The position numbers were made by a program, and so were the translations under genes. Positions 1 through 64,000 of a stretch of 64,000 nucleotides of DNA are shown here, piece after piece (within the stretch, counting starts at the first letter, position 1; each line of letters opens with the position of its first letter). The notes beneath the pieces are model-generated. The model saw only the letters and a list, made by a program, of their open reading frames with translations. It had not been told where the DNA came from and made no database searches. Source of the stretch: a virus (taxonomy: Duplodnaviria > Caudoviricetes); IMG/VR virus record IMGVR_UViG_3300031760_000035, positions 1 to 64,000 of that record; one strand, given 5' to 3'.

Positions 1-127
1 AGATCGGCGCAGCGGATGGAGGTGGGCCGCGCGCCGGCCGCGCGCCGTGCTCGAGGCCGCGTCAAGATCGGCGCAGCGGATGGAGGTGGGCCGCGCGCCG
101 GCCGCGCGCCGTGCTCGAGGCCGCGTC
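1..127. repeat. Tandem direct repeat, 2 x 63 bp (period 64)
   Basis: 1-63 is identical to 65-127; very GC-rich; at the window edge. Confidence 0.9.
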
Positions 128-276
128 TACCATGTACCAGGCGACCAACGTACATATATAAGTAGTGGGTCGGCGCTCAACACAATGCACGCCTCCTATA
201 TATGGATGCACTACGCAGCCTTGTCGTCGATCCATCGTGCGGAATCCATCTGTGGAGGAATTATGTAGGCGGCAAT

Positions 277-325
277 TATCGGTTGATAAGCTATCTAATG
301 TGGCTATAGTGAGTATCAGTTGATA
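277..325 (+). promoter_or_regulatory. Early promoter P1 with two TATCANNTGATA operators
   Basis: TATCGGTTGATA 277-288 (contains -35 TTGATA), 16-nt spacer, -10 TATAGT 305-310, TATCAGTTGATA 314-325. Confidence 0.75.
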
Positions 326-660
326 AGAACAAACGGACGGAGGCACACAAGATGATCCAAAGCAAAGCGCTAGGGCCGGCGCAAACAGAAAAAGGCTTAA
401 AACAGAATCGGACGAACCGGCGGCGGCGATCCTCCGCAAAAAGGACCGAAGAGGTACAGGGCACACGGTGAAATCCCAGGGCCTCGAAGATCCCTGCAAT
501 GCGCGCAGGCTAATTAGCGCAGGCAGTGTGGTAGTCACCGCCTCATAACAACCTACCAACAAAAGCACGAACAAATACAGACCAGAGGCAGACTAGCCAC
601 ATGTGGGCCTCTGCCTTTGGTTATGTGAGTGTTCGCAAAAGCCAAAAAAAGGAGGCAACC

Positions 661-972
661 ATGAAAAAGATCACACTGACCATTGGCCACAACATTGGCA
701 ACGTCGAGGCGCTCGATACCAGGTCGATCTACCAGGCGGCCACCCAAACGTTAAACGTTCTCGGCTTTACCGCTTTCGACTGCCTCGGCATGTGGCAGGG
801 CATGCCCGAAACGTCTACGCGCATTGAAATCGTGTGCGAGGACAACGAGGCAGGCGCGATCATTGCAAGCGTGCCGGCACTTACGGAGGCGCTCAACCAG
901 GAGGCCATCATGTGCGAGGTGGCAGACGCGGCAGGCGTCTCGTTTGTCGAACCGGCACCGCGTGTGGCATAG
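661..972 (+). CDS. Hypothetical early protein
   Basis: ORF with GGAGG RBS before ATG 661. Confidence 0.75.
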   Translation: MKKITLTIGHNIGNVEALDTRSIYQAATQTLNVLGFTAFDCLGMWQGMPETSTRIEIVCEDNEAGAIIASVPALTEALNQEAIMCEVADAAGVSFVEPAPRVA

Positions 973-1192
973 GTCGGAGGCATGCGCATGAGGCGCACGT
1001 TATTACCCTAGCGCGCGGTATCGCATGGTATGGCATGAGGTATCGCGCGCGGTACAAATGACGTTATCGGATTAGGCCGGCGTGCCATATCGCGCCGGCT
1101 GTTTCTCCACTACCTTGCAGCGTTGGCACGTTTTGCGCGCCTGCGCTATAGGGCATTGGATCCCTGGTAAACCTAGACAAAAGGAGGCAAAA

Positions 1193-1627
1193 ATGTTTGA
1201 GCACGTTATTGACCGTGGGCGCAAGATCGCACTTGAGATGATCGCGGACGTTTTGGGCGGCATGGATGATCTTGACCTGGTACAGATCGCCGGCGACATC
1301 GACGCCTACGATAGCAGTTTCGACGGCGCATTTTCGGTCTATGAGATCTCAGACTTGTGCGACTGCCTGCCTGCCGATGATGTCGCGCTTGCCATCTTTG
1401 AGTCCGGCGCGACTGACTTTTGCGATCGCGTGCGCCACACTGACTATGGGTGGGAGATCGTCACGCCCGAGGATCTCATCTACGACGCCACTGACTTTTA
1501 CCTTGAGGACATCGCCGCCTGGCTGCTAGACAACGACGTCTCCATACTATGGCCCGACTGCTACACCGGCGACGTGATCACGGCCATCGTGGCTACCTAC
1601 TATGAGGATCTTTACCGCGCGGCATAG
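1193..1627 (+). CDS. Acidic hypothetical early protein
   Basis: AAGGAGG RBS before ATG 1193; D/E-rich. Confidence 0.75.
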   Translation: MFEHVIDRGRKIALEMIADVLGGMDDLDLVQIAGDIDAYDSSFDGAFSVYEISDLCDCLPADDVALAIFESGATDFCDRVRHTDYGWEIVTPEDLIYDATDFYLEDIAAWLLDNDVSILWPDCYTGDVITAIVATYYEDLYRAA

Positions 1628-1731
1628 GTAGCGCGCGGCAACAAGGCAGACCAAACGGAGGCCGGCGACACTATGCCGGCCTCCCCTCATATGCAAACGA
1701 TTTTGGCAAACGATTTTGGAGGGATACTATT

Positions 1732-2082
1732 ATGTGCTGGATCGATTCAAAGTTTCATAGCATGCAGGCGCACGTCTCCACCGATAGCGATACCGGCGCC
1801 ATCCGCTTCTACTCTTACGACACCCTCATTTGCGAGGTATCCGGCGATCTGATTGTCGTGGGCAACTACTTTAGGTGCAGCCCCACGACGCGTAAGCAGT
1901 TCTCGCGATTTTTGAGCGAAAACAACCTGCCGCCGTACCTCACGCTCAAAAGCCTTGAGGAGGGCATGCTCAAAGAGTCAGGCACCTATACCGGCGAGGT
2001 TTTCCAGGCTGGCGACTACCATGTGACGTTCTCCAACGCGCCACGATTCTTTAGGCAATTCAACTCATGGGATCTTCTGTAG
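1732..2082 (+). CDS. Hypothetical early protein
   Basis: ORF with GGAGGG RBS preceded by two AACGATTT motifs. Confidence 0.75.
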   Translation: MCWIDSKFHSMQAHVSTDSDTGAIRFYSYDTLICEVSGDLIVVGNYFRCSPTTRKQFSRFLSENNLPPYLTLKSLEEGMLKESGTYTGEVFQAGDYHVTFSNAPRFFRQFNSWDLL

Positions 2083-2192
2083 TTTCCCATATGGCCGGGC
2101 GCATTCTGTATGGTGCGCCTGGACACTTGGGAAATTGGCAACGATCCTACCGTGAATATCGTTTGATATGTAGGTAATGTGTAGTCGCTAGT

Positions 2193-2241
2193 TACCAATT
2201 GATAGCGATTTTTGTTAGGCTAGTATATATATCAGTTGATA
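2193..2241 (+). promoter_or_regulatory. Early promoter P2 with two operators
   Basis: TACCAATTGATA 2193-2204, 16-nt spacer, TAGTAT 2221-2226, TATCAGTTGATA 2230-2241; same geometry as P1. Confidence 0.7.
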
Positions 2242-2265
2242 GGTTCAAGTGCAAGGAGGCACAAA

Positions 2266-2556
2266 ATGAGCGACATCCGTACCGATCTTCTTGAGCGTGC
2301 ACAGTGCGAGATCGATGAGCAGATTAACTACTCAGGCACCTACGACGCCTCGGAGGCGATCTGGAATGCCCTGGACTCCGGCCTGATCTACTACCGCGAC
2401 CAGTGGGCGGCGATTGAGCGCTACTGCTCGATCTCCGATCTTTGGGACCTGGTGGGCGCGCAAGTTGTCGAGGCCATCGTGGACGATCTCGCGCGCGACG
2501 TTGAGGACTACGGCGACGATAAGTTGGCCGAGGTTGAGGAGGATGAGGATTTCTAG
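2266..2556 (+). CDS. Small, highly acidic protein (possible DNA mimic)
   Basis: AAGGAGG RBS; D/E-rich with acidic tail EVEEDEDF; first gene after P2. Confidence 0.7.
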   Translation: MSDIRTDLLERAQCEIDEQINYSGTYDASEAIWNALDSGLIYYRDQWAAIERYCSISDLWDLVGAQVVEAIVDDLARDVEDYGDDKLAEVEEDEDF

Positions 2557-2644
2557 CGATTAGCGGGCCGGTCGATTCTTGGCCGGCTCATTCCACTTTT
2601 CTTTCTTTGCAGGCGCTTCAAACGATTTCAGAAGGGATCTCAAA

Positions 2645-3205
2645 ATGTCAACTCCGAATTTCACCACCAATAAGGACTTTAGCCTCATGATCCTTGAGTC
2701 CGACGATTACAGGCGTTACGTCTGCCCCGATTGTGGCGCGCTCCTCTTCTCGAACGATGGTAGCCATTGGTACTGCGATTCTTGCGACTACTCCACCGAC
2801 GATCCCGGCGATCTTGAGTACGAGATAGATGACCTTGCGTACGATGATGACGTTGAGTTCATCGAGGCGGATCTGCGCAAGTTCTCGGATACCCTGCGAT
2901 TCTTCGGCGTCACCATGGTGCCCGGCTACTACACCGACGTGCAGGCGAAGGTCTACGCTAAGACTGCCGGTATCGGCGAGGGCTACTGGCGCGAGGACAC
3001 TTCCACCGCAGACGATCCTCACGACCTGGGCAACAGCGATTGTCGCTACAATTGGGATCTCTGCCGGTCGGAGGCCATACGCAAGTACGACGCCGAGAAG
3101 CGCAAGGTACAGAAGTTTGTCGAAGGCCTCCGCGACTACGGCATGCGCAAGATCGTGTGCGTTGGCATTTTCTCCAACGGCGAGGCGGTGTACCAGTACG
3201 CATAG
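2645..3205 (+). CDS. Zinc-ribbon-containing hypothetical protein
   Basis: CPDCG...CDSC motif; AACGATTT plus RBS upstream. Confidence 0.75.
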   Translation: MSTPNFTTNKDFSLMILESDDYRRYVCPDCGALLFSNDGSHWYCDSCDYSTDDPGDLEYEIDDLAYDDDVEFIEADLRKFSDTLRFFGVTMVPGYYTDVQAKVYAKTAGIGEGYWREDTSTADDPHDLGNSDCRYNWDLCRSEAIRKYDAEKRKVQKFVEGLRDYGMRKIVCVGIFSNGEAVYQYA

Positions 3206-3351
3206 CGCGCGCCCCAGCGATTTTCGGGCGATTCTGCGGCCCATATCCGACTCTTTCTGCCGGATATGGGCCATTTGCTCAACATGGTGCCCGCCCAGCG
3301 ATTTTTCGGCCTCACGTGGCCTCCTGGCGCGCTTTTTATGGCATTTGAGCG

Positions 3352-3621
3352 CTACTTGTCGCCGCCCAGCGATTTTTCGTACATCTTGTCGCGCTCAATG
3401 CGCCTTTTGCCGTCAATTGAAATTGTCTCGTCATGCCCGACGATCTGCACCGAGTAGCCGCACGCCTCCGCTATGTCCACGAACGTGTCGAGCTTTGGAA
3501 CGGACTTGCGAGAAAGCGTCATGCTAATGTACGTGTCCGCGATCCCCATGTCGCGACTCACGGCCTTGGTGGACTTACCGCTCATGTTGACCATATGACG
3601 CAACGCTTGCAGGGCCTCCAT
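3352..3621 (-). CDS. XRE/Cro-CI-like HTH regulator
   Basis: STKAVSRDMGIADTYISMTLSRKSVPKLDTFVDIAEACG fits an HTH_3 pattern; divergent from the operator cluster. Confidence 0.8.
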   Translation of the reverse strand: MEALQALRHMVNMSGKSTKAVSRDMGIADTYISMTLSRKSVPKLDTFVDIAEACGYSVQIVGHDETISIDGKRRIERDKMYEKSLGGDK

Positions 3622-3676
3622 ATCACCACTCCTCCACTGACAACCCTCACATTGGCTTACATCCTACCACAGCAAT

Positions 3677-3759
3677 TATCAATTGATGGAGGATTTGTGC
3701 AGCGATTGAATATCACTTGATACGTCATTGTAGGCGAGTATAGTAAGTATCAGTTGATA
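3677..3759 (+). promoter_or_regulatory. Early promoter P3 with three operators (divergent switch)
   Basis: TATCAATTGATG 3677-3688, TATCACTTGATA 3711-3722, -10 TATAGT 3739-3744, TATCAGTTGATA 3748-3759. Confidence 0.8.
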
Positions 3760-3957
3760 ACAACTGCGGCCACACATAACCGGCGTAACGTGATCCGATA
3801 GGCCAATCGGAAGAGTGTAAGTTCTCTATCACGGCACAACCCCCGCCCACGAACGCCATTTCCTGATTCTTGAATCATTGCGCTTTTCGTCACGCAGAAA
3901 GCCCAGCGATTTGGGACACCAGGAAGCGAGATCGACCGATTGATTGGAGGATCGACA

Positions 3958-4461
3958 ATGGCGAGGAGAAAGCGACTGCCAGTGATCGTCAGGCTCAACG
4001 ATGAAAACTACTCCGAGCCTACGCACATCGGCAAGCACAGGTGGCTCACGATCTTCTGCGGCGACCGGGTACACGCGCTTACGACGTGCTTCACCGATTG
4101 TGTCACGTATCGCGAGGTGGTGGACGATGACGGCAACGAGGCACTTGCAGAGTTTGCGCGCAACGTCTACTACACGCACGACGGGCGCTTTTGGGTCATC
4201 AAGACGTTCGAGAATCCCGATCGAGTCGGCAACTACGGCGAGCTGGTGCCCGTTGACGGCGAGATCTGGACCGAGTTTCCCAAGTACCGCGCAAAGAGGG
4301 GCATTCCCGACGCGCGGATCAAGTGCGTGGAAGGCGTGCCTGCCTCGATTGAGATGGACGGCGAGGCTTTCGACATCGACGCTGCAAACTGGCCGATGAT
4401 CGAGGCTTTCTTGCAGCTCAATCGCATGCCGAGGAGGTCGCCGAGTAAGAAAGCCGCCTAA
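3958..4461 (+). CDS. Hypothetical early protein
   Basis: GGAGG RBS before ATG 3958. Confidence 0.75.
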   Translation: MARRKRLPVIVRLNDENYSEPTHIGKHRWLTIFCGDRVHALTTCFTDCVTYREVVDDDGNEALAEFARNVYYTHDGRFWVIKTFENPDRVGNYGELVPVDGEIWTEFPKYRAKRGIPDARIKCVEGVPASIEMDGEAFDIDAANWPMIEAFLQLNRMPRRSPSKKAA

Positions 4462-4480
4462 CGATTTGGAGGGAACAATT

Positions 4481-4696
4481 ATGCGGTACACGGCAGTGAC
4501 CCTGCACCTGCACGACGGCAGGACGATCGACATTGGCCTCGACTACCGGGTCGGTGCCAATTGCAAGAGCGTATGGGATGTCGAGCTTCGAGCGCTTCAC
4601 AGGGCTTGCAAGCGCATGGGCATTAGCCTTACGTGGGGAGATTGGGCCTACATGGGCGGCAATTCCTGGTCTGCAAGCGACATCATCAACGCATAG
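4481..4696 (+). CDS. Hypothetical early protein
   Basis: AACGATTT-GGAGGG upstream of ATG 4481. Confidence 0.7.
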   Translation: MRYTAVTLHLHDGRTIDIGLDYRVGANCKSVWDVELRALHRACKRMGISLTWGDWAYMGGNSWSASDIINA

Positions 4697-4754
4697 CCGA
4701 TCAATTTTTACCGATACGCGCTATCACAAGATAGCCATAGAGAAGGGAACTACC

Positions 4755-5153
4755 TTGCAGTACGAGACTTTCGTTAAGGACTTCATCGCCGACCGACTCA
4801 ACGATTTTGAGGGCAACACCTACGACGCGCCGGATCTCTCGTTCGAGCTTACGCTTGAGGAGAACAACAGTGGCAGAGTCTTCAACACCACCGAGGAGGC
4901 CGAGTGCTTCATCTGCGACAACTTTGCAGGCGCGCGCGACACGTACAACTACTTCGCAGACCAGTTCGGCGAGCACTACAACCCGTTCGAGAAGCCGGAC
5001 GTGTTCACGTTCTACATGCTCTACTTCGGCGTTGACGTGCTCATCAACCAGTGCGACTACATCCAGGAGCACTGGGATGAGGAGGTTGAGCTTACGCCGG
5101 AGGTCATCGAGACGATCACCGGCCAGATCGAGGACATGGACATTAGCTGGTAG
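4755..5153 (+). CDS. Acidic hypothetical early protein
   Basis: TTG start after GAAGGG; D/E-rich. Confidence 0.7.
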   Translation: MQYETFVKDFIADRLNDFEGNTYDAPDLSFELTLEENNSGRVFNTTEEAECFICDNFAGARDTYNYFADQFGEHYNPFEKPDVFTFYMLYFGVDVLINQCDYIQEHWDEEVELTPEVIETITGQIEDMDISW

Positions 5154-5212
5154 CACTTCGGCCAGGGACGGGCGGCACGACGGTCGCCCGTCCACTTCTC
5201 TAAGGAGGAAAC

Positions 5213-5632
5213 ATGTTCAAGAGGATTCTAAAAACGACGATTGTTGCGGCACTGGCTCTCGTACTGCTCCCGTCACAGGCACAGGCGATTCCAAACAGGT
5301 GGCGCAACTCCCACACCACGACACAGCACGGTGTCACGTATCGGGTTGACGGCAAAGACGCCGTTGTGGTCAAGACAATGGGCAGGTCGGTGACGATTCC
5401 AAAGGCCATTAAGTACAAGGGCAAGAAGTACACCGTCCATGCGATTTGGGACGGTGCATTGAGCAAGAACAAGAAGCTCCGCAAGGTCGATTTGCGGGCC
5501 GACCTTGAATGCTGCGAGGACAATTCGCTGTTCACCCGTGATTCACGAAACGTAAGGATCACGGTTCACACGAAGGGCGATTACAAGTGGCTGACACGCA
5601 AGGGCAACGATTCCATCGTGAAGCTCAAGTAG
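5213..5632 (+). CDS. Exported basic protein with BspA/LRR-cap-like segment
   Basis: Signal peptide MFKRILKTTIVAALALVLLPSQAQA; VTIPKAIKYKGKKYTVHAI motif. Confidence 0.65.
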   Translation: MFKRILKTTIVAALALVLLPSQAQAIPNRWRNSHTTTQHGVTYRVDGKDAVVVKTMGRSVTIPKAIKYKGKKYTVHAIWDGALSKNKKLRKVDLRADLECCEDNSLFTRDSRNVRITVHTKGDYKWLTRKGNDSIVKLK

Positions 5633-5724
5633 GACGAATACCCGCAAGATTGGGCACCGACTCCGGCTGGTGCCCTTTCTCGCGTGCATTTGTTAGCACG
5701 GCGATTCCGACGAAAGGAGAAGGC

Positions 5725-6003
5725 ATGCCGCGTGTGAGGAAGAACACCAACATGTACCGCGTCACGCAATACCAGTACTGGCCGGCAGAGCGCGGGACTA
5801 CGCACAACGCAAAGTACTTCGACAGCTTCGACAAGGCAAGGACATTCTACCTGCAACGCTGCATCGACCAGATCTCGGAGGTGCGCCTGCTTGAGTACGT
5901 GGCCCTTGAGGTCTTCAACGCGCCGCTCAACAAGTACTTCCCCATCTTCGAGTCCCACCAGCGTCACACGGTCGAGTCCTACGGCCTCGACCCGAACGAT
6001 TAG
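5725..6003 (+). CDS. Hypothetical early protein
   Basis: AAAGGAG RBS. Confidence 0.7.
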   Translation: MPRVRKNTNMYRVTQYQYWPAERGTTHNAKYFDSFDKARTFYLQRCIDQISEVRLLEYVALEVFNAPLNKYFPIFESHQRHTVESYGLDPND

Positions 6004-6093
6004 ACGGCCCACTTGCTTCTGCCTTGGGCATTCCGCAACGGACTGCCCATCACAGTGGCAATTCCGCCAACGATTTCAGAAGGGAAGCAAACC

Positions 6094-6546
6094 ATGAACA
6101 TGAACGTCCACAAGAACGGCAAGATCCTGCGCGGCAAGGCTTTCATCACGGGCGAGAGCGTGCGCCGCGTCATCTACGAGGACTCGGAGGGCAACGAGTA
6201 CGTCGCGTTTGGCAAGTACAACCAGGCGGATCCGCGCGCGCTCGTCTCTATCCGTTGGTTTCGCGTGCACGTGCTCGGACTGACCGAGGAGCCGGCAAAG
6301 AGCGCGGAGGCCGACACCAGCATTCGCGAGTGGTACATGAGCGCCTACCCATCGGACACCATCGGTGAGTGCATCGACGGCAAGGCGACGTTCTGCGACC
6401 TGTTCGAGGCGCTGGATCACTACCAGGACGTTTACAAGTGCATCGGCGTAGGCGACAGCATCGTGCGCGAGCGTTGCTTCACCGAGCTTTCTCACATCAT
6501 GGGCGTGGATTACGACTACATCTACAGGCAGTGGCTCAAGTCATAG
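6094..6546 (+). CDS. Hypothetical early protein
   Basis: AACGATTT plus RBS upstream. Confidence 0.7.
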   Translation: MNMNVHKNGKILRGKAFITGESVRRVIYEDSEGNEYVAFGKYNQADPRALVSIRWFRVHVLGLTEEPAKSAEADTSIREWYMSAYPSDTIGECIDGKATFCDLFEALDHYQDVYKCIGVGDSIVRERCFTELSHIMGVDYDYIYRQWLKS

Positions 6547-6557
6547 GAGGCGGCACG

Positions 6558-6767
6558 ATGGCGTACGAGTACGGCTGCATCGTGGGAATGGGCGAGCACG
6601 ACATCATCGGCACGAAGCCGACCATCGAGCTTGCAAAGCGCAGTTGCGAGGAATTGCAGCGCGACTGGGACGGCACGAGCATCGATGACTGGCACATCGT
6701 CGGAGGCGAGCTGCACGGTTCGTCTGAGGATCCAGGCGAACCTTGGTACATAAGGGAAGCGATTTAA
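6558..6767 (+). CDS. Hypothetical early protein
   Basis: GGAGG RBS. Confidence 0.65.
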   Translation: MAYEYGCIVGMGEHDIIGTKPTIELAKRSCEELQRDWDGTSIDDWHIVGGELHGSSEDPGEPWYIREAI

Positions 6768-6777
6768 GGAGCACACC

Positions 6778-7143
6778 ATGGGCAACGTCAACAAGGCCAT
6801 CACCAACGACAGGATCAAGCATGACCACCCCATCGTAACCTGGGGCCAGCCGGACTACTCCATCACGTTCGACAGCTACGAGTCGGTCTACGTCTACCGT
6901 GACGAGGACGAGACAGACGGCAGCGTGACCTACGTCATCGACTACTACGACCGCTCAACCCCGGAAGATGAGGAGCTTCGCGCGCTTCTTTTCAGCGACG
7001 AACCGCGCTTTGACGATCTCATGTGGTACATCCGCGAGACGGTCTGCGAAATGATGCTCGGTGAGGATGCCGACTATCGCGAGTGCTGGGACTTCGAGGA
7101 CAGCCTCGTGATATACGACCACAAGTATGGTCGAGTGGCCTAA
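6778..7143 (+). CDS. Acidic hypothetical early protein
   Basis: AAGGAG RBS. Confidence 0.7.
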   Translation: MGNVNKAITNDRIKHDHPIVTWGQPDYSITFDSYESVYVYRDEDETDGSVTYVIDYYDRSTPEDEELRALLFSDEPRFDDLMWYIRETVCEMMLGEDADYRECWDFEDSLVIYDHKYGRVA

Positions 7144-7300
7144 CGGACGGCAAAACCAGCGGGCAACTAGTCCACCAACCATGAGATAGGCCCTTAAACA
7201 GGCTTACAACAAGCCGTTTACCTGCGGTTTTACAATAGTTACGATTAATGTCCTAAAGTAGTGCGACAATACGATATGGCAACTATTCCTAAAGGAGGGA

Positions 7301-7900
7301 ATGAAAATGCTGAACATTTTTTCCGGCAACTGGATGGATACCCCTATCCTCAACGACGGCGAGCGCATGCTTCGCATCCTCACCGGCAACCCCATGGACG
7401 ATCTTTACGTCATCGTGGGCGATTCCATGGACGAGGACGATCTTGAGAGCGAGATTCGCTTTGCCCTGCGTCACAAGTACGGCAAGCGTGGCTCAAACCT
7501 CTATCGCGGGTACGAGGATGCGTCGTACATCTGCCAGGAGGCCGAGGAGATCGGGGACACCGTTGACGAGGGCTGGGACGGCGAGGGTTACTACATCATC
7601 GGCTGGTCTGACGGCGGCGACTGGACCAACGATGGCCCGGTCTGGTTTGACACCAAGGCTGATTTGCAGTCCGAGGTTGAGTGCGCCTACAACGACAAGA
7701 CCGACACGCACCTGCCCTACGCAGAGAAGGTCAAGCAGTTCGAGCAGTACGAGCTTGATGCCCTGCTCGGTGACTTCAAGGACGATTTCGACGTGGACGC
7801 CATCATCGAGATTGCCACGAAGGTCTGCGCGGACGGAAACCGCTATTGGGTCGTGGAGGGCGACGAGCTGACCGAGATCATCAAGGACTGCGAGAAGTAA
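7301..7900 (+). CDS. Acidic hypothetical early protein
   Basis: AAAGGAGG RBS after an AT-rich intergenic stretch. Confidence 0.75.
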   Translation: MKMLNIFSGNWMDTPILNDGERMLRILTGNPMDDLYVIVGDSMDEDDLESEIRFALRHKYGKRGSNLYRGYEDASYICQEAEEIGDTVDEGWDGEGYYIIGWSDGGDWTNDGPVWFDTKADLQSEVECAYNDKTDTHLPYAEKVKQFEQYELDALLGDFKDDFDVDAIIEIATKVCADGNRYWVVEGDELTEIIKDCEK

Positions 7901-7978
7901 GGACAGTCCGACAACCTAACGATTTCTGAGGGGAGCCACGTGCTCCCCTCTTTATTACAGCGACGAAGGGATTCAATC

Positions 7979-8293
7979 ATGAAGTTTGCGCAATACGACA
8001 AGCTAGAGCAGTGGTGCAAGGAAAACAACGTGAGCTTCAATGTTCAGCACCACGAAGACTGCCACGTGCTGAGCGTGGCATGGTATCTCGATCCCGTCCC
8101 GAGCAGCCAGCTCAACAGACCGGCAAACATACCAGTCGTTTGGGGACTCATCAAGTACCCGCACGCTGGCGGCAAGTACGACGTTCGCCCATGGGGCAAT
8201 CGCGGCAAGGTCAGTGAGTTCATTGAACTCTTTGACGAGATGCGCAGGAAAGCGCCAATCCAGCCGACTCAAGAGATCGGCGCATTCCATTAG
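7979..8293 (+). CDS. Hypothetical early protein
   Basis: ORF; ATG 7979 after GAAGGG (alternative GTG at 7940). Confidence 0.65.
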   Translation: MKFAQYDKLEQWCKENNVSFNVQHHEDCHVLSVAWYLDPVPSSQLNRPANIPVVWGLIKYPHAGGKYDVRPWGNRGKVSEFIELFDEMRRKAPIQPTQEIGAFH

Positions 8294-8371
8294 ACAGCGC
8301 ACGGCAAGACGGCCCACCTACACGGCGGGTCGTTTGCTTTGCACTGGCAAACGATTTGAAAGGAGCATGAC

Positions 8372-8668
8372 ATGCAGGAGTTCACGCACGACGGAGAGCC
8401 GATCTACAAGGCGATGAGGACGCTCAACCACCACTGCCCATCGTCTCTGAGGGGCCTCACGGTCTGCATCACCGGCATCGTACCTGGTTTCAAGGGCTAC
8501 GGCGCGGAACATGCGGCACAGATGCACGGAGCACGCACGACCAAGAACGTCAGCGGCAAGACGCAGCTCCTCGTGATGGGGCACAACGCAGGCCGCAACA
8601 AAATCGTGTCGGCGCAACGATTTGGCACGCCGACCATCACTGCACGCGAGTTTCTGGCACTCATCTAG
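8372..8668 (+). CDS. Stand-alone BRCT domain protein
   Basis: LRGLTVCITG...HGARTTKNVSGKTQLLVMGHNAGRNKIVSAQRFG matches the NAD-ligase C-terminal BRCT pattern. Confidence 0.8.
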   Translation: MQEFTHDGEPIYKAMRTLNHHCPSSLRGLTVCITGIVPGFKGYGAEHAAQMHGARTTKNVSGKTQLLVMGHNAGRNKIVSAQRFGTPTITAREFLALI

Positions 8669-8693
8669 CTAGGCACAATAAATTCAATCAAGC

Positions 8694-8743
8694 TATCACT
8701 TGCTAGTCTACAGGCAATGCCCTATACTTGTTATCAGTCGATA
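8694..8743 (+). promoter_or_regulatory. Early promoter P4 with two operators
   Basis: TATCACTTGCTA 8694-8705, 17-nt spacer, TATACT 8723-8728, TATCAGTCGATA 8732-8743. Confidence 0.7.
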
Positions 8744-8766
8744 GTTGTACGGAATGGAGTAGCACA

Positions 8767-9039
8767 ATGACTATGTACGACAGGAACTATCTCGTCACTT
8801 CGATCGGTTCTGCCAGGAGCGCAATGAACGCCGGCATCAGCCGTGCAATCGAGACGATCAGGGCGTTCGAGAGCACCATCCGCAGCCGTGAGACTGACCC
8901 GTATTTCGTGCGCAGCCAGATGCGCGAGGCTCTTGAGCTGGTTGACCAGTACCTCGACTGCGCCGGCATATGGAGGGCACGCCTCGACGCGCTTGAGGAT
9001 GCCAAGTCATTCATGGACAGCATGAAGGAAGGTGAATAG
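8767..9039 (+). CDS. Hypothetical protein
   Basis: GGAG RBS; helical composition. Confidence 0.7.
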   Translation: MTMYDRNYLVTSIGSARSAMNAGISRAIETIRAFESTIRSRETDPYFVRSQMREALELVDQYLDCAGIWRARLDALEDAKSFMDSMKEGE

Positions 9040-9358
9040 GGCCATGTTCATCCTCATTTTCACTCGCCTTACCATCGGCACCAAGAAGTCCATCTTCTCC
9101 AATGGAACCGAGGAGTCCATCTACTTTGAGGGTCTGTACGATACCAAGGAAGAAGCCAAGAAGATTATGCGTAAAGACTGGACTCGCCGCATCACCGATG
9201 GCGGTTGGGACCCTGATTGCTCGTACATCGAGGAAGATCAGGCGCTCTGTGGTGCCGAGGACATGATTGACACATGCCGCTACTACATCTTCGACACCAA
9301 CCGCCCGTGTGGGTTCATCAATTACCTGAATGACGGGTTTTCTAGGGGTGATGAGTAA
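9032..9358 (+). CDS. Hypothetical protein
   Basis: Overlapping ORF in operon. Confidence 0.65.
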   Translation: MNRAMFILIFTRLTIGTKKSIFSNGTEESIYFEGLYDTKEEAKKIMRKDWTRRITDGGWDPDCSYIEEDQALCGAEDMIDTCRYYIFDTNRPCGFINYLNDGFSRGDE

Positions 9359-9930
9359 TGTTCACCGCATTCGTGACGATTTCCGGCGAGTATGCGGACG
9401 GCACGCACGACTACATCGACGTTTCGCTCAGTCGTGACTTCGATACGATCCATGACGCGCTCAGATGGTACGAGCATGTCCACGTAAGCCCGTTTGGCAT
9501 CACCGCATATGCCCTGCATGCAAGCAACCCCGACCTCGTGCGCATCGAGGCAGAGTATGACATCTACGAGGACGGCAAGCCGATCGAGGATTGCGATTGG
9601 TTCTTTAGCGAGGCCATATGGTGTCCGCGTGACGAACATGACCGCAGCGCCACCTATCGTGGGCACGCCACGTCCATCACGCTCACATATGACGATGCAA
9701 TCGCCTACCTGTTCGAGCACTACAGGGATTTCATCAGCCAAAAGGCCACGATTGACCTGTTGAAGGACTCACGCAGCCGCAATTGGGTCAAACGGGAGCA
9801 GCGCGAGCTTCTTGGTCTTGTGCTCGGCTTCAACAAGGCTCTTTACATGGTGTGCGACAAGTTCAACGCCCCCGAATATGAGGTGCGAGCCGATCTGCAA
9901 CGTCTCTACGACAGCATTGCAGGCCGGTAG
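9358..9930 (+). CDS. Hypothetical protein
   Basis: TAATG stop/start coupling. Confidence 0.7.
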   Translation: MFTAFVTISGEYADGTHDYIDVSLSRDFDTIHDALRWYEHVHVSPFGITAYALHASNPDLVRIEAEYDIYEDGKPIEDCDWFFSEAIWCPRDEHDRSATYRGHATSITLTYDDAIAYLFEHYRDFISQKATIDLLKDSRSRNWVKREQRELLGLVLGFNKALYMVCDKFNAPEYEVRADLQRLYDSIAGR

Positions 9931-9940
9931 GAGGTGCGAC

Positions 9941-10141
9941 ATGAAGGCAACCAACCTTGACCTCATCGGCGAGAACAGATGGGGTCAGACCACAAGCAGA
10001 CGTATATACAGCGACGAAAGCGGCATGATGCACGTCGGCGTGCGCGCACGTGGCTCGATCAGGAAGACCATGGTGCCCTACCACAAGTTCGCAGACGAGA
10101 ACATGCCCTACTGGTACATCATCGAGAGGAGTGAGTCATAA
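9941..10141 (+). CDS. Hypothetical protein
   Basis: GGAGG RBS. Confidence 0.65.
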   Translation: MKATNLDLIGENRWGQTTSRRIYSDESGMMHVGVRARGSIRKTMVPYHKFADENMPYWYIIERSES

Positions 10142-10142
10142 G

Positions 10143-10511
10143 ATGGGCAACACGACGCGCAGCTACGCACTTCACCGCCCGATAGGCCCGTTCACATGGC
10201 CTTCCGAGCATCACGAGAAGGTGGCCGAGATAGTCAACTGGGACAGCGTGCAATACGTGCCGGAAATCAAGCGTAGCGCATACGGGTACATCGACTGGAC
10301 CGAGCTGCCGCCAATCGAGGATCTGAACCGCTATGAGCTTATGGTTCCGTCCGAGAACGACCAGTTCCTTGAGAAGATCGGTCGCATTCTGGCAGACCTC
10401 TACCAGAGCGAGCGCTTCGACAGGCTTGAGAAGGCCTGGGACAAGGCGCAACGGAAGTACGGGTACACCAGTGACCAAATCGGCGCGGCAATGACAAGAT
10501 ACATTGACTAG
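10143..10511 (+). CDS. Hypothetical protein
   Basis: GGAG RBS; contiguous in operon. Confidence 0.65.
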   Translation: MGNTTRSYALHRPIGPFTWPSEHHEKVAEIVNWDSVQYVPEIKRSAYGYIDWTELPPIEDLNRYELMVPSENDQFLEKIGRILADLYQSERFDRLEKAWDKAQRKYGYTSDQIGAAMTRYID

Positions 10512-10534
10512 ACTGGACTAACGGAGGTAACGCC

Positions 10535-10912
10535 ATGAAGCGCACAGTCATCGAGGGAAACCACGTCACCACATACGACAAGTCCCTTGGCATCATCCAC
10601 ACCTACGAGATCGTTGACCGCGTTCCGCGTGGGTACTTCATCTGGAACATCGGCAACCATGCGCCTGACGGCTTCGTGCCGCTCTGCGAATGGCTTGAGC
10701 CTGGAATGACCGTCAACCCAGACACGCTCAAGGCCATAGCGCACGAGCACGCGGCAGAGATAACCGGCATGGCAAGCGCGAGCGCCACCACTCCCCTAAA
10801 GGCCATCGACTTCCTCGCGAGGTACAGGTCCGGCAAGGAGGATGACCGTTGGGCATACGAGCGCGTCATGGCTGGCTATGACTACCTCATGGAGCTTCCT
10901 TGGGAGCGCTAG
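10535..10912 (+). CDS. Hypothetical protein
   Basis: GGAGG RBS; last gene of the + arm. Confidence 0.7.
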   Translation: MKRTVIEGNHVTTYDKSLGIIHTYEIVDRVPRGYFIWNIGNHAPDGFVPLCEWLEPGMTVNPDTLKAIAHEHAAEITGMASASATTPLKAIDFLARYRSGKEDDRWAYERVMAGYDYLMELPWER

Positions 10913-10929
10913 GTCACGCTATCTAACGC

Positions 10930-10974
10930 AAAAAACGCCCCCAGCCGCACGTTTCCATGCGAGCTGGGGGCATT
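10930..10974. terminator. Terminator between the convergent arms
   Basis: GCCCCCAGC...GCTGGGGGC stem with an A6 tract on the left (U tract on the - strand). Confidence 0.75.
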
Positions 10975-11001
10975 CGTCGCTGTATGTAGGGCAATTTGCC
11001 T

Positions 11002-11199
11002 TTAGTCACCGCAGATGTAATGCAGCAGTCTGCACATGGCCCACGCGACATCCTCGTTAGACCAACGGCTGTATGCAGCGGCCTTGTCGAAGATGTAGTC
11101 GAGGCGATCCACGTCATCCTCGTTCAGGAAGCACTCGGGAAGCACCTCGATGGCCTCAAGCGGGTGTCCGTCATAGCCAATCGGGCGGTGCCTAGCCAT
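11002..11199 (-). CDS. Hypothetical protein
   Basis: Last ORF of the - operon; RBS present. Confidence 0.6.
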   Translation of the reverse strand: MARHRPIGYDGHPLEAIEVLPECFLNEDDVDRLDYIFDKAAAYSRWSNEDVAWAMCRLLHYICGD

Positions 11200-11464
11200 T
11201 TCCCCTCACCTTCTCGCACTCTGCGTCGATGAGGGCAGGTATCTCGCTCTCGTGCTCGCACTCGATCACGAACTCCCTGAACTTCGGCCTGTGCTTGGTC
11301 CTCACATCGACCCTCGTGCCGTTGTCGAGCCGCTGCCACGTGTCGTACTGGTAGCCGCCGAGGTCAATGCGCCGCTGCGCGACGGGAATGACGGCATCGC
11401 CGACAGAAAGGCCGTCGAAGTCGGGTATCTCCTCGGCGAGCACGTCGAACTTGTACCTAATCAT
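11192..11464 (-). CDS. Hypothetical protein
   Basis: Overlap-coupled ORF. Confidence 0.6.
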   Translation of the reverse strand: MIRYKFDVLAEEIPDFDGLSVGDAVIPVAQRRIDLGGYQYDTWQRLDNGTRVDVRTKHRPKFREFVIECEHESEIPALIDAECEKVRGNG

Positions 11465-11478
11465 CTGTCACCAACCAA

Positions 11479-11769
11479 TCACCGGATTGTGTGCGATTTC
11501 GAGAACCAACTGCCTGGTGCCAACGATTTTTCGGCGTCCCTGAACGGTGTCGGCGACGCCTCAGCGATGCCCACAGGGCGCACGCCCGCGTTTCCCGCCA
11601 TGATTTCGTCAAGCATCATCCGTTCGAGCGTCTGCGTGAAGCGCCTATAGACGTAGGCCCAGAAGAAGTCCTGGTGGTAGTCGCTCCACGTCTCAACCTC
11701 GTCAAGCAGCTCTTGTGGCAGGCGGTCTGCGAAAAGCTCCTTCGAGCGTTCGATCACGTCGGTAGCCAT
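11479..11769 (-). CDS. Hypothetical protein
   Basis: GGAG RBS. Confidence 0.6.
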   Translation of the reverse strand: MATDVIERSKELFADRLPQELLDEVETWSDYHQDFFWAYVYRRFTQTLERMMLDEIMAGNAGVRPVGIAEASPTPFRDAEKSLAPGSWFSKSHTIR

Positions 11770-11772
11770 CGC

Positions 11773-11961
11773 CTACTCCTCGGGAATCTCGGGCATGGGC
11801 CACGCGAAGCCGCAATCGATGAGCAGCATGTACTCAAGGCGGTCGGTAATGGCGCGACGAACGGCGTTGTCGAAAAGCTCATCGTCAAGAATCGCCGTGC
11901 TGACATGGAACTCGTTCGCCAGCTTGCGCCGCGCCATCTCGTAGTCAACAAGCGCGCTCAT
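11773..11961 (-). CDS. Hypothetical protein
   Basis: AAAGGAG RBS; ATGA overlap. Confidence 0.6.
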   Translation of the reverse strand: MSALVDYEMARRKLANEFHVSTAILDDELFDNAVRRAITDRLEYMLLIDCGFAWPMPEIPEE

Positions 11962-12437
11962 CGCCCCATCTCCTTTAGGTGCGCTATGCCGATAGACTCC
12001 CACTGGTCTATGGAGTCGTTCACGGCACCCTCTATGGACTTGATCTTGTTGCGCTCGCTCAGCGTGTCGAACGCATCTATGACCTCGGCTATCCTGTCCG
12101 TGCTGTCGGCAAGAATCTCGCGCCACGAAGCGCCTTGGAGGTAGTAGCGCGTCACGACCTCAACCATGAGGTTATCTGCGATCCTAGCGATCCCACGCAC
12201 TATGTCCCAAGCCTCGTCAATCGGCTGTCGCAGGTCGTATGCGTCGATCTCCTGCTCCTGCCACTCAAGAAGCTCATCGACCTTGCGCATGGGGTCGAGG
12301 ATTCCAGTCTTGGAATGGACTCCGTAGGAATGGCCCTGCACGCCGATGGCGGCACGCCTAATCTCGGCCTGCTCCTCGATCAGCCGTATCTCCAAGGCCG
12401 CGTCACGCGCCGCGTCAAGAACCTCGCGTACCGTCAA
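11958..12437 (-). CDS. RinA/ArpU-like late transcriptional activator
   Basis: N-terminal coiled coil plus C-terminal VVTRYYLQGASWREI sigma-like HTH; typical position. Confidence 0.65.
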   Translation of the reverse strand: MTVREVLDAARDAALEIRLIEEQAEIRRAAIGVQGHSYGVHSKTGILDPMRKVDELLEWQEQEIDAYDLRQPIDEAWDIVRGIARIADNLMVEVVTRYYLQGASWREILADSTDRIAEVIDAFDTLSERNKIKSIEGAVNDSIDQWESIGIAHLKEMGR

Positions 12438-12558
12438 ACGCCCTCCTCACGCCGCAATGGTGCCAACTAGACATTATGGCACAACATATTGTGTTCGTAG
12501 GGCTTCTAATACACAAGATGTGGTGTATCTGTATGCTACATGCGATTTCTGGGCGATT

Positions 12559-12834
12559 CTAGTGCGATGTGAGGTGCCATCCGCCTCAGTATCGGCACGG
12601 ATAGGCCCTCAGCATCGGCGATCCACGCATTACCCGCTTCGTCGCGACGGTCAATGCCTCCATCTTCGAGCCGTAACGCACCTTCCTGCCGCATTGCTGG
12701 TGGGCCTGCTCGCCATACTCACTCGTGACCCTCGAATCGCGGTTCAGACGCCTGTTCATGGCCCTCTTTCGGGCAACCTTCCCCTTCTTCTTGTCAAATC
12801 GCCTGCGATGCGGGCGCTTCTTGTGGCTGCGCAT
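12559..12834 (-). CDS. Basic CxxC/WH protein with in-frame UGA at 12586-12588 (truncated or read-through)
   Basis: ...LRAYPCRY*GGWHLTSH*; the UGA sits at the expected second Cys. Confidence 0.55.
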
Positions 12835-12839
12835 GGCCC

Positions 12840-13268
12840 TTAGCGCAAGCCGGTGCTTCCGAAGCCGTTGCTGCCACGCTCGGTGTCGGAAAGCTCGTCA
12901 ACCTCGACGCACTCGCACGTCTCATGCGAGAGGATGATGATTTGGGCCACGCGCTCCCCCCTCTCCACAGTAACGAGGTCGTGACCCGCGTTGTACAGGG
13001 GCAGCATGATCTCCCCGCGATAGTCGGAGTCGATGATACCAGGCGTGTTGACGATGGTGACGCCACGCTTCGACGCCATGCCGCTTCTGGGCACGACCAT
13101 CCCGAAATAGCCGCGCGGAAGCTCGATTGCCACCCCAGTGCCCACCTTGACCGTGCCCTGCGGCGCGATCTCCACCGTCTCGCGGCTAGTAAGGTCCATC
13201 CCTGCGTCACCTGGCTTCGAGTGCTTGGGCATCGGAGCGCCATCGGTGAGCTTGACGTTGATCCTCAT
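12840..13268 (-). CDS. dut: dUTPase
   Basis: DAGMDL, RSG, GIIDSDYRGEI, RIAQ-like and RGSNGFGSTG motifs. Confidence 0.95.
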   Translation of the reverse strand: MRINVKLTDGAPMPKHSKPGDAGMDLTSRETVEIAPQGTVKVGTGVAIELPRGYFGMVVPRSGMASKRGVTIVNTPGIIDSDYRGEIMLPLYNAGHDLVTVERGERVAQIIILSHETCECVEVDELSDTERGSNGFGSTGLR

Positions 13269-13382
13269 TCATATCCTCCCATTCGTTGTCAAGAAAGTGC
13301 CTATAGCCGCCAAAAACAAGCGATTCTGGCGGCTATAGACCACACGAACACATTCCAAACAAATCGTCGCTGTATATATGGC

Positions 13383-13925
13383 CTACGGCAGGAACCTGGT
13401 TGACTCCCCGCACGGCCTGAACTCGTTGCAGTAGAAAACCTTGTCGATTGCACGGCACTTCGGCACGAGGAACGGCTTGAACTCGGGGTTCACCGCTATC
13501 ACGGCCCTGCAAATGAGCTGCATGGCACGTCGCGTCTCGGGAGCGGACTGTCCGCAAAGGCGCATGCGGGCCATCTGGATAAGCTCTTGCGCGTTCACGT
13601 CCATCACGTGCATAACGGGAGCGTCCTGACGCGCGGCCTCTCGGTCGTACTTGTCCTGACGGTCATTTCGCTGGCTGCTGACGTAGTGCTCGACGCCGTA
13701 CTTGTGCCTACAGAAGTGGACGCTCACCCAGTACGGGAGCGTGATGCGGATTGTGAACATGAGCGTTCGGATGGGGCTGTGCCCCGCCTTGATGATCTTG
13801 TGCTTCCACTCGTCGCTGACAGCGCCGCCCCACTTCCTGCCAATGGTGTTCATGGCAAGCATCTTGCAACGCTCCCAGTCCTCGTCCTCTGGATGCCGCA
13901 GGACTTCAACCTTGTACTCAGTCAC
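13383..13925 (-). CDS. thyX: Flavin-dependent thymidylate synthase
   Basis: GHSPIR...HFCRHK...SQRNDR...NAQELIQMARMRLC pattern. Confidence 0.85.
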   Translation of the reverse strand: MTEYKVEVLRHPEDEDWERCKMLAMNTIGRKWGGAVSDEWKHKIIKAGHSPIRTLMFTIRITLPYWVSVHFCRHKYGVEHYVSSQRNDRQDKYDREAARQDAPVMHVMDVNAQELIQMARMRLCGQSAPETRRAMQLICRAVIAVNPEFKPFLVPKCRAIDKVFYCNEFRPCGESTRFLP

Positions 13926-14145
13926 TCTCGATCCCCTCCATGTAGCTTCGCAGCTCTTCCTGCGTCGGAACCCACACGCTCACAACCTTGTCGGTTCTGA
14001 CGAGACGCCCATCGACGGTGAGCAGCCACTTGTTGCGCTCCACCTTCATGCGCACAAGGTCAATCTCCCCCTCTACGACGTGGACATCCGCATCGGCTGT
14101 CGTGAGCATCGTCACCTCGTTATCGTCCGGCATCGGCCCCTCCAT
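13918..14145 (-). CDS. Hypothetical protein
   Basis: Coupled ORF. Confidence 0.55.
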   Translation of the reverse strand: MEGPMPDDNEVTMLTTADADVHVVEGEIDLVRMKVERNKWLLTVDGRLVRTDKVVSVWVPTQEELRSYMEGIESD

Positions 14146-14416
14146 CCTTCCTCAATCGCTGCAAGTTATCCTGCACGCCCTTGCAAAGCTCCTCGTACAC
14201 ACCGTCGCAGCCGTCCATGACGTAGATGGGTGTGCCGTTGCGCGTGTTGTCCTGGATTGCGTCAACGCAGCGGCGCATCTGCTTTATCGTGTCGCGCGAC
14301 ACACTGACGGTGCCGGTGAGGTGGCTGCCGTTGTGATCGCACCAGCAGTACATGTCGCGCAGGAACTTGGAAAGGTCGCGCAGGGCATCGACACTAGTGA
14401 CTTTCTTCAAAGACAT
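14120..14416 (-). CDS. Hypothetical protein
   Basis: AAGGAGG RBS before ATG 14416. Confidence 0.65.
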   Translation of the reverse strand: MSLKKVTSVDALRDLSKFLRDMYCWCDHNGSHLTGTVSVSRDTIKQMRRCVDAIQDNTRNGTPIYVMDGCDGVYEELCKGVQDNLQRLRKDGGADAGR

Positions 14417-14582
14417 CCTCCTTGGGTTGGTAGATGTATATGAGCGAGTTGACCGTGCGCAGGATTTGCTGCTCCACCTGATTCCCGGCGAGCGTCGTTT
14501 CACGCGCGACAAGGGATACAAGCTCGTCCAAGGTCATGTCGGCATCGAGCACGTCAGGCCCTTGGAACGACTTGCTAATCAT
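14394..14582 (-). CDS. Hypothetical protein
   Basis: AAGGA RBS before ATG 14582. Confidence 0.5.
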   Translation of the reverse strand: MISKSFQGPDVLDADMTLDELVSLVARETTLAGNQVEQQILRTVNSLIYIYQPKEDVFEESH

Positions 14583-14682
14583 GATGTAGGTATCCTTCAA
14601 TGGCTTCCTCCGTTCGTCGCTGTATAAAAGGGCACCCGCAGCTCTCGCCACGGGTGCCACGATTGCCACTCTATGTTGCCGC

Positions 14683-14973
14683 CTAGCGCAGCACGTCCTC
14701 GATGCGACAGCTATCGAACAGGTCGTAGCCACGAAGGCCGCTGTGCTGTGGAGCGGATGCCATGAACACGACCTTGCCGACTGACTGGCCGAACATGACT
14801 GTCGGTGTGGTTGATTTCCGCGCCGTCCAGTTCCCAGCACGAATGTCTTTGAGCCACCGCACGTACTCGTTAAAGGCGTAGACGGCATCCCTATGCGTGC
14901 TGAACCTGGCTATGACGTTCTCGCCATTGAGCGCGTGCATTGACGCTCGGATCATCTCGCGGTGAGTCATCAT
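14683..14973 (-). CDS. Hypothetical protein
   Basis: AGGAGG RBS. Confidence 0.6.
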   Translation of the reverse strand: MMTHREMIRASMHALNGENVIARFSTHRDAVYAFNEYVRWLKDIRAGNWTARKSTTPTVMFGQSVGKVVFMASAPQHSGLRGYDLFDSCRIEDVLR

Positions 14974-14983
14974 GGTTTGCCTC

Positions 14984-15280
14984 CTAAAAGTGCAAGTGCA
15001 CGTCGCTGATGTCGATGCCCAACGACTCGACCTCCGACTTGTAGTAAAGCTCGGCCCACTCCTCGTCCTCGTAGGCATAGCTCGCATAGAGATCGTGAAT
15101 CAGCTTGCCCACGTCCCGCATCGAGCACCAGTCTGGCTTTGTCTCGCTAATGATGTGCTCAGTCACGGTCTTGTCATCGACGGCGCAAGGGTCATGCCAC
15201 TCGCCCCAGCACGCAAGCGGGCACTCTCTACACGTTGTCGGCAGCTTGTCCATGTCTGGTATGTCGATTGCTACCAGCAT
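14984..15280 (-). CDS. Hypothetical protein (CxxC)
   Basis: MLVAIDIPDMDKLPTTCRECP, a common phage small-protein pattern. Confidence 0.6.
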   Translation of the reverse strand: MLVAIDIPDMDKLPTTCRECPLACWGEWHDPCAVDDKTVTEHIISETKPDWCSMRDVGKLIHDLYASYAYEDEEWAELYYKSEVESLGIDISDVHLHF

Positions 15281-15582
15281 CTCGGGTGTCCCTTCCTGTC
15301 GCGCCTGAGACTTCGCACGGTGTACTTGTAGCGGCCAGTGACTAGCTTGTAGAACCTGTTCAACGACCACCACTGGGGCTTGAGCCTGAACGTAATCGGC
15401 TCATTGGACAGCTCCATCAGCCTGCCAGCCCACAGTTCCGTCTCGTCATCGTCGCTGTCAGCGGTCAACGAGACGCCACCCTCATCGACGTACCCAAGGT
15501 TCTCGAACTCGTCGCTGTCAGTGGCGCAAAACATGAAGCCACCTGACGCGAGGATGCTATCGTCACCCATCCGACTCGTCAC
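15271..15582 (-). CDS. Hypothetical protein
   Basis: GGAGG RBS. Confidence 0.55.
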   Translation of the reverse strand: MTSRMGDDSILASGGFMFCATDSDEFENLGYVDEGGVSLTADSDDDETELWAGRLMELSNEPITFRLKPQWWSLNRFYKLVTGRYKYTVRSLRRDRKGHPRCW

Positions 15583-15672
15583 CTCCGAAGATGACCCTCA
15601 CGGCCAGAACGACCATGAGGGTCATGCACATCCCAAACCATGTCCCGCATGCAAACTCGATCATACGCACGC

Positions 15673-15906
15673 CTAGCAAGTGACGGTGTAGGGCGGCTTG
15701 ATGGCGGTGTCACTACGGAATGTCAAGACATTCTTATCGTCATGGCTCAGAGCGTCGATGAGCATGCTCCGAATGTGCTCATACGTCTCGTCGGCCTCGA
15801 TGCGCAAGTCTGCGCAATCCTCCATGGAGTCCAGCTTGGTGCAGAGCGTGGTCGCACTGATAAGCCCATCGACCATCCACTCTGCCTGTTCCTTCGTGAA
15901 TGTCAC
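15673..15906 (-). CDS. Hypothetical protein
   Basis: ORF in operon. Confidence 0.55.
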   Translation of the reverse strand: MTFTKEQAEWMVDGLISATTLCTKLDSMEDCADLRIEADETYEHIRSMLIDALSHDDKNVLTFRSDTAIKPPYTVTC

Positions 15907-15907
15907 T

Positions 15908-16135
15908 CTACTTCCCCCTCATCGACTCGTAATCCAGCAGAACTCCCGCACCCAGGTTGTCGCTGTAACTATCGGTGCCGTCAACAGCCTCGGACATCCA
16001 GCACCCGTCACCGATTGTCGTGAGGGACTGGACATGGAACGGGCCATCATCGAACATCAGCCAGTCGCCGACGTTGATGGGATTGCCGTTTCGGTCTGTC
16101 GGCAGTTTGATCTTCCGCTTGCGCCTCTTGCTCAT
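15908..16135 (-). CDS. YopX-like small protein
   Basis: LPTDRNGNPINVGDWL motif. Confidence 0.55.
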   Translation of the reverse strand: MSKRRKRKIKLPTDRNGNPINVGDWLMFDDGPFHVQSLTTIGDGCWMSEAVDGTDSYSDNLGAGVLLDYESMRGK

Positions 16136-16464
16136 CTCACCCTCATTTCGTCTGGAAGAACCTTCATCGTTATGAAGTCGATGAAATCGACCTTGTACAG
16201 CGGCATGTCCTCTGGCGGCTCGTGGATTTTGAAGTCGATCTCCGGATTATGCAGCCTTCCGCAGAGCTTGCACCTCTTGCCGACGTGGAAGAACGGAACC
16301 CTCTCCCCTCTCCTGTGAATGAAAGAGCCTGTATCAATGCAGACCATCTCGTAATCGTGCTTGTGGTCGCTGCGAGCGTGCTTCTTCTTTGGCTTCTTCG
16401 ACTTGAACCTCGGCTCGTCCGGCAGCGGTGCGTACTTGTGCCGCAGGGAGTCCTCGTCATGCAT
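16132..16464 (-). CDS. Hypothetical zinc-binding protein
   Basis: GGAGG RBS; HKHDY...RCKLCG. Confidence 0.65.
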   Translation of the reverse strand: MHDEDSLRHKYAPLPDEPRFKSKKPKKKHARSDHKHDYEMVCIDTGSFIHRRGERVPFFHVGKRCKLCGRLHNPEIDFKIHEPPEDMPLYKVDFIDFITMKVLPDEMRVR

Positions 16465-16645
16465 CCGACGCCTCCATCCACTCTCTCGGGAGTTCACTTG
16501 CCTGCTCATTTGTGACCAGATACAAGCGCCTACAGGAATCGCAGACGTACCAGCCTTGTCGTATGTGAAGCACCGGGTTGTAGAAGCTAAAGAAGTTCGC
16601 TGGGATACGGTCAACCTCCCTGCCGCAGTAGGCACACTCAGTCAT
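16457..16645 (-). CDS. Small zinc-finger protein
   Basis: CAYCG...CDSC. Confidence 0.55.
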   Translation of the reverse strand: MTECAYCGREVDRIPANFFSFYNPVLHIRQGWYVCDSCRRLYLVTNEQASELPREWMEASDA

Positions 16646-17081
16646 CGGGCACCTCGATTCCAAGCTCGCGCATTTGCTCTTCGACCCACCGCTTCTCAGG
16701 TGCTCCGTAAGGCCCCCAGTCGTGCCCACTGACGTAGCAGCGGTGCATGTACTCGACCAGCTCCCGCAGCTTGGCAATCTCTGCCACGTATGCCTCAACC
16801 GTTTCGGCAGAGAACCATCGTCCGCTGTCAGGCAGCAGCTCTTCAAGCTCTGCTATGCGCTCCCGCAGCTTGGCGTTCTCGGACTCAAGCGCCATGCTCT
16901 CGTCCAATATGAGGCGTGCGCTTTCCTCGCCGTCCGACACGACCTCGCGCAGCCTTGCGTTCTCGGCCTCAAGCCCCTCGATTATGTCAGCCGCGCCCAT
17001 CATCAGCGTCGCCGCCTGCGGCATCGCAAGACCCACGCTCTCAGCCATAGCACGCAGCTCGTCGCACTTGGCGCTAATCAT
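16638..17081 (-). CDS. Coiled-coil hypothetical protein
   Basis: Repeated ENA(R/K)LRE heptads. Confidence 0.65.
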   Translation of the reverse strand: MISAKCDELRAMAESVGLAMPQAATLMMGAADIIEGLEAENARLREVVSDGEESARLILDESMALESENAKLRERIAELEELLPDSGRWFSAETVEAYVAEIAKLRELVEYMHRCYVSGHDWGPYGAPEKRWVEEQMRELGIEVPDD

Positions 17082-17083
17082 GC

Positions 17084-17413
17084 TTATTCCGACCTCCCAT
17101 CACGCCGATCGAATCGCATTGGCGTGGCTCGGTCGCCGTCCGCTCGCCTAACCCACCTGGATACAGTGGCGGGATGCACGCCAAGCGCATCAGCCACATC
17201 GTCCCTTGTCGCGGTTCCGCTCATCAGCCTATCGACCCACATATCGCGCAGGCCAACCGGCGTCTGCATCCTCCGATACGGGAACCTCGACCTGTCCGAC
17301 GCTATGACCTGATTGACCCTGGCCTTGCTGTAGCCAAGCTCGTTGACAATGCGCTTGAGCGACACCCCATCGCTCCACATCCGCTCCAACAGGTCAAGCT
17401 CGGCGTCCGTCAT
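17084..17413 (-). CDS. Tandem HTH protein
   Basis: Two HTH-like segments (SLKRIVNELG; DVADALGVHPATVSRW). Confidence 0.65.
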   Translation of the reverse strand: MTDAELDLLERMWSDGVSLKRIVNELGYSKARVNQVIASDRSRFPYRRMQTPVGLRDMWVDRLMSGTATRDDVADALGVHPATVSRWVRRADGDRATPMRFDRRDGRSE

Positions 17414-17601
17414 GCCAGTATCCCAGCGCGCTTCGCAATCCTGCGAACGTCTCGGCGCTTGAGATCGAACGCAAACGCGACCTCCTCGACGGTATGACCT
17501 CCACGGAGCATCGCAATGACGTTGCCCTTGTCAACGCTCCTCATGCTCGCCTCGCACCCCTCGACGTGAACCTGCGCGACCATGCTGTTTCGCCTGAACA
17601 A
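17410..17601 (-). CDS. Small HTH protein
   Basis: GHTVEEVAFAFDL. Confidence 0.5.
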   Translation of the reverse strand: MFRRNSMVAQVHVEGCEASMRSVDKGNVIAMLRGGHTVEEVAFAFDLKRRDVRRIAKRAGILA

Positions 17602-17694
17602 TTCCCATCACTCTCCAATCGGATCGCCTCATTTGAAGTCCTCGCATCGGCATGGCTGACCACAGCCGACGCGAGGACCAAATGCGGATTTCAA

Positions 17695-18174
17695 TTACTC
17701 GTCAACATCGCCAGTAAGGCGCAGTTTCGATGCAAAGCGCTCGATGGCGTCGGTCACCTCATGGTCATCGACCTCGTTGGCACAGCCGACAAACTCAGAG
17801 GCAAACTCCCGCAGCACGTCCTCAACGGTCGGCTCGTGGTAATGACGAAAGAAGCCATCGAGCGCGGTCGGTGCCTGCTCCCCTTCGAGTTGCACTCCCC
17901 AATGAAGCTCTCCGCCCCATTTCTTCGGATACTTCGAAAGCATCAGCGCAATCACATGGCCACGCGCCTTGCCGCGCTCCATCATGTCTCCCACGTGGAT
18001 AATCTCGCCGTCAGCGTCCACGGGAAGGAGCACGCTGGCGTCGGCGAGATTGTTCAGCTCCCGTATGGCCTTCTGGTATTCCGCGTCTATGCGGTCGGCG
18101 ATGGCTGTCACGACATCGTGTGTATCTCCACAGAAGCCGTATCCCCACTTCCTCAGCTCGTCAGTGATGCTCAT
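17695..18174 (-). CDS. Tandem paralog 4 (MSITDELR...PTVEDVL family)
   Basis: Conserved blocks shared with three neighbours. Confidence 0.75.
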   Translation of the reverse strand: MSITDELRKWGYGFCGDTHDVVTAIADRIDAEYQKAIRELNNLADASVLLPVDADGEIIHVGDMMERGKARGHVIALMLSKYPKKWGGELHWGVQLEGEQAPTALDGFFRHYHEPTVEDVLREFASEFVGCANEVDDHEVTDAIERFASKLRLTGDVDE

Positions 18175-18668
18175 TCGGCATCACCCGCCAGACGGAGCTT
18201 GGCGGCGTACTTCTCCACGACACCCTTTCGGATGGTCAGCGCGTCATCCTTGCAGACGGCCAGTGCGAACTCCCGCAGCACGTCCTCGACGGTCGGCTTG
18301 CGGTAATGACAGCACATGTCGGCAAAGCGCGGGCCGTCCTCGACCATGACCACGGATGGTGGCATGAGAGCCACGACCTCCTTTGGCTTGGTGTTGTCCT
18401 TGTAGGCAATCACGTCACCAATGCGAATAGGCACGTTGTTAGCATCCACTGGCAACTTGACGTAGTTGGCGTCTCGCTCGGCCACCCACTCGTCATGCTC
18501 GCGCCACATGTCGTACATAGCGCTCTCGTGCTTCGCGTCTATGCGGTCGGCTATGCGCTCAAAGTCAGCGAGAATGCCGTCAACGTCCCCAGCGTCCAAG
18601 TCATTCATGAGACTCGGTGTCTCGCGCCAATCTTGCGCGTACTCCCTCAGCTCGTCAGTAATTCTCAT
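18171..18668 (-). CDS. Tandem paralog 3
   Basis: MRITDELR, IADRIDA, LPVDA, KPTVEDVL and AKLRL blocks. Confidence 0.75.
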   Translation of the reverse strand: MRITDELREYAQDWRETPSLMNDLDAGDVDGILADFERIADRIDAKHESAMYDMWREHDEWVAERDANYVKLPVDANNVPIRIGDVIAYKDNTKPKEVVALMPPSVVMVEDGPRFADMCCHYRKPTVEDVLREFALAVCKDDALTIRKGVVEKYAAKLRLAGDAE

Positions 18669-19198
18669 TCGGCATCACCGCGCAATTGGAGCTTGGCGGC
18701 GAAGTCAGCAATGTTGCCGCTCTCCATCACGTCATCAATGTCGTAGAAACGGTGCGCAGAGTCCTCGTTCCAAGTGTTGTGGCAAAGTGTCACCACTCCA
18801 CGCAGCACGTCCTCGACGGTCGGCTTGTGGTGGTGACGCAAGCGCTTACGCTTGCGTGGGCACTTGTGCTCGTCCATCGGTTCAAGCTCGCCGTTGCTCA
18901 TAATGTAGCCAACAACCTCGAACGGCTCGCAAAAGCCGCCGCCAACCTTCTTCCCTTCCATCACGTCGCCGATGCGAACGGGCACACCGTCAGCATCCAC
19001 GGGAATCTTGACGTAGGAGGTCATGTCTGGCAGTTCGACCGACTCCACGCCATTGCCGTAGGCTTCTGCGCAGGCGTTCTCACACTCCGCATCTATGCGG
19101 TCGGCGATGGCTCGGAGGTTTGCCTGTTGCTTGTCGGTCGGTACCCAGCCTGTATACGGGTCAGCCGCGAACAGGCGCAGCTCGTCAGTGATGCTCAT
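18665..19198 (-). CDS. Tandem paralog 2
   Basis: Same conserved blocks. Confidence 0.75.
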   Translation of the reverse strand: MSITDELRLFAADPYTGWVPTDKQQANLRAIADRIDAECENACAEAYGNGVESVELPDMTSYVKIPVDADGVPVRIGDVMEGKKVGGGFCEPFEVVGYIMSNGELEPMDEHKCPRKRKRLRHHHKPTVEDVLRGVVTLCHNTWNEDSAHRFYDIDDVMESGNIADFAAKLQLRGDAE

Positions 19199-20619
19199 TT
19201 GGCATCACCTCGCAATTGGAGCTTGGCTGCTTGCTCGTGCAACCATTCCTCGACCTCTGGCGTGCGCTCTTCCACGGCCCCGAAATGCTTCAAGCTCTCG
19301 TACAGCACGTCCTCAACGGTCGGCTTGTGACGAACACGCTTGTTGCGCGCAGTTGTCCACTCTGCCTGCTCGCCATCTCCATCAGGGTCAACATAAAACA
19401 GCGTGTCATTTGTGCCGATACCGATTACGTCAATCGCGTCCCCGCTGTCGCACCACTCAACCACGTCGCCGACATGAACAGGCTCGCCATAGGAATCCTT
19501 TGGAAGCATCATCCAGCCAGCCCTCTCCAAGTCTGCGACAAGGGTGGCATTGCCATCCATCAGCTCGGCGTGGCACTCGTGGTAGCCCTTGAGCCACATA
19601 TCGCCGTTCTTGGCCTTGAGGTCATCGATCTCCTTCTGCATGTTGCATGCATTGTTGTACCACTCTAGGCACTCGCGCTCCTGCTTTTCGTTGACGTGGC
19701 ACGCAACCTCATAGTCACGCTCAAGGTCGTGGATGTGCTCAAGCGCCTGTTCGTAGAGGCTCTTCCAATGCTCGCGCGCACTGGTTGCTTGGTCGAAGTT
19801 GTTGCGCTGTGTCTTGCACTCGGAAGTGAGGCGCTTTACCTCGCGTTCAAGCATGTTGATGCGTTCGGACTCGGCGGGATACATGGTGCGCTGGCGCAGC
19901 TCTTCGTTCTCGCGCTCTAGACTTGCATGGATTGCGTCGATGGCGTCGCACTTCATCAGGAAGCCCTCGTACCCAATGGTGCCGATGCGGCTTACAACCA
20001 TCTGTCCGTCAGTCTCGGAGGGCTTGTACGCCTCCATGTAGCTGCGAAGGTCGCCGGTGACGGGCTTTAGTCCCTCAGCCATTGAATCGACACTGTTATC
20101 AGCAGTATGTCCAACGGGAGCAGCATCAGGGCCACCATCACGAGCTGGCACACATCCTGTGGAGTCCATTGCATCCTGCTCCTCCTTCCACATCCCGTAC
20201 AGGTCGCTGAGGCTTGCTGGTGTCTGGTCACCGCCAAGCAGGTGAATCAGCTTGTCACGCACCTCGCCAAATGAAAGATCGCTGCTGTCGATGCCCAACG
20301 CGGCAGACAGGTCGCTGTACCACTTGGCAAACGGACTGCCTGAATACTCGGGGTAGCTGACTGACATCTTCCTCAGCTCGCACAACGCCTTGTGGCGCTC
20401 GTTGCCAAGCACGTCGTATGCCACATGGGTGCTCTGCTCCCGCTTCCAGCCAAGCGCTATCTTGTATGCGTCAACCTCCACGTTATGAGCGTCTTTGATA
20501 CGCTCGCAGCACTCATGGATTCGGTCATCGATGCGTGCGCAGCAGTCGTGCCCGTACTGCACGAGGGCCTCCACCTCATCGTCAAAGCTGCCGATAGCGC
20601 ATTCGTAGAAATCGCCCAA
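19195..20619 (-). CDS. Coiled-coil protein with a C-terminal paralog domain (paralog 1)
   Basis: C-terminal LPKDSYGEPVHVGD...KPTVEDVL...AAKLQLRGDAK. Confidence 0.75.
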   Translation of the reverse strand: MGDFYECAIGSFDDEVEALVQYGHDCCARIDDRIHECCERIKDAHNVEVDAYKIALGWKREQSTHVAYDVLGNERHKALCELRKMSVSYPEYSGSPFAKWYSDLSAALGIDSSDLSFGEVRDKLIHLLGGDQTPASLSDLYGMWKEEQDAMDSTGCVPARDGGPDAAPVGHTADNSVDSMAEGLKPVTGDLRSYMEAYKPSETDGQMVVSRIGTIGYEGFLMKCDAIDAIHASLERENEELRQRTMYPAESERINMLEREVKRLTSECKTQRNNFDQATSAREHWKSLYEQALEHIHDLERDYEVACHVNEKQERECLEWYNNACNMQKEIDDLKAKNGDMWLKGYHECHAELMDGNATLVADLERAGWMMLPKDSYGEPVHVGDVVEWCDSGDAIDVIGIGTNDTLFYVDPDGDGEQAEWTTARNKRVRHKPTVEDVLYESLKHFGAVEERTPEVEEWLHEQAAKLQLRGDAK

Positions 20620-20823
20620 CTAGGCCACCTCCGTCTTAACGGTGGAGGGCCTACCCTCGCAGGCCCTCCGCTGCTTTTCCCTCTTGTATATGCGCCGTAT
20701 GCTGTCTGGACTTGTCCCGTACCACGCGCCGAGCGACACGTAGCTCCAATGGGACTCGACAAGCGACACAAGCTCGTCAAGCTCCCAGTCGCTCAGGCAG
20801 AGCGGCGAACGTCGCTTGCCCAT
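20620..20823 (-). CDS. Small HTH-like protein
   Basis: SYVSLGAWYGTSPDSIRR. Confidence 0.5.
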   Translation of the reverse strand: MGKRRSPLCLSDWELDELVSLVESHWSYVSLGAWYGTSPDSIRRIYKREKQRRACEGRPSTVKTEVA

Positions 20824-21068
20824 CACCCATCCCATTCCGTGCAGTCGGCGCAGCCGAGGATTCGCGCGCAATCGTCCTGCCAGCACATGCGGTTCGTGTC
20901 AACCTCGCCTCCGAACGCGAGCATGCCGAGGACTCTCAGGCACGCACTGCAATGCACGCACTCGTCCATCCACTCTGCCCCGGTCTTCTCAGGCTCATCG
21001 TCGGGGAACTCCTGCACGCTGTCGTTGGTCAGCGTCACGTTGTCGGTGTTGAGTCGGCGGTCGATCAT
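20823..21068 (-). CDS. Hypothetical Cys-containing protein
   Basis: GGAGG RBS; CVHCSAC...CADC. Confidence 0.55.
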   Translation of the reverse strand: MIDRRLNTDNVTLTNDSVQEFPDDEPEKTGAEWMDECVHCSACLRVLGMLAFGGEVDTNRMCWQDDCARILGCADCTEWDG

Positions 21069-21150
21069 CACATTCCTCCCCTCGAAGCTATCACGCCGGA
21101 TATGATTGCCACGGCAATGGCGACAGCCGCTATGAGACGGCGCAGGCGCA

Positions 21151-21933
21151 TCACACCATCCATGCGACCTCCTCCACGACGAACGCATTCTCGCTGCCGA
21201 GGAACTTCGCCACCGCGTTGAGCTTGTCAACCTCCGTGAGTGCGGCATCCATCGTGAGGTACAGGCCGTAGCATCGCGGCTCAGGTGCCTTTGCCCAGAT
21301 GAGGTACGCAGGCTCGGACGTGTCCGCAAGGGGAGCGCCAGTGGCCTCCATGTGCTTGGTGGTGGCGGCGTCGAACTCCTCCTGGACATCGTGGACGGCA
21401 TCGCTGGTCATCGGGCGTATCTCCTCGATGGGGTCGAGCGGATAGCCGCACACGACAGTGCTCTCGGCAAGCTCGGCCTTGGAGTCCTCGCTTGGCTGCG
21501 TGTCGTGCTTGGCCGGAACTGGCTTGCGCTCAGGCTCGTCCTTGCGCTCAACCATGTCCATGAAAGCCTGCTCGTCGCGCAGGTCTTGGCACCACTTCTC
21601 CCACTGCTGCTGCGCGTTCCTCGCGTTGACTCCGACGAAGGTTTTGGACTTCGCCCTGCCTCCGATCACGCACGTGCCCTCGAACCTGTGTGGGTCAGTC
21701 GTTGAGGTCAGACGCCCGTTGGCCTTGTCACCCGCCACGATCTTCGACTTCGCCGCCATGTCACCCGCCTCCTTCGACTTCCGCTCCTGCTTCTTGCGCT
21801 GCTCCGAGATGATGCGGTACGCGGTGCTGCGCGCAATGTTGTACCTGTCGGCTATGTCCTGCGTCCTTTCGCCGAGACAGTGCATCGTGTAGATGCCATC
21901 CTTCTCGTGCTCTGTGAGCTTGACGTTCTGCAT
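21151..21933 (-). CDS. HTH-containing hypothetical protein
   Basis: TQDIADRYNIARSTAYRII HTH; GGAG RBS. Confidence 0.7.
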   Translation of the reverse strand: MQNVKLTEHEKDGIYTMHCLGERTQDIADRYNIARSTAYRIISEQRKKQERKSKEAGDMAAKSKIVAGDKANGRLTSTTDPHRFEGTCVIGGRAKSKTFVGVNARNAQQQWEKWCQDLRDEQAFMDMVERKDEPERKPVPAKHDTQPSEDSKAELAESTVVCGYPLDPIEEIRPMTSDAVHDVQEEFDAATTKHMEATGAPLADTSEPAYLIWAKAPEPRCYGLYLTMDAALTEVDKLNAVAKFLGSENAFVVEEVAWMV

Positions 21934-21995
21934 TTCGCTCCCCTCGTATTCCTCTATGCTGTGCGCGAAGGGGCGCGCCACTATGGACGCGCCCA

Positions 21996-22664
21996 CTACA
22001 TGCCAGCTCTTCTGTCAACGTTTCCAAGCGCGACGCTCGCATACCGTTCGCGGAACCTGCTCACGATAGCCATGGCAGTCTCGTTGTCACCGCTCTTCGA
22101 CATGCGCCGGGCCAATGCGTCGGGCGTGAACTGGGTGGTCACGATGGTCGGGCGCTTGTTGGCGTATCGGTCATCGACAATCGCGAACAGCCTGCTCAGC
22201 GCCCACTGCGACGGAACCTCCTTGCCGAGGTCATCGATAACCAGCAGCGCGCATGACGTGTACCTGCCGATGACCTGCGACTCGCCCTCGGTTCGGCTGG
22301 AATAGCTGTCGCTTATCTCAGACAGCAGGCGCACCGACGATATGAAGCGCGCCTTTCCCCTGCCGCATGACAGCCAAGCCTTCGTCACCCTTGCCGCGAG
22401 CCACGTCTTGCCAGCCCCCTGCACGCCGCTGATGTAGAGTCCACCGCCGCCATCGAGCGCGTCGAGCATGTCGTAGTCCGGCTCTGCCGCTATGAAAAGG
22501 CTCGGGATGCCGCACGCGACAGCCTCCTGGTCAAGTGCGACGCCCTCGATCCTCATGTCGGTCTGCTTGCTGACCATCTTCGTCAGCCAGTCTGGCGGCT
22601 TAGTGCCGCTCTCCACGTACAGGTCGTAGAGTTCATCAAGGCTAACGTAGGTCTTGAGTTCCAT
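21996..22664 (-). CDS. DnaC/IstB-like AAA+ ATPase (helicase loader)
   Basis: Walker A GVQGAGKT, Walker B LLVIDDLGKE, PTIVTTQF. Confidence 0.9.
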   Translation of the reverse strand: MELKTYVSLDELYDLYVESGTKPPDWLTKMVSKQTDMRIEGVALDQEAVACGIPSLFIAAEPDYDMLDALDGGGGLYISGVQGAGKTWLAARVTKAWLSCGRGKARFISSVRLLSEISDSYSSRTEGESQVIGRYTSCALLVIDDLGKEVPSQWALSRLFAIVDDRYANKRPTIVTTQFTPDALARRMSKSGDNETAMAIVSRFRERYASVALGNVDRRAGM

Positions 22665-23130
22665 CCTCTCCCTCCTTTGACGAGAGAAGCGCATCCACCC
22701 TCTGAATGCGCTCTCCGATCCAACGCATGACTGGCACGGCCATGGAATTGCCAGCACACTTGTAGCGTGGGCTGTCACAATCGCTGCTGGCCCACTTCCT
22801 CACCTTTCGGCGCAGCCTCTCCCTCTCTTCGTCGCTGTAATTGAATGACGCCGCAACCCTTTCGGTCACGGCGTCAACGTCACAGTCTCGAAGGCTCGTC
22901 CATCCTGTCGGAAAGCCCTGCAACCTCTCGCACTCGTCTGGCGTCAACCGCCTTACCACATACTCGAAGTTGTCGGCAGAGTCGGGGACGAACATCGTCT
23001 GGTCTTGTGTCGTACTAAGCGTGTAGCTCACATCCTTGTCCCACATTGCGCCCTCGCCCCCACCAACATTGGGTGTGCCGGTGTGACGCAGCTTCAACAT
23101 GTAGACGGACTTCTCATCATCCGCATCCAT
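22642..23130 (-). CDS. C5-cytosine MTase C-terminal polypeptide (motifs IX-X)
   Basis: VRRLTPDECERLQGFP and RYKCAGNSMAVPVMRWIG; has its own GGAGGTG RBS. Confidence 0.85.
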   Translation of the reverse strand: MDADDEKSVYMLKLRHTGTPNVGGGEGAMWDKDVSYTLSTTQDQTMFVPDSADNFEYVVRRLTPDECERLQGFPTGWTSLRDCDVDAVTERVAASFNYSDEERERLRRKVRKWASSDCDSPRYKCAGNSMAVPVMRWIGERIQRVDALLSSKEGEDGTQDLR

Positions 23131-23137
23131 ATCGCGC

Positions 23138-23332
23138 TCACCTCCAAGAGTCGGGTTCGAGGATCAGTCCACCCGCTCGTATCGACTGGTTGTTTGTGAA
23201 CTGCTTCTGCCCGTCTGTGGCATTGAGCGTTGGGTAGCAGTCATCCCCGTTGCTTGTGAGCGGCCCACGAGCACCATGGCATCCTTTGACATGTGTGCAG
23301 TCAGCGTGGGAACGACCCCCCCCCCGAGCCAA
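23138..23332 (-). CDS. Out-of-frame TRD-like segment of the C5 MTase
   Basis: CYPTLNATDGQKQF module; joined to the MTase only if the G10 tract changes length. Confidence 0.5.
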   Translation of the reverse strand: MARGGGRSHADCTHVKGCHGARGPLTSNGDDCYPTLNATDGQKQFTNNQSIRAGGLILEPDSWR

Positions 23333-25232
23333 TTTCCGCGTTGCCGTTCGTGCTTGCCATCACGAGGGGTTCGTCATCGTGGCGACGGTATGCGACCGCC
23401 TCTGGGCCAGACGCATCGACTGTGTGCGCGACCTCATCGGATATGCCGCATCCGTTGGCGCTCGTGTTCGCGGTTCGTATGGCTATCGCTGGCGAGTGCC
23501 AGTCTGCGGTCAACGTGTTGCAGGTGCCATCGTCGTACGTCGGCATGCTTCTCGCCGCAGCGCTCGCGCTGTACTTAAATGCGGTTATACCCCCCCTCGC
23601 AACCCTCGTCAGCGCCGTCTCTAGCTGCGGCGGCAAGCTCCTCCCTCTTCTTCTTGCTCGACGCAGGATGCCCGAACACGCCCTCGCGCTCAAATAGAAC
23701 CGCTGAGGAACCCCCCCCGATCCAAGACATCCGACAAGAAAGACACGTCTGCGCCGCTGGGGAACTCCGAAGAACTGGCTGTCAAGCACTCGCCATGCCA
23801 GACCATACCCGAGTTCATCCAGCTCCGCGAGCAGGGTTCCAAAGGCTCGCCCCCTGTCTTGCGAGAGCACGCCTGGAACGTTTTCCCAGAGGAGCCACCG
23901 GGGTTCAATTTCACGAACAGCTCGTACGTACTCAAGCATGAGCTGACCTCGCGGATCCATGAGTCCTCCGCGCTTTCCTGAGATGGAGAACGCTTGGCAG
24001 TTATGAACGGCAATTCCATCTGCTGTATATGAGTTGTCATCTTCGACCTCCAAGTTGTAGACGGTTGCCGTTCCTGATGGAGTGAACGACTGAACAATTC
24101 TCTTGACGTACCCGTTGTCAATCTGACAGCGACCGCCACTCTTGCCCAAGGTGACTTTGTACGATGGCTTGACCCGATACTCGACTCCCTTGATTACGGA
24201 TGTGCCGCGCTCTGTGGGCTTAGCCACTGAACCGACTCTCGAAAGGAGCTGGATGCCGATGGTCAACGCCTTGGATACGCTTTCAGCTGATGTGACGCCG
24301 CTCTCATACTTGTGTCCATCGGTTGCCATGTAGCCGCGAACGATTGCCTGCCGCTCGGCGTCAGACAGTGCAAGCGCCCAAGCGGGGATGTTCTTATTGG
24401 CTGCACCACGACCAAAGTGCCGTTCCAGAAAGCGGCACAACTCGGTGTTGTGGATTACGACTCGGCATCTCGTGTCATCTATGCGCTCGACTCGATAGTT
24501 CATCTTCTGCTTGAATCGAGCTACAAAACCAACGAGCTTGCTAGGACAGATGGACAGCTCAAGCGTTCTCAGTGTTGGGTTTCTTCTGCCCTTGCCGGCT
24601 ATCAAACCATCCCCGAGATACCAGCCGATTAGCTCGGCAATCTCGACGTTATCCAAGTCGTACACCTTTGGGTACTCAGGCACCAGACAATCAATGTCTG
24701 GGACCATACAGGCACAGAGTCCTACAGCGTCTTCCGCTGAGACGAACTTCTCACTCTCGAATCTGAACCAGCTACCGTCTTCGTTGGCCTTTCCCCTCTG
24801 CGTGCGCTTCGAGGTGAGGATCGGATGACTCGGCGTGCACTCAATGGGCATTACTCCGCATATCTTCAAAACGCCAACATCGGTAACTCTCGCTCCCGTG
24901 TCGAGCACCTTGCGGAGCCTGCCCTTGTGAGTCACAACCCGGTCCCCGACGCGTACCTGCTCAATGGGCTTGAACCCATCCTCGCAAAGGACTAGGGTAC
25001 CCGCTGTGAAGCACGGCGTACCGCCAACGACCAAATCTACTCTACCCTTGTACGGTTTCCAATCGACGTTCGCTATGTCCCCAAGGTTGGGAACGTCTGG
25101 GTATCTGTGCGCAAGGACGGCGCTTGGGTAAGGCTCGACCTCCGCAAACGCAAGGGGCTCGAATCCAAGAACGTCCCATGCGACGCTTGCCGCCTCGATG
25201 CCAGAGCACAGTGACACGTACCTTATCGGCAC
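23301..25232 (-). CDS. C5-cytosine DNA methyltransferase (motifs I-VIII) with intein
   Basis: SLCSGIEAA (I), GGTP|C (IV), WENVPG (VI), PQRRRRVF (VIII). Confidence 0.9.
   Translation of the reverse strand: MPIRYVSLCSGIEAASVAWDVLGFEPLAFAEVEPYPSAVLAHRYPDVPNLGDIANVDWKPYKGRVDLVVGGTPCFTAGTLVLCEDGFKPIEQVRVGDRVVTHKGRLRKVLDTGARVTDVGVLKICGVMPIECTPSHPILTSKRTQRGKANEDGSWFRFESEKFVSAEDAVGLCACMVPDIDCLVPEYPKVYDLDNVEIAELIGWYLGDGLIAGKGRRNPTLRTLELSICPSKLVGFVARFKQKMNYRVERIDDTRCRVVIHNTELCRFLERHFGRGAANKNIPAWALALSDAERQAIVRGYMATDGHKYESGVTSAESVSKALTIGIQLLSRVGSVAKPTERGTSVIKGVEYRVKPSYKVTLGKSGGRCQIDNGYVKRIVQSFTPSGTATVYNLEVEDDNSYTADGIAVHNCQAFSISGKRGGLMDPRGQLMLEYVRAVREIEPRWLLWENVPGVLSQDRGRAFGTLLAELDELGYGLAWRVLDSQFFGVPQRRRRVFLVGCLGSGGVPQRFYLSARACSGILRRARRRGRSLPPQLETALTRVARGGITAFKYSASAAARSMPTYDDGTCNTLTADWHSPAIAIRTANTSANGCGISDEVAHTVDASGPEAVAYRRHDDEPLVMASTNGNAEIGSGGGSFPR
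23690..24040 (-). CDS. Alternative-frame ORF overlapping the C5 MTase, truncated at the G8 tract
   Basis: GGAGGT RBS and ATG inside the intein 3' end; SSGKT...WMNSGM...SEFPS...LSDVL; G9 would extend it into VPQRFYLSARAC...LETAL. Confidence 0.6.
   Translation of the reverse strand: MTTHIQQMELPFITAKRSPSQESAEDSWIREVSSCLSTYELFVKLNPGGSSGKTFQACSRKTGGEPLEPCSRSWMNSGMVWHGECLTASSSEFPSGADVSFLSDVLDRGGFLSGSI
24000..25013 (-). mobile_element. Intein (338 aa, Hint plus LAGLIDADG-type endonuclease) inserted in motif IV
   Basis: Starts CFTAGT after GGTP; block B CTPSHP; LIGWYLGDG and VRGYMATDG; ends VHN followed by catalytic Cys (+1). Confidence 0.9.
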
Positions 25233-26585
25233 CTACTCACCTCCCATGATGTCGAACAGCGTGAGCTGGGCATCACTGTCGCCGCCCTTCTCCGCGCTGT
25301 CGTTTGGCTTGTCCTCGTCATGCGGTAGCCTGCTCCGCATACGGCTGTCTGCTATCTCGCAGTAGTGGGAATCCATGTCTATGCCCACGAAGCGCATGCC
25401 CTCGTCCATGCAGGCAACGCCAGTGGAGCCACTTCCCATGAACGGGTCCATGACCACCCCCCCCTGCCTGCAAACGAGCTTCACGAGGTAGCGCATGAGC
25501 GCGTTGGGCTTGACGCACGGATGGTCGTTCTTCACGTCGCCGCAGTTGCGGTCCTTCTTGGACGCCTTCGCGCAGTAGAAGAAGCGCGCCGCACTGCCAG
25601 TGTCGCCATACCCAAGCTGATCTTGGTACTCATGGCCGTTGAACTTGCCATAGATGCCGTTCTTGCCAGGGGCCTTGACGCCGCCACCTCCACTTGACTT
25701 TCCAGTTGACGGGAACATGGCGACAACCTCGTCGCTACCGTCGTGGACGAGGTTTGCGGGGTAGCGTCCGAGCTGTTCGCTCTTCGCTATGTTCTCCTTC
25801 TTGCGCTCGACAAACGCGGCTTGCATGTCCGGATCGTCCATGAACGGACGCCGCCAACCGTCCTGTGCGGACCCAGCCTTCATGCCGCCACCAAGGCTGT
25901 CGCTAGTGGGTATGCGGCATGCGTCGATGTTGATTGCGCCGGTGCCATACTTGCGCACGTTGTTGACAACCGTGCCGCTCAGCGGCTTGTACGCCAGGAT
26001 GATGGGTTCCCATGCGGGCTTTAGGTGCGTGTTCCACCCCTCCCACTCCCAAGCATCGTCTGGAAAGCCTTTCTCCATCATGCGTCGTACGTTCTGGCCG
26101 TGCGGCATACCGGAGCCGTAGACCCACATCATGCAGTCCTTGACAATCCAGCCTGCGTCCTCGATGGCGCACGCGATGCGGTGAAACGTCCTCGTCCCGC
26201 CAAAGCAGAGCATGTGGGCACCAGGCTTTGCGACGCGAATGGCCTCCTCGAAGATTGGGGTCATCTCCTCCTGGAATCGTCGCATCTCACCGACTGTCGG
26301 CGTCTTTCCATGGCTGTTGCCGAACTTCGGGACAGCGGCGTTGCTGTTGTCGTAGGCACGGCCCTTCTCCATGCGCTCCGCCACGGACTCTGTGCCGTTC
26401 GGCTTCCCGAAGGTATCCCAGCTAGCGCCGCCAAAACCAAGAGCATATGGTGGGTCTGTAACAATGGCGTCCACGGAATCGCTTTCCATGGACGCCATCT
26501 CGCTCAGGCAGTCGCCGTTATGTATCGTGTATCGTTCGCTAATCTCGCTCGCCCCCGTCTCTTCTGTTCCACGCCAGCACGACAT
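25233..26585 (-). CDS. N4-C/N6-A DNA methyltransferase (beta class)
   Basis: IVTDPPY, HPCVKP and MDPFMGSGSTG; internal in-frame G8 tract at 25457-25464. Confidence 0.9.
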   Translation of the reverse strand: MSCWRGTEETGASEISERYTIHNGDCLSEMASMESDSVDAIVTDPPYALGFGGASWDTFGKPNGTESVAERMEKGRAYDNSNAAVPKFGNSHGKTPTVGEMRRFQEEMTPIFEEAIRVAKPGAHMLCFGGTRTFHRIACAIEDAGWIVKDCMMWVYGSGMPHGQNVRRMMEKGFPDDAWEWEGWNTHLKPAWEPIILAYKPLSGTVVNNVRKYGTGAINIDACRIPTSDSLGGGMKAGSAQDGWRRPFMDDPDMQAAFVERKKENIAKSEQLGRYPANLVHDGSDEVVAMFPSTGKSSGGGGVKAPGKNGIYGKFNGHEYQDQLGYGDTGSAARFFYCAKASKKDRNCGDVKNDHPCVKPNALMRYLVKLVCRQGGVVMDPFMGSGSTGVACMDEGMRFVGIDMDSHYCEIADSRMRSRLPHDEDKPNDSAEKGGDSDAQLTLFDIMGGE

Positions 26586-26796
26586 GGTTCACTGCGGCCG
26601 GCAGCGTGCTTCTGTAGCACGACATGTCAGCCGGGCACCCATCGCCTGTGCAATAGATCTGCGCGTAGTACTCGGCACCATCCCAACCGCATTCGAGCTT
26701 CGCGCTACTCCCACAGAAGGGGCAGTGCATCGGATCGTCCGCAGTCATTGGAGGGCCTATCGTTCTCGTCATCGTCACGCACTCCAACATCTTCAA
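26539..26796 (-). CDS. Lar-like (restriction alleviation) zinc-ribbon protein
   Basis: CPFCG...C...C...AWNRR. Confidence 0.7.
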   Translation of the reverse strand: MKMLECVTMTRTIGPPMTADDPMHCPFCGSSAKLECGWDGAEYYAQIYCTGDGCPADMSCYRSTLPAAVNHVVLAWNRRDGGERD

Positions 26797-27422
26797 ATTG
26801 CGCCTGTTCAGGCTCGTAGTCCTTTACCCACTGCGTCGCCATCGCCTTGGCAATGCCGTGGAATGTCTTGCTGCGCAGCTTCGCCCTGTCATGTGGTGAA
26901 AGGCTCCATGCCTCGGCGTACCACGTCGGCATGGTGTTGCCGCTGGCATAGACCATGCGCGGCTCTGGCTCCACCACGTTCGTCGGTTGCAGCGGTGGCA
27001 ACCCCTTTAGCCACAGGCAGGTCTTCTTCTCGTATGGGTCGCCGAACATCCAGGGCTGTATGATCTGGTCTGGCTTCCTGTACAGCCTGCTCATGATGCC
27101 GACAGGATTCTCGATTGCCACGCGTGGCACGTGGTCAAGGCACGTGAACGCCTTGAAGAATCCGATGCCCATGTCCTGCTGGCCGTTGCGGCGCTTTCGC
27201 TCGAACCACGCCGCACCGCTCACCGCCAGATGGGTGCATGGCGGAAACGCGATCACCATGTCCCAGTCCATCTTCACGACCTCAAGCGCGTCTGCCTGTA
27301 TGTGCCACTCAGGGTGCATGCCAGACGTGGGGAGAAGATCGCAAGAGAATGCAGTGTGCCCCCCCCCGACGCAATTCCGCAGTCACAGCCTGCGACTCCT
27401 CACATGCGCAAAGCACTCGCAT
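26705..27422 (-). pseudogene. Cytosine-MTase-like gene frameshifted at G9 tract (27359-27367)
   Basis: MRVLCACEESQAVTAELRR|GGHTAFSCDLLPTSGMHPEWH...FPPCTHL...IENPVG; G8 restores the frame. Confidence 0.85.
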
Positions 27423-27483
27423 CAAATCACCGTCCTTCGCTAATAGAAATGGCCCCAATGGGCCACTTGATTTGCTTCTGCTC

Positions 27484-27579
27484 TTACCTGTCCTCGTTCA
27501 TCGCGCCGCATCTGGGGCAGTAGTTCGGTGGCCCATTGAAGCCGCCCATCCTGTAAAACCAGTCCCACACACAGCCGCA
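27484..27579 (-). pseudogene. 3' half of a zinc-ribbon gene cut by the IS right end
   Basis: CGCVWDWFYRMGGFNGPPNYCPRCGAMNEDR* begins exactly after the TCAA end; no start codon. Confidence 0.6.
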
Positions 27580-27720
27580 TTGACACTCCCCACGGCTAAA
27601 TCATGGGGGATTCCTGCTTCGTCGAGAATGTACTCTCGTACAGGTCCAAAGTCCTCTCCACAGGCGTTGATTCCCGTGTGCCCCACGGTATGGCATAGCT
27701 ACATGGCGAGAAGTCTCTTG
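27580..27720 (-). ncRNA. TnpB omega-RNA scaffold / IS right end
   Basis: ACGCCTGTGGAGA...GAAGCAGGAATCCCC-CATGATTTAGCCGT-GGGGAGTGTCAA; subterminal hairpin ending in TCAA; 5' boundary approximate. Confidence 0.7.
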
Positions 27721-28823
27721 CCTTCTCTCGCTATATTCATAGCGGCATTGATGTCGCGGTCGTGGTGAGTTCCGCATTCTGGACATGTCCACTCGCGCAT
27801 CGAGAGCGTGAGATCGTCGAAGACGCATCCGCAGTTTCCACAGGTCTTGCTGCTCGGGAACCATCGGTCGATCTTGACGAACGCCCTGCCGTACCAGTCG
27901 CACTTGTACTGAAGCTGTCGGAGTATCTCGGACATGCTCGCGTCACCGACCGCCTTTGCAAGGTGATGGTTCTTGACCATGCCCATCACGTTGAGGTCCT
28001 CGACGGCGATGGCTTGGCTCTCGCGCACCGCCTGCGTCGTCGCCTTGTGGATGGCGTCCCTGCGTTGATTGGTTACCTTCTCGTAGACAAGCGCGACCTT
28101 GCGCTTCTGCTTCTGCCAGTTGGCCGAGCCTTTCTTTCTACGGGAAAGCCTGCGCTGCTCGCGTCGGAGCTTCTTCTCGGCCCTTCGCAGAAACTTGTGA
28201 TTCGGGACCTTTACTCCGTCCGAGCGGATCATCAGGTCCTTAACTCCTGCGTCGATGCCAAGCATCTCGTTCTCGCCCATCGGCATGTTCGGCTCGGGGA
28301 CGTCGGTACAACAGATGATGACGTAGTACTTCCCGGACGGGACTCGCTTCACGGTGGCATTGAGGATGCGGCCCTCTACAGGCTGCGTGATCTTGCACTT
28401 CACAACGCCAAGTTTTGGCAGCTTGACATGCGACCCATCAATCACCGTAACCTTGCATCCAGCGGCAGGGTTACGATAGCTTTGTGTGCCATCTCGTCTT
28501 GACTTGAACTTTGGGAAACCTGGCTTTTCGCCGTTCTTCACGCGGCGGAAGAAGTTCTGATATGCCTTGTCAAGGTCTCTGATTGACTGCTGCAACGCCG
28601 AGTTGCTGACCTCGTACAACCATGGCGCGACCGTCTTCTTCCACACGGTAAGCTGTTTGCACAGATCGAACTGCGAGAGATTCTTCTTCTCGCACTCCCA
28701 TGCGGCCTTCTTTGTCTCCAGTGACAGGTTGTAGACCCACCGACAAGCGCCGAAGGTCTTTTCGATTAATGCCACCTGCTCCTTGTTCGGATACAGGCGG
28801 CATCGATATGCTCTTTGTATCAA
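27699..28823 (-). CDS. tnpB: RNA-guided endonuclease TnpB (tnpA-less IS200/IS605-family element)
   Basis: RAYRCRLYP HTH, FPKFKS, RuvC GID/VED/DRD intact, CGNCG and CPECG zinc finger; likely TTG start at 28823 with GAGGT RBS. Confidence 0.92.
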   Translation of the reverse strand: MIQRAYRCRLYPNKEQVALIEKTFGACRWVYNLSLETKKAAWECEKKNLSQFDLCKQLTVWKKTVAPWLYEVSNSALQQSIRDLDKAYQNFFRRVKNGEKPGFPKFKSRRDGTQSYRNPAAGCKVTVIDGSHVKLPKLGVVKCKITQPVEGRILNATVKRVPSGKYYVIICCTDVPEPNMPMGENEMLGIDAGVKDLMIRSDGVKVPNHKFLRRAEKKLRREQRRLSRRKKGSANWQKQKRKVALVYEKVTNQRRDAIHKATTQAVRESQAIAVEDLNVMGMVKNHHLAKAVGDASMSEILRQLQYKCDWYGRAFVKIDRWFPSSKTCGNCGCVFDDLTLSMREWTCPECGTHHDRDINAAMNIAREGKRLLAM

Positions 28824-28899
28824 TGTAAAAAACCTCATAATATGGTGATGTGGCGGGTGAGGCATCCCGAGCGTGCGCGGAAGGCACACTTGTCTACCT

Positions 28900-29095
28900 G
28901 CGTACTTACGGGAACAGGCCGCAGTACTCATTCACTTTGCCTTGGCACACGCACTGGTTCCTGCTTCTGCGACACGTGACTAGAGCTTCCGAACGAAGCT
29001 CCCCCGCCAGAGGTGTCTCCACAGGCGTAACTTCCCACATGCCATGCGGTAGATCGTTGTTAAACTCGCTTGGTTTCAATAGCTACAACAAAAAA
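28900..29095 (-). mobile_element. Orphan TnpB 3'-end/omega-RNA-like remnant
   Basis: Shares ACGCCTGTGGAGA and GAAGCAGGAA with the downstream omega RNA; encodes an EVTPVE TnpB-tail-like peptide. Confidence 0.5.
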
Positions 29096-29102
29096 CAGCA
29101 AC

Positions 29103-29157
29103 GGTCTCGCGGGGTCTCCCAGTCATCACTGTTGATGCTCATCAAGCCTGTGTTGAT
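29103..29157 (-). pseudogene. 5' fragment of a second Dam-family MTase
   Basis: INTGLMSINSDDWETPRD versus INAGMMSSDRGDWETPRD at 32011-32065. Confidence 0.6.
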
Positions 29158-29352
29158 CTACAATTCCCTCCCGCACATCGGGCAGTTCCTTATCGGAATG
29201 ATGAGCACGACCTTGAAGCAGCCGTCTTGTGGGAGCCACACGGCAAGCGCGCTGTCATACAGCATCAGGACCTCGGCATCGTCACTGTAGACGATGGGCT
29301 TGTTGCGGTATTCCTCGTCAGTGCCGTTGTACTTGCAGTATGGGCAGCTCAT
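29158..29352 (-). CDS. Small zinc-ribbon protein (CxxC...CPMCG)
   Basis: MSCPYC...CPMCGREL. Confidence 0.7.
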   Translation of the reverse strand: MSCPYCKYNGTDEEYRNKPIVYSDDAEVLMLYDSALAVWLPQDGCFKVVLIIPIRNCPMCGREL

Positions 29353-29558
29353 AGCTCCCTCCCGCACATGGGGCAGAACTTGATCTCGAAGAACCTCTCG
29401 CACTCCCCCGTGGGATGCCCAATGTAATCCTCGTCAGTCTCGTAGAAGGAGCTGACTTCGATCTGCTTGCCCACTATCTCGGCATAGAGATACGTGTTGT
29501 CGGCGATAGGCTCGTGCCACCAGCCGTTCACGCCGTCCGTGCAGTACTTGCAGCTCAT
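29349..29558 (-). CDS. Small zinc-ribbon protein (CxxC...CPMCG)
   Basis: MSCKYC...CPMCGREL. Confidence 0.7.
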   Translation of the reverse strand: MSCKYCTDGVNGWWHEPIADNTYLYAEIVGKQIEVSSFYETDEDYIGHPTGECERFFEIKFCPMCGREL

Positions 29559-29827
29559 GACAGCTTCCTCCCGCACATCGGGCACACCTTCGGATGGAAC
29601 TGAGCGACTGCCGGGAGTGCGTACTTGCCAGCCATGTCATCGTCAATCAGGACCAGCAGCGACCACTCGCTGAACTCGAAGTCAAACCAGAGGTTGACGC
29701 GGCCCTGCGCGTGATGAACGAGGTCATCGTCCTTGGTGAACGCCCACTCGCCTACAAGGATTCCACCCTCAAGCTCGCCACCATTGCGGGCAACGGCAGC
29801 GTCTAGGTCACAGAACTCGCAGCTCAT
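29555..29827 (-). CDS. Small zinc-ribbon protein (CxxC...CPMCG)
   Basis: MSCEFC...CPMCGRKL. Confidence 0.7.
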   Translation of the reverse strand: MSCEFCDLDAAVARNGGELEGGILVGEWAFTKDDDLVHHAQGRVNLWFDFEFSEWSLLVLIDDDMAGKYALPAVAQFHPKVCPMCGRKLS

Positions 29828-30135
29828 TCCTCGCCGCCACCAATCTCAAGCGCGTACCGACCAGTCAGGAACGGGCGCTCCTCGAACGCCACCGGGTCGT
29901 ACTTCATCTCCGTTACAGGTGTCGCCTTTAGGACTGCCAGCCTTCCAGCGCAGGCTGTGCATAGGTCAACCACCATCTGCCGCATGTACTTACAGTCATT
30001 GAGGTCTGCGTTGCTGACCAGCACAGGCACCGTGTAACGAGTGAGTTCAACCTCGTCTGGCCTCACGTCAAGGGTCTTCCCACATACGTCACACGTGACG
30101 CGGATGAAATCCTTTCTTCCCATATCTACTCCCAT
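29824..30135 (-). CDS. Zinc-binding hypothetical protein
   Basis: CDVCG...DLCTAC. Confidence 0.65.
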   Translation of the reverse strand: MGVDMGRKDFIRVTCDVCGKTLDVRPDEVELTRYTVPVLVSNADLNDCKYMRQMVVDLCTACAGRLAVLKATPVTEMKYDPVAFEERPFLTGRYALEIGGGEE

Positions 30136-30878
30136 AGCTTGATTGACAGCGTGCCGTCATCGAGGTCGATGCCATGCTCCTTGAGCTTCTTCAACTGTTC
30201 CTTCATCTGCTCGTGCTCATCGATGATGTCGGCCAGAGTCCAAACGTAACCGTCGTAGAAGCACTCGCGCTTGCCGTTCCGCGACAACCCCAGCTCGATG
30301 TTGCCGTCCTCGTCAAGCGAGAAGTCAACCGCCTCGATGCAGCCAGTCTTGTCCCAGTTGCCGAGCCACGTTCGGTGATGCTCGTAGACGTGGGCGTAGA
30401 CACCCCACCGCGTGTCATCGTCGTAGACCTCGTGCTCGTCCATTAGGTGCGTGTCCCAGTAGAGCTTCGTCGCCAGTCCGCTGCGGTTGCCCCACACGTC
30501 AATGCACATCTGGTAGAACGGGGACTCCTTGAACTCTTGGAACGTGTACTCCTTCGACCAGTCGGTGAGTCTCTTGGGGTTGTAGCAGCCGTCGCGTAGG
30601 TTGGTGACCTGCGTACGCTGCACGCAGACGGTAACCAGGTCGTAGTAGCTGCTTGGAATGACGCGGAGCTGCATGTCGATGATGTCGCCTTCGTGGTACT
30701 CTCGGCTGCTGAACACCCTTGGCCCCAAGCGCTCATACTCTATGATTCCATCGACCTTGCTTGCCGTGTCGTACATGAGCCGCAGGTCGCGGATGTTCTT
30801 GGGATCCGGCTTGGGTGTTTCCCTCCTGCCGTTCGGAACCATGACTACCACCTCCACCAAAGAGCTTCTATGGGCCAC
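30126..30878 (-). CDS. Hypothetical protein
   Basis: Long ORF in operon; start uncertain. Confidence 0.7.
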   Translation of the reverse strand: MAHRSSLVEVVVMVPNGRRETPKPDPKNIRDLRLMYDTASKVDGIIEYERLGPRVFSSREYHEGDIIDMQLRVIPSSYYDLVTVCVQRTQVTNLRDGCYNPKRLTDWSKEYTFQEFKESPFYQMCIDVWGNRSGLATKLYWDTHLMDEHEVYDDDTRWGVYAHVYEHHRTWLGNWDKTGCIEAVDFSLDEDGNIELGLSRNGKRECFYDGYVWTLADIIDEHEQMKEQLKKLKEHGIDLDDGTLSIKLWE

Positions 30879-31252
30879 TCGTTCGTGACGGCATCCCAGT
30901 TGTCCTTGCCGTCAAGCTCGTAAAGCCAACTCCTGATGCACTTGAGGGCACCATCCAACGTCCCCCAACCGTTCTCAGGCTCGTACTGCCTGTACATCTC
31001 AGGATTTCGTTGCAGCTCCCACAGTCCGCGCCACAGCTTTGGCACGACCTCCTCCATCGGGTAGTAGGCTGGATGCCAATTGCCATCTGCGTCCTGCTCG
31101 CTCTGGCTGTAGTCCCAACCCATGCAGGCACGGAACATCTTGCGGTAGTTGTAGGTGGGCGAGTCGTATTCTGGGACGTGAACCACGCAGAAGTGCTCTC
31201 CGTCATTGTCCGGCATCACCGTCTCGACGCACCAGCGGATGTCGTAGCTCAC
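30845..31252 (-). CDS. Conserved phage hypothetical protein
   Basis: MSYDI...TYNYRKMF...YEPENGWG pattern. Confidence 0.7.
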   Translation of the reverse strand: MSYDIRWCVETVMPDNDGEHFCVVHVPEYDSPTYNYRKMFRACMGWDYSQSEQDADGNWHPAYYPMEEVVPKLWRGLWELQRNPEMYRQYEPENGWGTLDGALKCIRSWLYELDGKDNWDAVTNEWPIEALWWRW

Positions 31253-31599
31253 TCGGCGTCACGCTCCTCCTTCAACTCGTCAAGCACCTCGCGCCACGCC
31301 TTCTTGCGACCACCGCGCATCGCCATGAGAAGCGCTGCCTCGTCAATGACATCCTGTGCGTGGCGCTCCATCCACTTGTCCATGTAGTCGTTGACGTACT
31401 TGTGCCAGTTGACCTTCGGCTTGCCATCCTTGCCGATGCCGTAGGGGCTGTATCCGTAGTCTGAGGGAAGGGCTTCGGCAATGCCCTGACGGACTACGCT
31501 GTCGATGACCTTGGCGACCTCTTGCGCGCCGATGTTGGCTATCTGCGCCTCGATTGGCGACGTGTCGTAGGTGAACGGAATCGTAACGTTGTGAATCAT
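31249..31599 (-). CDS. Hypothetical protein
   Basis: GGAG RBS; ATGA overlap. Confidence 0.65.
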   Translation of the reverse strand: MIHNVTIPFTYDTSPIEAQIANIGAQEVAKVIDSVVRQGIAEALPSDYGYSPYGIGKDGKPKVNWHKYVNDYMDKWMERHAQDVIDEAALLMAMRGGRKKAWREVLDELKEERDAE

Positions 31600-32065
31600 G
31601 TCTCCCTCGCCTTCTTTGGCAATGCGCCACCCCATCTGACAAGAGCAGACGGGAACGGCGCACTCTGTTGCTGGACTCCGTTGATGCAGAACCTGACGCG
31701 ACCGCTGAGGAACTGGATCTCTGCGGCCATAGGCTCAACCCAGTTCGTCCACCATGACGTGTCGGTTCTCGCCGGCAGAAGCCCAACGACTATGGTGTTC
31801 GGCTTCCGCGACTCTCTTGCGGCCTTCTCGACCCACGCCCCGATCTCACGTCCGTAGGGCGGATTCATGTAGCAATGATGCCCCCCCCCCACGACCTTTC
31901 CAGGGCGTTGTCCTCCTTGGTGAAATGCTGCTCGCACAGCGCGTTATCGTCGCTGCTCGCAACGTCCAGGTCGAAGTGCCATATGCTGTCGCAGCGGTCG
32001 AACAGGTCGCGTGGCGTCTCCCAGTCGCCCCTGTCGCTGCTCATCATGCCCGCGTTTATTGGCAT
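31596..32065 (-). pseudogene. Phage Dam-family N6-adenine MTase frameshifted at G10 tract (31881-31890)
   Basis: DWETPRDLF...FDLDVA...DNALERSW|GG(G)HHCYMNPPYG...VGLLPARTDT...SGRVRF...APFPS; G8 or G11 restores the frame. Confidence 0.85.
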
Positions 32066-32073
32066 GTCCACTC

Positions 32074-32370
32074 CTAATCAAAAAGGGCCGTCTGGCCCTC
32101 CTGCTTCTTCTTCCTTCTTGTCTCCGCATGATGCTTCGCGTCGTATCTGAGGTGGCATCGGGCGCATCCGGCCATAAGGTTCTCTGGCCTGCAATCCTCT
32201 GGCGTGTGGTTCAGATGCATCACCGTGAGGATTCGCCCGTGGTCCTCGACCTTCTCGCCGGGTCGATAGCACTGTATGCCGCAGATTTGGCACTTCCAAC
32301 CTGCGGCATCCTTCACCCTGAACGCTATCTCATCCCAGTTCTTCGGGTAGCGCTTCCTATCCATCGGCAT
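32074..32370 (-). CDS. HNH-family endonuclease
   Basis: CQICG...LTVMHLNH...ENL...CARCH. Confidence 0.75.
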   Translation of the reverse strand: MPMDRKRYPKNWDEIAFRVKDAAGWKCQICGIQCYRPGEKVEDHGRILTVMHLNHTPEDCRPENLMAGCARCHLRYDAKHHAETRRKKKQEGQTALFD

Positions 32371-32548
32371 CGGCGTCATCCTCCAACATGCAAATGAGGT
32401 CATCCGCGAGGTTGGCTAGGTTGCTCTTGGCGTTAAGCAGCTCCTGCTTAACCTTGCCATCAGAGAGTGACGCCAGAACCTCTAGCTTCCCCTCGATCCA
32501 ACCGACCGTAAGAACCATGTCCATGATGCCGCGCTTGTCGTTAATCAT
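32357..32548 (-). CDS. Hypothetical protein
   Basis: Coupled ORF. Confidence 0.5.
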   Translation of the reverse strand: MINDKRGIMDMVLTVGWIEGKLEVLASLSDGKVKQELLNAKSNLANLADDLICMLEDDADADG

Positions 32549-32558
32549 TGCAACTCTC

Positions 32559-32795
32559 CTAGAACGGAATCTCGTCCTGCCCTCTCAGGCGCAGCTTGAG
32601 GTTGTACCACTTGAACTTGACATCCTCGATGAGCGTCCTGATTGGGTGCTTGCGCCGCTGATCCTCATACCAACGCTCGGCAATCACGCACTCGGCATCG
32701 TCTGGCACTGGCTCGCCGTACTTCAACATGCACTCGCCGCAGGTGTCGTAGCCATAGGCCCTAGACTCGTATGGGCATGTCCCTGTGTAGCACAT
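32559..32795 (-). CDS. Hypothetical Cys-rich protein
   Basis: MCYTGTCPYE...CGEC. Confidence 0.6.
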   Translation of the reverse strand: MCYTGTCPYESRAYGYDTCGECMLKYGEPVPDDAECVIAERWYEDQRRKHPIRTLIEDVKFKWYNLKLRLRGQDEIPF

Positions 32796-32804
32796 CGGCA
32801 GCTC

Positions 32805-33032
32805 CTAGAACGGAATGTTTTCCGGCAGCAGCTTCTTCCCGCAGAACGGGCAGTAGCTTATGGTGGCGACTCTCATGCCCACGTAGCACGACGGGTCGCC
32901 TTCCCAGTCTGGCTGATAGTCAATCAGCGCCCATTTGCCGACGCGCTCGTAGTTGCGGATGGACATGTGCGCCTTCAACGAGCCTTCGCACCGATGCGTG
33001 ACGTAGTTGCCGCGCCAGTCCTTGACGCTCAT
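32805..33032 (-). CDS. Small zinc-ribbon protein
   Basis: HRC...ISYCPFCGKKL. Confidence 0.65.
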   Translation of the reverse strand: MSVKDWRGNYVTHRCEGSLKAHMSIRNYERVGKWALIDYQPDWEGDPSCYVGMRVATISYCPFCGKKLLPENIPF

Positions 33033-33328
33033 CAGACCTCGATTCCCAGCTCGCGTGCGAGAATCACGAACGTGAAGTTGCCGCACTCGTAGTCCTCGCA
33101 CTTGCGCCAGTCCTTGTCACGGCACCAGAATGCCTTGCCGCAAATCTCTGGCATGAGGTTGTCCAGCAGCTCATAGCAGAAGTCCTTGAGCTTGTCGTTC
33201 TCGCCATAAAGGCGCTTGATTTCGGTGAGCATCGGCAAGTCCGACACATCACAACGCTCCACAACGTCGCGCAATGTGACCTCGGCGTACACCTTGCCGT
33301 CCTTGACGGTCATGGGATAGGTCTTCAT
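33032..33328 (-). CDS. Hypothetical protein
   Basis: TGATG coupling; GGAG RBS. Confidence 0.6.
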   Translation of the reverse strand: MKTYPMTVKDGKVYAEVTLRDVVERCDVSDLPMLTEIKRLYGENDKLKDFCYELLDNLMPEICGKAFWCRDKDWRKCEDYECGNFTFVILARELGIEV

Positions 33329-33627
33329 CACTCGTCCTCCGGCGCGCACCAGTAGACGTTGACCGACCAGTGCTTGAACCCATCTGCGCGCTTCTGCGTC
33401 CACGACCAGTTGTACCAAGGCTCACCGACCTCATAGAACTCGTCACGCAGGGAGTCCATAAGCTCGGCCATCTCATCCTTGCTGGCAATGTGGACGCTGA
33501 AACCGCCCTCGGTCGATGGGTAGTCTGGCGCGAACTTCTCGCACACATCCACGCACACAGGCTCGATGAAGGAAGCCTCGAACTCGTCAATCCAAGACTT
33601 CGCCGAAACCTCAATCGTCGCTGGCAC
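33328..33627 (-). CDS. Acidic hypothetical protein
   Basis: GTG start after AGGAGG. Confidence 0.55.
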   Translation of the reverse strand: MPATIEVSAKSWIDEFEASFIEPVCVDVCEKFAPDYPSTEGGFSVHIASKDEMAELMDSLRDEFYEVGEPWYNWSWTQKRADGFKHWSVNVYWCAPEDE

Positions 33628-33805
33628 CGCAATCCCTCCTGTTCCACTCCTCGATGGTTTCCCGCATGCTGTTGCTGTTGACGGTAGTAAAGACGTGCCC
33701 CAGCTCGCATATGACGATGGGGCTGTGAGTCCAATTGCTGTCACGATCCGCATAGTGCGCGACGCTCCCGCAGAAGGGGCACCGCTTAACCTGACTTGCT
33801 GCCAT
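33611..33805 (-). CDS. Lar-like zinc-ribbon protein
   Basis: CPFCG...C...WNRR. Confidence 0.7.
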   Translation of the reverse strand: MAASQVKRCPFCGSVAHYADRDSNWTHSPIVICELGHVFTTVNSNSMRETIEEWNRRDCGASDD

Positions 33806-33998
33806 CGCAATCCCTCCTGTTCCACACTCTGATTACGTTGCGCTCGCCGTACTCGTAAACGTAGTAGTCAGTCTTGACATGGCACTTCGAGCACTCAATC
33901 CTGCTATGGCTCGGTTCGTCGCTGATATAGAGGTGCTTGATGCGCGCCTTGCCGCCGCAGAACGGGCAGGGCTTCAATTGCCCTAAAGTCGTATTCAT
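33786..33998 (-). CDS. Lar-like zinc-ribbon protein
   Basis: LKPCPFCGG...CSKC...WNRR. Confidence 0.75.
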   Translation of the reverse strand: MNTTLGQLKPCPFCGGKARIKHLYISDEPSHSRIECSKCHVKTDYYVYEYGERNVIRVWNRRDCDGSKSG

Positions 33999-34182
33999 AG
34001 ACCCTCCTGTTCCACGCTGCGATGGCATCGTTCTCGGAGTAGAACATCGGCCCGCTACGCCTGTTCGCGTAGCAGCCAGCCGTCTCGCAGCCGACAAGCC
34101 AGAAGAGTCCGGCGAACATGCCAGAGTCGCTTTCGACCGCAGCCTCGCCACCGCAGAACGGACAGGGTTTTAGCTCGCTCAT
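33904..34182 (-). CDS. Lar-like zinc-ribbon protein
   Basis: MSELKPCPFCGG...C...C...AWNRR; runs into the next gene. Confidence 0.7.
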   Translation of the reverse strand: MSELKPCPFCGGEAAVESDSGMFAGLFWLVGCETAGCYANRRSGPMFYSENDAIAAWNRRVYEYDFRAIEALPVLRRQGAHQAPLYQRRTEP

Positions 34183-34400
34183 GCGTCTACCCTCCTGTTC
34201 CATGCTGCGGTCACTCGCTCTTGGATTGTTCCGCTTGGTATCGTCGCGCCACATCTAACGCAGATCACAGTGATGGCAAGTGCGTCAGCCTGCACGCCCG
34301 ACCACGGATGACGAATGCCGCTCACATAGCGGTACTCAGGCTCGCCCCCGCAGAACGGGCAAGGCAACAGGCACCCGTGCTCAAGCTGCACTACAGCCAT
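34179..34400 (-). CDS. Lar-like zinc-ribbon protein
   Basis: LLPCPFCGG...CVRCG...AWNRR. Confidence 0.75.
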   Translation of the reverse strand: MAVVQLEHGCLLPCPFCGGEPEYRYVSGIRHPWSGVQADALAITVICVRCGATIPSGTIQERVTAAWNRRVDA

Positions 34401-34852
34401 GCCCTGACCACCACCCACTTGCCCCAAGGCAGCGACTCCGTGATTGCACGCGCGAGGGTGTCGGCGAAGTCGCCAAGGTCAACCTCGACACCACAGAAGT
34501 CGGATAGCACGTCGCTGGGAACGTCGTTGAGTCCCAACTTGCCACTCATGCCATGCTCCACCGCGCAGTCCCACCACGACTCGAACAGAGCCTCGGCAAT
34601 CTCGTCCTGCACCTCGTCCTCGTCATCGTAAATCTTGTCGAACTGGACGCCGGGAACGTCCTCACAGAACTCGCCGAACAGCAGCCAATCGACGCTCGCC
34701 TCGATGCCCTCGTGGTAGTACCAGGCGTAATCGTCGGGGCCGTTCTCGGTAATCGTTATCATGGGCAGCTCTGGGTTCTGCTCTAGCACGGCACGCACCC
34801 TCTCCGCGCTCTGGCGGTTCAGCTCTATCGTGCGTTGCAGCGTCCTAGCCAT
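34391..34852 (-). CDS. Acidic hypothetical protein
   Basis: ORF in operon. Confidence 0.65.
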   Translation of the reverse strand: MARTLQRTIELNRQSAERVRAVLEQNPELPMITITENGPDDYAWYYHEGIEASVDWLLFGEFCEDVPGVQFDKIYDDEDEVQDEIAEALFESWWDCAVEHGMSGKLGLNDVPSDVLSDFCGVEVDLGDFADTLARAITESLPWGKWVVVRAWL

Positions 34853-35096
34853 CGAGCACCCCGCACAGCTTCAAGGCTTCCTCTGCCGTGTCGCACCAAG
34901 CCTTAGTCTCGAAGCGGACGCACATCTTGCCGTCGTAGGTCTGGCTGGGAAACGCGAAGCACGTGCCGTTGGGGCCGTCGAAGGAAACCATGCTCATGGT
35001 TCCACTCTGCTCCCAGTCGATGCCGTTCTTGTCGAGCAGCTCCTTCAGCTTCTCCATCTCCATGTCCCCGCGCGTGCGGGCCTCAATGTCAATCAT
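34845..35096 (-). CDS. Hypothetical protein
   Basis: GGAGG RBS. Confidence 0.6.
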   Translation of the reverse strand: MIDIEARTRGDMEMEKLKELLDKNGIDWEQSGTMSMVSFDGPNGTCFAFPSQTYDGKMCVRFETKAWCDTAEEALKLCGVLDG

Positions 35097-35250
35097 GTTC
35101 CTCCTTCTCTTGGCGTGCCATCTCGTCGTTCACGCCGTCCTCGTATCCGACCTGGTATCCCTCGTCAAAGCCGCAGTCGTGCCAATACCTGTAGGCTTGC
35201 TCGACTGCATCCTCGTCGTTGCCGACGTATCCCTCTTCGGGCTTTGCCAT
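35089..35250 (-). CDS. Small acidic protein
   Basis: GFDEGYQVGYEDG repeat. Confidence 0.5.
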   Translation of the reverse strand: MAKPEEGYVGNDEDAVEQAYRYWHDCGFDEGYQVGYEDGVNDEMARQEKEEHD

Positions 35251-35260
35251 TCGCTCACCC

Positions 35261-36031
35261 CTAGAGTCTCGTATGGATGCGCTTCTCGTTGGTCTTCTGA
35301 GCGCTAACATCCTGCGTTGCAACCTCGACGCCGCTCAGCGCGGACGGGTCACCTGCATCGCCGCCCAGATACATCCAAAGGGTGTACGAGGTGCAGCGCG
35401 CCGCAACGTCTGGACTCACATCATGCGCAGCGTATCCGCGCATGAGTGCCGATTGCAGGTTGACCACCTCGATTGCTCTGGGGTCTGTCAGCGGGAGCGC
35501 CCCTGACTTGACGGCTTTCAGCTCGTCGGCAAGGGCATCCATCTCGCCACGCATGTCTGCGGCGTCCCTCTTGAACTTCTTTACCTCGGCATCGTGCGCA
35601 AGCCTTGCATGAACCGCTTGGATCGACTTGTCCTCAATGTCCTTCATGGCGCTTTTGGCCTTGTCCTCATATGCCTTCTTGATGGCGTCGAAGCCAAGCT
35701 CGCCGGTGTCAAGAATCTCAAGCAGCTCCAAGAACTTGCTTATGGTTGAGTTGACTGCCTGCTTGTTTGCAGACAGCCCAGCCCTCTTTCGCGCAGCCTC
35801 GACAGCCTCGAACAGGTTCTTCTGTTTGTCCCCTTGGACTTCCTTCTCTTGGTGGCCCTTCTCGACAAGATGGGGCAGTCCGCTGCGCGTTGCATATTCG
35901 GCTATCGCTTCGCTAAGGCCGGGGAACCTTGCAAGGGACTCGTCGTTGATGGCAACGGAATACCTTGCGCCGTCGCTGCTGCTGACGATTACTTCCTTCA
36001 TGTTCGGGTTGACCTCGTACTCATACTCCAT
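35261..36031 (-). CDS. Coiled-coil hypothetical protein
   Basis: GGAGG RBS; 256 aa. Confidence 0.7.
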   Translation of the reverse strand: MEYEYEVNPNMKEVIVSSSDGARYSVAINDESLARFPGLSEAIAEYATRSGLPHLVEKGHQEKEVQGDKQKNLFEAVEAARKRAGLSANKQAVNSTISKFLELLEILDTGELGFDAIKKAYEDKAKSAMKDIEDKSIQAVHARLAHDAEVKKFKRDAADMRGEMDALADELKAVKSGALPLTDPRAIEVVNLQSALMRGYAAHDVSPDVAARCTSYTLWMYLGGDAGDPSALSGVEVATQDVSAQKTNEKRIHTRL

Positions 36032-36040
36032 GTCGCCCTC

Positions 36041-36334
36041 CTACAGATAGTTGGAACCCATGAGCGCGACGAACGCCTTGTGCTCCGGGTCGTTGATTCC
36101 CTCGCGCTCCTCCCACCTTCTCTGGCAGTCGCGCTTCACCCAGAGGTCGAGCCTTCTGTCACGGTGGACGCTGTACCTGCCCTGATGGTGGAAGTGGCAC
36201 AGCGGCGCTATGCAGCCCTCGCGGTCGGAGATCGGTCTGCGCGAGCTTGGGTACACGTGATGCCACTCCACGAACGGGCTTCCGCAAATGATGCAGGCGG
36301 ACATGTCATACAGCGGCGGCTTCTTGGCACCCAT
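36041..36334 (-). CDS. HNH-like zinc-binding putative recombination nuclease
   Basis: CIICG...EWHHVY...PLCHFHH. Confidence 0.7.
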   Translation of the reverse strand: MGAKKPPLYDMSACIICGSPFVEWHHVYPSSRRPISDREGCIAPLCHFHHQGRYSVHRDRRLDLWVKRDCQRRWEEREGINDPEHKAFVALMGSNYL

Positions 36335-36732
36335 CAGTACCCCGCCTGCGGATTGGAGTACTCGCGCTGCAACTGGGAGTCAACGAGCTTGACTTGCAGC
36401 TTCGTGCTCATGATGGCCTCCAACGCGGCGCGCGTCATAGTCTCTGACACAAGCATCTTCTCGCGTGCCTCCGCCACTGGCGCGACTCCCTTGATGATCT
36501 GGGAGATGACCGTCGCTGGCATGCCCTGGTCTTTCAGCTCCAGGGTCTTAGCTGCCTTCGCGGTGTAGTATTCGCGGTCGCGCCTCGCATGCTCCGTGCC
36601 AAGCTCGCGGTACTCGTCTATGAACCTGTCGAGACGCGACCTAAGCTCGCGCTCTTCGAGGTAGAGGTCGTACTGTGGCGGCACGTCGCCGTCATAAGCC
36701 TCCGCTGGGAGGTAATCGTCGTACTGGTCCAT
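36334..36732 (-). CDS. Coiled-coil hypothetical protein
   Basis: TGATG coupling; helical composition. Confidence 0.7.
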   Translation of the reverse strand: MDQYDDYLPAEAYDGDVPPQYDLYLEERELRSRLDRFIDEYRELGTEHARRDREYYTAKAAKTLELKDQGMPATVISQIIKGVAPVAEAREKMLVSETMTRAALEAIMSTKLQVKLVDSQLQREYSNPQAGY

Positions 36733-36748
36733 GGGCTGTCACCTCGCC

Positions 36749-37231
36749 CTATCCAGCAAGCTCAAGCGTCTGCTGCGTCCCGACCGTCTCCTCGATGGCC
36801 GCGAACACGTCGGACAGCTCGTTGAGCGCACGGTACTTTCGGACGAACGCCATAAGCTCGCGCTTCGCGCTGTCGAGCAACGCATCCCTGCTGTCGCTGC
36901 TCCTGAGCACCACGCCTATCGACCTGAACTCGCGGCTGTTATCCGACGCGACGGGAACGAAGGCGCGAACGGGTTCACTGCTTCTCCCGACGCTCACCTC
37001 TATCGAGCGGATGATGTACGACGCCTGCCGCTCTCGGTACTTCTCTGCGGCAACGCTGTCATCCCACTCGAAGCACCCGTGCAGCGGCGCATCGTCCGGC
37101 CTGCTTGCGTTCACCAGGTTCGCTGGCGTCAATCCCCCGCTGGACTCAAGGCGCTCGCACTCCTCGCCAGCGACCTGCGCGCTCACTGGGAGACGCGCGC
37201 CCGACTTGACCTTGTATATCACAACCACCAC
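36749..37231 (-). CDS. Partner protein downstream of the pentamer array
   Basis: GGAGG RBS; LTPANLVNASRPDDAPLHGCFEWDDSVAAEKYRERQA motif. Confidence 0.75.
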   Translation of the reverse strand: MVVVIYKVKSGARLPVSAQVAGEECERLESSGGLTPANLVNASRPDDAPLHGCFEWDDSVAAEKYRERQASYIIRSIEVSVGRSSEPVRAFVPVASDNSREFRSIGVVLRSSDSRDALLDSAKRELMAFVRKYRALNELSDVFAAIEETVGTQQTLELAG

Positions 37232-37235
37232 CTCC

Positions 37236-37271
37236 GAAAAGAATCGTGGGGCCGACGAGCGCCGACCCCAC
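37236..37271 (-). terminator. Intrinsic terminator closing the pentamer array
   Basis: GTGGGGTCGGC-GCTC-GTCGGCCCCAC stem followed by GATTCTTTT. Confidence 0.75.
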
Positions 37272-37278
37272 CGACAAA

Positions 37279-37789
37279 GTGCCGCACGGTGACTTGCCTA
37301 GCCCCACAACGACTTGCGAGAACGTGCCTAGACTCGCCTGCCACGCCGTGCCAAATCACGCCATACACTAGCTCGCCCAAACCAGCCGTGCCTGCCAAAC
37401 CTTGCCTTGCCTTGCCACGCCCAACATCACCAAGCCTGAACTCGCCAAGCCTGCCGTGCCTCGCCTCACCAAACCGCGCGTCGCCGCGCCGTGCCAAGCC
37501 CCACCTAACCTGCCATGCCTCACCTAGCCAGAACTCGCCAAAACTAGCCAATCCCCGACTCGCCACGCCTGCCTTGACTCGACGTGCCGTGACACGCCTA
37601 GACGTACCTGACCTATCCTCGCCTGCCGCACCAAGCCATACCACGTCCTGCCTAGCCGAGCCTAACCGCAACGAACCGCACCCTACCTGCCATGCCTCGC
37701 CTGACCTCGCCTTGCAGTACCGTGACAAGCCACACCTGCCAAGCCTCGCCTGGCCAGAACCCGCCTTGACACGCCATTCCTTGCCTGCC
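37279..37789 (-). repeat. Phased (GGY-NN)95 pentamer array, nine units punctuated by GGCA; putative guide-RNA array
   Basis: 95 x 5 + 9 x 4 = 511 nt exactly; 65 of 95 triplets are GGC/GGT and the other 30 differ by one base; NN is variable. Confidence 0.9.
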
Positions 37790-37806
37790 ACGTATGAATC
37801 GTTTGT

Positions 37807-38496
37807 CTAGCTGATCTTCAACTCAAACATGCCGTTCTGACCGTCCTTCTCGGGACGCCACTCTCCGATTCCGCAGCAGAAGCCGCCGAACCCGACCATG
37901 TTGAGAATCTGTTCGAGCGAGTACTTTCCGTCCTTGTTGTACTTGAGACGCAGGGGAATCTCCCACTCCTTGAACTCGCCACGATAGCGGATGTCTGCCG
38001 ACTTGCTCATTCCGCCGACGCGAACCATGTCCTCACGCATCTCTGGCACAGAGCCGACGATCTCCGCCATATCAACGGTTGATGCGTCCGTGCCGCCCTC
38101 AAGGAAGAACGTGCCGCGAAGCTCAGTCTGCTTGACATCCAGTCCGGCTCGATATGCACCAGAGATGATTGCCTGTTTGATGCCATTTACCGGAAATCCG
38201 AACTTTGCGCCAGCAGCGACGCAGTTGTTGAACGCGGCTTCCGCCTCCTCGTCACTGTTCCCGTCAAGCGGCTTGAGCGTGAGCCAGTACAGGCTGTTGA
38301 TGAAGTCGTTGTATGGAATCTTTATGTCGTGCTTCGCGCCGACCTTCTTTCCGCGCTGCTTGTCCAGCATCATCTGCTTTGCCTTGTCGCTCCAAGCGTG
38401 GACGATGAGCGGTGTCGTGCCGACGATGGCGATGTCCACTGTCTCGATGTTGATGGGCTTGATTTCAATGGTCTTGACGCTCTTTGCAGTTGCCAT
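37807..38496 (-). CDS. RAMP/Cas7-like protein (putative RNA-guided effector)
   Basis: beta1 DIAIVGTTPLIVH, helix FPVNGIKQAIISGA, C-terminal Gly loop GFGGFCCGIGEWRPEKDGQNGMFEL; AAAGGAG RBS. Confidence 0.7.
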   Translation of the reverse strand: MATAKSVKTIEIKPINIETVDIAIVGTTPLIVHAWSDKAKQMMLDKQRGKKVGAKHDIKIPYNDFINSLYWLTLKPLDGNSDEEAEAAFNNCVAAGAKFGFPVNGIKQAIISGAYRAGLDVKQTELRGTFFLEGGTDASTVDMAEIVGSVPEMREDMVRVGGMSKSADIRYRGEFKEWEIPLRLKYNKDGKYSLEQILNMVGFGGFCCGIGEWRPEKDGQNGMFELKIS

Positions 38497-38518
38497 GATG
38501 TATAATCTCCTTTGGTGA

Positions 38519-38556
38519 GGAAGCGGCTCGGGCGTGGTGACCCAAGCCGCTTTGCT
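38519..38556. promoter_or_regulatory. Hairpin upstream of the RAMP-like gene
   Basis: AAGCGGCT-CGGG...CCCA-AGCCGCTT stem. Confidence 0.5.
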
Positions 38557-38557
38557 T

Positions 38558-39274
38558 TTACTCTGCGCCCTTCGGACGCCATTCCTTCATCTGGTACAGC
38601 GACCAGTCAACCTGGTCCAATGCGCTCTGCTGCTGCGGTGCCTCGTTGAGGTAGGACTCGAAGTGCGACGGCCTGAAAAGCGTCTCTGGCCGAAGGTACT
38701 TCTCCTGCTCGGTTCCGAGCCACTGGGAAACCTTCACGTCTATGACGTGCTTGAAGTCATCGAGCGTGTAGCCGTCAAGGAACCTCGCACGAATCATCCT
38801 GCGCGTGGCCTCCGTGCCTACTCTGTAGTGCTTGCCGGACTTCTCGTTTAGGTAGGCGATCACATCCCCGTAGGGCACATCCGCATCGTCGGGCTTGCCC
38901 GACAAAGTAGTTCTTTCTTTACTAGCAACCTTATCTAGTATTCTTTCTTGCTGATTTGAGGAGTCTGCTTCGTCATTCTGGCAAGTCTGCCTTGCCGATT
39001 TAGCAAGGCAGCTATGCAACGTCCTTGTTCTGCCGTCGAACGACGCAATGCTGATGTAGCCGAGACTCTTTAGCTTGGTTATCGACCTTGACACCGTGGA
39101 CTCGCCACACTGGCAGAAGTCTGCGAGGTACTTGTTACTTGCGTAGCAACCCCTCTCGCCGTCAAGGCTGTCAATCTCTAGTAGAATCATCTTCTCTATC
39201 GCATTGAGCCGCATGTCAAGCCAGACGCTTGCTGGAAACCAGACGCCCTTGAACTCGCGTTTGTCTTTTCCCAT
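38558..39274 (-). CDS. Phage replication initiator (N-terminal wHTH plus conserved phage C-terminus)
   Basis: CYASNKYLADFCQCGESTVSRSITKLKSLGYI; YLRPETLF...FESYLN; AT-rich central segment (possible origin). Confidence 0.85.
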   Translation of the reverse strand: MGKDKREFKGVWFPASVWLDMRLNAIEKMILLEIDSLDGERGCYASNKYLADFCQCGESTVSRSITKLKSLGYISIASFDGRTRTLHSCLAKSARQTCQNDEADSSNQQERILDKVASKERTTLSGKPDDADVPYGDVIAYLNEKSGKHYRVGTEATRRMIRARFLDGYTLDDFKHVIDVKVSQWLGTEQEKYLRPETLFRPSHFESYLNEAPQQQSALDQVDWSLYQMKEWRPKGAE

Positions 39275-39729
39275 CACGCATCGCCGCGCACGATGCAATC
39301 GATAATCGGTTGTACATCACTTGCATCGACGTACACGATGCCGTTCATCGTCCTTGTCTCTATGCCGAGCAAACGAATCGCGTTCTTGACGTTGCGTAGG
39401 GTGATGTACGGGAACCCTCGCGATGTGTCAATGACTTCGCTGAGCGCCCTCTTGACCCTGGGGAGCGACACGCTCTCGACGTTGTTCGGCTGCTTGTTGT
39501 ACATCGGCATGTACTTCCAGATGTACTTATTCTCAAGCATGTCGAGATCGTCTACTGAACACGGCATGGCGTAAGCCTCGTCATGCTCCTTGTCGGTATG
39601 GCTCGCAATACGCGACACGCCAACCCTTGTTTGGCCCACATATACGACCTCGCCGTGATTGAGAAGGAAGTAGATGAGACACCTGTTGCGCTCATCTACT
39701 TTAATGCAGTCACTCTCCTCGAACTTCAC
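39274..39729 (-). CDS. GIY-YIG-like nuclease domain protein
   Basis: LIYFLLNHGEVVYVGQT...R...H; ENKYIWKYMPMYN. Confidence 0.7.
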   Translation of the reverse strand: MKFEESDCIKVDERNRCLIYFLLNHGEVVYVGQTRVGVSRIASHTDKEHDEAYAMPCSVDDLDMLENKYIWKYMPMYNKQPNNVESVSLPRVKRALSEVIDTSRGFPYITLRNVKNAIRLLGIETRTMNGIVYVDASDVQPIIDCIVRGDA

Positions 39730-39980
39730 CCCACCACCTCGCCGTTCTCGTCAACCCAAGCGACGTAGCCATCGGATGCCTCGACGGGAAGCGGCGGCTG
39801 CACAAGCTCGATCCGAATGATGACAGGCTCGCCGAAGTACGTGCGAAGCTCGTCAACGGAAAGGCCGTCTCCACCGAGGACGTTGATGACCACCTTCTCG
39901 GCTGAAACCTTGGCATCCTTCATGACGGCCTTGAACTCCATCGCGGCCATGGCTAGTTCTCCTTGGCCTTCGCGAGCCAC
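39726..39980 (-). CDS. Hypothetical protein
   Basis: Coupled ORF; start uncertain. Confidence 0.55.
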   Translation of the reverse strand: MAREGQGELAMAAMEFKAVMKDAKVSAEKVVINVLGGDGLSVDELRTYFGEPVIIRIELVQPPLPVEASDGYVAWVDENGEVVG

Positions 39981-40864
39981 TTCCTAGCCTGCTCGACGGC
40001 GACCGCAAGCTGCTCCCGCGTCATGTCGTTGCCCATCACGAAGCCCGTGTCCGCGACCGCCTTGGACTTGAGGACGGCAAGCGCGACCTCGCCATCGTCC
40101 TTGTCGCGAACGAGAGCCAGTTCGCGCACCGTCTCGTTGAAGATGGATTGCAGGTCGCTGGTGTCGCTTTCGACCTCGTATTCGGCTTCCTGTGGCTCCA
40201 CAGGGGCATCCGCGTCAACGCTGCCGTGAACCTCAACAACGTCGGCGTGAACCTCGGTCACGTCGGGCGCGACGCCCATCTCCTCTGCGACGTACATGCC
40301 GTGGAAGTCGGACGGGAACGCGAGACGCAGGGCGGTGGCCTTCGCGCACTTCGAGATCATCACTCCTGGCATCGACTTCCAGAGGCTCTGGTTCTTGTTG
40401 TACTCGTCAAGCGTGACCTCGGCGTACGAGTCGATGCGGCCCTTGCGGTGGACTCGCGCCCATCCACCGACAAGAACCTCGTTAGCGGCCTTGTACGTCG
40501 CGGTGCCCTCGCGCTTCTGGATGCTGCCGCTCGCGTCGAGGTACACGACGCCATGCTCCATGCCGAGGTAGTCGGGATGCGCGTTGGCTCGGCGCTCGAA
40601 CACTATCTCTGCGGTGATCATCTGCGCGGGGCTGTTGCCGAACTTCACCAGGTACGCCTCGCGGATGAACGGGTTGAGTCGCTGCGCACGGCACAGCTCC
40701 ATGAAGAACGTGACCTCCTGCGGGGTGGCCTTGTCGCAGATGAACTGCAACACGTCCTGCTGGGAAATCTGGATGCTGTTGCCAGCATCGTCCTTGAACT
40801 GGATGGTCTGGTTCTGCGCCGGTGCGAGCACGATGCCCGTGGGCGCGTTCTGGAAGTTGCTCAT
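39953..40864 (-). CDS. recT: RecT/Bet-family single-strand annealing protein
   Basis: FMELCRAQRLNPFIREAYLVK; WKSMPGVMISKCAKATALRLAFP. Confidence 0.85.
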   Translation of the reverse strand: MSNFQNAPTGIVLAPAQNQTIQFKDDAGNSIQISQQDVLQFICDKATPQEVTFFMELCRAQRLNPFIREAYLVKFGNSPAQMITAEIVFERRANAHPDYLGMEHGVVYLDASGSIQKREGTATYKAANEVLVGGWARVHRKGRIDSYAEVTLDEYNKNQSLWKSMPGVMISKCAKATALRLAFPSDFHGMYVAEEMGVAPDVTEVHADVVEVHGSVDADAPVEPQEAEYEVESDTSDLQSIFNETVRELALVRDKDDGEVALAVLKSKAVADTGFVMGNDMTREQLAVAVEQARKWLAKAKEN

Positions 40865-41058
40865 TTCCTTGTGGCCCTCCTCTCGGTGGCACGCTCCTTC
40901 TCGCGCGCCCACCTTCTCACGATGATGTCGTGCGCCAGCCCCTTCCTGAGTCCCATGGCCCAGTCGATCTGGCTTGGTGCGAACGGCACAACCGGGTTGT
41001 CGAAGTATGACATGACCTCATCGGCCATGGTCATGTCCGCCGCTGACTCCTTCGCCAT
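40861..41058 (-). CDS. Hypothetical protein
   Basis: Coupled ORF. Confidence 0.5.
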   Translation of the reverse strand: MAKESAADMTMADEVMSYFDNPVVPFAPSQIDWAMGLRKGLAHDIIVRRWAREKERATERRATRK

Positions 41059-42056
41059 CACTTGACCGCCGATATGCGCAGACCGCCATCGCGCAGGTAT
41101 GCCGTCATGTACTGCTCGGCAAGCTCTGGGTGCTCCTCGCAGAATCGCTTCTGGTCGAACCTGCTCACCGTTGACTTGACCCACGTTACGCGGTAGACGT
41201 CGGACACGACGCCCTTGTTGCTGCCCGCTGCGGCCCGTATGTCATTGGCTATGCGCTTGGCCTGCTCCGCATACTTCTTCTCGCAGGACTTGGCCTCTTG
41301 GTATTTGTCTACCAGCGTGTCGAAGTGGTCGTTGTTCTCGGGCGCGACGTACTCGGTGGCACCAATGCCGTACATGTCGAGCAGCGCCTTGGACTCGCTC
41401 GAAAGGCCCACGAGCTGCGGCATGACATCCTTCTCGACGTACTCGCGCCAGAAGTTGTCAACAGCCTGAGCCACTGCGGAAACGTCGCCATCGTCCCAAT
41501 CGATGCGGTACTCTACGTAGTGCTGACCGCCGATGAGCGCAGCGACGTACGCGAAGCGCCAGCCAGTGACGGACATGTAGTGCGTGACCTGCGTGAGGTA
41601 GTAGTCGGGGACGCCGTGCTTCCAATCGTCCTCGCGGTTCTTCCCCACGGTCTTAATCTCAAGGATGCCCCACTCGCCATCCTTCGTGCGGATTCGACCG
41701 TCTAGGTTGGCGTGTGCCCACGGGCGCTCCCTGCTGACGAGCGAAGCCTTGAACTCGCTCACGAAGAACTCCGGGTGCTCCTCCCGGAACTTCACTCGAA
41801 TGATGTCCTCAAGGCGGTTGCCCCACTCGACCGACTCCTTGCCGGAGAGATCGTCGGAATCCTTGCGCCCGGTCTTCTCCATCCACACCTCAAGGGGCGA
41901 GCGGTAGCTGCTGATGCCCATGATTGCGGCAACGTCGGAACCGCCGACGCCGCTCTTGCGGAAGTCCAGCCACTCCTCCTCGCTGTCCATCACGTAGGCA
42001 TCGAATGGGCGGTCCTTGTCTGGCACGTGCGTGGCCCTGCCGTTCAGCTTGTACAT
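41058..42056 (-). CDS. YqaJ-like phage exonuclease
   Basis: WLDFRKSGVGGSDVAAIMG, WGNRLE, ANLDG, ILEIKT, YYLTQVTHYM. Confidence 0.9.
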   Translation of the reverse strand: MYKLNGRATHVPDKDRPFDAYVMDSEEEWLDFRKSGVGGSDVAAIMGISSYRSPLEVWMEKTGRKDSDDLSGKESVEWGNRLEDIIRVKFREEHPEFFVSEFKASLVSRERPWAHANLDGRIRTKDGEWGILEIKTVGKNREDDWKHGVPDYYLTQVTHYMSVTGWRFAYVAALIGGQHYVEYRIDWDDGDVSAVAQAVDNFWREYVEKDVMPQLVGLSSESKALLDMYGIGATEYVAPENNDHFDTLVDKYQEAKSCEKKYAEQAKRIANDIRAAAGSNKGVVSDVYRVTWVKSTVSRFDQKRFCEEHPELAEQYMTAYLRDGGLRISAVK

Positions 42057-42064
42057 GCGACCAC

Positions 42065-42676
42065 CTACTTGCCGAAGATGTTGCGGATGACGCTGCGGCC
42101 AAGGTCATCGTTTCCGACGATAGGCTCGCTGCCGCCGAACTCAGGCTTGTCGCTGTAGTCAGCGCAGTCAGAGTCTCGATACTCGCGCTCGTCGCAGTCG
42201 GCCACGGCATCCATGACGCCATCAAGCTCTAGGGCGTCTGCCGTGACGTTGAGCATGTCGGCGATGATGCGGCAGTCGTTCGCGTCGCCGAGGAAGTTTG
42301 CGAGGAAGCTGATTACAGGCTCCCACGTGTCGATGCGCTCTCGGTTGTTGCTGGACTTGCGGAGCGCGCATGCCATGATGCCGAAGACTGGATCGAACGT
42401 GTCGCCGCCATGTGCCTTGGAAACGACCTTTGAGCCGTCGTTGAAGAAGACGATTGTGGCAGGGCCGTTGAGGATGACCTTCTCGGGAGCGGGCGCGGCA
42501 TCAACAAGACCACGACGGCCCGCCCATGCGAACAGGGCATCGAAGAAGTCCTTGTCGGCGACGCCGACAGCCTCGGCCATGAACGTGGTCTTCACGCGCG
42601 CGCCAGCATCAAAGCAGCGGTTCATCGTTATGCTCTCGATGGGAGCGGGCAGCTCGCTGCATACGGTAACTTTCAT
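42065..42676 (-). CDS. Hypothetical protein
   Basis: NGPATIVFFNDGSKVVSK phage motif. Confidence 0.65.
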   Translation of the reverse strand: MKVTVCSELPAPIESITMNRCFDAGARVKTTFMAEAVGVADKDFFDALFAWAGRRGLVDAAPAPEKVILNGPATIVFFNDGSKVVSKAHGGDTFDPVFGIMACALRKSSNNRERIDTWEPVISFLANFLGDANDCRIIADMLNVTADALELDGVMDAVADCDEREYRDSDCADYSDKPEFGGSEPIVGNDDLGRSVIRNIFGK

Positions 42677-43179
42677 TAGGCTCTCCCTCCCCATGCTGGC
42701 TGTCCCCAGCAGAGGTTCATGAACGCGAACAGCGTCAGTCGCAGCCAGTCGTACTCGCCGTCCCTCAGAAGGGCATCGACTCGCTTGACCACGCTCTCCG
42801 ACACGTCCTCGTTCTCTATCAGCTTGTCTACGCCATGCAGCTTCATGAAGGTTGACTTCTGCATCCAGACCTCCATGCGCTGAATCGAGCGCCCTGGAAG
42901 GTTCACGAACAGAAGCCCGCCGTCCTGCATGGCGTTCTCGTTCTCTATGACGGTCTGGGCCTTGAAGTTCTCAAGCATGCCCTCGCTCGGGTAGCTCTTG
43001 CAGTGCTTCGACTCGCCAGTGAGCAGGAGGTCATCGACCTCTATGAGCAGGTCGCCATGGTCATTGCTGCCATGCTGAACGACGCGCTCGCAGACCTTCC
43101 TTCCGGCCCAGTCGTTGAGCACGTCGCGGATCGCGGACTCTTGGCGCGTGCCTATGGCTTTAGGCTTCGTCTTTCCCAT
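42676..43179 (-). CDS. PD-(D/E)xK Holliday junction resolvase-like protein
   Basis: KAIGTRQE...DHGDL...GESK. Confidence 0.7.
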   Translation of the reverse strand: MGKTKPKAIGTRQESAIRDVLNDWAGRKVCERVVQHGSNDHGDLLIEVDDLLLTGESKHCKSYPSEGMLENFKAQTVIENENAMQDGGLLFVNLPGRSIQRMEVWMQKSTFMKLHGVDKLIENEDVSESVVKRVDALLRDGEYDWLRLTLFAFMNLCWGQPAWGGRA

Positions 43180-43516
43180 CCGGCACCACCATCCGCTTCT
43201 TGCCGTACGGCCCGACCTTCGTCTTTAGGCCGAGCTGCCTTGCCTTGACGCTGATGACCTGGCGGCTCGGGTGGGTGGGCATCACGTCGGCTATGCCAGC
43301 CGCGCCCATCTCCATGTAGTTCTCCTTGAGGAACGCGATCTCCTTGTCGGTCCACGGGTGCCGCGCCCTCGGTATGCCGTTCTCGTCGGCTATGGCCTGC
43401 ACAGTGTTCGGGCTTACGTGGAACTGCCGGGCAATCTGCGACCGCGTGAGCGTGCTCCTTTTAAGAAGCTCTACGATGCGCGTCCTCGTCCCAACGGAAA
43501 GCGGAGTCCTATGCAC
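43160..43516 (-). CDS. HTH/Myb-like DNA-binding protein
   Basis: RSQIARQFHVSPNTV; WTDKEIAFLKENY. Confidence 0.7.
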   Translation of the reverse strand: MHRTPLSVGTRTRIVELLKRSTLTRSQIARQFHVSPNTVQAIADENGIPRARHPWTDKEIAFLKENYMEMGAAGIADVMPTHPSRQVISVKARQLGLKTKVGPYGKKRMVVPDGKDEA

Positions 43517-43787
43517 CGCACACCTCCTTCTCCCCTATCGCGATAACGTCGATAACGCACTCGTCGCCCTTGGTGCCGACTATGCACAGCGACGGCTCAT
43601 CGTCGGCGCAGCTCACGAATACGCTCACGTAGTCGAGCTGGTCTGTCGAACGCACGACCTCGACCAGCTCGCGCGCCATCTTGCGTATGACGCGCTCTGG
43701 CGATAGCGCCTGCCGGATTGTCGCTTTGGCGTGGTAGTTGTGGATTGCGTCGATTGCGGTCACGGGGATGCCATCGACCTTCGGCAT
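43509..43787 (-). CDS. Hypothetical protein
   Basis: GAGGTGG RBS. Confidence 0.55.
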   Translation of the reverse strand: MPKVDGIPVTAIDAIHNYHAKATIRQALSPERVIRKMARELVEVVRSTDQLDYVSVFVSCADDEPSLCIVGTKGDECVIDVIAIGEKEVCGA

Positions 43788-43795
43788 GTTCACCG

Positions 43796-43951
43796 CTACC
43801 ACCTCGCAATCTCTATGCCCTGCCCCGTCCAGTAGGCGAGGTTGCTGCTCTCGTCCTCGTAGTCGAGCGACCCGCACCATCCGAGCGCCGCAAGGTAGAG
43901 CAGCAGGATCACGAAGCCGATCAGGAACGGCTTGACTTCGACGCCAGCCAT
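43796..43951 (-). CDS. Small membrane protein
   Basis: Hydrophobic FLIGFVILLLYLAALG segment. Confidence 0.55.
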   Translation of the reverse strand: MAGVEVKPFLIGFVILLLYLAALGWCGSLDYEDESSNLAYWTGQGIEIARW

Positions 43952-44187
43952 CTCAGGTACGAGCTTTCGGGAATCCTGCGGTACCTCACGCCTCCGTTTG
44001 GGCACACGGCTGTAAGCTCGCCGTTCTGGATAGCCCTCTCTAGGGTCGATTTGCTGAAACCGCTCATCTTGACCAGCTCGGACACGAGGTAGTGCCGCTC
44101 GATTGCCGTGCCGCGAGTCCTCTCTGGGATGCGGTCTGCGCGAACGTACGTCACGCCGCATATGTCTAGCTCTGCGGGAAGTTCCAT
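43921..44187 (-). CDS. xis: Excisionase-like HTH protein
   Basis: YLVSELVKMSGFSKSTLERAIQNGEL...RRIP (HTH_17 pattern). Confidence 0.7.
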   Translation of the reverse strand: MELPAELDICGVTYVRADRIPERTRGTAIERHYLVSELVKMSGFSKSTLERAIQNGELTAVCPNGGVRYRRIPESSYLRWLASKSSRS

Positions 44188-44229
44188 TCATGTCACACCC
44201 CATTTCATTGGTTCGTTTGCGTTTGTTAA

Positions 44230-44975
44230 AATGGGGAACCGTCTCGGCCTTCGCACAGTTGAGACGGTTCTAAGAGGGGCCTCCCAGTTGGCGCTGGAAG
44301 GCCCCGTATATTTGGTGCTGTCGAAGCGCCGCGAATGACGCGACGCCTCCCCTCACGTGTACGCACCCCATCGGCCAGCGGCAGGCCATGCACCCTTCTC
44401 TTGTAGCTGCACAGCACCCGCTTACGCTTTCGCGGACCGAGTAGTATCTTGATGCGTCTATGACGATGCGCTTCCTCCACGTGGCAGAGGTCGAACGAAT
44501 CCCACGTTCGTGGCTGGCGGTATGTGCGGGCCTTGTTCCGCACGGATTAGCGTGGTTCACCCATGGGGGCGCGCATTTGCCCCACGCCAGAGCCGACTGC
44601 TCCCCAGCCTTTGCCACACTCGGTAGTGACCACCAGGCTTGCGCCCTATGCTTTTGTAAGGTACGTGCCGGGTTTCCCCAGCGGTGAATCCACTCGAATC
44701 AGGTCACGGTATGTGTGCTTAATCGAAAGGAGGGAAATGCCTGTGGCGCAACCTTCCATCCGCATTCCCGCCAGGAGTTGTAGCAGCGGTGCGGTAGCCG
44801 AGTGGACTCATCGCAAGGGAAGTGCCCCTCCCCCTCGTGACCGTGACTGACCCTCCATGCAAGCCCAGCTTCTTTTTCTCGTTGGGTGGATGTGTAAGTC
44901 GTTTCCTGCTCGGCACATCCGAAGCGTTGAAGGTACTCGTCAACCAGTCACGGTCACGAGAGGGAGGGGGCGGAG
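44230..44975. ncRNA. Candidate long structured non-coding region between cro and xis
   Basis: No convincing ORF; several perfect stems including a 16-bp 44834-44849/44945-44960 pair. Confidence 0.5.
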
Positions 44976-44979
44976 TGGG

Positions 44980-45210
44980 CTAAGAGGTAGCTTCTGCGTG
45001 GTCAGTCCAGATGTACTTCTCTTCGCATCCCATAACGTCAGCAAGAACCATGATCTCGTCAAGAAGCCAAGGACGGTTGCCGTCCATCTTGTCGTAGAGC
45101 GAGCTGCGGCTAATCCCGATGCTGTTGGCGAGAGAGCTTCTGGTCGTGTTGCTCTCCGAGATGTACCGCTCTATGTTCTGCTTGATTATCTGGGTGGTGC
45201 TACGTGTCAT
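44980..45210 (-). CDS. Cro-like HTH repressor
   Basis: TRSSLANSIGISRSSLYDKMDG...W; divergent from cI. Confidence 0.85.
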   Translation of the reverse strand: MTRSTTQIIKQNIERYISESNTTRSSLANSIGISRSSLYDKMDGNRPWLLDEIMVLADVMGCEEKYIWTDHAEATS

Positions 45211-45228
45211 GTCTACCCCTTCAATTTG

Positions 45229-45307
45229 TGTCCGCTACTTCGGACATACTTAGTATTGTCCTAACTATCGGACAATGCAAGAATATATTTGTCCAGATTC
45301 GCGGACA
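45229..45307. promoter_or_regulatory. Immunity-region operators, 3 x TGTCC-N8-GGACA
   Basis: 45229-45246, 45257-45274 and 45290-45307, between the divergent HTH genes. Confidence 0.85.
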
Positions 45308-45321
45308 TTATGGAGGGTGAG

Positions 45322-45534
45322 ATGACATTCGGCGAAGTCGTATCTCTGTATCTCGAAGAGGTTGGAATGTCACAGTCTGAACTGGCTCGAAAGATGAATA
45401 CTGGACGCCAGACGATCAACAGTATCATCATTGATGAAAGAAGGCGTGCCCCGAGGCTGGACACAGCAATGCAAATCGCAGACGCGCTCGGCGTTCCGCT
45501 GCAAGACATGATTGACAGAATGAAGTCTGAGTAG
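45322..45534 (+). CDS. CI-like HTH repressor (no peptidase domain)
   Basis: MSQSELARKMNTGRQTINSI...PRLDTAMQIADALG; GGAGGG RBS (alternative ATG at 45310). Confidence 0.85.
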   Translation: MTFGEVVSLYLEEVGMSQSELARKMNTGRQTINSIIIDERRRAPRLDTAMQIADALGVPLQDMIDRMKSE

Positions 45535-45671
45535 TCGGCGAGACTCACCACAAAAGTGTATCGATCCCCCATGCGGCCACACGAGGGATCGAAGAGGGCT
45601 ACACCACCACTTACTGGAAGGCGGGTGGCAAGCTATGGCACGCACGAAGCGCACTGAGGAGATGGTAGCAC

Positions 45672-46832
45672 ATGGCTAAGAGGCGACTGAGGGACGAGTG
45701 GGGTTCGATCACCGAGGTCAACCGCAACGAGAGGTACCGCATCCGCTATTGGGGCAATGATGAGAACGGCACCTATCGGCGCATGACCTGCACCGTCCGT
45801 GGTACGCGACGGGACGCGGAGCGCAAGCGGGCCGAACTGATGCTCGAACACAGTGAGGAGGCGCAATGCGTCACCGTCGATTACGTCTGGAAGCACTGGT
45901 ACCTTCCGACTCTTGAGCGGCGCTGCAAAGACGGCGAGATGTCCGACAAGACCGTGAGCCAGTACAAGAGCCGCTACAGCTCCGCAATATCCGAGAGGTG
46001 GGGGCAGGTGCCGTGTGACGGAATCAGGCCACTTGACGTGCAGCAGTGGCTCGACGGCATCAGCTACACCAAGGCGAGCCAGTCGCTCAACATGCTCAGG
46101 CCGATGCTCGACTACGCCGTTAGATATGGCGAGATACCGTCCAACCCGTTCAGGGAGCGCTACCTGCTGCCATCGAAGTCAACGGTCAAGCACATGGACG
46201 ATGGCGCATGGAAGCTCGGCGAACTGAACCAATTGTGGGAGCGTGTGCGCGGCGAGTGGTTCGAGGGTGCCTTTATCTGCGCGGCGTTTGGCGGGTGCCG
46301 TGTTGGCGAGTCGATTGGCATCCAGGTAGGCGACATAAAGCGCCTTGACGCTGACGGCCTGTGTGTTGCGGTTGTCAGGGTCGAGCGACAGGTGAAGAAC
46401 GCCGGTGGCGTTTCCGAGCAGTTGAAGAACCCGCAAAGCAGGAGGCCAATCGTCATTGTCGGCAGACCAGCGGAACGACTCTGTGAGATTGCCAAGAGCG
46501 CACCGATCTGGGTTACTGGCGACGGATTCGGCGGGCCAACGACGCAGTTGAGGCTCGGAACATCATGGAAGAAGATGGCAGACCGACTGCCAGATGGGAT
46601 GTGGCACCCGTTCAGGAACCTCAGAAACAGCTACCAGACGTTCATGCGCTGGGAGGTCGGCCTTGCGCCGCATTACATCGAGGAGCTGCTTGGTCACAGG
46701 GGAACGACGGTCACCGACAAGCACTATGACAGGCCGGACGAGAGCGCCATCGTTGGCGTCACCGTGGCGGCATGGGAGGCATACCTAAAGGCTTCACGAG
46801 CGCAAGAAAAGGCACCCTTCGGTGCACGTTAG
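45672..46832 (+). CDS. int: Tyrosine integrase
   Basis: GCRVGE, LKNPQSRR, FRNLRNSY, LLGH...TDKHY. Confidence 0.9.
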   Translation: MAKRRLRDEWGSITEVNRNERYRIRYWGNDENGTYRRMTCTVRGTRRDAERKRAELMLEHSEEAQCVTVDYVWKHWYLPTLERRCKDGEMSDKTVSQYKSRYSSAISERWGQVPCDGIRPLDVQQWLDGISYTKASQSLNMLRPMLDYAVRYGEIPSNPFRERYLLPSKSTVKHMDDGAWKLGELNQLWERVRGEWFEGAFICAAFGGCRVGESIGIQVGDIKRLDADGLCVAVVRVERQVKNAGGVSEQLKNPQSRRPIVIVGRPAERLCEIAKSAPIWVTGDGFGGPTTQLRLGTSWKKMADRLPDGMWHPFRNLRNSYQTFMRWEVGLAPHYIEELLGHRGTTVTDKHYDRPDESAIVGVTVAAWEAYLKASRAQEKAPFGAR

Positions 46833-46838
46833 CGCTTG

Positions 46839-47030
46839 TTTGGGATATTTTGGGATACGACAGCCTTATGCAACTACTCTGACCTGCTGTTTTTTTGCAG
46901 CCATGTACTCGCTGTAGAACTATCAGATAGGGCTTGCAAGAACAGCTTAGGCCGTTTACGTGCAGTTATTCATTCTCTAAGATTGCTAATGGTGTCTTAG
47001 ATTGAGAAATAGGGATACGATAGGGATACG
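46839..47030. other. attP-like site
   Basis: Paired arm-type repeats TTTGGGATA x2 (46839-46858) and TAGGGATACG x2 (47010-47030) flank an AT-rich core with TCTAAGA/TCTTAGA inverted repeat (46976-47001). Confidence 0.65.
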
Positions 47031-47128
47031 GCATTGGTTTAATGTTTTATGTGTGTTCACGGATGCCGCACAGCTCGTCGCTGTAAAAGAGAGCATCCCG
47101 CCGATTTGACGGGATGCGATGGAGTGCA

Positions 47129-47204
47129 TGGCTGGACTGGCTGGGCTTGAACCAGCGACACGGAGCTTAACGGGCACCTGCTCTGCCAACTGAGCTACAG
47201 TCCA
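47129..47204 (-). tRNA. tRNA-Asn(GTT)
   Basis: 76-nt cloverleaf with encoded CCA; anticodon loop CC-GTT-AA (C33); U29:U41 mismatch. Confidence 0.9.
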
Positions 47205-47205
47205 A

Positions 47206-47279
47206 TGGCAGGTCTGGAAGGTAACGCTCCCTCGTCTTTGGCTTTGGAGGCCACTGCTCTGCTATTGAGCTACAGACCT
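47206..47279 (-). tRNA. tRNA-Trp(CCA), atypical
   Basis: 74-nt cloverleaf with CCA; G27:A43 mismatch gives a 4-bp anticodon stem; T-loop AGCGTTA; D-loop AATAGCA. Confidence 0.8.
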
Positions 47280-47287
47280 AGCTTGCA

Positions 47288-47296
47288 ATTATAGCA
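47288..47296 (-). promoter_or_regulatory. Extended -10 promoter of the tRNA pair
   Basis: TGCTATAAT ends 8 nt upstream of tRNA-Trp. Confidence 0.65.
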
Positions 47297-47312
47297 TATC
47301 GTCTTACATTAA

Positions 47313-47620
47313 GTGATGGCACCCCCGCCATGCCTAGCAGAGGTGCCTGCACCAATGGCGCTTCCATGGATGGGCCGCATGCCAGTACGGGCAGGTGACC
47401 AGCGCCGTGGTAGACCGTTTCTGTCGGGCCGTCACCGCCGCTCTACTTTTCGGGGCAAAGTAGCCAAGCCCGACCCACCCGCCTATGGGTGCCGTGCGCA
47501 CGGCGTCCAAGCCCCCAATGTGGCGTTCGGCGGATAGGAACCTTTTCACGGCGCACTCTGGCGGCAGCTACCCCGGCCAGCGTCCGACGCTGGGCCACGT
47601 CCATGGTACGCACCCTCACG
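47313..47620 (-). ncRNA. Candidate ~300-nt structured ncRNA
   Basis: Upstream TGGTACAAT (47626-47634) and nested long-range stems. Confidence 0.5.
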
Positions 47621-47645
47621 GAACAATTGTACCATACGACGCGCG

Positions 47646-47679
47646 AAACGCCCCCTCCCCCGCGCAGGGGAAGGGGGCG
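47646..47679 (-). terminator. Intrinsic terminator
   Basis: CGCCCCCT-TCCCC...GGGG-AGGGGGCG stem followed by TTT on the - strand. Confidence 0.7.
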
Positions 47680-47699
47680 CTGCTGTGTGGGTGGGGTGT

Positions 47700-48353
47700 C
47701 TACGCCTTCGCCTTCGCCACGATGGCCGCGACAAGGCTGCCGGGGATGATGTCGAACGCAAGGTGCTCGACGCCGCCGAAGCTGTTGTCCTGCGCGACGC
47801 TCTCGATGGCCCCCTGCTCGGTGGCGTTGCCGAAGTTGCTGATGATGTAGAGGTGCGGCACGCCGTTGCCGTACTCCGTGTACACGTTGTAGAACGGCTG
47901 CGCGCCGCTGACGTGCGCCGTGTAGCGGTCGCCACCGCCGTCGATGTTGCCGTAGTTGTACACTGGGGCGTCGTACTGGAAGGCGTAGGTCTTGTTGTAG
48001 ATGGAGCTGGCGTTCTTCAGCTTGGTCACGACGGAGAGAAGCGCTGGATTGTCCGACAGGTCGGGGCTTCCCACGCCGCTGGGGATGTTGACGGGAATCT
48101 CGACGCGCGGGTACCACAAGCCGCTGTCCCCGCCCTTCTCATGGGGCACGAAGATGGCGTGCCAGTCGAGCGCCACGATGTCCTCGGCGCTGCCCTCGAA
48201 GTGAGCGAGCGAGAGCGCGGAGCTTGTGCCACCACCGCCCCCGCCAATGACGCTGCCGAGCGCGTTGACAGCCTCGGCGATGGTGCCGCTGCTCTTGCCC
48301 TCGTAGCCCTGTTCCTTGGCAATCGCCAGAATCTCGTCCTTCTTAGTTCCCAT
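47700..48353 (-). CDS. Hypothetical protein
   Basis: MGTKKDEILAIAKEQG...GGGGG linker, as seen in virion accessory proteins. Confidence 0.7.
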   Translation of the reverse strand: MGTKKDEILAIAKEQGYEGKSSGTIAEAVNALGSVIGGGGGGTSSALSLAHFEGSAEDIVALDWHAIFVPHEKGGDSGLWYPRVEIPVNIPSGVGSPDLSDNPALLSVVTKLKNASSIYNKTYAFQYDAPVYNYGNIDGGGDRYTAHVSGAQPFYNVYTEYGNGVPHLYIISNFGNATEQGAIESVAQDNSFGGVEHLAFDIIPGSLVAAIVAKAKA

Positions 48354-48522
48354 AATCTTTTCGCCCTCCCCTTCGTCGGATGCGAAAGAGGGGCGAGGAG
48401 GGGCCGCATCGAGCGACCCTTCCTCGCACCAACTGTTGATGGTTGCCGTGGCGTTGTCCCGCGCCGCCACATGGCACGATTGGTTGTGCCACACCATACC
48501 CACGTGGGTGGTTGGAGTTCCT

Positions 48523-48897
48523 TTACCTGTGACCCGCGCAAAGCCCGTCGATACAGACGGGTCTGCCCAGTGCCCTGCTTGCAGCGGCCACCGCCTCTAT
48601 GGCATGGCCCTCCACGAGCTGCGCCGCCCACTCCTCGGTCGGCACCCAGGACTCCGTTGGAATCCAAGAGCGCAGCCGTCCGAGGAGGTTCCATGACAGC
48701 GTGATTGCGTGCGCTATCTCGTGCAGCATCACGCGGTCGAGCAGCGGCGGCATCACTGACTCGTTGACGTGCACCGCCCTCGTCGCCGGGTCGGTCGTGG
48801 CTATCCTCTCCAAGCCCGTTCGGTCGGTGAGGTGCCTGTCGCCAGCGGGGACGCGGAGCACGCGCCAAAGCTCGCCGTTGATGACGAACGGCCTCAT
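48523..48897 (-). CDS. HExxH metallopeptidase-like protein
   Basis: LDRVMLHEIAHA. Confidence 0.65.
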   Translation of the reverse strand: MRPFVINGELWRVLRVPAGDRHLTDRTGLERIATTDPATRAVHVNESVMPPLLDRVMLHEIAHAITLSWNLLGRLRSWIPTESWVPTEEWAAQLVEGHAIEAVAAASRALGRPVCIDGLCAGHR

Positions 48898-48898
48898 G

Positions 48899-49171
48899 CT
48901 ACATGCCGAGCATCTGCCGCAGCTCGCGCTGCATCTTCTCGCGCTCCTCGGGCGTCGCGCTGCCCATGGCGTCTCGCAGACCTTGGAGGTCGTAGCCGTA
49001 CCTGCCGTTGTCGTAGCCCATGTTGGACGGACGTGACGCATAGCGCCCATTGAAGCCGCCGAGCATGATGAACAGGAGGAGTCAGAGGATGCCGTTGTCA
49101 CCTCCCAGCCCATTGCCGTCACGGGCACCACCTACGACGGTGGCAAGGTCGGACAGACTGAAATCGTTCAA
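48899..49171 (-). pseudogene. Membrane-segment protein with in-frame UGA (49082-49084)
   Basis: TTG start after GGAAGGGG; MNDFSLSDLATVVGG...GDNGIL*LLLFIMLGG...TPEEREKMQRELRQMLGM*. Confidence 0.6.
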
Positions 49172-49240
49172 TCGTACCCCTTCCGTTTTTTGCCTACGAT
49201 CCGTATGTCGAGCGTCGGTGTGCACCCCGACGCGACATGC

Positions 49241-49465
49241 CTAGCGACCGAGCATCCGAAGGACGCTGGCGAGGTCGATGCCGTACTCGCGGTAGGCGTC
49301 CTCTACGGACTTGCCGCGATTGCGCTCCATGAACTGCTGGAACGTCATGTTGGAAACGTCAGTCGCCGCTTGGGCTGACTGGCCTCGCATGTGCTGCGGT
49401 TGGCGCTGCTGATACTGCTGGCTTGGCTGCTGGTACTGCTGCGGGAACTGGCTCATGAACCCCAT
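49241..49465 (-). CDS. Gln-rich small protein
   Basis: FQQFMERNRGKSVEDAYREYGID. Confidence 0.6.
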   Translation of the reverse strand: MGFMSQFPQQYQQPSQQYQQRQPQHMRGQSAQAATDVSNMTFQQFMERNRGKSVEDAYREYGIDLASVLRMLGR

Positions 49466-49532
49466 TGCCCTGCGCTCCAATCACTGCGTTCACCTTCGCG
49501 GCGAACTCATCGAACTCCTGCCTGCTGACGAA

Positions 49533-49898
49533 CTAGGCACCGTCGATGCTGAAACCCTGGCTCTCGAAGTCAGGCTCGTACCTGAACCTCTCGGGGTTCC
49601 TCCTGCCGTCCTGCTCGATGCTCAGCGTGTAGAAGTGCCTGCCGTCGATGTCGAAAAGCGGCTCGCTGACGAAGCCAGGGACGAGCATGTTGGCCGGGTA
49701 GTGCATCAGGAACCTGTTCATGGCCTCCTGCAAGCCATCGACCTTGACGGAGTTCCAAGCCTGCTGTGGCGTCTGCGGCTGTGCCGCGACTGGCTGCGTG
49801 TTGGGCATGGGACTCGTGACGCTGTATCCCTGCGGAACCGTCTGCTGCATGTACGGGTTGTTCCACGTCGGCTGGTATGGCTGGTACTGGTATGGCAT
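49533..49898 (-). CDS. Gln/Pro-rich hypothetical protein
   Basis: MPYQYQPYQ...VKVDGLQEA...PERFRYE. Confidence 0.65.
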   Translation of the reverse strand: MPYQYQPYQPTWNNPYMQQTVPQGYSVTSPMPNTQPVAAQPQTPQQAWNSVKVDGLQEAMNRFLMHYPANMLVPGFVSEPLFDIDGRHFYTLSIEQDGRRNPERFRYEPDFESQGFSIDGA

Positions 49899-49901
49899 CC
49901 G

Positions 49902-50060
49902 CTATCCCTTCTTCCTCTTGGGCGCGAACACATCGACCCTGTAAAAGCACTCGGGGCACATGCGCTCGAACCAAACGCCGCCCTTCACCGTCCTGGTCGA
50001 GTGCTCGACCATCTGCATGAGCTGTCCGCACTTGGGACAAGGAACCTGACGCGCTACCAT
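49902..50060 (-). CDS. Small zinc-ribbon protein (below the ORF-track cutoff)
   Basis: MVARQVPCPKCG...CPECF...KRKKG*. Confidence 0.55.
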   Translation of the reverse strand: MVARQVPCPKCGQLMQMVEHSTRTVKGGVWFERMCPECFYRVDVFAPKRKKG

Positions 50061-50242
50061 GGGAAGGCCATCTTTTCAGCGACGAACGTAATCAGTCCTG
50101 TCATCGCCCAAACCGCAAGGAAGAACGCCGATGCCGTAAGCGCGAATGTCGCGAAAAACGCAGCGACACCGCATGCGTCGTGCCAGCGGTCGTGCTGCTG
50201 CTTCGGCTGATCGTAGCGATGGTCGTAGTTGTGGTGCCTCAT
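50054..50242 (-). CDS. Small membrane protein
   Basis: One long transmembrane segment; next to the lysin. Confidence 0.55.
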   Translation of the reverse strand: MRHHNYDHRYDQPKQQHDRWHDACGVAAFFATFALTASAFFLAVWAMTGLITFVAEKMAFPW

Positions 50243-50967
50243 CCGACCACCCGACCAGTGTCGAGGTGGCCGAGACAGACGTAGCGACGCAGGCCGCTGG
50301 ATGCGCCGACATAGGTTCCCCACGCGATGCCGTCTGCGAGAACCACGCCGTCGATGACGCAGGTGCCGCCCTTTCCGTAGGCACCCACGATCCTGGACTT
50401 TACGCTCGGCCTCTCGCGGATGTTGACCCCATCGGGGAACTTGACCTTTGCCTGCACCGTGAACGCTCCCTCCTCCTGTGAGCCGTCCTTGTACCTGTAG
50501 ATGTACGTCCAGGGCCGCAAAGCGCGCACCTCCACCTCACGGCCCGTCTGGTCGCCCCTGTTGGGGCCGCTGATGCCGCCGTACTCGTCGCCGTGCGCGT
50601 CGGCCTGCAATCCGCTGCCCAGCGCAACGCCCGTGTGGCCGCGAACCCAGAGCACGTCCCCGCGCCGCGCGGTGCCCTCGAAGGACAGGCGCGTGAAGCC
50701 CTGCGCGCGGAGCTTTTCATCTTCCGAGCCAGTCCAAAGGTGACCGATGGGTTTTTGATAGTTGCCAGACATCGCTCCATTAACGCAAACACGCACCATC
50801 TCTGAACAATCGTAATCACCGCCATGAATAGCCACCTTCGAGCCATCAGAAAGGGTGACGGACTCTGTGGTACCGTCACCCGATCGGTTGTTCTGGCTAT
50901 ATCCGTGAACGTTGTGCCTTGCGATGTGTTCAGCTATCTGCGCGATTCTCTCTGGAATCGTCAGCAT
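50239..50967 (-). CDS. Endolysin (NlpC/P60-CHAP-type Cys peptidase plus SH3b)
   Basis: GYSQ, YDCSEMV, GDVLWVRGHTG; C-terminal VNIRERPS...DGIAWG SH3b. Confidence 0.8.
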   Translation of the reverse strand: MLTIPERIAQIAEHIARHNVHGYSQNNRSGDGTTESVTLSDGSKVAIHGGDYDCSEMVRVCVNGAMSGNYQKPIGHLWTGSEDEKLRAQGFTRLSFEGTARRGDVLWVRGHTGVALGSGLQADAHGDEYGGISGPNRGDQTGREVEVRALRPWTYIYRYKDGSQEEGAFTVQAKVKFPDGVNIRERPSVKSRIVGAYGKGGTCVIDGVVLADGIAWGTYVGASSGLRRYVCLGHLDTGRVVG

Positions 50968-51472
50968 ATGCGAACCTCCAACCCATACCATGATGGGAAC
51001 GATAGCCTTTTTTATTTAGACAGACATTACTAACTGCCCCTGAATCGTGACCGTCCTCGACTACATCAGACGCACTTGCATACCATTTGATTGTTGCGCC
51101 AGTCTCTAGGTCGTAACTCTCGACTGGCTTGCTGCATGTGTAGCGCGTATTGTCATATCCGCTCAAGTACTCTAGGTTGTCGATATGGTTGTTTGTCTTG
51201 TCCTCGTCTATGTGGTTAACCTGTAGGTCGCTTGGCCCGACAAACGCAAGCATTACAAGCCTGTGCACGCTTTCTTGCTTTGGCACGCCGTCCTTGTAAA
51301 GCGTGACCTTGAGGTAACCGTTTGGAGTTATGCGTGGCTTGAGCACCTTCCCAGAATACATGCGCATTTTCCCGCGCTGCATTCTTGCTCTTGGAAGGCT
51401 CATTACGTTGCCGAAGCTGGATACGATGTAGGCGTTTTCGTAGCCGGGGATAACGCGCCACAATTCTTGCGC
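50930..51472 (-). CDS. NUMOD4-HNH homing endonuclease
   Basis: ELWRVIPGYENAYIVSSFGNV; VHRLV...VNHIDEDKTNNHIDNLE; low-GC insert overlapping the lysin 5' end. Confidence 0.85.
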   Translation of the reverse strand, partial: AQELWRVIPGYENAYIVSSFGNVMSLPRARMQRGKMRMYSGKVLKPRITPNGYLKVTLYKDGVPKQESVHRLVMLAFVGPSDLQVNHIDEDKTNNHIDNLEYLSGYDNTRYTCSKPVESYDLETGATIKWYASASDVVEDGHDSGAVSNVCLNKKGYRSHHGMGWRFAYADDSRENRADS

Positions 51473-51715
51473 CATAGCTACCACCATCCCTAGTGGTCAC
51501 AATCCCAATGTAGATGTTGGCAGGTCAGTGGGATTAATCTGACTTTTCGGCGGCCAAACCTAGCCAACATCCATTTTAACATACTAGCAGGTAAATGACT
51601 GATTTTGCATTACGTTGTCGCGTCAATCAATAAACGGCACGTCATGTCCTGCGCTGTGGCGTGGCGATGTGCTCGGCAACCTGCGCTATGCGCTCTGGCA
51701 CCGACAGCGCCACGG

Positions 51716-51931
51716 TTAGTCACCGTCCGAGGGACTGGCCGTGAGCTGCGAGATGCCCATGACGGCGCACAGGAACGTGTAAACGACGGCGATGGTACGG
51801 CTCACCTCGTCGGCGTAGGGCCAGCCCCAGATTCCAGCAAGACCGACGTAGAGGACGGAGATCGCGGGCATGATGATGGTCACGAAGTACTTGATCGCGT
51901 CGTACCACTTGTCGGGAAGGATGTAGGTCAT
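51716..51931 (-). CDS. Holin (Dp-1-like)
   Basis: LPDKWYDAIKYFVTIIMPAISVLYVGLAGIWGWPYADEV; two transmembrane segments. Confidence 0.85.
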   Translation of the reverse strand: MTYILPDKWYDAIKYFVTIIMPAISVLYVGLAGIWGWPYADEVSRTIAVVYTFLCAVMGISQLTASPSDGD

Positions 51932-51991
51932 TTCGTTTCCTCCATTCGTCTGCCAATGAAAAAGGCCCCGAAGGGCCTCAAACAAACGCTT

Positions 51992-52396
51992 TTATATTTC
52001 GCGATCTGGAAGCTCGTCTATGCGCCTCATGTATCCGTCGATGAACCCGTTCGCATTTAGGGCTGCATACTTGCTGTGCATGTCGTTGAGCGACGATCTC
52101 TCTTCTGGGGTAAGCCAGCCTCGCGTCAGGTACTTCTCTATGTAGTGCAGCAAGCTGGTTCGCATGGTCGTTTGCGTTGCGTCCGTCAATGCGTCCAGCT
52201 TTTTATCCTGCTCGCACATGTTGCGCTCGATGCGGTCGCGCCACTCGGCCTCGGCGTCGCGCTTCCTCTGCGTCTCGGTCCTATCTTGGTCGCGCTTCTC
52301 ATCGGCCCTCTTAAACCTCGCGTTGAGCCAGAGCTGCCCTGCGCACGTGAGGAGCGCCGCCGCTATCGGTGCGGCCCAAGTGATGATGTGGTCCAT
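51992..52396 (-). CDS. Membrane-anchored lysis-region protein
   Basis: N-terminal transmembrane segment, coiled coil, YLTRGW...YAALNANG. Confidence 0.7.
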   Translation of the reverse strand: MDHIITWAAPIAAALLTCAGQLWLNARFKRADEKRDQDRTETQRKRDAEAEWRDRIERNMCEQDKKLDALTDATQTTMRTSLLHYIEKYLTRGWLTPEERSSLNDMHSKYAALNANGFIDGYMRRIDELPDREI

Positions 52397-52403
52397 GGCA
52401 CCC

Positions 52404-52607
52404 CTAGTGCTCGTAGCAGCGGCTGTCGATTAGCGTGCCGTCGCTGGCGAGCAGCGCCGCAGCGTGCTGTGGAATCGAGCTTATGGCAGCGGATGCTAAT
52501 ATACTATGATACTTACTTTCCGCCTCAGGACGCGTGTCGTGGGCAGTCACGAGGTTACCAACGGTGCCATCCGATGCGGTCTGTATCTCGACGACAATAT
52601 ATTTCAT
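52404..52607 (-). CDS. Hypothetical protein
   Basis: AAAGGAGG RBS. Confidence 0.65.
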   Translation of the reverse strand: MKYIVVEIQTASDGTVGNLVTAHDTRPEAESKYHSILASAAISSIPQHAAALLASDGTLIDSRCYEH

Positions 52608-52618
52608 TCTTTCCTCCT

Positions 52619-55492
52619 TTATGATGCACTTGGCATGAGCCATGTGGTCGAGAACGTCAGCCACCTGCTTGTGGTCATCGCTACCTGCGTTCCTGAGCCG
52701 TTGCGATAGCGCGAGGCTGAGACGTTGCCGGACGGACTCACGCCTAGCAGCCAGATATCCTGATTGCTGCCCTGACATAGGACATTGATGCTATCAAGCG
52801 GCCTGTACGCGGCTGGGATGGTACCAATGGTAAGCGATCCGCCTGCCTCCACCTCCGTACTCGGCTTGACCGCACCGACGAGCTGGCACACGCAGCCCCA
52901 GCGGATGACGTGCGGGGTGTACGAGGAGCCATAAGCGAGGCAGTTGCTTCCGAGCGACAGCGCCGCGCTGACTGGCTCATACTCGATGTAGTGCCAGCTG
53001 TCCCACTCGCCACTGTCAGGGTCGTAGTGCCGCCTGCGGAGCATGCCGCTGTGGAGCAGCGTCATCTGGGTGTGCGACGGGACGGATGAGGCTGCGTACC
53101 CGCCATTGGTCGCGGTGAGAGTGAGCCAGCCGCCTGACTGGCCGATGCGGGCCATGTAGTCCTTGCCATCCGTGCGCCCGTTATTATGGAAGTCTATGAG
53201 GTTCGCCACCTCTACGTTGTCATCAACGTAGACCTTACCGCCGACCGTGCACGAGCCAGCAGCGTTCACATTGCCGTCCCAGTCCACGGTGAAGGCGTTG
53301 CTGAAGTCCACTATCGACTCCCCGTTGCCGATGATAAAGGCATAGGTGCCGTTTTGGTCGGTAGCGTTGTGCCTACCTATCACCGTTTGGTTGTCCGACA
53401 TTGCCTTCACCCACAGGCCGTGGGCGAAGGACTGCTTGCCCGCGGCCACCGCGCTGCTCCCTCCCGCATGGGAGTTCTCGCCCCTTGCCTCGGTGAAGTA
53501 CCCCTCCGCGTGGGATGCCTTGCCAGATGCCTTGGAGTTCCATCCCTCCGCGTGGGAGTCCATGCCGGATGCCGCAGTCGAACTCCCCTCCGCGTGGGAC
53601 GCGTTGCCAGATGCGTTGGCTAGTATCCCCTCCGCGTGGGAGTACGCGTTGGATGCCTTGGTCAAGCGTCCCTCTGCATGGCAGTCTGGGCCGGATGCCG
53701 CAGTCGAGTCCCCCTCGGCATGGCTACAGCCCCCAGATGCGGTGGTCCCCATACCCGTGGCGAACGACATGGCCCCGATGTTGCCCTTTCTGATTCCCAT
53801 GGTGTATGCCTTCGCGTACTCAGACTCCGTGGTGTAGGTCACCGATAGGATGCTGCCCTTAGCTGGGGCCGTGGCCATGCGTATCATGGATTCCCCAACA
53901 AGCGAGTAGGTAGCGATTGTGTCGTCCACCGTGACCGAGGTGATTGAGTGCACCGCGAGTCTGAGGTAGAAGTCAGTGGTCGTGCCGTCGCCTTCGTACT
54001 GCTCGTTTAACGTCGCCTGCCCCTGCTCGTCGCGGAGGTCGCTCACGTGGAGGTAGGTCGTGCCCTCCTTGTCGGTGAGCTGCAAGCTGTGGTAGTCGAT
54101 GATGGCATGGCTCTCCCCGTCCGCGCCAATCTGCATCGCTGGCCTGCTGACCTCGCGAAGGACGCTCGCGTACACCTCGACGTGGTAGGTGGTCCCGACC
54201 TCAAGGGCGTACTTGTACCAGTCCTCGTCGCTGTATTCGGACTCTTGGCTGCTGTCCTTGCACTGGTAGGCAAACGAGTATCGCGCGTCCGTGGGGAAGA
54301 GCGTCTGACCAGACGCGCCGAAATCGACCAGCCTTGCGTCGGTGACCTCAACGCCGTCGAGGTAGAGCTTGTAGCTGCTCACGTCAATCGGCTTGAGCTG
54401 CCTAAGCAGCTTCTCCATTGCGGACTGTTCGCGCTCGGTGCTGCCCATGGCTGGCACCGTCTTCGTCTCTGGGGAGTCGGTCATGTCGATTGCTGGCTCC
54501 CCGCCCTCATCGACTTCGGTTGGGGTCGCATTCGTCGTGAAGTCGCGCTCGTAGACCTTCACCTCGTCGCTGATGTAGTCGAGTCCGCTGACCCGCACGT
54601 AGTCCACGCCTCCGCCCGACTTGATGCGAAACGAGGTGTCATCCATCTGGGTGTGCGCGAAGCCGTCGAAGCCAATCTGCGAACCGCTCTCGCCGAAGCG
54701 CGCGTAGACGTTGCCCGAGTCATTGCCGTCACCGTCGAACATTGCGATGTCGCTGTTGTTCACGTTGTACGTCACGACAACCTCAGCGCCCCTAGCGGGT
54801 GCGGTGGAGAACGTGATGACGTTGCCTTCAAGGCTGTACGCCCGCGTTGGGCTGTTGCGGACGGTGACCGCCTTGACCCTCGTGGGGACGCTCGAAAGCT
54901 CGAACGTGACCGTAGAGCCGTTTCCGACGAACCTTTCGGTGACGGACTGCGCTGGAAGCAGGGCCAGAAGGTTGTTCGCGCCGCTCCTGAAAAGCTGCCC
55001 TATGGAGTTGATGAGCACGTTCGCACCAGTCTGCGCGCCAGCCCACTCCTCCTGAGTCACCTCGGTTACGTGAATGCCTGAGTCATCCGTCCAGAAGTGT
55101 TGGCCCACGGCGGATGCGACCCTCTGAGCCGCAGCCGCTATGCCATTGGTAATCTCGGCACTGCGCACAGCGGCCTCGACTGCTCGGCTCAGCGGCAACA
55201 CGATTGACGCGACGCCCCTGCTGCCAACGCTCGGGTCGCTGGCATTACCGACTACGGACACCTGACCGCCGCCGATCTCGTAGCGCACCGCATCGCCCTC
55301 GGTCGCCTCTGCCAGCACCGAGCCGTCTACGGGCGTCTCGAAGTCGTTGCCCGGTAGCCGCACCCACGCGGTGCCGTCATCGTCGCGACGGACGAAGGTT
55401 GCGGTTCCTGACTGGGGCTGCTTCTCGACGGACTTTCCGCTGCGGAGCCTGTCGGCGAGACGCCATGCAACAGGCACGCTTATCTTCTCCAA
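52619..55492 (-). CDS. Tail fibre / receptor-binding protein
   Basis: 957 aa; 14-aa SHAEG beta-roll repeats; C-terminal gp53/H-type-like domain; late-gene position. Confidence 0.8.
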   Translation of the reverse strand: MEKISVPVAWRLADRLRSGKSVEKQPQSGTATFVRRDDDGTAWVRLPGNDFETPVDGSVLAEATEGDAVRYEIGGGQVSVVGNASDPSVGSRGVASIVLPLSRAVEAAVRSAEITNGIAAAAQRVASAVGQHFWTDDSGIHVTEVTQEEWAGAQTGANVLINSIGQLFRSGANNLLALLPAQSVTERFVGNGSTVTFELSSVPTRVKAVTVRNSPTRAYSLEGNVITFSTAPARGAEVVVTYNVNNSDIAMFDGDGNDSGNVYARFGESGSQIGFDGFAHTQMDDTSFRIKSGGGVDYVRVSGLDYISDEVKVYERDFTTNATPTEVDEGGEPAIDMTDSPETKTVPAMGSTEREQSAMEKLLRQLKPIDVSSYKLYLDGVEVTDARLVDFGASGQTLFPTDARYSFAYQCKDSSQESEYSDEDWYKYALEVGTTYHVEVYASVLREVSRPAMQIGADGESHAIIDYHSLQLTDKEGTTYLHVSDLRDEQGQATLNEQYEGDGTTTDFYLRLAVHSITSVTVDDTIATYSLVGESMIRMATAPAKGSILSVTYTTESEYAKAYTMGIRKGNIGAMSFATGMGTTASGGCSHAEGDSTAASGPDCHAEGRLTKASNAYSHAEGILANASGNASHAEGSSTAASGMDSHAEGWNSKASGKASHAEGYFTEARGENSHAGGSSAVAAGKQSFAHGLWVKAMSDNQTVIGRHNATDQNGTYAFIIGNGESIVDFSNAFTVDWDGNVNAAGSCTVGGKVYVDDNVEVANLIDFHNNGRTDGKDYMARIGQSGGWLTLTATNGGYAASSVPSHTQMTLLHSGMLRRRHYDPDSGEWDSWHYIEYEPVSAALSLGSNCLAYGSSYTPHVIRWGCVCQLVGAVKPSTEVEAGGSLTIGTIPAAYRPLDSINVLCQGSNQDIWLLGVSPSGNVSASRYRNGSGTQVAMTTSRWLTFSTTWLMPSAS
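53395..53745 (-). repeat. 42-nt (14-aa) YadA-head-like ASGxxSHAEG repeats
   Basis: About 8-9 tandem units in the tail fibre. Confidence 0.8.
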
Positions 55493-56526
55493 AGCGCAAC
55501 CTCCCTAGCCGCTTCCTCCGTTACGCTTATGCCATACGAGCAGTCGATAGACTGCTTCAACACACGCATGTCGCCGTCGAGGCTCACTGATGGCATGGAG
55601 CCGTGGACAACCGAGTGCGGATATATGTCAGGCCACCACTTGCGCGTGTATGTCCTCTTGTCATTGGCGAGGGACATTTCCTCTAGTCGGCGGCAGCAGT
55701 ACCCGTAGAGCGTTTCGCCGTTGACGCGCACGGGGCTTCCGTCGTACTCGTCGTGCGGGTACCCCCTTGCGACCGTGCTCACCTCGCTGTCTGGGTCATC
55801 GTTGACGGCAACCTCAAGCAGCTTGTCTTGCCGCGCGTAGTATCGGTTCGGGACGCCAGTGAGGTCGTAGTCCGACGCGACGTTAGGCTCAAGGAGCCGT
55901 GCGTTCGCCCTGTCGAGGAGGAGGCCGACTGTCGTTGGCCTGTTCATGAGGTGCACGGTGCCGTCGCCGTGAATCTGCATCACGCAGTTGCATGCGTCGA
56001 GCACCATATGCACCGCATCCAGGGCAGACACACCGGCGTCGAACACGACGTTCTGCGCGAGAACGGGGTCGTTCGCGCTATCGACGTAGACGGGTGCCGC
56101 CAGGCATTGCCTGAGAAGCCTAGCGGCCTGGTCCATGCACCCAGCGCCCTGCGGAAAGTACGAGCCAGCGACCATCACGCGAACTGACGCTGGGTAGAGA
56201 ACGGAGTCGCCCTTTACGTCGTGCGACGCCCTTCCCTTGTCGTTCTCCTTGCGACTGCTCTGGCAGTACAGCGTGGCAACGTCAACTCGCTCGGCCATGC
56301 CGCCCTGCTGCGGGTAGAGCACTATGCGGTAGTAGCCTGGATCGAAGTCGGCAGTCGGTGCCGTGTCCGCCGTGAACGTGCCGGACTCCATGAGGGGGTT
56401 CGTGTCGCCGCAGTCGCGCTCGACGGTGGCCGAGGTGATGCCGCTGACAACGGGGCCGTCCGCCCACGTGCTCTCGTCAACGCGATAGACCCGCCACACG
56501 GACGAGTAGCCTCTGCCCCAGTCCAT
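55480..56526 (-). CDS. Minor tail / baseplate hub protein
   Basis: Position between large tail protein and fibre; hub-like composition. Confidence 0.65.
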   Translation of the reverse strand: MDWGRGYSSVWRVYRVDESTWADGPVVSGITSATVERDCGDTNPLMESGTFTADTAPTADFDPGYYRIVLYPQQGGMAERVDVATLYCQSSRKENDKGRASHDVKGDSVLYPASVRVMVAGSYFPQGAGCMDQAARLLRQCLAAPVYVDSANDPVLAQNVVFDAGVSALDAVHMVLDACNCVMQIHGDGTVHLMNRPTTVGLLLDRANARLLEPNVASDYDLTGVPNRYYARQDKLLEVAVNDDPDSEVSTVARGYPHDEYDGSPVRVNGETLYGYCCRRLEEMSLANDKRTYTRKWWPDIYPHSVVHGSMPSVSLDGDMRVLKQSIDCSYGISVTEEAAREVALWRR

Positions 56527-59500
56527 CAGGCCCCTTCCACGATACCCATGTACTCTTCGGCAAGCTCGACCTCAGTTGCATCGAGGGACACGCCGTAGGC
56601 GAGCGACTTGTAATCGGTCGATACGGTGTTGACCGCGACGTTCGCCATGTACGCATGCCCGTCAGCCGTGCGCACGAAGCACGCACCGGCATAGCGGGCG
56701 AGCGAGCGGACATCCTCGATGCGGTCGCGCTCCATGATCTTTATGAGGTCTGTCGTAAACCCTCCCGTGTGCATAGCACCGGCGTTCCAGAAGCCGTCTA
56801 TGCTGCCGTCCATGTACCTACGGGCCTCGAAGTCCTTTGAGTAGGAGTCAGTCGGAACGATGTTGTACGGAAGCTCGACGTACCTGCTGCCGAACTCGAT
56901 GCGCAGCGCATGGTACTTGAGCACATACGGATAGTCGTGCCATGACATGTCGCCGTCGCCAGTCCGCAGGCAGACGCGATAGGCAAGCTCGTCGCGCTTG
57001 CTGTACGGAGCGTAAGGGTCAGTGACGGTATCGCCAGCAGCGGCGTCGCTGTATATGAGGTAGATGCCATCGGTGGTCACACGGTAGACATCGAACCTGT
57101 CATCGTCATCGAAGTCGCTGCGGTCACCGATCTCGACGGTGGCGTAGAGCCTGTGGTTGCCAGCCTCATCCCACTCGTCGTGCGGCGTGACAACGGCATC
57201 GGAGTCCGTCAGTGCGGGTGCTTGCCGCGCCCACTCGACCTGGAACTCCGCGCGCATGGCTTCCGACGTGAGCCTGCTCGTACGGTTTGTGGCCGTTGCG
57301 GTGACCTCGTACGTGGCCCCGTCCCACAAGTCAAGCCCCTCCGGCAGCTCGACCGTAGCCATGTATGCGTACCCGACCGACATGTACTCTTCCAGCGCGG
57401 CCTCGGCGGCTTCCACCGAAGCAGCAACGTCCTTGTCAAGGCCGGTTGTGTCTATCGCGAGAACGAGCGTGCCATCCTTGTACGCCGTGTAGTCTGCGGC
57501 GTTGGAGAACGTGACCGTTATCGTGTCTGACTCGTCGCCGCTCCTGTCGATTGCCGTGGTCACACTGGCTGCGGAAGGCTCTGACCACTCGCCGTCAGCA
57601 TATGCGCTTGCCATAGTCGCATCGACCGTCTGGATGGACTCGCCCTTGCTTACGCTGATGACGATGCTCCCGTCCGCGTCGTTCTGCTCGATTGAATCGA
57701 ACCATGCGACATCGCCGAACCTGCCTGTGAACGACTCCATAGCAGCCGGGTCGCCGACATCCATCGCAAATCTGGTGCTCTGAACCTCGTATGCGTCCCG
57801 CGCGTCATCGATGTCCTGCTGCAACTGCTCGTACTGGTCGGTCTTGGTGGCGTCGAATGCGCTCCAAGATGGGGTCTTTACGCCACTCCAAACCGCATCG
57901 CCGTCCGTCTGGAAGTCCTCGCCCCAAGGCATGTCGCCACGGCAACCAAGCGCACGGAGAACGATTGAAAGCCTCGGTTGCTGGTCGCTGTAGAACTGGA
58001 TGTGCGCCGGTTGCGAGGTGGCTGTTCCAGCGTAGACCGCGAGCACGGGCTTGTCGGCAACGCGGGCGGTCACGGTCGCCGACTCCCTCCACGCTCCGCT
58101 GGTCTTGACGCGGACGCGGAGCTTCACCGAGTCGGACGGCCCGCCGTACTTCCGCACGAGGGTGACCAGGCTCTTTACGCCTCGTACGCCGCCAGCGCTC
58201 GCATCAGGGATCGTGAAGGCACCCTTGGCGTCCGTACCTGCGGCGACAATCCATTCGGGGTTGGTCGTTGTCTTGCCGCCCGAAGTCTTGCTGTAGGCAC
58301 CGGCTGGCACGAAAAGCTCCCACCCGGTCTGCTTGTCTGCCAGCTTCTCCTCGACGTTCTCGCGGGAGTCCGGCTGGAACGTCCAGGTCAGCGGTATCCC
58401 CTCGCCGTGCGGCGTGTAGCTCGGCGCGACGAGCGATACGGAATCTGGACGCGGCTTGGCCTTGGTGCTGGATGACGAGTCATCATCGGGGTCGGCGAGA
58501 GTCGTGCACTCCCTGATCGCGGAATAGGAGCTGTAGGTGCGGTCCTTATCGGCGAGGTCAAGGTATCTGCGCGCACGGAAGTAGTACGTCTTGTTCGGGT
58601 CGAGTCCACGCACGGTCACCACGCACTTGCCCTTGTACCTCGTGACACCACTGCGCGTGTAGGTGGACTTGTCCGTTGCCCAGGTCGCATCGAAACTGTC
58701 CGGCTGGTCAGTGCTCGTCCATGCGTCCTTGTACTCGGACCACGTAATCTCGGTCCCTGTGTTCTTGTTATCCTCGTCGTACTCGGTGGTGACAACGACA
58801 GATGTGCCGTCCTTGCCAGCCGCGCACTTGGTCACGGTGCATCCGTCGCCAGCGGCGGACGGCGACTTGGTTTCGAGCGTCTTTAGGCGCACGGGCGACG
58901 AGTAGCGGTAGAAGATGTTCTCGATCTGGTTCCAGCTCTTGAGTCGAATCCATGTGTAGGTATCGACCGCAGGGCGGACATCGGCGACCGTGCACGAGAT
59001 GGCGCAGCAGTCGCCATCGTCCTGGATGTCGAGGTCTTCCCATTCCGCGTCGGACGGGATCTGCGACTCCGACGTGTACGTGCTGCTCTTTAGCACCTGC
59101 AAGCGGACGCCGGTGACGGGATGCTGCGGTGCCTTCGAGGTCGCCTGCTGTAGGTTGACCCAGCACGTCACCTTGTCGGTGCTCGACTTGCTCGGGATGC
59201 CGACGCTTGTAATCTTCGGTATCTTCGGGTAGGACACGTAGAGCGTCCTGCTCCGCGTGTCGGAGTCGCCCCACCAGCCGCGAGTGTGCGCGTCAACGAC
59301 TATGCGCACGTAATCGTCATAGCTCAGGCCCATGCGGTCGAACACGTCGAACTCGACGCCGCCAGTGGCGGAGCGTGCAACGACGCCGTGCAGCACAGAC
59401 GTTCGCTTCTTCGGCTCGTAACGAGTGTCATAGACGGTCCTCGTCCACCAGGCGCTTTCGGCCTCGGCTCGACCCTCCCCCTTCGGGCATGTGACCTTGC

Positions 59501-60008
59501 AGCTCACGTGGCCCGTCGCGGCGTCCTGCGTAAGCGCGGTCACGGTTGGGACTCCCGGCTTCGCGGTGTCCATGACAGTCGTTGTGGCTGGACCCTTGCC
59601 CTTGCGGTTGGTGTAGCGAACCGTGCAGCGCACGCTCTTGAGGTGCCAGCCCTTGCGCCACTCGTGCGTGGCGTCGGATTTGCCTGGGTAATAGTGGTCA
59701 CGATGCCATATGGTCTTCTGCCCGCGCGCGGTGAACCAGTCGAGGTTGACCGTCGCGCTGGTCTGCGTGACGTCGTAATACCTCTGGTCTACATGCTCGA
59801 CCGACGTGTTCTTGTTGCCATGCCATTGCAGCATAAGCTCCCAGTGGATTTCCACGCCCTCGGCGCGCGCAGCGTTCTGCCGGTCGCTCACCCACGACTG
59901 GTTCTTCCACGTAACGGTAACGTCACGGGATGTTCCAGACTTGCGCTTCGGCGAACTCATGTAGGCAAGTCGCGAGGTAGGTGCCTTGGTTATCGCCTTG
60001 TCTGCCAT
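56526..60008 (-). CDS. Large minor tail protein with FN3/Ig-like domains
   Basis: VTVRGLDPNKTYYFRARRY FN3 signature; distal-tail-like C-terminus. Confidence 0.75.
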   Translation of the reverse strand: MADKAITKAPTSRLAYMSSPKRKSGTSRDVTVTWKNQSWVSDRQNAARAEGVEIHWELMLQWHGNKNTSVEHVDQRYYDVTQTSATVNLDWFTARGQKTIWHRDHYYPGKSDATHEWRKGWHLKSVRCTVRYTNRKGKGPATTTVMDTAKPGVPTVTALTQDAATGHVSCKVTCPKGEGRAEAESAWWTRTVYDTRYEPKKRTSVLHGVVARSATGGVEFDVFDRMGLSYDDYVRIVVDAHTRGWWGDSDTRSRTLYVSYPKIPKITSVGIPSKSSTDKVTCWVNLQQATSKAPQHPVTGVRLQVLKSSTYTSESQIPSDAEWEDLDIQDDGDCCAISCTVADVRPAVDTYTWIRLKSWNQIENIFYRYSSPVRLKTLETKSPSAAGDGCTVTKCAAGKDGTSVVVTTEYDEDNKNTGTEITWSEYKDAWTSTDQPDSFDATWATDKSTYTRSGVTRYKGKCVVTVRGLDPNKTYYFRARRYLDLADKDRTYSSYSAIRECTTLADPDDDSSSSTKAKPRPDSVSLVAPSYTPHGEGIPLTWTFQPDSRENVEEKLADKQTGWELFVPAGAYSKTSGGKTTTNPEWIVAAGTDAKGAFTIPDASAGGVRGVKSLVTLVRKYGGPSDSVKLRVRVKTSGAWRESATVTARVADKPVLAVYAGTATSQPAHIQFYSDQQPRLSIVLRALGCRGDMPWGEDFQTDGDAVWSGVKTPSWSAFDATKTDQYEQLQQDIDDARDAYEVQSTRFAMDVGDPAAMESFTGRFGDVAWFDSIEQNDADGSIVISVSKGESIQTVDATMASAYADGEWSEPSAASVTTAIDRSGDESDTITVTFSNAADYTAYKDGTLVLAIDTTGLDKDVAASVEAAEAALEEYMSVGYAYMATVELPEGLDLWDGATYEVTATATNRTSRLTSEAMRAEFQVEWARQAPALTDSDAVVTPHDEWDEAGNHRLYATVEIGDRSDFDDDDRFDVYRVTTDGIYLIYSDAAAGDTVTDPYAPYSKRDELAYRVCLRTGDGDMSWHDYPYVLKYHALRIEFGSRYVELPYNIVPTDSYSKDFEARRYMDGSIDGFWNAGAMHTGGFTTDLIKIMERDRIEDVRSLARYAGACFVRTADGHAYMANVAVNTVSTDYKSLAYGVSLDATEVELAEEYMGIVEGA

Positions 60009-60021
60009 GGCTACCCCCTTC

Positions 60022-63000
60022 TTAGAATCCCAGGAGCCTGAGCTTGCGTTCGATGGCGTCTGCCGTCTCGTCTGGGCCGCTCACGCCGTTGACGGTGATG
60101 GAAATGCTCGGCCCCTGCTGCTGGTCGCCCAGCTTCTTCGCGACCGCATCGGATATGTCGTTGATGTACGGCATCGAGTACTTGCGGTTCGTGAGCGGGA
60201 CGAGACTGTTGCCGCTGTACAGCTCAGCGCCGTCCTCGCCAACCCATCCGATGTTCGTCAGGGTGGGCCGCGTGAAGATGCCTGCCGCGTGCTTGGGCAT
60301 GCGGTCGTACGGGATGTACGCGCCAGTGGCAGAGCGGCCGGGCCTTATCGTCTGCGTGACAACGTTGTTGGTCGTGAGCGTGATCGTCTTCGACTTCATG
60401 TTGCTCGCCGCGTTAACGAGGTTCCAGATGCGGTCTGCCGCAGTGCTGCTGGACACAACGTTGCCGACTGCGCTGTAGGAGGCCGTCTTGTTGGACATCC
60501 CCTTCGCGGCGTTGTTTAGTGCGGCGATGTTGTTTGCAGGCGTCTTGCTTGTTGCCGCGTTGCCGCTTGCGGTGAACGAAGCCCGCGTGTCGTTCATCTT
60601 TCCAGCGCTGTCGGCGAGCGCCTTGACGTTCTTTGCCGCAGCCGAGATGCCGGTCTGCTTCGCGATGATCCTGACGGGCTTCACCTCTGGGATGGACGCA
60701 AGCGCCTCGATGACGCCGCCCGCCGCGCTCGTGTCTGCCGTGACGGTTACGTTGACCGGGCGCTCCTGCTGCACCTGTTCGAGCGTCGCGTTAAGCTCAT
60801 CGAGGGCCGACGTGTCGGTTGCGACGATGACCTTAACCTCAGTCTCGGAGGGCACGCCGTTCGTCGCTGTGCTAACGTCGCCGTCCTGCTTGGTGGTGAC
60901 CGTCTGCTCGATTGGCTCGGACTCGATCTTCTCCTTGGTTTCGGCTGCTTGCGCCTCTGCCTCGGACGTGTCTGCCGTCACGTCGATTGACGCCTCGGCG
61001 GACTCGGCCTCGCCCTTCGCCTCATCGATGCCCTCGCTGACGCCACTGCTGTCGGCCTTGAGGGTAACGGGCTTCCATTCGCCAGCACTCTCGTCCCACC
61101 GCACGTGAACGTCGTTGATGTACGCCCAACCGTTCTCGTCAAAGGTGACGTTCGCAGACTTCTCCTCGAAGTCAGTGTCGTTGTACTCTGCGATGAGCGT
61201 GACCAGCGTTCCTATGTCGCCGCCAGCCTGATCGACAAGCTGCTTGAACGCGGAGCCGGACATGTTGGCGAACTGCTCCTCGCTGACGCCAGCCCACTCT
61301 AGGCTCTGCGCGAGTCCCCTGATGCCATCGTCGCTGAGTCCCATGATGCTCTCAAGGGCCTCGTGCATGACGCGGTTCGTCTGCATGACTCCCTCGCGCA
61401 CGCCATAGCCAGAGCCGTCGAGGTATGCGCTCGCATCCGCGACGCCGCTCATCTCCTTGCTGACCATCTCAAGCTGCTCGCCGTACTCTCGATACGCCGT
61501 GCGAAGCTCGGCGAGGTCCTGCCTGCGCTTCTGGTAGCCTTCGTCGCTATCCTTGAGTGCCTTGGTGAACTGGACCTCGTTCGTATACGCGCCGCTCTCC
61601 TTGGCTGCGTCGCGCTTCATGTCCACATAGTCGCTCAGGGCCTTCCTTGCCTGATCGACTGCCAGCTTGGATTCCATCTGGCCCTTGTACGTCTCTGAGT
61701 AGATGTCCTCAAGCGCGTTGAGCTTGGCTTCGCGCTTCTTGGACTCAATGAGCTTGTCGATGGCGTCCTTGAGGTCGATGGCGTTGCCCTCGGCGTCCTT
61801 GTAGGAGCCAGCGAGAACGTCGTTTATGTCGTACGTCTCGCCAGTTATCTCGGCCAGTCCGTCGAGCGCCCATTGAAGCTCACCGACGCTGCCCGTGAAC
61901 TTGTCGCCCTTGCCAACCGCGTTGTCGATGACCTCCTGGTACTTGCTGAGCATGCCAAGGGACTCGTTCATGCTGTCGCGGGTGCTCTGGTTTGCTTCGG
62001 TGTGATTCTTCACCGTGTCAAGGTACTCGTCCATCTTGACACGTGCGGCTGACCACTCATCGCCGTAGCCCTTGATGTCCTTCGAGCTTGTAGCGAGGTC
62101 GCGGCCAAGGTCCTTCGTCGCGCTCTGAATGCCAAGCAGGGCTTCCGTGTAGTCATCGGAGTGCTTCTTGGCCTCCATCATGTTGGAGACGTAGTAGCCG
62201 CCGACAAGAGCCGCCAGTGCGCCGAGTGCTGTGACAGTCGCGCCGACTGGCGTGAGCATGAACGACAGCGCGGCACCGAAGCCGGACACACCGCCCTCTG
62301 CCGTGGCGAACGCCTCGCCGAGCGTCGCGACATCGCCATTGGCAAGCAGGCTAAAGGCTGCGCCGAGGTCGCCGATGCCGTTCTTCACGTTAACGAACGT
62401 CTTTACCGCGCCGCCGACGCTGCCCGTAATCATCGTCTTGAAGTTGCCACCGAACGCGGTCATAATCGGCTGCGCCACGGCGAATGCCGCGAACAGGCCA
62501 CCGACTCCGACAGCAAGGCTTCTCGTGTCATCATCGAGACTGTTTACGAATCCAGTGAGGGCATTGAGCGCGGCAGCGCCCGCGTCAAGGTACGGCACCA
62601 GTGCTGGGCCGAACGACGCCGCGAGCACCTGCGCGGAGTTCTCCAACTTTGCGAGCGAGCCGGAGAAGCCTTTTGCCTTGCGCTCGGCCTCCTCTGCCGC
62701 TGCGCCGATTCCGCTTGTGCCGTCGATGAAGCCGTCCCATGCGCCCTGCGAGATGTCGATCGCCTTATCGACGTTCTCGACGGTGCTGGAAAGGCCGAGT
62801 AGGGTCTGCGTGATTCGCACGCCCTCGATGCCAAGGTCCTCAAGGCGTCCAAGGGAGTCCTCGCCAAGCTCATCGATGCCGCCGATGAACGCACGAAGCG
62901 CGTCTGTCGGGCGGTCGCGCCAAGACGCCGCGAACTCCTCGGCGCTCATGTGCGCCGTGCTTGCGAACAGCTCAAGGTCATCGCCGCCAGAGCTTACGGC

Positions 63001-64000
63001 TTTCTGGATTGTGGAAATTGTGGTACTGATACCTGTAGCTGCCGCCTCGCTGCGTTGTCCAGTGGAAGCGATGGCAGCAGCCCAGCCGAGGACTTCCGGC
63101 GTGGTGAATCCAGCAACGTCGGCAACTGATGAAAGGCGCTGGGCAATCTGCATGATGGCAGACTCCTGTGCGGGCATGTGGTTGCCGAGGTCAACGAGCG
63201 CATCAGCGAAGCCCTGAACGTTTCCCTCGTCCAGGTCGCCCATGACGTTGACGATCTGGCCCATCTTCAAGGCGATCTCGTCAGCATCAATGTCGGTCGC
63301 CACGTCCAGGTTTGCGGCCACCTCTGAGAAATTCTGCAACGCGTCCGCTGAGATGCCGACCTGACCGGCGAGCGCTTCCATCTCAAGCATGGTGTCGGCG
63401 CTGGTCACGTGGGTCTGGCTGTACTTCATGGCCGCGTCGTAGAGCGCCTTGTACTGCTCCTCGGTGCCATCGACGGTCTTGCGCATGTCGCGGTATGCGG
63501 AGTCGATGTCATCGGAGGCTTGGACGATCTTCTGCCCAGCCTCGCGCATGAGGTCGCCAATCTCACTCGCTGCGTTTACGGCTGCGGTGGTGACGCCGGG
63601 GAATGACGAGCTTTCGAGCGTTTTCAGCTCGGTTTCGACATCCCTTACGGAGGTTTCCATCTCCTGTAGCTCGCTGCAAGCCTTGGCGGTGTCGAACCTG
63701 TCAAGCGCATCCTGTCTGGCGCGCTTCGCCTCGTCAAGCGCCTCCTCTAGCTTCGAGCACCTTTCAGCGGCCTCGTTCAGATCGTCGGGCATGCTGCCCT
63801 TGCCAGAGCCATCGACCTCAAGGAGCCGCTGGTAGTGCTTCTGGGCGTTGTCAAGCTCGCCCTCTAGCTTGCGCAAAGCCGCCTCGGACTCGGAGAACGC
63901 CTGCTTGGACTGCTCAAGCTCAAGCGTGACGTTGCCGATGCCGCTGGCTACCTTGTCGAACCCGGCATCCTTGTAGGAGGCAATCTTCTGCTTTAGCGTC
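60022..64000 (-). CDS. Tape measure protein (5' end beyond the window)
   Basis: >1280 aa, Ala-rich helical; IDSAYRDMRKTVDGT TP901-like core. Confidence 0.9.
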   Translation of the reverse strand, partial: TLKQKIASYKDAGFDKVASGIGNVTLELEQSKQAFSESEAALRKLEGELDNAQKHYQRLLEVDGSGKGSMPDDLNEAAERCSKLEEALDEAKRARQDALDRFDTAKACSELQEMETSVRDVETELKTLESSSFPGVTTAAVNAASEIGDLMREAGQKIVQASDDIDSAYRDMRKTVDGTEEQYKALYDAAMKYSQTHVTSADTMLEMEALAGQVGISADALQNFSEVAANLDVATDIDADEIALKMGQIVNVMGDLDEGNVQGFADALVDLGNHMPAQESAIMQIAQRLSSVADVAGFTTPEVLGWAAAIASTGQRSEAAATGISTTISTIQKAVSSGGDDLELFASTAHMSAEEFAASWRDRPTDALRAFIGGIDELGEDSLGRLEDLGIEGVRITQTLLGLSSTVENVDKAIDISQGAWDGFIDGTSGIGAAAEEAERKAKGFSGSLAKLENSAQVLAASFGPALVPYLDAGAAALNALTGFVNSLDDDTRSLAVGVGGLFAAFAVAQPIMTAFGGNFKTMITGSVGGAVKTFVNVKNGIGDLGAAFSLLANGDVATLGEAFATAEGGVSGFGAALSFMLTPVGATVTALGALAALVGGYYVSNMMEAKKHSDDYTEALLGIQSATKDLGRDLATSSKDIKGYGDEWSAARVKMDEYLDTVKNHTEANQSTRDSMNESLGMLSKYQEVIDNAVGKGDKFTGSVGELQWALDGLAEITGETYDINDVLAGSYKDAEGNAIDLKDAIDKLIESKKREAKLNALEDIYSETYKGQMESKLAVDQARKALSDYVDMKRDAAKESGAYTNEVQFTKALKDSDEGYQKRRQDLAELRTAYREYGEQLEMVSKEMSGVADASAYLDGSGYGVREGVMQTNRVMHEALESIMGLSDDGIRGLAQSLEWAGVSEEQFANMSGSAFKQLVDQAGGDIGTLVTLIAEYNDTDFEEKSANVTFDENGWAYINDVHVRWDESAGEWKPVTLKADSSGVSEGIDEAKGEAESAEASIDVTADTSEAEAQAAETKEKIESEPIEQTVTTKQDGDVSTATNGVPSETEVKVIVATDTSALDELNATLEQVQQERPVNVTVTADTSAAGGVIEALASIPEVKPVRIIAKQTGISAAAKNVKALADSAGKMNDTRASFTASGNAATSKTPANNIAALNNAAKGMSNKTASYSAVGNVVSSSTAADRIWNLVNAASNMKSKTITLTTNNVVTQTIRPGRSATGAYIPYDRMPKHAAGIFTRPTLTNIGWVGEDGAELYSGNSLVPLTNRKYSMPYINDISDAVAKKLGDQQQGPSISITVNGVSGPDETADAIERKLRLLGF

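Follow-up and report, generated by a model that had tools for sequence, protein, structure and literature searches.

The locus analysed here raises the question of why a phage genome that holds very few long G/C homopolymers should carry all of them inside DNA methyltransferase (MTase) genes, and whether such runs could act as genetic switches. The window (64,000 nucleotides) covers positions 1-64000 of a virus record 74,958 bp in length. It belongs to an uncultured, 75-kb phage of gut type, whose host is probably a member of the Eggerthellaceae. An earlier note on this DNA had listed six G/C runs of at least 7 nucleotides as the only ones noticed in the window. The coordinates and lengths proved exact, and a homopolymer census, which the note had proposed, extended the statement to the whole genome: there are exactly six such runs in the 74,958 bp, and all of them lie within four DNA MTase genes. 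Since these genes make up 6.9% of the genome, the probability of finding six of six runs inside them is about 1e-7. The distribution of run lengths is bimodal (36 runs of five C, a single run of six, and then the six runs of 7-10). All six are read as C on the plus strand, i.e. as G on the minus (coding) strand, and the plus strand of the whole genome contains no G run of six or more. As regards its quality, the assembly is 92% coding and includes intact ORFs of 1630, 1160 and 957 aa.

The assignment of every run to MTase coding sequence was confirmed by profile matches above the curated cut-offs for four families (PF00145, PF01555, phrog_757 and PF05869; Table 1), and the catalytic motifs NPPY, DPPY, PC...ENV...QxRxR and FPPC can be read across the four enzymes. 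The MTase named "FPPC-type" in the earlier note is the phrog_757 MTase. No restriction subunit adjacent to the MTases was found among the ORFs between 22.6 and 32.4 kb, where the sole nuclease is an HNH gene of phage type.

Table 1. MTase genes of the window, with the G runs and the predicted intein that they contain (all on the minus strand)
Feature	Position	Strand	Match or state
C5 cytosine MTase, C-piece (TRD + motifs IX and X)	22642..23130	-	PF00145 positions 256-294
C5 cytosine MTase, N-piece (motifs I-VIII + target-recognition, TRD, modules)	23138..25232	-	PF00145 E 1e-40; phrog_116/363
C5 run 3, G10	23316..23325	-	reading stops at 23303-23301; G9 would add 58 aa that form a conserved C-terminal module
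C5 run 2, G7	23590..23596	-	homologue register needs G6 (or G9)
C5 run 1, G8, just past motif VIII	23711..23718	-	homologue register needs G9 (or G6)
Predicted intein, 338 aa, LAGLIDADG endonuclease	24000..25013	-	Hint_2, Hom_end_hint, LAGLIDADG_3; inserted between GGTP and C of motif IV
N4/N6 (beta-class) DNA MTase, intact	25233..26585	-	PF01555 E 4e-34; phrog_67
G8 of N4/N6 MTase	25457..25464	-	codes for the Gly-Gly that immediately precedes motif I (V-V-M-D-P-F-x-G-S-G); in frame
phrog_757 MTase, frameshifted	26705..27422	-	phrog_757 E 8e-55, profile positions 50-235 only
G9 of phrog_757 MTase	27359..27367	-	R-R-G-G-H codons; out of frame, G8 would restore frame
Dam-type N6-adenine MTase, frameshifted	31596..32065	-	PF05869
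G10 of Dam-type MTase	31881..31890	-	W-G-G codons before NPPYG; out of frame, G8 or G11 would restore frame

The frameshifts coincide exactly with the runs. The Dam gene is divided into two ORFs, which match PF05869 positions 6-59 and 60-132 and are split precisely at the G10, while in two relatives 88% identical to it (P0001 and P0002) the protein is a single uninterrupted chain of 154 aa. The phrog_757 gene starts with an ATG at 27422 and its downstream part is a 204-aa ORF (27319..26705); two proteins 93% identical to it (P0122 and P0126) continue without a break across the corresponding junction. This comparison within the lineage was made at the protein level, with in-frame relatives at 88-93% identity, and it relies on single homologous proteins from short contigs rather than on a sister genome: searches of INPHARED, IMG/VR, the JGI metagenomes and the GTDB genomes turned up nothing closely related to the phage as a whole, the best relative being a 1-kb contig with a Dam protein 73% identical. 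The run lengths predicted to be in frame reproduce the homologue junctions in Dam, phrog_757 and C5. The claim that one-base changes restore intact motifs stood for phrog_757, but not in that general form for Dam, which needs +1 or -2 and not just any one-base change.

The C5 gene has the most complex organization, being predicted from its sequence to encode a split, intein-bearing enzyme. Motifs I-VIII and IX-X are located on adjacent ORFs, the second of which has its own GGAGGTG Shine-Dalgarno sequence and an ATG at 23130, 8 nt past the stop of the N-piece, and matches 120 of 120 homologues. In the present assembly the N-piece is open only to the stop at 23303-23301. We place its end at the TGA at 23140-23138, because only that frame has homologues and because L727 is split likewise, with the same two-ORF layout and the same C-terminal module. 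Split or multispecific C5 MTases include the two-subunit enzyme M.AquI and the type found in Bacillus phages SPR and phi3T, to which we presume the present enzyme to be comparable, given the division between motifs VIII and IX and what we take to be several TL-type recognition modules; it differs from them in the three poly-G runs and the predicted intein of its N-piece. The putative intein has the expected boundaries (C...HN/C): it starts with Cys and ends in His-Asn, and the Cys that follows as the +1 residue is the catalytic Cys of the MTase. Homologues of the C5 enzyme align to 25226..25011 and resume at 23999, flanking the insertion. The LAGLIDADG_3 match lies below the Pfam cut-off (17.6 vs 22.5 bits).

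All three C5 runs are one base off the homologue register. Motif VIII (QRRRRVFLVG) begins at 23759, and past run 1 the homologues continue (VLFE.E...) in the frame that is +1 from that of the motif. The positions given for the G8 and G7 runs in the earlier note were correct, but these are not neutral, in-frame runs: together they form a compensated -1/+1 double shift that leaves 38 codons out of register. When the 37 aa between them are read in the mod3=0 frame they match 103 of 120 homologues, and in the frame actually read they match none; PHROG scans of the short C5 inter-run peptides gave no match. Past run 3, a search of 1.84 billion proteins with the peptide encoded by 23141-23314 on the minus strand gave 26 homologues (E<=1e-3); tblastn located this peptide in L727, L731, L754 and L722, and it usually forms the C-terminal end of its homologues.

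Several other readings of the C5 region were considered and discarded. Two frames are open past run 1 (Y-L-S..G-I-L-R-R-A and V-L-F-E-P-E-S), which suggested dual coding, and the YLS frame was first thought to be the real one; it is present in 0 of 120 full-length homologues (VLFE in 103), and in other phages VLFE alone runs on to motif IX. An overlapping 149-aa ORF (24139..23690) was rejected as a gene since its frame has stops in other phages, and it looks like an off-frame shadow of a conserved region. The in-frame TGA at 23166-23164 was rejected as the mark of a pseudogene, and mod3=0 as the true frame after the G10, as homologues occur in mod3=1 only, and a stop with a restart behind it belongs to the conserved split layout.

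The idea of switching is supported by evidence from other phages. A comparison of tract lengths, which the earlier note had suggested, showed that in each of the four MTase families many unrelated IMG/VR phages have a run at the codons in question, with lengths that vary between G8 and G14. At the phrog_757 site, runs of G8-G14 were found in 115 genes (78 in frame, 35/113 out of frame), and at the N4/N6 site runs of G8-G13 in 119 loci (40 in frame, 17/57 out); 17/32 genes are out of frame at the site of C5 run 1 (15 in frame) and 44/101 at the Dam site (57 in frame). The out-of-frame share therefore ranges from 30 to 53% across the four families, compared with 1% in a run-free control, namely Dam genes whose Gly codons are interrupted (88 in frame, 1/89 out; Fisher p = 1.6e-13 for the Dam comparison). 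These counts derive from consensus assemblies, so that they describe length differences between populations and not rates of switching. For Dam, phrog_757 and N4/N6 the IMG/VR sequences include allelic series in which identical or nearly identical flanks surround runs of different length, and the out-of-frame alleles are otherwise intact. GGG accounts for 57% of the codons at the Dam W-G-G site vs 17.6% in the background, and both Gly codons are GGG in 14 genes (1.2 expected, p = 4e-12), with phages of only 29-31% GC among the carriers, which implies that the run is kept and not merely tolerated.

Run lengths differ among cultured phages as well. According to their GenBank records, Bordetella phage BPP-1 and its siblings BIP-1 and BMP-1 have G8, G9 and G10, respectively, at the site homologous to that of the N4/N6 MTase, and vB_BbrP_003 has G8, the in-frame length, like BPP-1; in the cultured phage FP_Lagaffe, Dam is off at G7. 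The bpm gene of BPP-1 (an adenine MTase, PF01555) resembles the gene analysed here in that its run occupies the same G-G codons before V-V-L-D-P-F-x-G-S-G, and it is the only G/C run of at least 7 in that genome. BPP-1 has one MTase with one run, while in the present phage six runs are spread over four MTases, each of a different family. The confinement of long G/C runs to MTases is not universal. The earlier note had reasoned that its proposal would fail if equally long G runs were common in non-MTase genes; there are none in the present genome, but some do occur in other phages, where 4.9 Mb contained, outside the Dam site, 39 long G/C runs, at least 7 of them in MTases and the remainder in PemK, HTH, Fic, integrase and unknown genes.

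Taken as a whole, these data favour the view, to which we assign a probability of roughly two-thirds, that the six poly-G runs are selected, hypermutable simple-sequence-repeat contingency loci, which switch four orphan phage MTases by slipped-strand mispairing. The earlier note had offered hypermutable poly-G switching of phage MTases as an idea, and it gains support from the run lengths and out-of-frame shares across phages, the GGG bias and the BPP-1 siblings. Since the same sites carry runs of variable length in hundreds of phages, the runs look like mutational on/off switches. They have the hallmarks of contingency loci: homopolymers of about 7 G/C or more in coding sequence (here six G runs of 7-10), a length that varies while the flanks stay constant (the IMG/VR series; BPP-1, BIP-1 and BMP-1), and a change of length that toggles between full-length and truncated products, with Dam, phrog_757 and C5 truncated at the run. 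During replication, slipped-strand mispairing would add or remove one G, and the shifted reading frame would turn each MTase on or off; the C5 N-piece might have more than two possible forms, because the enzyme is split in two pieces and carries three runs. In the state captured by the assembly, N4/N6 would be on, Dam and phrog_757 off, and C5 in a non-canonical form, with 38 codons off register and its last 58-residue module cut off. Switching within the phage's own population is probably frequent and reversible, and may be beneficial in that part of the progeny would evade methyl-dependent (Type IV) nucleases and another part would keep its protection against classical restriction.

The most serious alternative, which we nevertheless consider unlikely, is that sequencing or assembly miscalled the lengths of runs that are themselves real, in which case all four MTases would truly be in frame and nothing would switch in the population. 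Five of the six runs are indeed off the homologue register by one base (Dam by one or two), and long-read and flow-based platforms are notoriously error-prone on homopolymers of 7-10, so that the exact run lengths of the present contig could be miscalls, as the earlier note had warned. However, the deviations are not all of one sign (-1, +1, +1, +1; Dam +2 or -1) and there are no stray frameshifts elsewhere in the assembly. Moreover, miscalling would have to leave the same sites out of frame at a frequency of 30-53% in many independent assemblies and at 1% in controls, and to produce different lengths in the genomes deposited for cultured phages, and it cannot account for the confinement of the runs to MTase genes.

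It is far less probable that the MTases are decaying pseudogenes, with the poly-G runs as weak points at which unneeded genes break rather than maintained switches. Although three of the four genes are disrupted, and C5 has three separate off-register runs, both halves of the broken genes remain open and conserved in this phage, as they do in out-of-frame alleles elsewhere, no further disabling mutation came to light given the split layout of C5, GGG codons are enriched at the Dam site, and lineages contain in-frame alleles in alternation with out-of-frame ones. RNA polymerase can slip on long homopolymers, and a phage may need only a little MTase, but we give very little credence to expression of the out-of-frame genes by transcriptional slippage or ribosomal frameshifting, with the run as a dose-setting attenuator and not a heritable switch, since length differences at the DNA level between related phages are observed and by themselves account for the pattern, and since no single recoding rule fits all the genes (Dam needs +1 or -2, phrog_757 -1 and C5 several shifts).

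Contingency loci in DNA-modification genes are of a known kind, represented by bacterial phasevarions, agt of phage T2 and bpm of BPP-1, and have been little described in phages. In T2 agt, +/-1 frameshifts in homopolymers turn the modification off and back on, and reversion is about 1000 times more frequent than point mutation; the switch reflects a trade-off between TgvAB, a Type IV nuclease that attacks modified DNA, and McrA/BC, which attack unmodified DNA (Gomez, Barrick and Waters, bioRxiv 10.1101/2025.10.21.683753). The same study mentions the poly-G run in the BPP-1 methylase gene, citing Liu et al. 2004, and states that it was not studied further. As in T2, the present phage has homopolymers within DNA-modification genes, and +/-1 alleles occur naturally. 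The T2 case concerns A runs in a glucosyltransferase gene of a coliphage and was shown experimentally, whereas here we have G runs at the Gly-Gly codons of MTases, several per genome, known from sequence alone. In bacterial phasevarions, simple-sequence repeats in MTase coding sequence switch by slipped-strand mispairing (PMC5909438, PMC4889913; discussed in PMC3152355, which also sets Mrr against phase-variable Mod). Examples are the Type III mod, Type I and IIG enzymes of Haemophilus, Neisseria, Helicobacter and Campylobacter, which are chromosomal, usually belong to restriction-modification systems and control the expression of genes. The MTases described here differ in being encoded by a phage genome, with no restriction subunit next to them, and they presumably serve to shield the DNA of the phage or to leave it exposed. 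Poly-G runs are also present in genes of Fletchervirus (phages of Campylobacter): G7-G11 runs in receptor-binding protein genes reportedly create subpopulations (Sorensen et al. 2021, Cell Rep 35:109214), the target there being host recognition and not DNA modification.

A more far-reaching proposal, which we regard as somewhat less than an even bet, is that poly-G at fixed Gly-Gly codons beside catalytic or cofactor motifs is an old and widely shared design of orphan phage MTases. Four independent switches would then create a combinatorial methylome, and the split C5 enzyme with its three runs might have more than two functional states (an alternative linker, an optional C-terminal module), so that one burst could release many methylation types matched to different sets of host defences.

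The recurrence of the runs at fixed sites in four unrelated MTase families provides a simple sequence signature by which such switches could be counted across viromes. If phage MTases are routinely switched in this way, many annotations of "broken" MTases would represent off states rather than errors or pseudogenes, and there would be consequences for the prediction of host range, the design of phage therapy and the interpretation of methylation-based binning of metagenomes. The methylation pattern of a phage would then characterize a mixed population instead of being fixed by a genome sequence, and the same would be true of its host range with respect to restriction and methyl-dependent defence.

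A homopolymer census of the entire IMG/VR record (74,958 bp, estimated completeness 98%, 59% G+C) bore out the impression of the earlier note that G/C runs of 7 or more occur only in DNA methyltransferase (MTase) genes: the six runs it listed, whose coordinates all proved exact when checked against the sequence, are the only ones. The window spans positions 1-64000 of this record. All six runs are C on the plus strand and G on the minus, coding strand (Gn, a run of n G on that strand). The genome otherwise contains one C6, 36 C5 and 10 G5, with zero G runs of 6 or more on the plus strand, and the six long runs are outliers from its steeply declining run-length distribution. The four MTase genes (see the table) make up 6.9% of the genome, and the chance of all six runs lying within them is approximately 1e-7.

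Features of the MTase region of the window
Feature	Position	Strand	Remarks
C5 cytosine MTase (PF00145)	start 25232	-	three runs; intein-bearing
Intein, 338 aa, Hint/LAGLIDADG	25013..24000	-	inserted at GGTP/C of motif IV
C5 run 1, G8	23711-23718	-	
C5 run 2, G7	23590-23596	-	
C5 run 3, G10	23316-23325	-	
C5 C-piece ORF	23130..22642	-	recognition module + motifs IX and X
Beta-class N4/N6 MTase (PF01555)	26585..25233	-	intact
N4/N6 run, G8	25457-25464	-	
phrog_757 MTase (motif FPPC)	ATG 27422, remainder 27319..26705	-	frame broken
phrog_757 run, G9	27359-27367	-	
TnpB (IS605 OrfB) gene	27699-28931	-	HTH, OrfB and Cas12f-like TNB domains
Three small tandem paralogues	29158-29827	-	approximately 65-90 aa
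Dam-type MTase (PF05869)	run (G10) 31881-31890	-	two ORFs
HNH endonuclease gene (phrog_1571)	32074-32403	-	

The G8 of the N4/N6 gene codes for Gly-Gly immediately upstream of V-V-M-D-P-F-x-G-S-G. In the phrog_757 MTase the initial 21 codons are offset by one frame from the remainder, and the two Dam ORFs match PF05869 profile positions 6-59 and 60-132, which places the break at the run. Removal of one G from the G9 yields L-R-R-G-G-H-T-A-F-S-C-D-L-L-P, identical to the junction in the homologous proteins P0122 and P0126 (93% identical to the phrog_757 MTase), and G8 or G11 in the Dam gene would restore the W-G-G(-G)-H...N-P-P-Y junction found in P0001 and P0002 (88% identical).

Other genes lie among or beside those of the MTases. 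The TnpB gene lies between the phrog_757 and Dam genes, directly upstream of the former; no TnpA was seen with it, and the 276-nt untranslated gap past its stop codon (27423-27698) could accommodate a guide (omega) RNA. The tandem paralogues, also located between MTase genes, share the start M-S-C-x-Y/F-C and a conserved C-terminal C-P-M-C-G-R-E, with a repeat spacing of approximately 191-209 nt. The HNH gene directly precedes the Dam gene.

The C5 gene has the most complex structure. Its intein is inserted at the catalytic Cys of motif IV (GGTP/C...HN/CQAFS); one homologue, P0278 (838 aa), likewise carries intein domains. The segment V-L-F-E-x-E...S-S-x-x-K-R-x-E-L-A is conserved past motif VIII in 103 of 120 full-length C5 homologues. 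In the window it lies in frame +1 relative to motif VIII, and downstream of the G7 the conserved frame is read again; run 1 is therefore one base short of the homologues' reading frame, or register (G9 or G6 required), and run 2 one base over (G6 or G9 required). With this pair the ORF stays open and 38 conserved residues are replaced, by a frame that none of the 120 homologues uses between the two runs. The off-frame reading 3' of run 1 (Y-L-S-x-K-A-C-x-G-I-L-R-R-A...L-P; window 23597-23710 and homologous loci L718-L754) is open for approximately 40-48 codons in nearly all homologous loci and is used by no full-length protein; it could reflect composition or a tolerated alternative segment. 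At run 3 the frame read meets a stop four codons on. In the assembled contig, each of the C5 runs thus described departs from register by a single base. The -1 frame (G9) adds 58 residues that enter a conserved module. A search of 1.84 billion proteins gave 26 homologues of the module at E<=1e-3, in most of which it is C-terminal, and it is also present in the C5 genes of loci L727, L731, L754 and L722. The -1 frame terminates at a TGA (23140-23138) within a GGAGGTG Shine-Dalgarno sequence, 8 nt ahead of the ATG that opens the C-piece ORF. Since L727 has an identical layout (an N-piece with the same end module, a stop and a restart), the window C5 gene reads as that of a naturally split MTase, not a pseudogene.

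It is unlikely that the run lengths in the window contig were miscalled. The fact that five of the six runs are off register is a warning sign. A wholly technical origin is opposed by the clean state of the remaining assembly (92% coding, with intact ORFs of 1630, 1160 and 957 aa), by deviations from register in both directions, by the inability of errors to restrict runs to MTase genes, and by variation at the same sites across many independent assemblies and across the database genomes of cultured phages. That the runs exist and vary is independent of whether the lengths in this contig were miscalled.

The runs are not peculiar to the window phage, and the same codons carry them in many unrelated phages. 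The longest G run at the Dam W-G-G site has a bimodal length distribution across the 240 loci that carry intact Dam homologues (2-5 in 211 loci, 6 in none, 7-11 in 23). In the 37 distinct W-G-G genes, including those of phages of 29-31% G+C, GGG accounts for 57% of the two Gly codons versus 17.6% in the same loci overall, and 14 genes have GGG at both positions versus 1.2 expected (p = 4e-12). Pattern scans of IMG/VR, anchored on a G run plus a downstream motif, found at least 57 run-bearing Dam genes in frame and at least 44 out of frame, versus 88 and 1 for control Dam genes with interrupted Gly codons (TGG GGH GGH; Fisher p = 1.6e-13 among the matches listed). The corresponding numbers were at least 78 and at least 35 for phrog_757, at least 40 and at least 17 for N4/N6 (frame undetermined in at least 62), and 15 and 17 for C5 run 1. 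Run length varies among IMG/VR sequences with identical flanks, one Dam lineage comprising a single in-frame G8, seven instances of G9 and one of G10. Dam alleles in frame and out of frame are equally intact on either side of the run. Several other C5 genes contain two or three runs, as in the window. A recurrent G8/C8 run was also seen within or beside a PemK/MazF-type toxin gene in one gut phage lineage (L263, L278, L303) that carries a Dam run too, and genes for a Fic protein, an integrase-like protein and an HTH regulator contain further runs in IMG/VR loci.

Cultured phages present the same picture. The only G/C run of 7 or more in Bordetella phage BPP-1 (65% G+C) is a G8 in bpm, a PF01555 gene, where it lies at P-G-G-V-V-L-D-P-F and is homologous in position to the N4/N6 run of the window; with identical flanks it is G9 in the sibling BIP-1 and G10 in BMP-1, and it is G8 in vB_BbrP_003. 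The Dam gene of Faecalibacterium phage FP_Lagaffe is also split at the W-G-G site, where it reads TGGGGGGG; a G8 there would be in frame. The phrog_757-type match spans two annotated "hypothetical proteins" in Cellulophaga phages KC821627, KC821619 and KC821617 and in Methanosarcina virus MetMV (MK170447), whose genes may be split too.

Bacterial phasevarions already exemplify the mechanism, and phage contingency loci received their name in 2025. The preprint 10.1101/2025.10.21.683753 dates the observation of a poly-G run in the methylase gene of BPP-1 to 2004. In the literature searched we found no description of site-specific recurrence of runs across four MTase families, of high out-of-frame shares across viromes, or of a phage whose long G runs are confined to six putative switches in four MTases, with a split, intein-bearing C5 enzyme that has three runs among the four.

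Slipped-strand on/off switching is the most likely way in which the runs work. Mispairing at the runs during replication of phage DNA would give progeny in different frames, so that each MTase would be heritably yet reversibly on or off. Orphan phage MTases shield phage DNA against classical restriction, and Type IV nucleases target methylated DNA. Antagonism between Mrr and phase-variable Mod has been described (PMC3152355), and an A run in agt of phage T2 has been shown experimentally to switch DNA glucosylation between one state that TgvAB favours and another that McrA/BC favours (10.1101/2025.10.21.683753). The host of the window phage is probably a member of the Eggerthellaceae, as hinted at by named homologues from Parvibacter and Eggerthellaceae. 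By analogy with Mrr and Mod and with T2 agt, a mixed methylome would allow the phage population to hedge across hosts.

What the first reader, a model, noticed from the sequence alone, without database searches (positions are those of the whole stretch)
36749..38496. RAMP/Cas7-like gene plus phased GGY-NN array, terminator and partner gene: candidate non-CRISPR RNA-guided phage system
Seen in sequence: 17 nt after the stop of a 229-aa gene, a 511-nt tract (37789 to 37279, - strand) parses without indels into 95 pentamers with a fixed triplet (GGC/GGT in 65; one mismatch in the other 30) and a free NN. A 4-nt GGCA splits it into nine units of 9, 9, 12, 10, 11, 11, 11, 10 and 12 pentamers. A strong terminator and a 160-aa gene follow. 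Established: the protein has RAMP/Cas7 hallmarks (N-terminal strand IVGTTPLIVH, a PxxxxKxAI helix, and a C-terminal Gly-rich loop), and Cas7 polymerises along RNA with fixed periodicity. No cas1/2/5/6 or CRISPR repeats are present. Inference: each subunit grips a GGY and displays NN, so the array encodes nine processed guides in a non-contiguous code. I recall a recent report of phage RAMP plus GGY/NN systems (VIPR) but cannot verify it here. The class may therefore be newly described, while this locus and its guides may still be uncharacterised.
Basis: partly seen in the sequence, partly recalled or inferred. Interest (0 to 1): 0.97.

Follow-up and report, generated by a model that had tools for sequence, protein, structure and literature searches.

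The report
Phage VIPR guide-RNA locus, staggered array
This 75-kb uncultured phage carries a VIPR system, a CRISPR-related RNA-guided DNA-silencing device first described in 2026 preprints, with a Cas7-like protein, nine five-base-coded guides and a partner gene; it is a new example of a known kind, and I could not find what its guides target.

Summary
The 511-nt tract at 37279-37789 (- strand) parses into nine units of 9, 9, 12, 10, 11, 11, 11, 10 and 12 GGY-NN pentamers, each preceded by a 4-nt GGCA. Of the 95 pentamers, 65 are perfect GGY and 30 have one mismatch. It is the only such array in the contig.

The 229-aa protein is a Vipr homologue. Its only PDB sequence match is the SUSP1 Vipr protein, the GGY-contact residues are conserved, and its predicted fold matches Cas7/Csm3.

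Of 118 contigs held here (117 of them related loci, from at least six phyla), 86 carry same-strand GGY-NN arrays with the same GGCA break. About 108 carry the 157-160-aa partner gene. That gene is therefore an accessory (vap) gene of unknown function.

The class was published in 2026 (VIPR; bioRxiv 10.64898/2026.04.26.720920, .720927, 2026.10.15.759431). The tail-less GGCA architecture most likely matches that paper's "staggered arrays", which are described there but not among the architectures it confirmed experimentally.

In relatives, first guides match rival vipr genes codon by codon under the 1-nt-skip rule, while the carrier's own gene is recoded. For this locus's nine guides I found no convincing target.

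This scan has already found the same kind in at least 15 other genomes.

The parts
37807..38496 (-). vipr gene: 229-aa Vipr (ancestral RAMP/Cas7-like) protein
   Evidence: The only PDB sequence hit is 'SUSP1 Vipr protein' 36pp_D: E = 4.4e-4 for the single sequence and 8e-6 for the family profile. hhalign against SUSP2 Vipr gives probability 96%. The AF2 model has pLDDT 84, and its top Foldseek PDB hits are Csm3, type VII Cas7 and Cas7-11 at E about 1e-5. The protein matches PHROG 4652 and has 6316 homologues. The SUSP1 GGY-contact residues H17, R138, C173, D177, W178 and R179 align to H33, R172, C208, E212, W213 and R214. Five of these six are invariant in 25 relatives; C208 is not in the invariant or >=90% lists.
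37790..37806 (-). 17-nt spacer between the vipr stop codon and the first GGCA
   Evidence: Read directly from the sequence. No promoter-like site lies between gene and array, so co-transcription with vipr is inferred.
37279..37789 (-). vrRNA array: nine GGY-NN guide units, each preceded by a 4-nt GGCA (staggered, tail-less architecture)
   Evidence: There is no Rfam family here, so no hammerhead. Among the 118 contigs, 342 of about 430 frame breaks are GGCA. The first triplet after a break is GGC in 312 of 369 cases. Guide length peaks at 9-12 pentamers.
37741..37785 (-). Guide 1 (9 pentamers; NN = AA AT GT AA GG CT CA GA TT)
   Evidence: Six of 9 pentamers are perfect GGY.
37692..37736 (-). 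Guide 2 (9 pentamers; NN = GT TT AC AC AA GA CA GA AT)
   Evidence: 7 of 9 perfect GGY.
37628..37687 (-). Guide 3 (12 pentamers; NN = AG GC TC GC TA TC TA AG GT AT TT GC)
   Evidence: 10 of 12 perfect GGY. It contains an in-frame GGCAG that is not a boundary.
37574..37623 (-). Guide 4 (10 pentamers; NN = GA TA CA AC TA GT AC AC GA AA)
   Evidence: 5 of 10 perfect GGY; the others are GTY or GGA.
37515..37569 (-). Guide 5 (11 pentamers; NN = GT GA GG TT TA TT GA CT TA GA AT)
   Evidence: 7 of 11 perfect GGY.
37456..37510 (-). Guide 6 (11 pentamers; NN = TA GG TT AC GC GA GC TT GA GA AC), the best-formed guide
   Evidence: 10 of 11 perfect GGY.
37397..37451 (-). Guide 7 (11 pentamers; NN = TT GA CA TT GA TG GT AA AA AA TT)
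   Evidence: 9 of 11 perfect GGY.
37343..37392 (-). Guide 8 (10 pentamers; NN = AC TG TG GA AG AT GT TT AC GT)
   Evidence: 6 of 10 perfect GGY.
37279..37338 (-). Unit 9 (12 pentamers, degenerate; NN = GA TA AC CT AA GT GG TA AA AC GC AC); may be a decayed terminal unit rather than a working guide
   Evidence: Only 5 of 12 pentamers are perfect GGY. The unit is about 80% like the terminal unit of L039/L040, and the terminator that follows is homologous.
37236..37271 (-). Intrinsic terminator closing the array transcript
   Evidence: The stem is 11 bp with 8 G-C pairs and a 4-nt loop, followed by GATTCTTTTC. The fold in context is -31.7 kcal/mol.
36749..37222 (-). vap-type accessory gene (157 aa from GTG 37222; the listed ORF of 160 aa starts at 37231)
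   Evidence: A homologue lies adjacent on the same strand in about 108 of 118 contigs. The order is vipr-array-vap in 69 and vipr-vap-array in 11. It matches PHROG 15946, unknown function, and has no Pfam or PADLOC hit. The invariant motif is PLH..FEWDD..AA..YR..QA. The AF2 model has pLDDT 89: an N-terminal alpha/beta domain plus a 48-residue C-terminal helix. The only fold similarity is weak and non-significant, to winged-helix proteins. It shows no sequence similarity to SUSP2 vap1.

Best explanation
This is a VIPR (Viral Interference Programmable Repeat) locus of the tail-less, 'staggered' array type, carried in the early/replication module of a 75-kb uncultured phage whose nearest relatives lie in Coriobacteriia genomes.

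Inferred by homology with the characterised SUSP1 and P. fulva systems:
- vipr and the array are transcribed as one RNA that ends at the terminator.
- Vipr protomers bind one per pentamer. They grip each GGY through the conserved His (RRM strand), Arg (thumb) and C-x-G-E-W-R (G-loop) residues and display the NN pairs.
- Each filament then reads double-stranded DNA by the 1-nt-skip rule (guide NN pairs with target NNx). This matches codon positions 1-2 and skips the wobble base, and it silences transcription of the bound gene.

Inferred from sequence only: the 4-nt GGCA step (a GGY followed by one N instead of two) breaks the 5-nt register about every 10 repeats. It so marks where one filament or guide ends and the next begins, giving eight well-formed guides and one degenerate terminal unit.

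The conserved 157-aa partner is this type's accessory protein. Its role is unknown; DNA binding, filament capping or guide maturation are guesses.

The likely purpose is competition with other mobile elements or rival phages, but the targets of these nine guides were not found.
For: Protein:
- The only solved-structure sequence match is SUSP1 Vipr.
- hhalign against SUSP2 Vipr gives 96% probability.
- The fold is Cas7/Csm3-like.
- All six published GGY-contact residues (read) are kept in this protein, with D177 as E212; five are invariant in 25 relatives, C208 is not listed.

RNA:
- The parse is exact at 5-nt period with no 3-nt period.
- Guide lengths of 9-12 fall within the published range of 9-16 repeats.

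Comparative:
- 86 of 118 contigs carry same-strand arrays next to vipr. The loci come from Actinomycetota, Bacillota, Alphaproteobacteria, Bacteroidota, Planctomycetota and Verrucomicrobiota, and from cultured Gordonia and Mycobacterium phages.
- GGCA accounts for 342 of about 430 breaks.
- NN strings are unrelated between phages whose Vipr proteins are 74-82% identical.
- The vap gene is syntenic.

Code:
- Only under the 1-nt-skip rule do guides of relatives hit foreign vipr genes at >=0.9 match (4 real against 0 shuffled).
- All four are the first guide of their array, on the sense strand, in codon frame 0.
- The carrier's own vipr is recoded at that site in each case.
- N4 and N5 base composition resembles codon positions 1 and 2.

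Context: a virus record, 98% complete by CheckV, with no Cas1 and no CRISPR.
Against: - There are no expression, processing or binding data for this locus or for any staggered array. The source paper states that only the hammerhead and single-guide architectures were confirmed by sRNA-seq.
- No natural target was found for any of the nine guides, so function in this phage is unproven.
- 30 of 95 pentamers deviate from GGY, and unit 9 is heavily degenerate.
- A strong terminator separates the array from vap, so vap needs read-through or its own promoter.
- Identity to the characterised type II Vipr is detectable mainly in the C-terminal half. The vap is unrelated in sequence to vap1, so mechanistic details may differ.
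Confidence: 0.9

Rival explanations
1. The locus is a VIPR system, but the array is not cut into nine guides at GGCA. It works instead as one or a few long RNAs, or the true boundaries lie elsewhere, and GGCA is only a tolerated register slip or a loading site.
For: No RNA-end data exist for staggered arrays. GGCAG also occurs in frame inside guide 3 without being a boundary. Some relatives use other 4-nt steps such as GGCT, CGCA, TCAA and GAAT.
Against: The spacing between GGCA steps is tightly distributed (mode 9-12, range 7-17 pentamers) and matches the 9-16 repeats of measured vrRNAs. GGCA followed by GGC is conserved across phyla. The anti-vipr matches in relatives span exactly one GGCA-delimited unit. 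The legend of fig. S18 describes boundaries at 1-nt overlaps, which is the same geometry.
Confidence: 0.08
2. The tract is translated as a Gly/Arg/Trp-rich protein (ORF 37219..37791, 190 aa), as Gordonia phage UmaThurman's annotation of the equivalent tract as gp40 would imply.
For: One sense frame is open across the whole tract. GenBank annotates the homologous tract of UmaThurman as a CDS.
Against: Periodicity is 5, not 3; lag-3 identity is below background. In 42 of 58 long arrays all three sense frames contain stops. What is conserved is GGY every 5 nt, which cannot be a conserved peptide. The -1 step at each GGCA would change the reading frame relative to the repeat.
Confidence: 0.01
3. 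The tract is a DNA-level element such as origin iterons or a G-rich structure-forming region belonging to the adjacent replication-initiator gene (38558..39298), and the RAMP-like protein is unrelated to it.
For: It lies in the replication module, next to a Phg_2220_C/DnaD-like initiator and RecT. One strand is G-rich.
Against: Across 118 contigs the array travels with vipr and vap, on their strand, and not with the initiator or RecT, which are not conserved neighbours. The protein keeps the residues that read GGY in RNA. The variable NN positions have codon-like composition, and in relatives they spell foreign genes.
Confidence: 0.01

Closest known systems
VIPR systems with 'staggered' vrRNA arrays (bioRxiv 10.64898/2026.04.26.720920, main text and fig. 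S18 legend)
   Same: Shared features are a Vipr RAMP, a vap gene and a contiguous GGY/NN array with no tails or ribozymes. One guide ends where the next begins with a 1-nt overlap, which is the same geometry as a 4-nt GGCA step. The context is viral.
   Different: Nothing defining differs. The figure and supplementary tables are not held, so the type number (I-VII) and the vap number could not be assigned. This particular phage and its nine guides are not described anywhere I could search.
Type II VIPR of Escherichia phage SUSP1/SUSP2 and the P. fulva prophage (same preprint; cryo-EM in 10.64898/2026.04.26.720927; biology in 10.64898/2026.10.15.759431)
   Same: The Vipr proteins are homologous and share the same GGY-reading residues. 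Guides have about 11-12 GGY-NN repeats. The core is two genes, vipr plus vap.
   Different: In SUSP2 each vrRNA is a separate unit with its own upstream region and a conserved 3' tail of about 40 nt (a pseudoknot cap), and repeats are mostly GGT. Here guides abut with only GGCA between them, there is no tail, and repeats are mostly GGC. This Vipr is 229 aa against 195-202 aa, with similarity mainly in the C-terminal half. The vap is unrelated in sequence to vap1.
Class 1 CRISPR-Cas backbone proteins (Cas7 family: Csm3, type VII Cas7, Cas7-11)
   Same: Both have the RRM/RAMP fold with a G-rich loop and a thumb. Both polymerise along a guide RNA with fixed periodicity and flip out bases at each subunit (the papers read).
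   Different: There is no CRISPR array, no Cas1/2/5/6 and no Cas model hit in PADLOC. The period is 5 nt with only 2 nt read per subunit, against 6 nt with 5 read. The guide is genome-encoded repeat code, not acquired spacers.

Membership tests
VIPR system | Vipr protein: a RAMP homologue related to the described Vipr family (RRM core, G-loop, thumb) | tested here: met
   The only PDB sequence match is SUSP1 Vipr (E = 4.4e-4 single sequence, 8e-6 profile). hhalign probability is 96%. The Foldseek top hits are all Cas7-family RAMPs.
VIPR system | Residues that read GGY (SUSP1 H17, R138, C173, D177, W178, R179) are conserved | tested here: met
   They align to H33, R172, C208, E212, W213 and R214. 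Five of the six are invariant in 25 relatives; C208 is not in the invariant or >=90% lists. The residue list comes from 10.64898/2026.04.26.720927.
VIPR system | Adjacent non-coding tract of alternating GGY/NN pentamers, about 9-16 per guide | tested here: met
   Nine units of 9-12 pentamers; 65 of 95 are perfect GGY and 30 have one mismatch; lag-5 z = 9.9.
VIPR system | Minimal locus (vipr plus an accessory vap gene) without cas genes or a CRISPR array; mostly viral | tested here: met
   The vap is syntenic in about 108 of 118 contigs. There is no Cas1, no CRISPR-like repeat and no PADLOC Cas hit. The record is a virus record.
VIPR system | Guides specify DNA targets by the 1-nt-skip rule (NN pairs with NNx) | tested here: inconclusive
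   No target was found for this locus's nine guides. In relatives of the same array type the rule holds: four first guides hit foreign vipr genes at >=0.9, frame 0, against 0 shuffled, and no other skip length does so.
VIPR system | vrRNAs are expressed, processed and co-purify with Vipr; the RNP represses transcription | not testable with these tools
   This needs sRNA-seq, pull-down and reporter assays.
VIPR type II (SUSP1 / P. fulva clade) | Each vrRNA ends in a conserved structured 3' tail; the accessory gene is vap1 | tested here: not met
   Only 4 nt lie between guides. There is no tail and no Rfam structure. SUSP2 shows tails. The vap shows no similarity to SUSP2 vap1.
VIPR staggered-array architecture | Contiguous array in which successive guides abut or overlap by 1 nt (a -1 register step), without ribozymes or tails | tested here: met
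   A GGCA 4-nt step precedes each of the nine units. The same step makes up 342 of about 430 breaks in relatives. The definition comes from the fig. S18 legend only, as the figure is not held.
CRISPR-Cas class 1 effector (Cas7) | Association with a CRISPR repeat-spacer array and other cas genes | tested here: not met
   Only the fold is shared.

The most novel reading that the evidence does not exclude
The tail-less GGCA-stepped arrays represent a distinct way of making guides. The 4-nt step alone sets filament length and guide ends, with the conserved 157-aa vap (motif PLH..FEWDD..AA..YR..QA plus a long helix) acting as cap, ruler or processing factor in place of the type II pseudoknot tail. 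The nine guides of this phage would be aimed at conserved coding motifs of elements not yet sequenced, or at host genes, rather than at rival phages.
Probability: 0.25. Interest if true: 0.55.

Novelty: new member of a known kind. Interest (0 to 1): 0.33.

Why it matters
VIPR is a months-old discovery: an RNA-guided DNA-recognition system with a gapped code, proposed to predate CRISPR. Only type II has been studied biochemically.

This locus is a clean, compact example (about 1.75 kb) of the staggered, tail-less architecture, which is not among those the preprint confirmed experimentally. It has eight well-formed guides, a terminator and a conserved accessory gene of unknown function. It therefore suits a test of how guides are delimited without a tail and of what this vap does.

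The comparative data gathered here add computational support in three ways:
- The GGCA step is the guide boundary across phyla.
- The codon-phased 1-nt-skip code also holds for this array type.
- First guides often attack rival vipr genes while the carrier's own gene is recoded.

The locus does not change what is known about the class.

Tried and rejected
Target hunt for the nine guides (NNx patterns, both strands), all negative or at chance:
- Own 75-kb contig: best match 14/18.
- 1.5 Mb of 118 related contigs: all at the shuffled-guide level.
- IMG/VR guide 1, full length: 3 hits, all one 37%-GC phage family, about the number expected by chance.
- IMG/VR guide 2, 8 pentamers: 51 hits, 35 of them one conserved 'IFTTKEQDI' motif of low-GC podovirus-like contigs. 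I judged this chance amplified by family abundance.
- IMG/VR guide 3, 8 pentamers: the best hit is 22/24 in a tape-measure gene of a 35%-GC contig. After seeding P is about 0.05, the GC is wrong for a shared host, and the phage has no homologous gene of its own.
- IMG/VR guide 5, 8 pentamers: best 21/22, non-coding, not significant.
- IMG/VR guides 6, 7 and 8: 0 hits.
- Metagenome contigs: guide 3 full length gave 0 hits. Guide 6, 9 pentamers, gave 59 hits with a null-like distribution of extra matches.
- Coriobacteriia genomes: guide 6 in 201 genomes gave one 3-mismatch hit, which is chance. Guide 3 in 101 genomes gave none.

Other dead ends:
- Fold of the vap: Foldseek gave nothing at E <= 0.001, only weak winged-helix rows. 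The VIA wide search was dominated by the long C-terminal helix and was uninformative. The protein atlas returned only viral hypothetical clusters.
- VIPR type number and vap number: the preprint's supplementary tables and figures are not held.
- My first all-vs-all run had a counting bug that capped scores at 0.5. It was discarded and redone.
- The skip-3 'hits' are array-to-array matches in unmasked arrays, not targets.
Full report
**What is there**

On the - strand the window holds a 229-aa ORF (37807..38496). It is followed by 17 nt, a 511-nt G-rich tract (37789..37279), a strong intrinsic terminator (37271..37246) and a 157-160-aa ORF (36749..37222/37231).

A dynamic-programming parse rewarded only GGY at pentamer positions 1-3 and allowed any frame break at a penalty.

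- Sixty-five pentamers are perfect GGC/GGT and 30 have one mismatch; 17 of those are GTY.
- Identity at lag 5 is 0.49 against 0.30 in shuffles (z = 9.9). Lag 3 is below background.
- The array score is 64 against at most 9 in shuffles.
- Nothing else in the 75-kb record comes close.

**The class is published**

VIPR systems consist of a Vipr protein (an early-branching RAMP) and vrRNAs of 9-16 GGY/NN repeats. They read double-stranded DNA by a '1-nt-skip' rule and silence transcription. They are mostly phage-borne, usually have one accessory gene (vap), and fall into seven types (10.64898/2026.04.26.720920).

Three companion preprints are relevant:
- One gives the cryo-EM mechanism and names the residues that read G1, G2 and Y3 (10.64898/2026.04.26.720927).
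- One shows phage-versus-satellite competition (10.64898/2026.10.15.759431).
- One recovers 99 VIPR-like 5-nt-period clusters from intergenic space (10.64898/2026.10.21.760802).

The first paper mentions 'staggered arrays with overlapping vrRNAs', in which guides derive from 1-nt overlapping positions. Its text says that only the other two alternative architectures were confirmed by sRNA-seq.

**The protein is a Vipr**

- Against all PDB sequences the only match is 'SUSP1 Vipr protein' (36pp): E = 4.4e-4 with the single sequence and 8e-6 with a 25-member profile.
- hhalign against the SUSP2 orthologue gives 96% probability.
- The SUSP1 contacts H17, R138, C173, D177, W178 and R179 align to H33, R172, C208, E212, W213 and R214. 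Five of these are invariant among 25 relatives of 66-88% identity; C208 is kept here but is not in the invariant or >=90% lists.
- An AlphaFold model (pLDDT 84) finds only Cas7-family proteins at the top of the PDB: Csm3, type VII Cas7 and Cas7-11, at E about 1e-5.
- Pfam and PADLOC give nothing. PHROGs gives phrog_4652, 'unknown function'.
- The family is large, with 6316 proteins at E <= 1e-3.

**Relatives carry the same three parts**

I fetched 34 loci from species-representative genomes and 80 from IMG/VR, plus two cultured actinophage loci and SUSP2.

- Of the 118 contigs held (117 related loci plus this record), 86 have a same-strand GGY-NN array next to vipr at a strict threshold.
- 342 of about 430 register breaks are GGCA.
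- The triplet after a break is GGC in 312 of 369 cases.
- GGCA-bounded units are mostly 9-12 pentamers long.
- The hosts span Actinomycetota, Bacillota, Alphaproteobacteria, Bacteroidota, Planctomycetota and Verrucomicrobiota.
- Phages whose Vipr proteins are 74-82% identical to this one have entirely different NN strings. Only the degenerate last unit and the terminator look homologous.

The downstream gene is equally faithful. A homologue sits next to vipr in about 108 of 118 contigs, as vipr-array-vap (69) or vipr-vap-array (11). The replication initiator, RecT and HNH-like neighbours are not conserved. The downstream gene is thus an accessory (vap) gene.

- Its invariant motif is PLH..FEWDD..AA..YR..QA.
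- The model (pLDDT 89) has an N-terminal alpha/beta domain and a 48-residue helix.
- Fold searches gave only weak, non-significant winged-helix rows.
- It has no sequence similarity to SUSP2 vap1.

**Which kind of VIPR**

In SUSP2 each vrRNA is a separate unit with a conserved 3' tail of about 40 nt. Here the guides abut with only GGCA between them, and Rfam finds no ribozyme. A 4-nt GGY-N unit has the same geometry as a 1-nt overlap between pentamer registers. I therefore file the locus under the 'staggered' architecture, not type II. The type number cannot be assigned because the supplementary data are not held.

**Not a protein-coding tract**

One frame is open across the array (a 190-aa ORF), and GenBank annotates the equivalent tract of Gordonia phage UmaThurman as gp40. 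However, the periodicity is 5 and not 3. In 42 of 58 long arrays every sense frame has stops.

**Does the code hold for this array type?**

I tested 459 guides from all loci against 1.5 Mb of the same loci, with arrays masked, under skip lengths 0-3 and with shuffled-guide controls.

- Restricted to vipr genes, only skip 1 gives matches of at least 0.9: 4 real against 0 shuffled.
- All four are the first guide of their array, on the sense strand, in codon frame 0, so the skipped base is the wobble position.
- The clearest case is the Sphingomonas soli prophage guide. It spells E-D-M-V-R-V-G-M, the conserved thumb motif, and matches at least 85% in 83 of 116 foreign vipr genes. It matches the carrier's own gene at only 13/16, partly through a CGx-to-AGG arginine switch.
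- The same guide matches this window's vipr at 14/16.
- Base composition at N4 (A 0.37, G 0.30, T 0.21, C 0.13) and at N5 (A 0.30, T 0.28, C 0.23, G 0.19) looks like codon positions 1 and 2.

These results support the published rule for the staggered type. [quoted passage not shown]

**Targets of this locus**

None was found. The details are under 'tried and rejected'. In short:
- There is no self-match.
- Nothing exceeds shuffled-guide level in related phages.
- Exact-seed scans of IMG/VR and of metagenome contigs gave zero hits, chance-level hits or hits in wrong-GC DNA.
- Two mismatch-tolerant scans of Coriobacteriia genomes were empty.

The NN strings are AT-richer (37% GC) than codon positions 1-2 of the phage's own ORFs (about 56%). 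This may point to lower-GC targets. It may instead reflect the general depletion of C at N4 seen in all guides.

**How it most likely works**

Shown here: homology of the protein, the repeat code, the synteny, and the codon-phased matches in relatives.

Inferred from the characterised type II systems:
- Vipr binds one protomer per pentamer.
- GGY bases are flipped out and NN bases are displayed.
- Recognition proceeds through an R-loop/triplex and leads to transcriptional silencing.

Inferred from sequence only:
- The array is co-transcribed with vipr and ends at the terminator.
- GGCA marks guide boundaries.
- Unit 9 is decayed.

Unknown: the vap's role and the targets.

**Verdict**

It is a new member of a known kind. 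Earlier follow-ups in this scan reached the same filing for at least 15 other genomes, so this one adds a well-formed example and some comparative statistics rather than a new concept.

Noticed in passing
L035:3617-3927 (Gordonia phage UmaThurman, NC_031249.1 about 33354-33664): The GenBank CDS gp40 ('hypothetical protein') directly after the Vipr homologue gp39 is a GGY-NN array with GGCA steps, so it is probably a mis-annotated vrRNA array. gp41 would then be the vap.
   Followed up: partly
L036:2616-2862 (Mycobacterium phage Saal, KJ025956.1): Cheoctovirus mycobacteriophages (Saal, LastJedi, Quico, ByChance, BobaPhett and others) carry a Vipr homologue (gp51, 32% identity). A GGCNN/GGCA array lies upstream of it and overlaps the annotated start of gp51. 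This gives cultured, tractable hosts for the staggered type.
   Followed up: partly
L013:5078-5171 and relatives: The first guides of several arrays spell conserved Vipr motifs (EDMVRVGM, VKMTELRGTFF, G.Y.LEQI.N) of rival systems in codon frame. The carrier's own vipr is recoded at those codons. The Sphingomonas guide matches this window's vipr at 14/16.
   Followed up: yes
window 36749-37231: The vap ORF as listed starts at GTG 37231 (MVVVIYK). Homologues start M-I/V-Y-K/Q, and a GGAGG lies 8 nt before the GTG at 37222, so the real protein is probably 157 aa.
   Followed up: partly
window 37279-37789 and all related arrays: The commonest departure from GGY is GTY: 17 of 30 variants here and about 11.5% of 2586 pentamers in relatives. 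The second G therefore seems the least strictly required base. C is depleted at the first N (0.07 here, 0.13 overall).
   Followed up: partly
window 1-127: TRF reports a perfect 64-nt direct repeat in two copies at the very start of the record. It could be a terminal feature or an assembly artefact.
   Followed up: no
window 53458-53657: A 42/84-nt tandem repeat (about 3.7 and 2.2 copies, 68-81% matches) lies here. Whether it sits in a coding region was not checked.
   Followed up: no
window 47129-47204 (-): ARAGORN calls a single tRNA, tRNA-Asn(GTT). It does not call the unusual tRNA-Trp(CCA) that another first-reader note places at 47206-47279.
   Followed up: no
window 39277-39729 (-): This 151-aa ORF between RecT and the replication initiator has weak GIY-YIG (Pfam E = 0.07), PHROG endonuclease and PADLOC PDC-S14 (E = 4e-6) matches at its N-terminus.
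   Followed up: no
window 38520-38555: A G+C-rich hairpin lies in the 61-nt gap between the replication-initiator stop and the vipr start. It could be an attenuator or terminator upstream of vipr.
   Followed up: no
G000 (whole 74,958-bp record): The record is classed as a linear IMG/VR virus, 98% complete by CheckV. No tyrosine integrase (PF00589) was found, so the phage may be lytic or may use another integrase type.
   Followed up: partly
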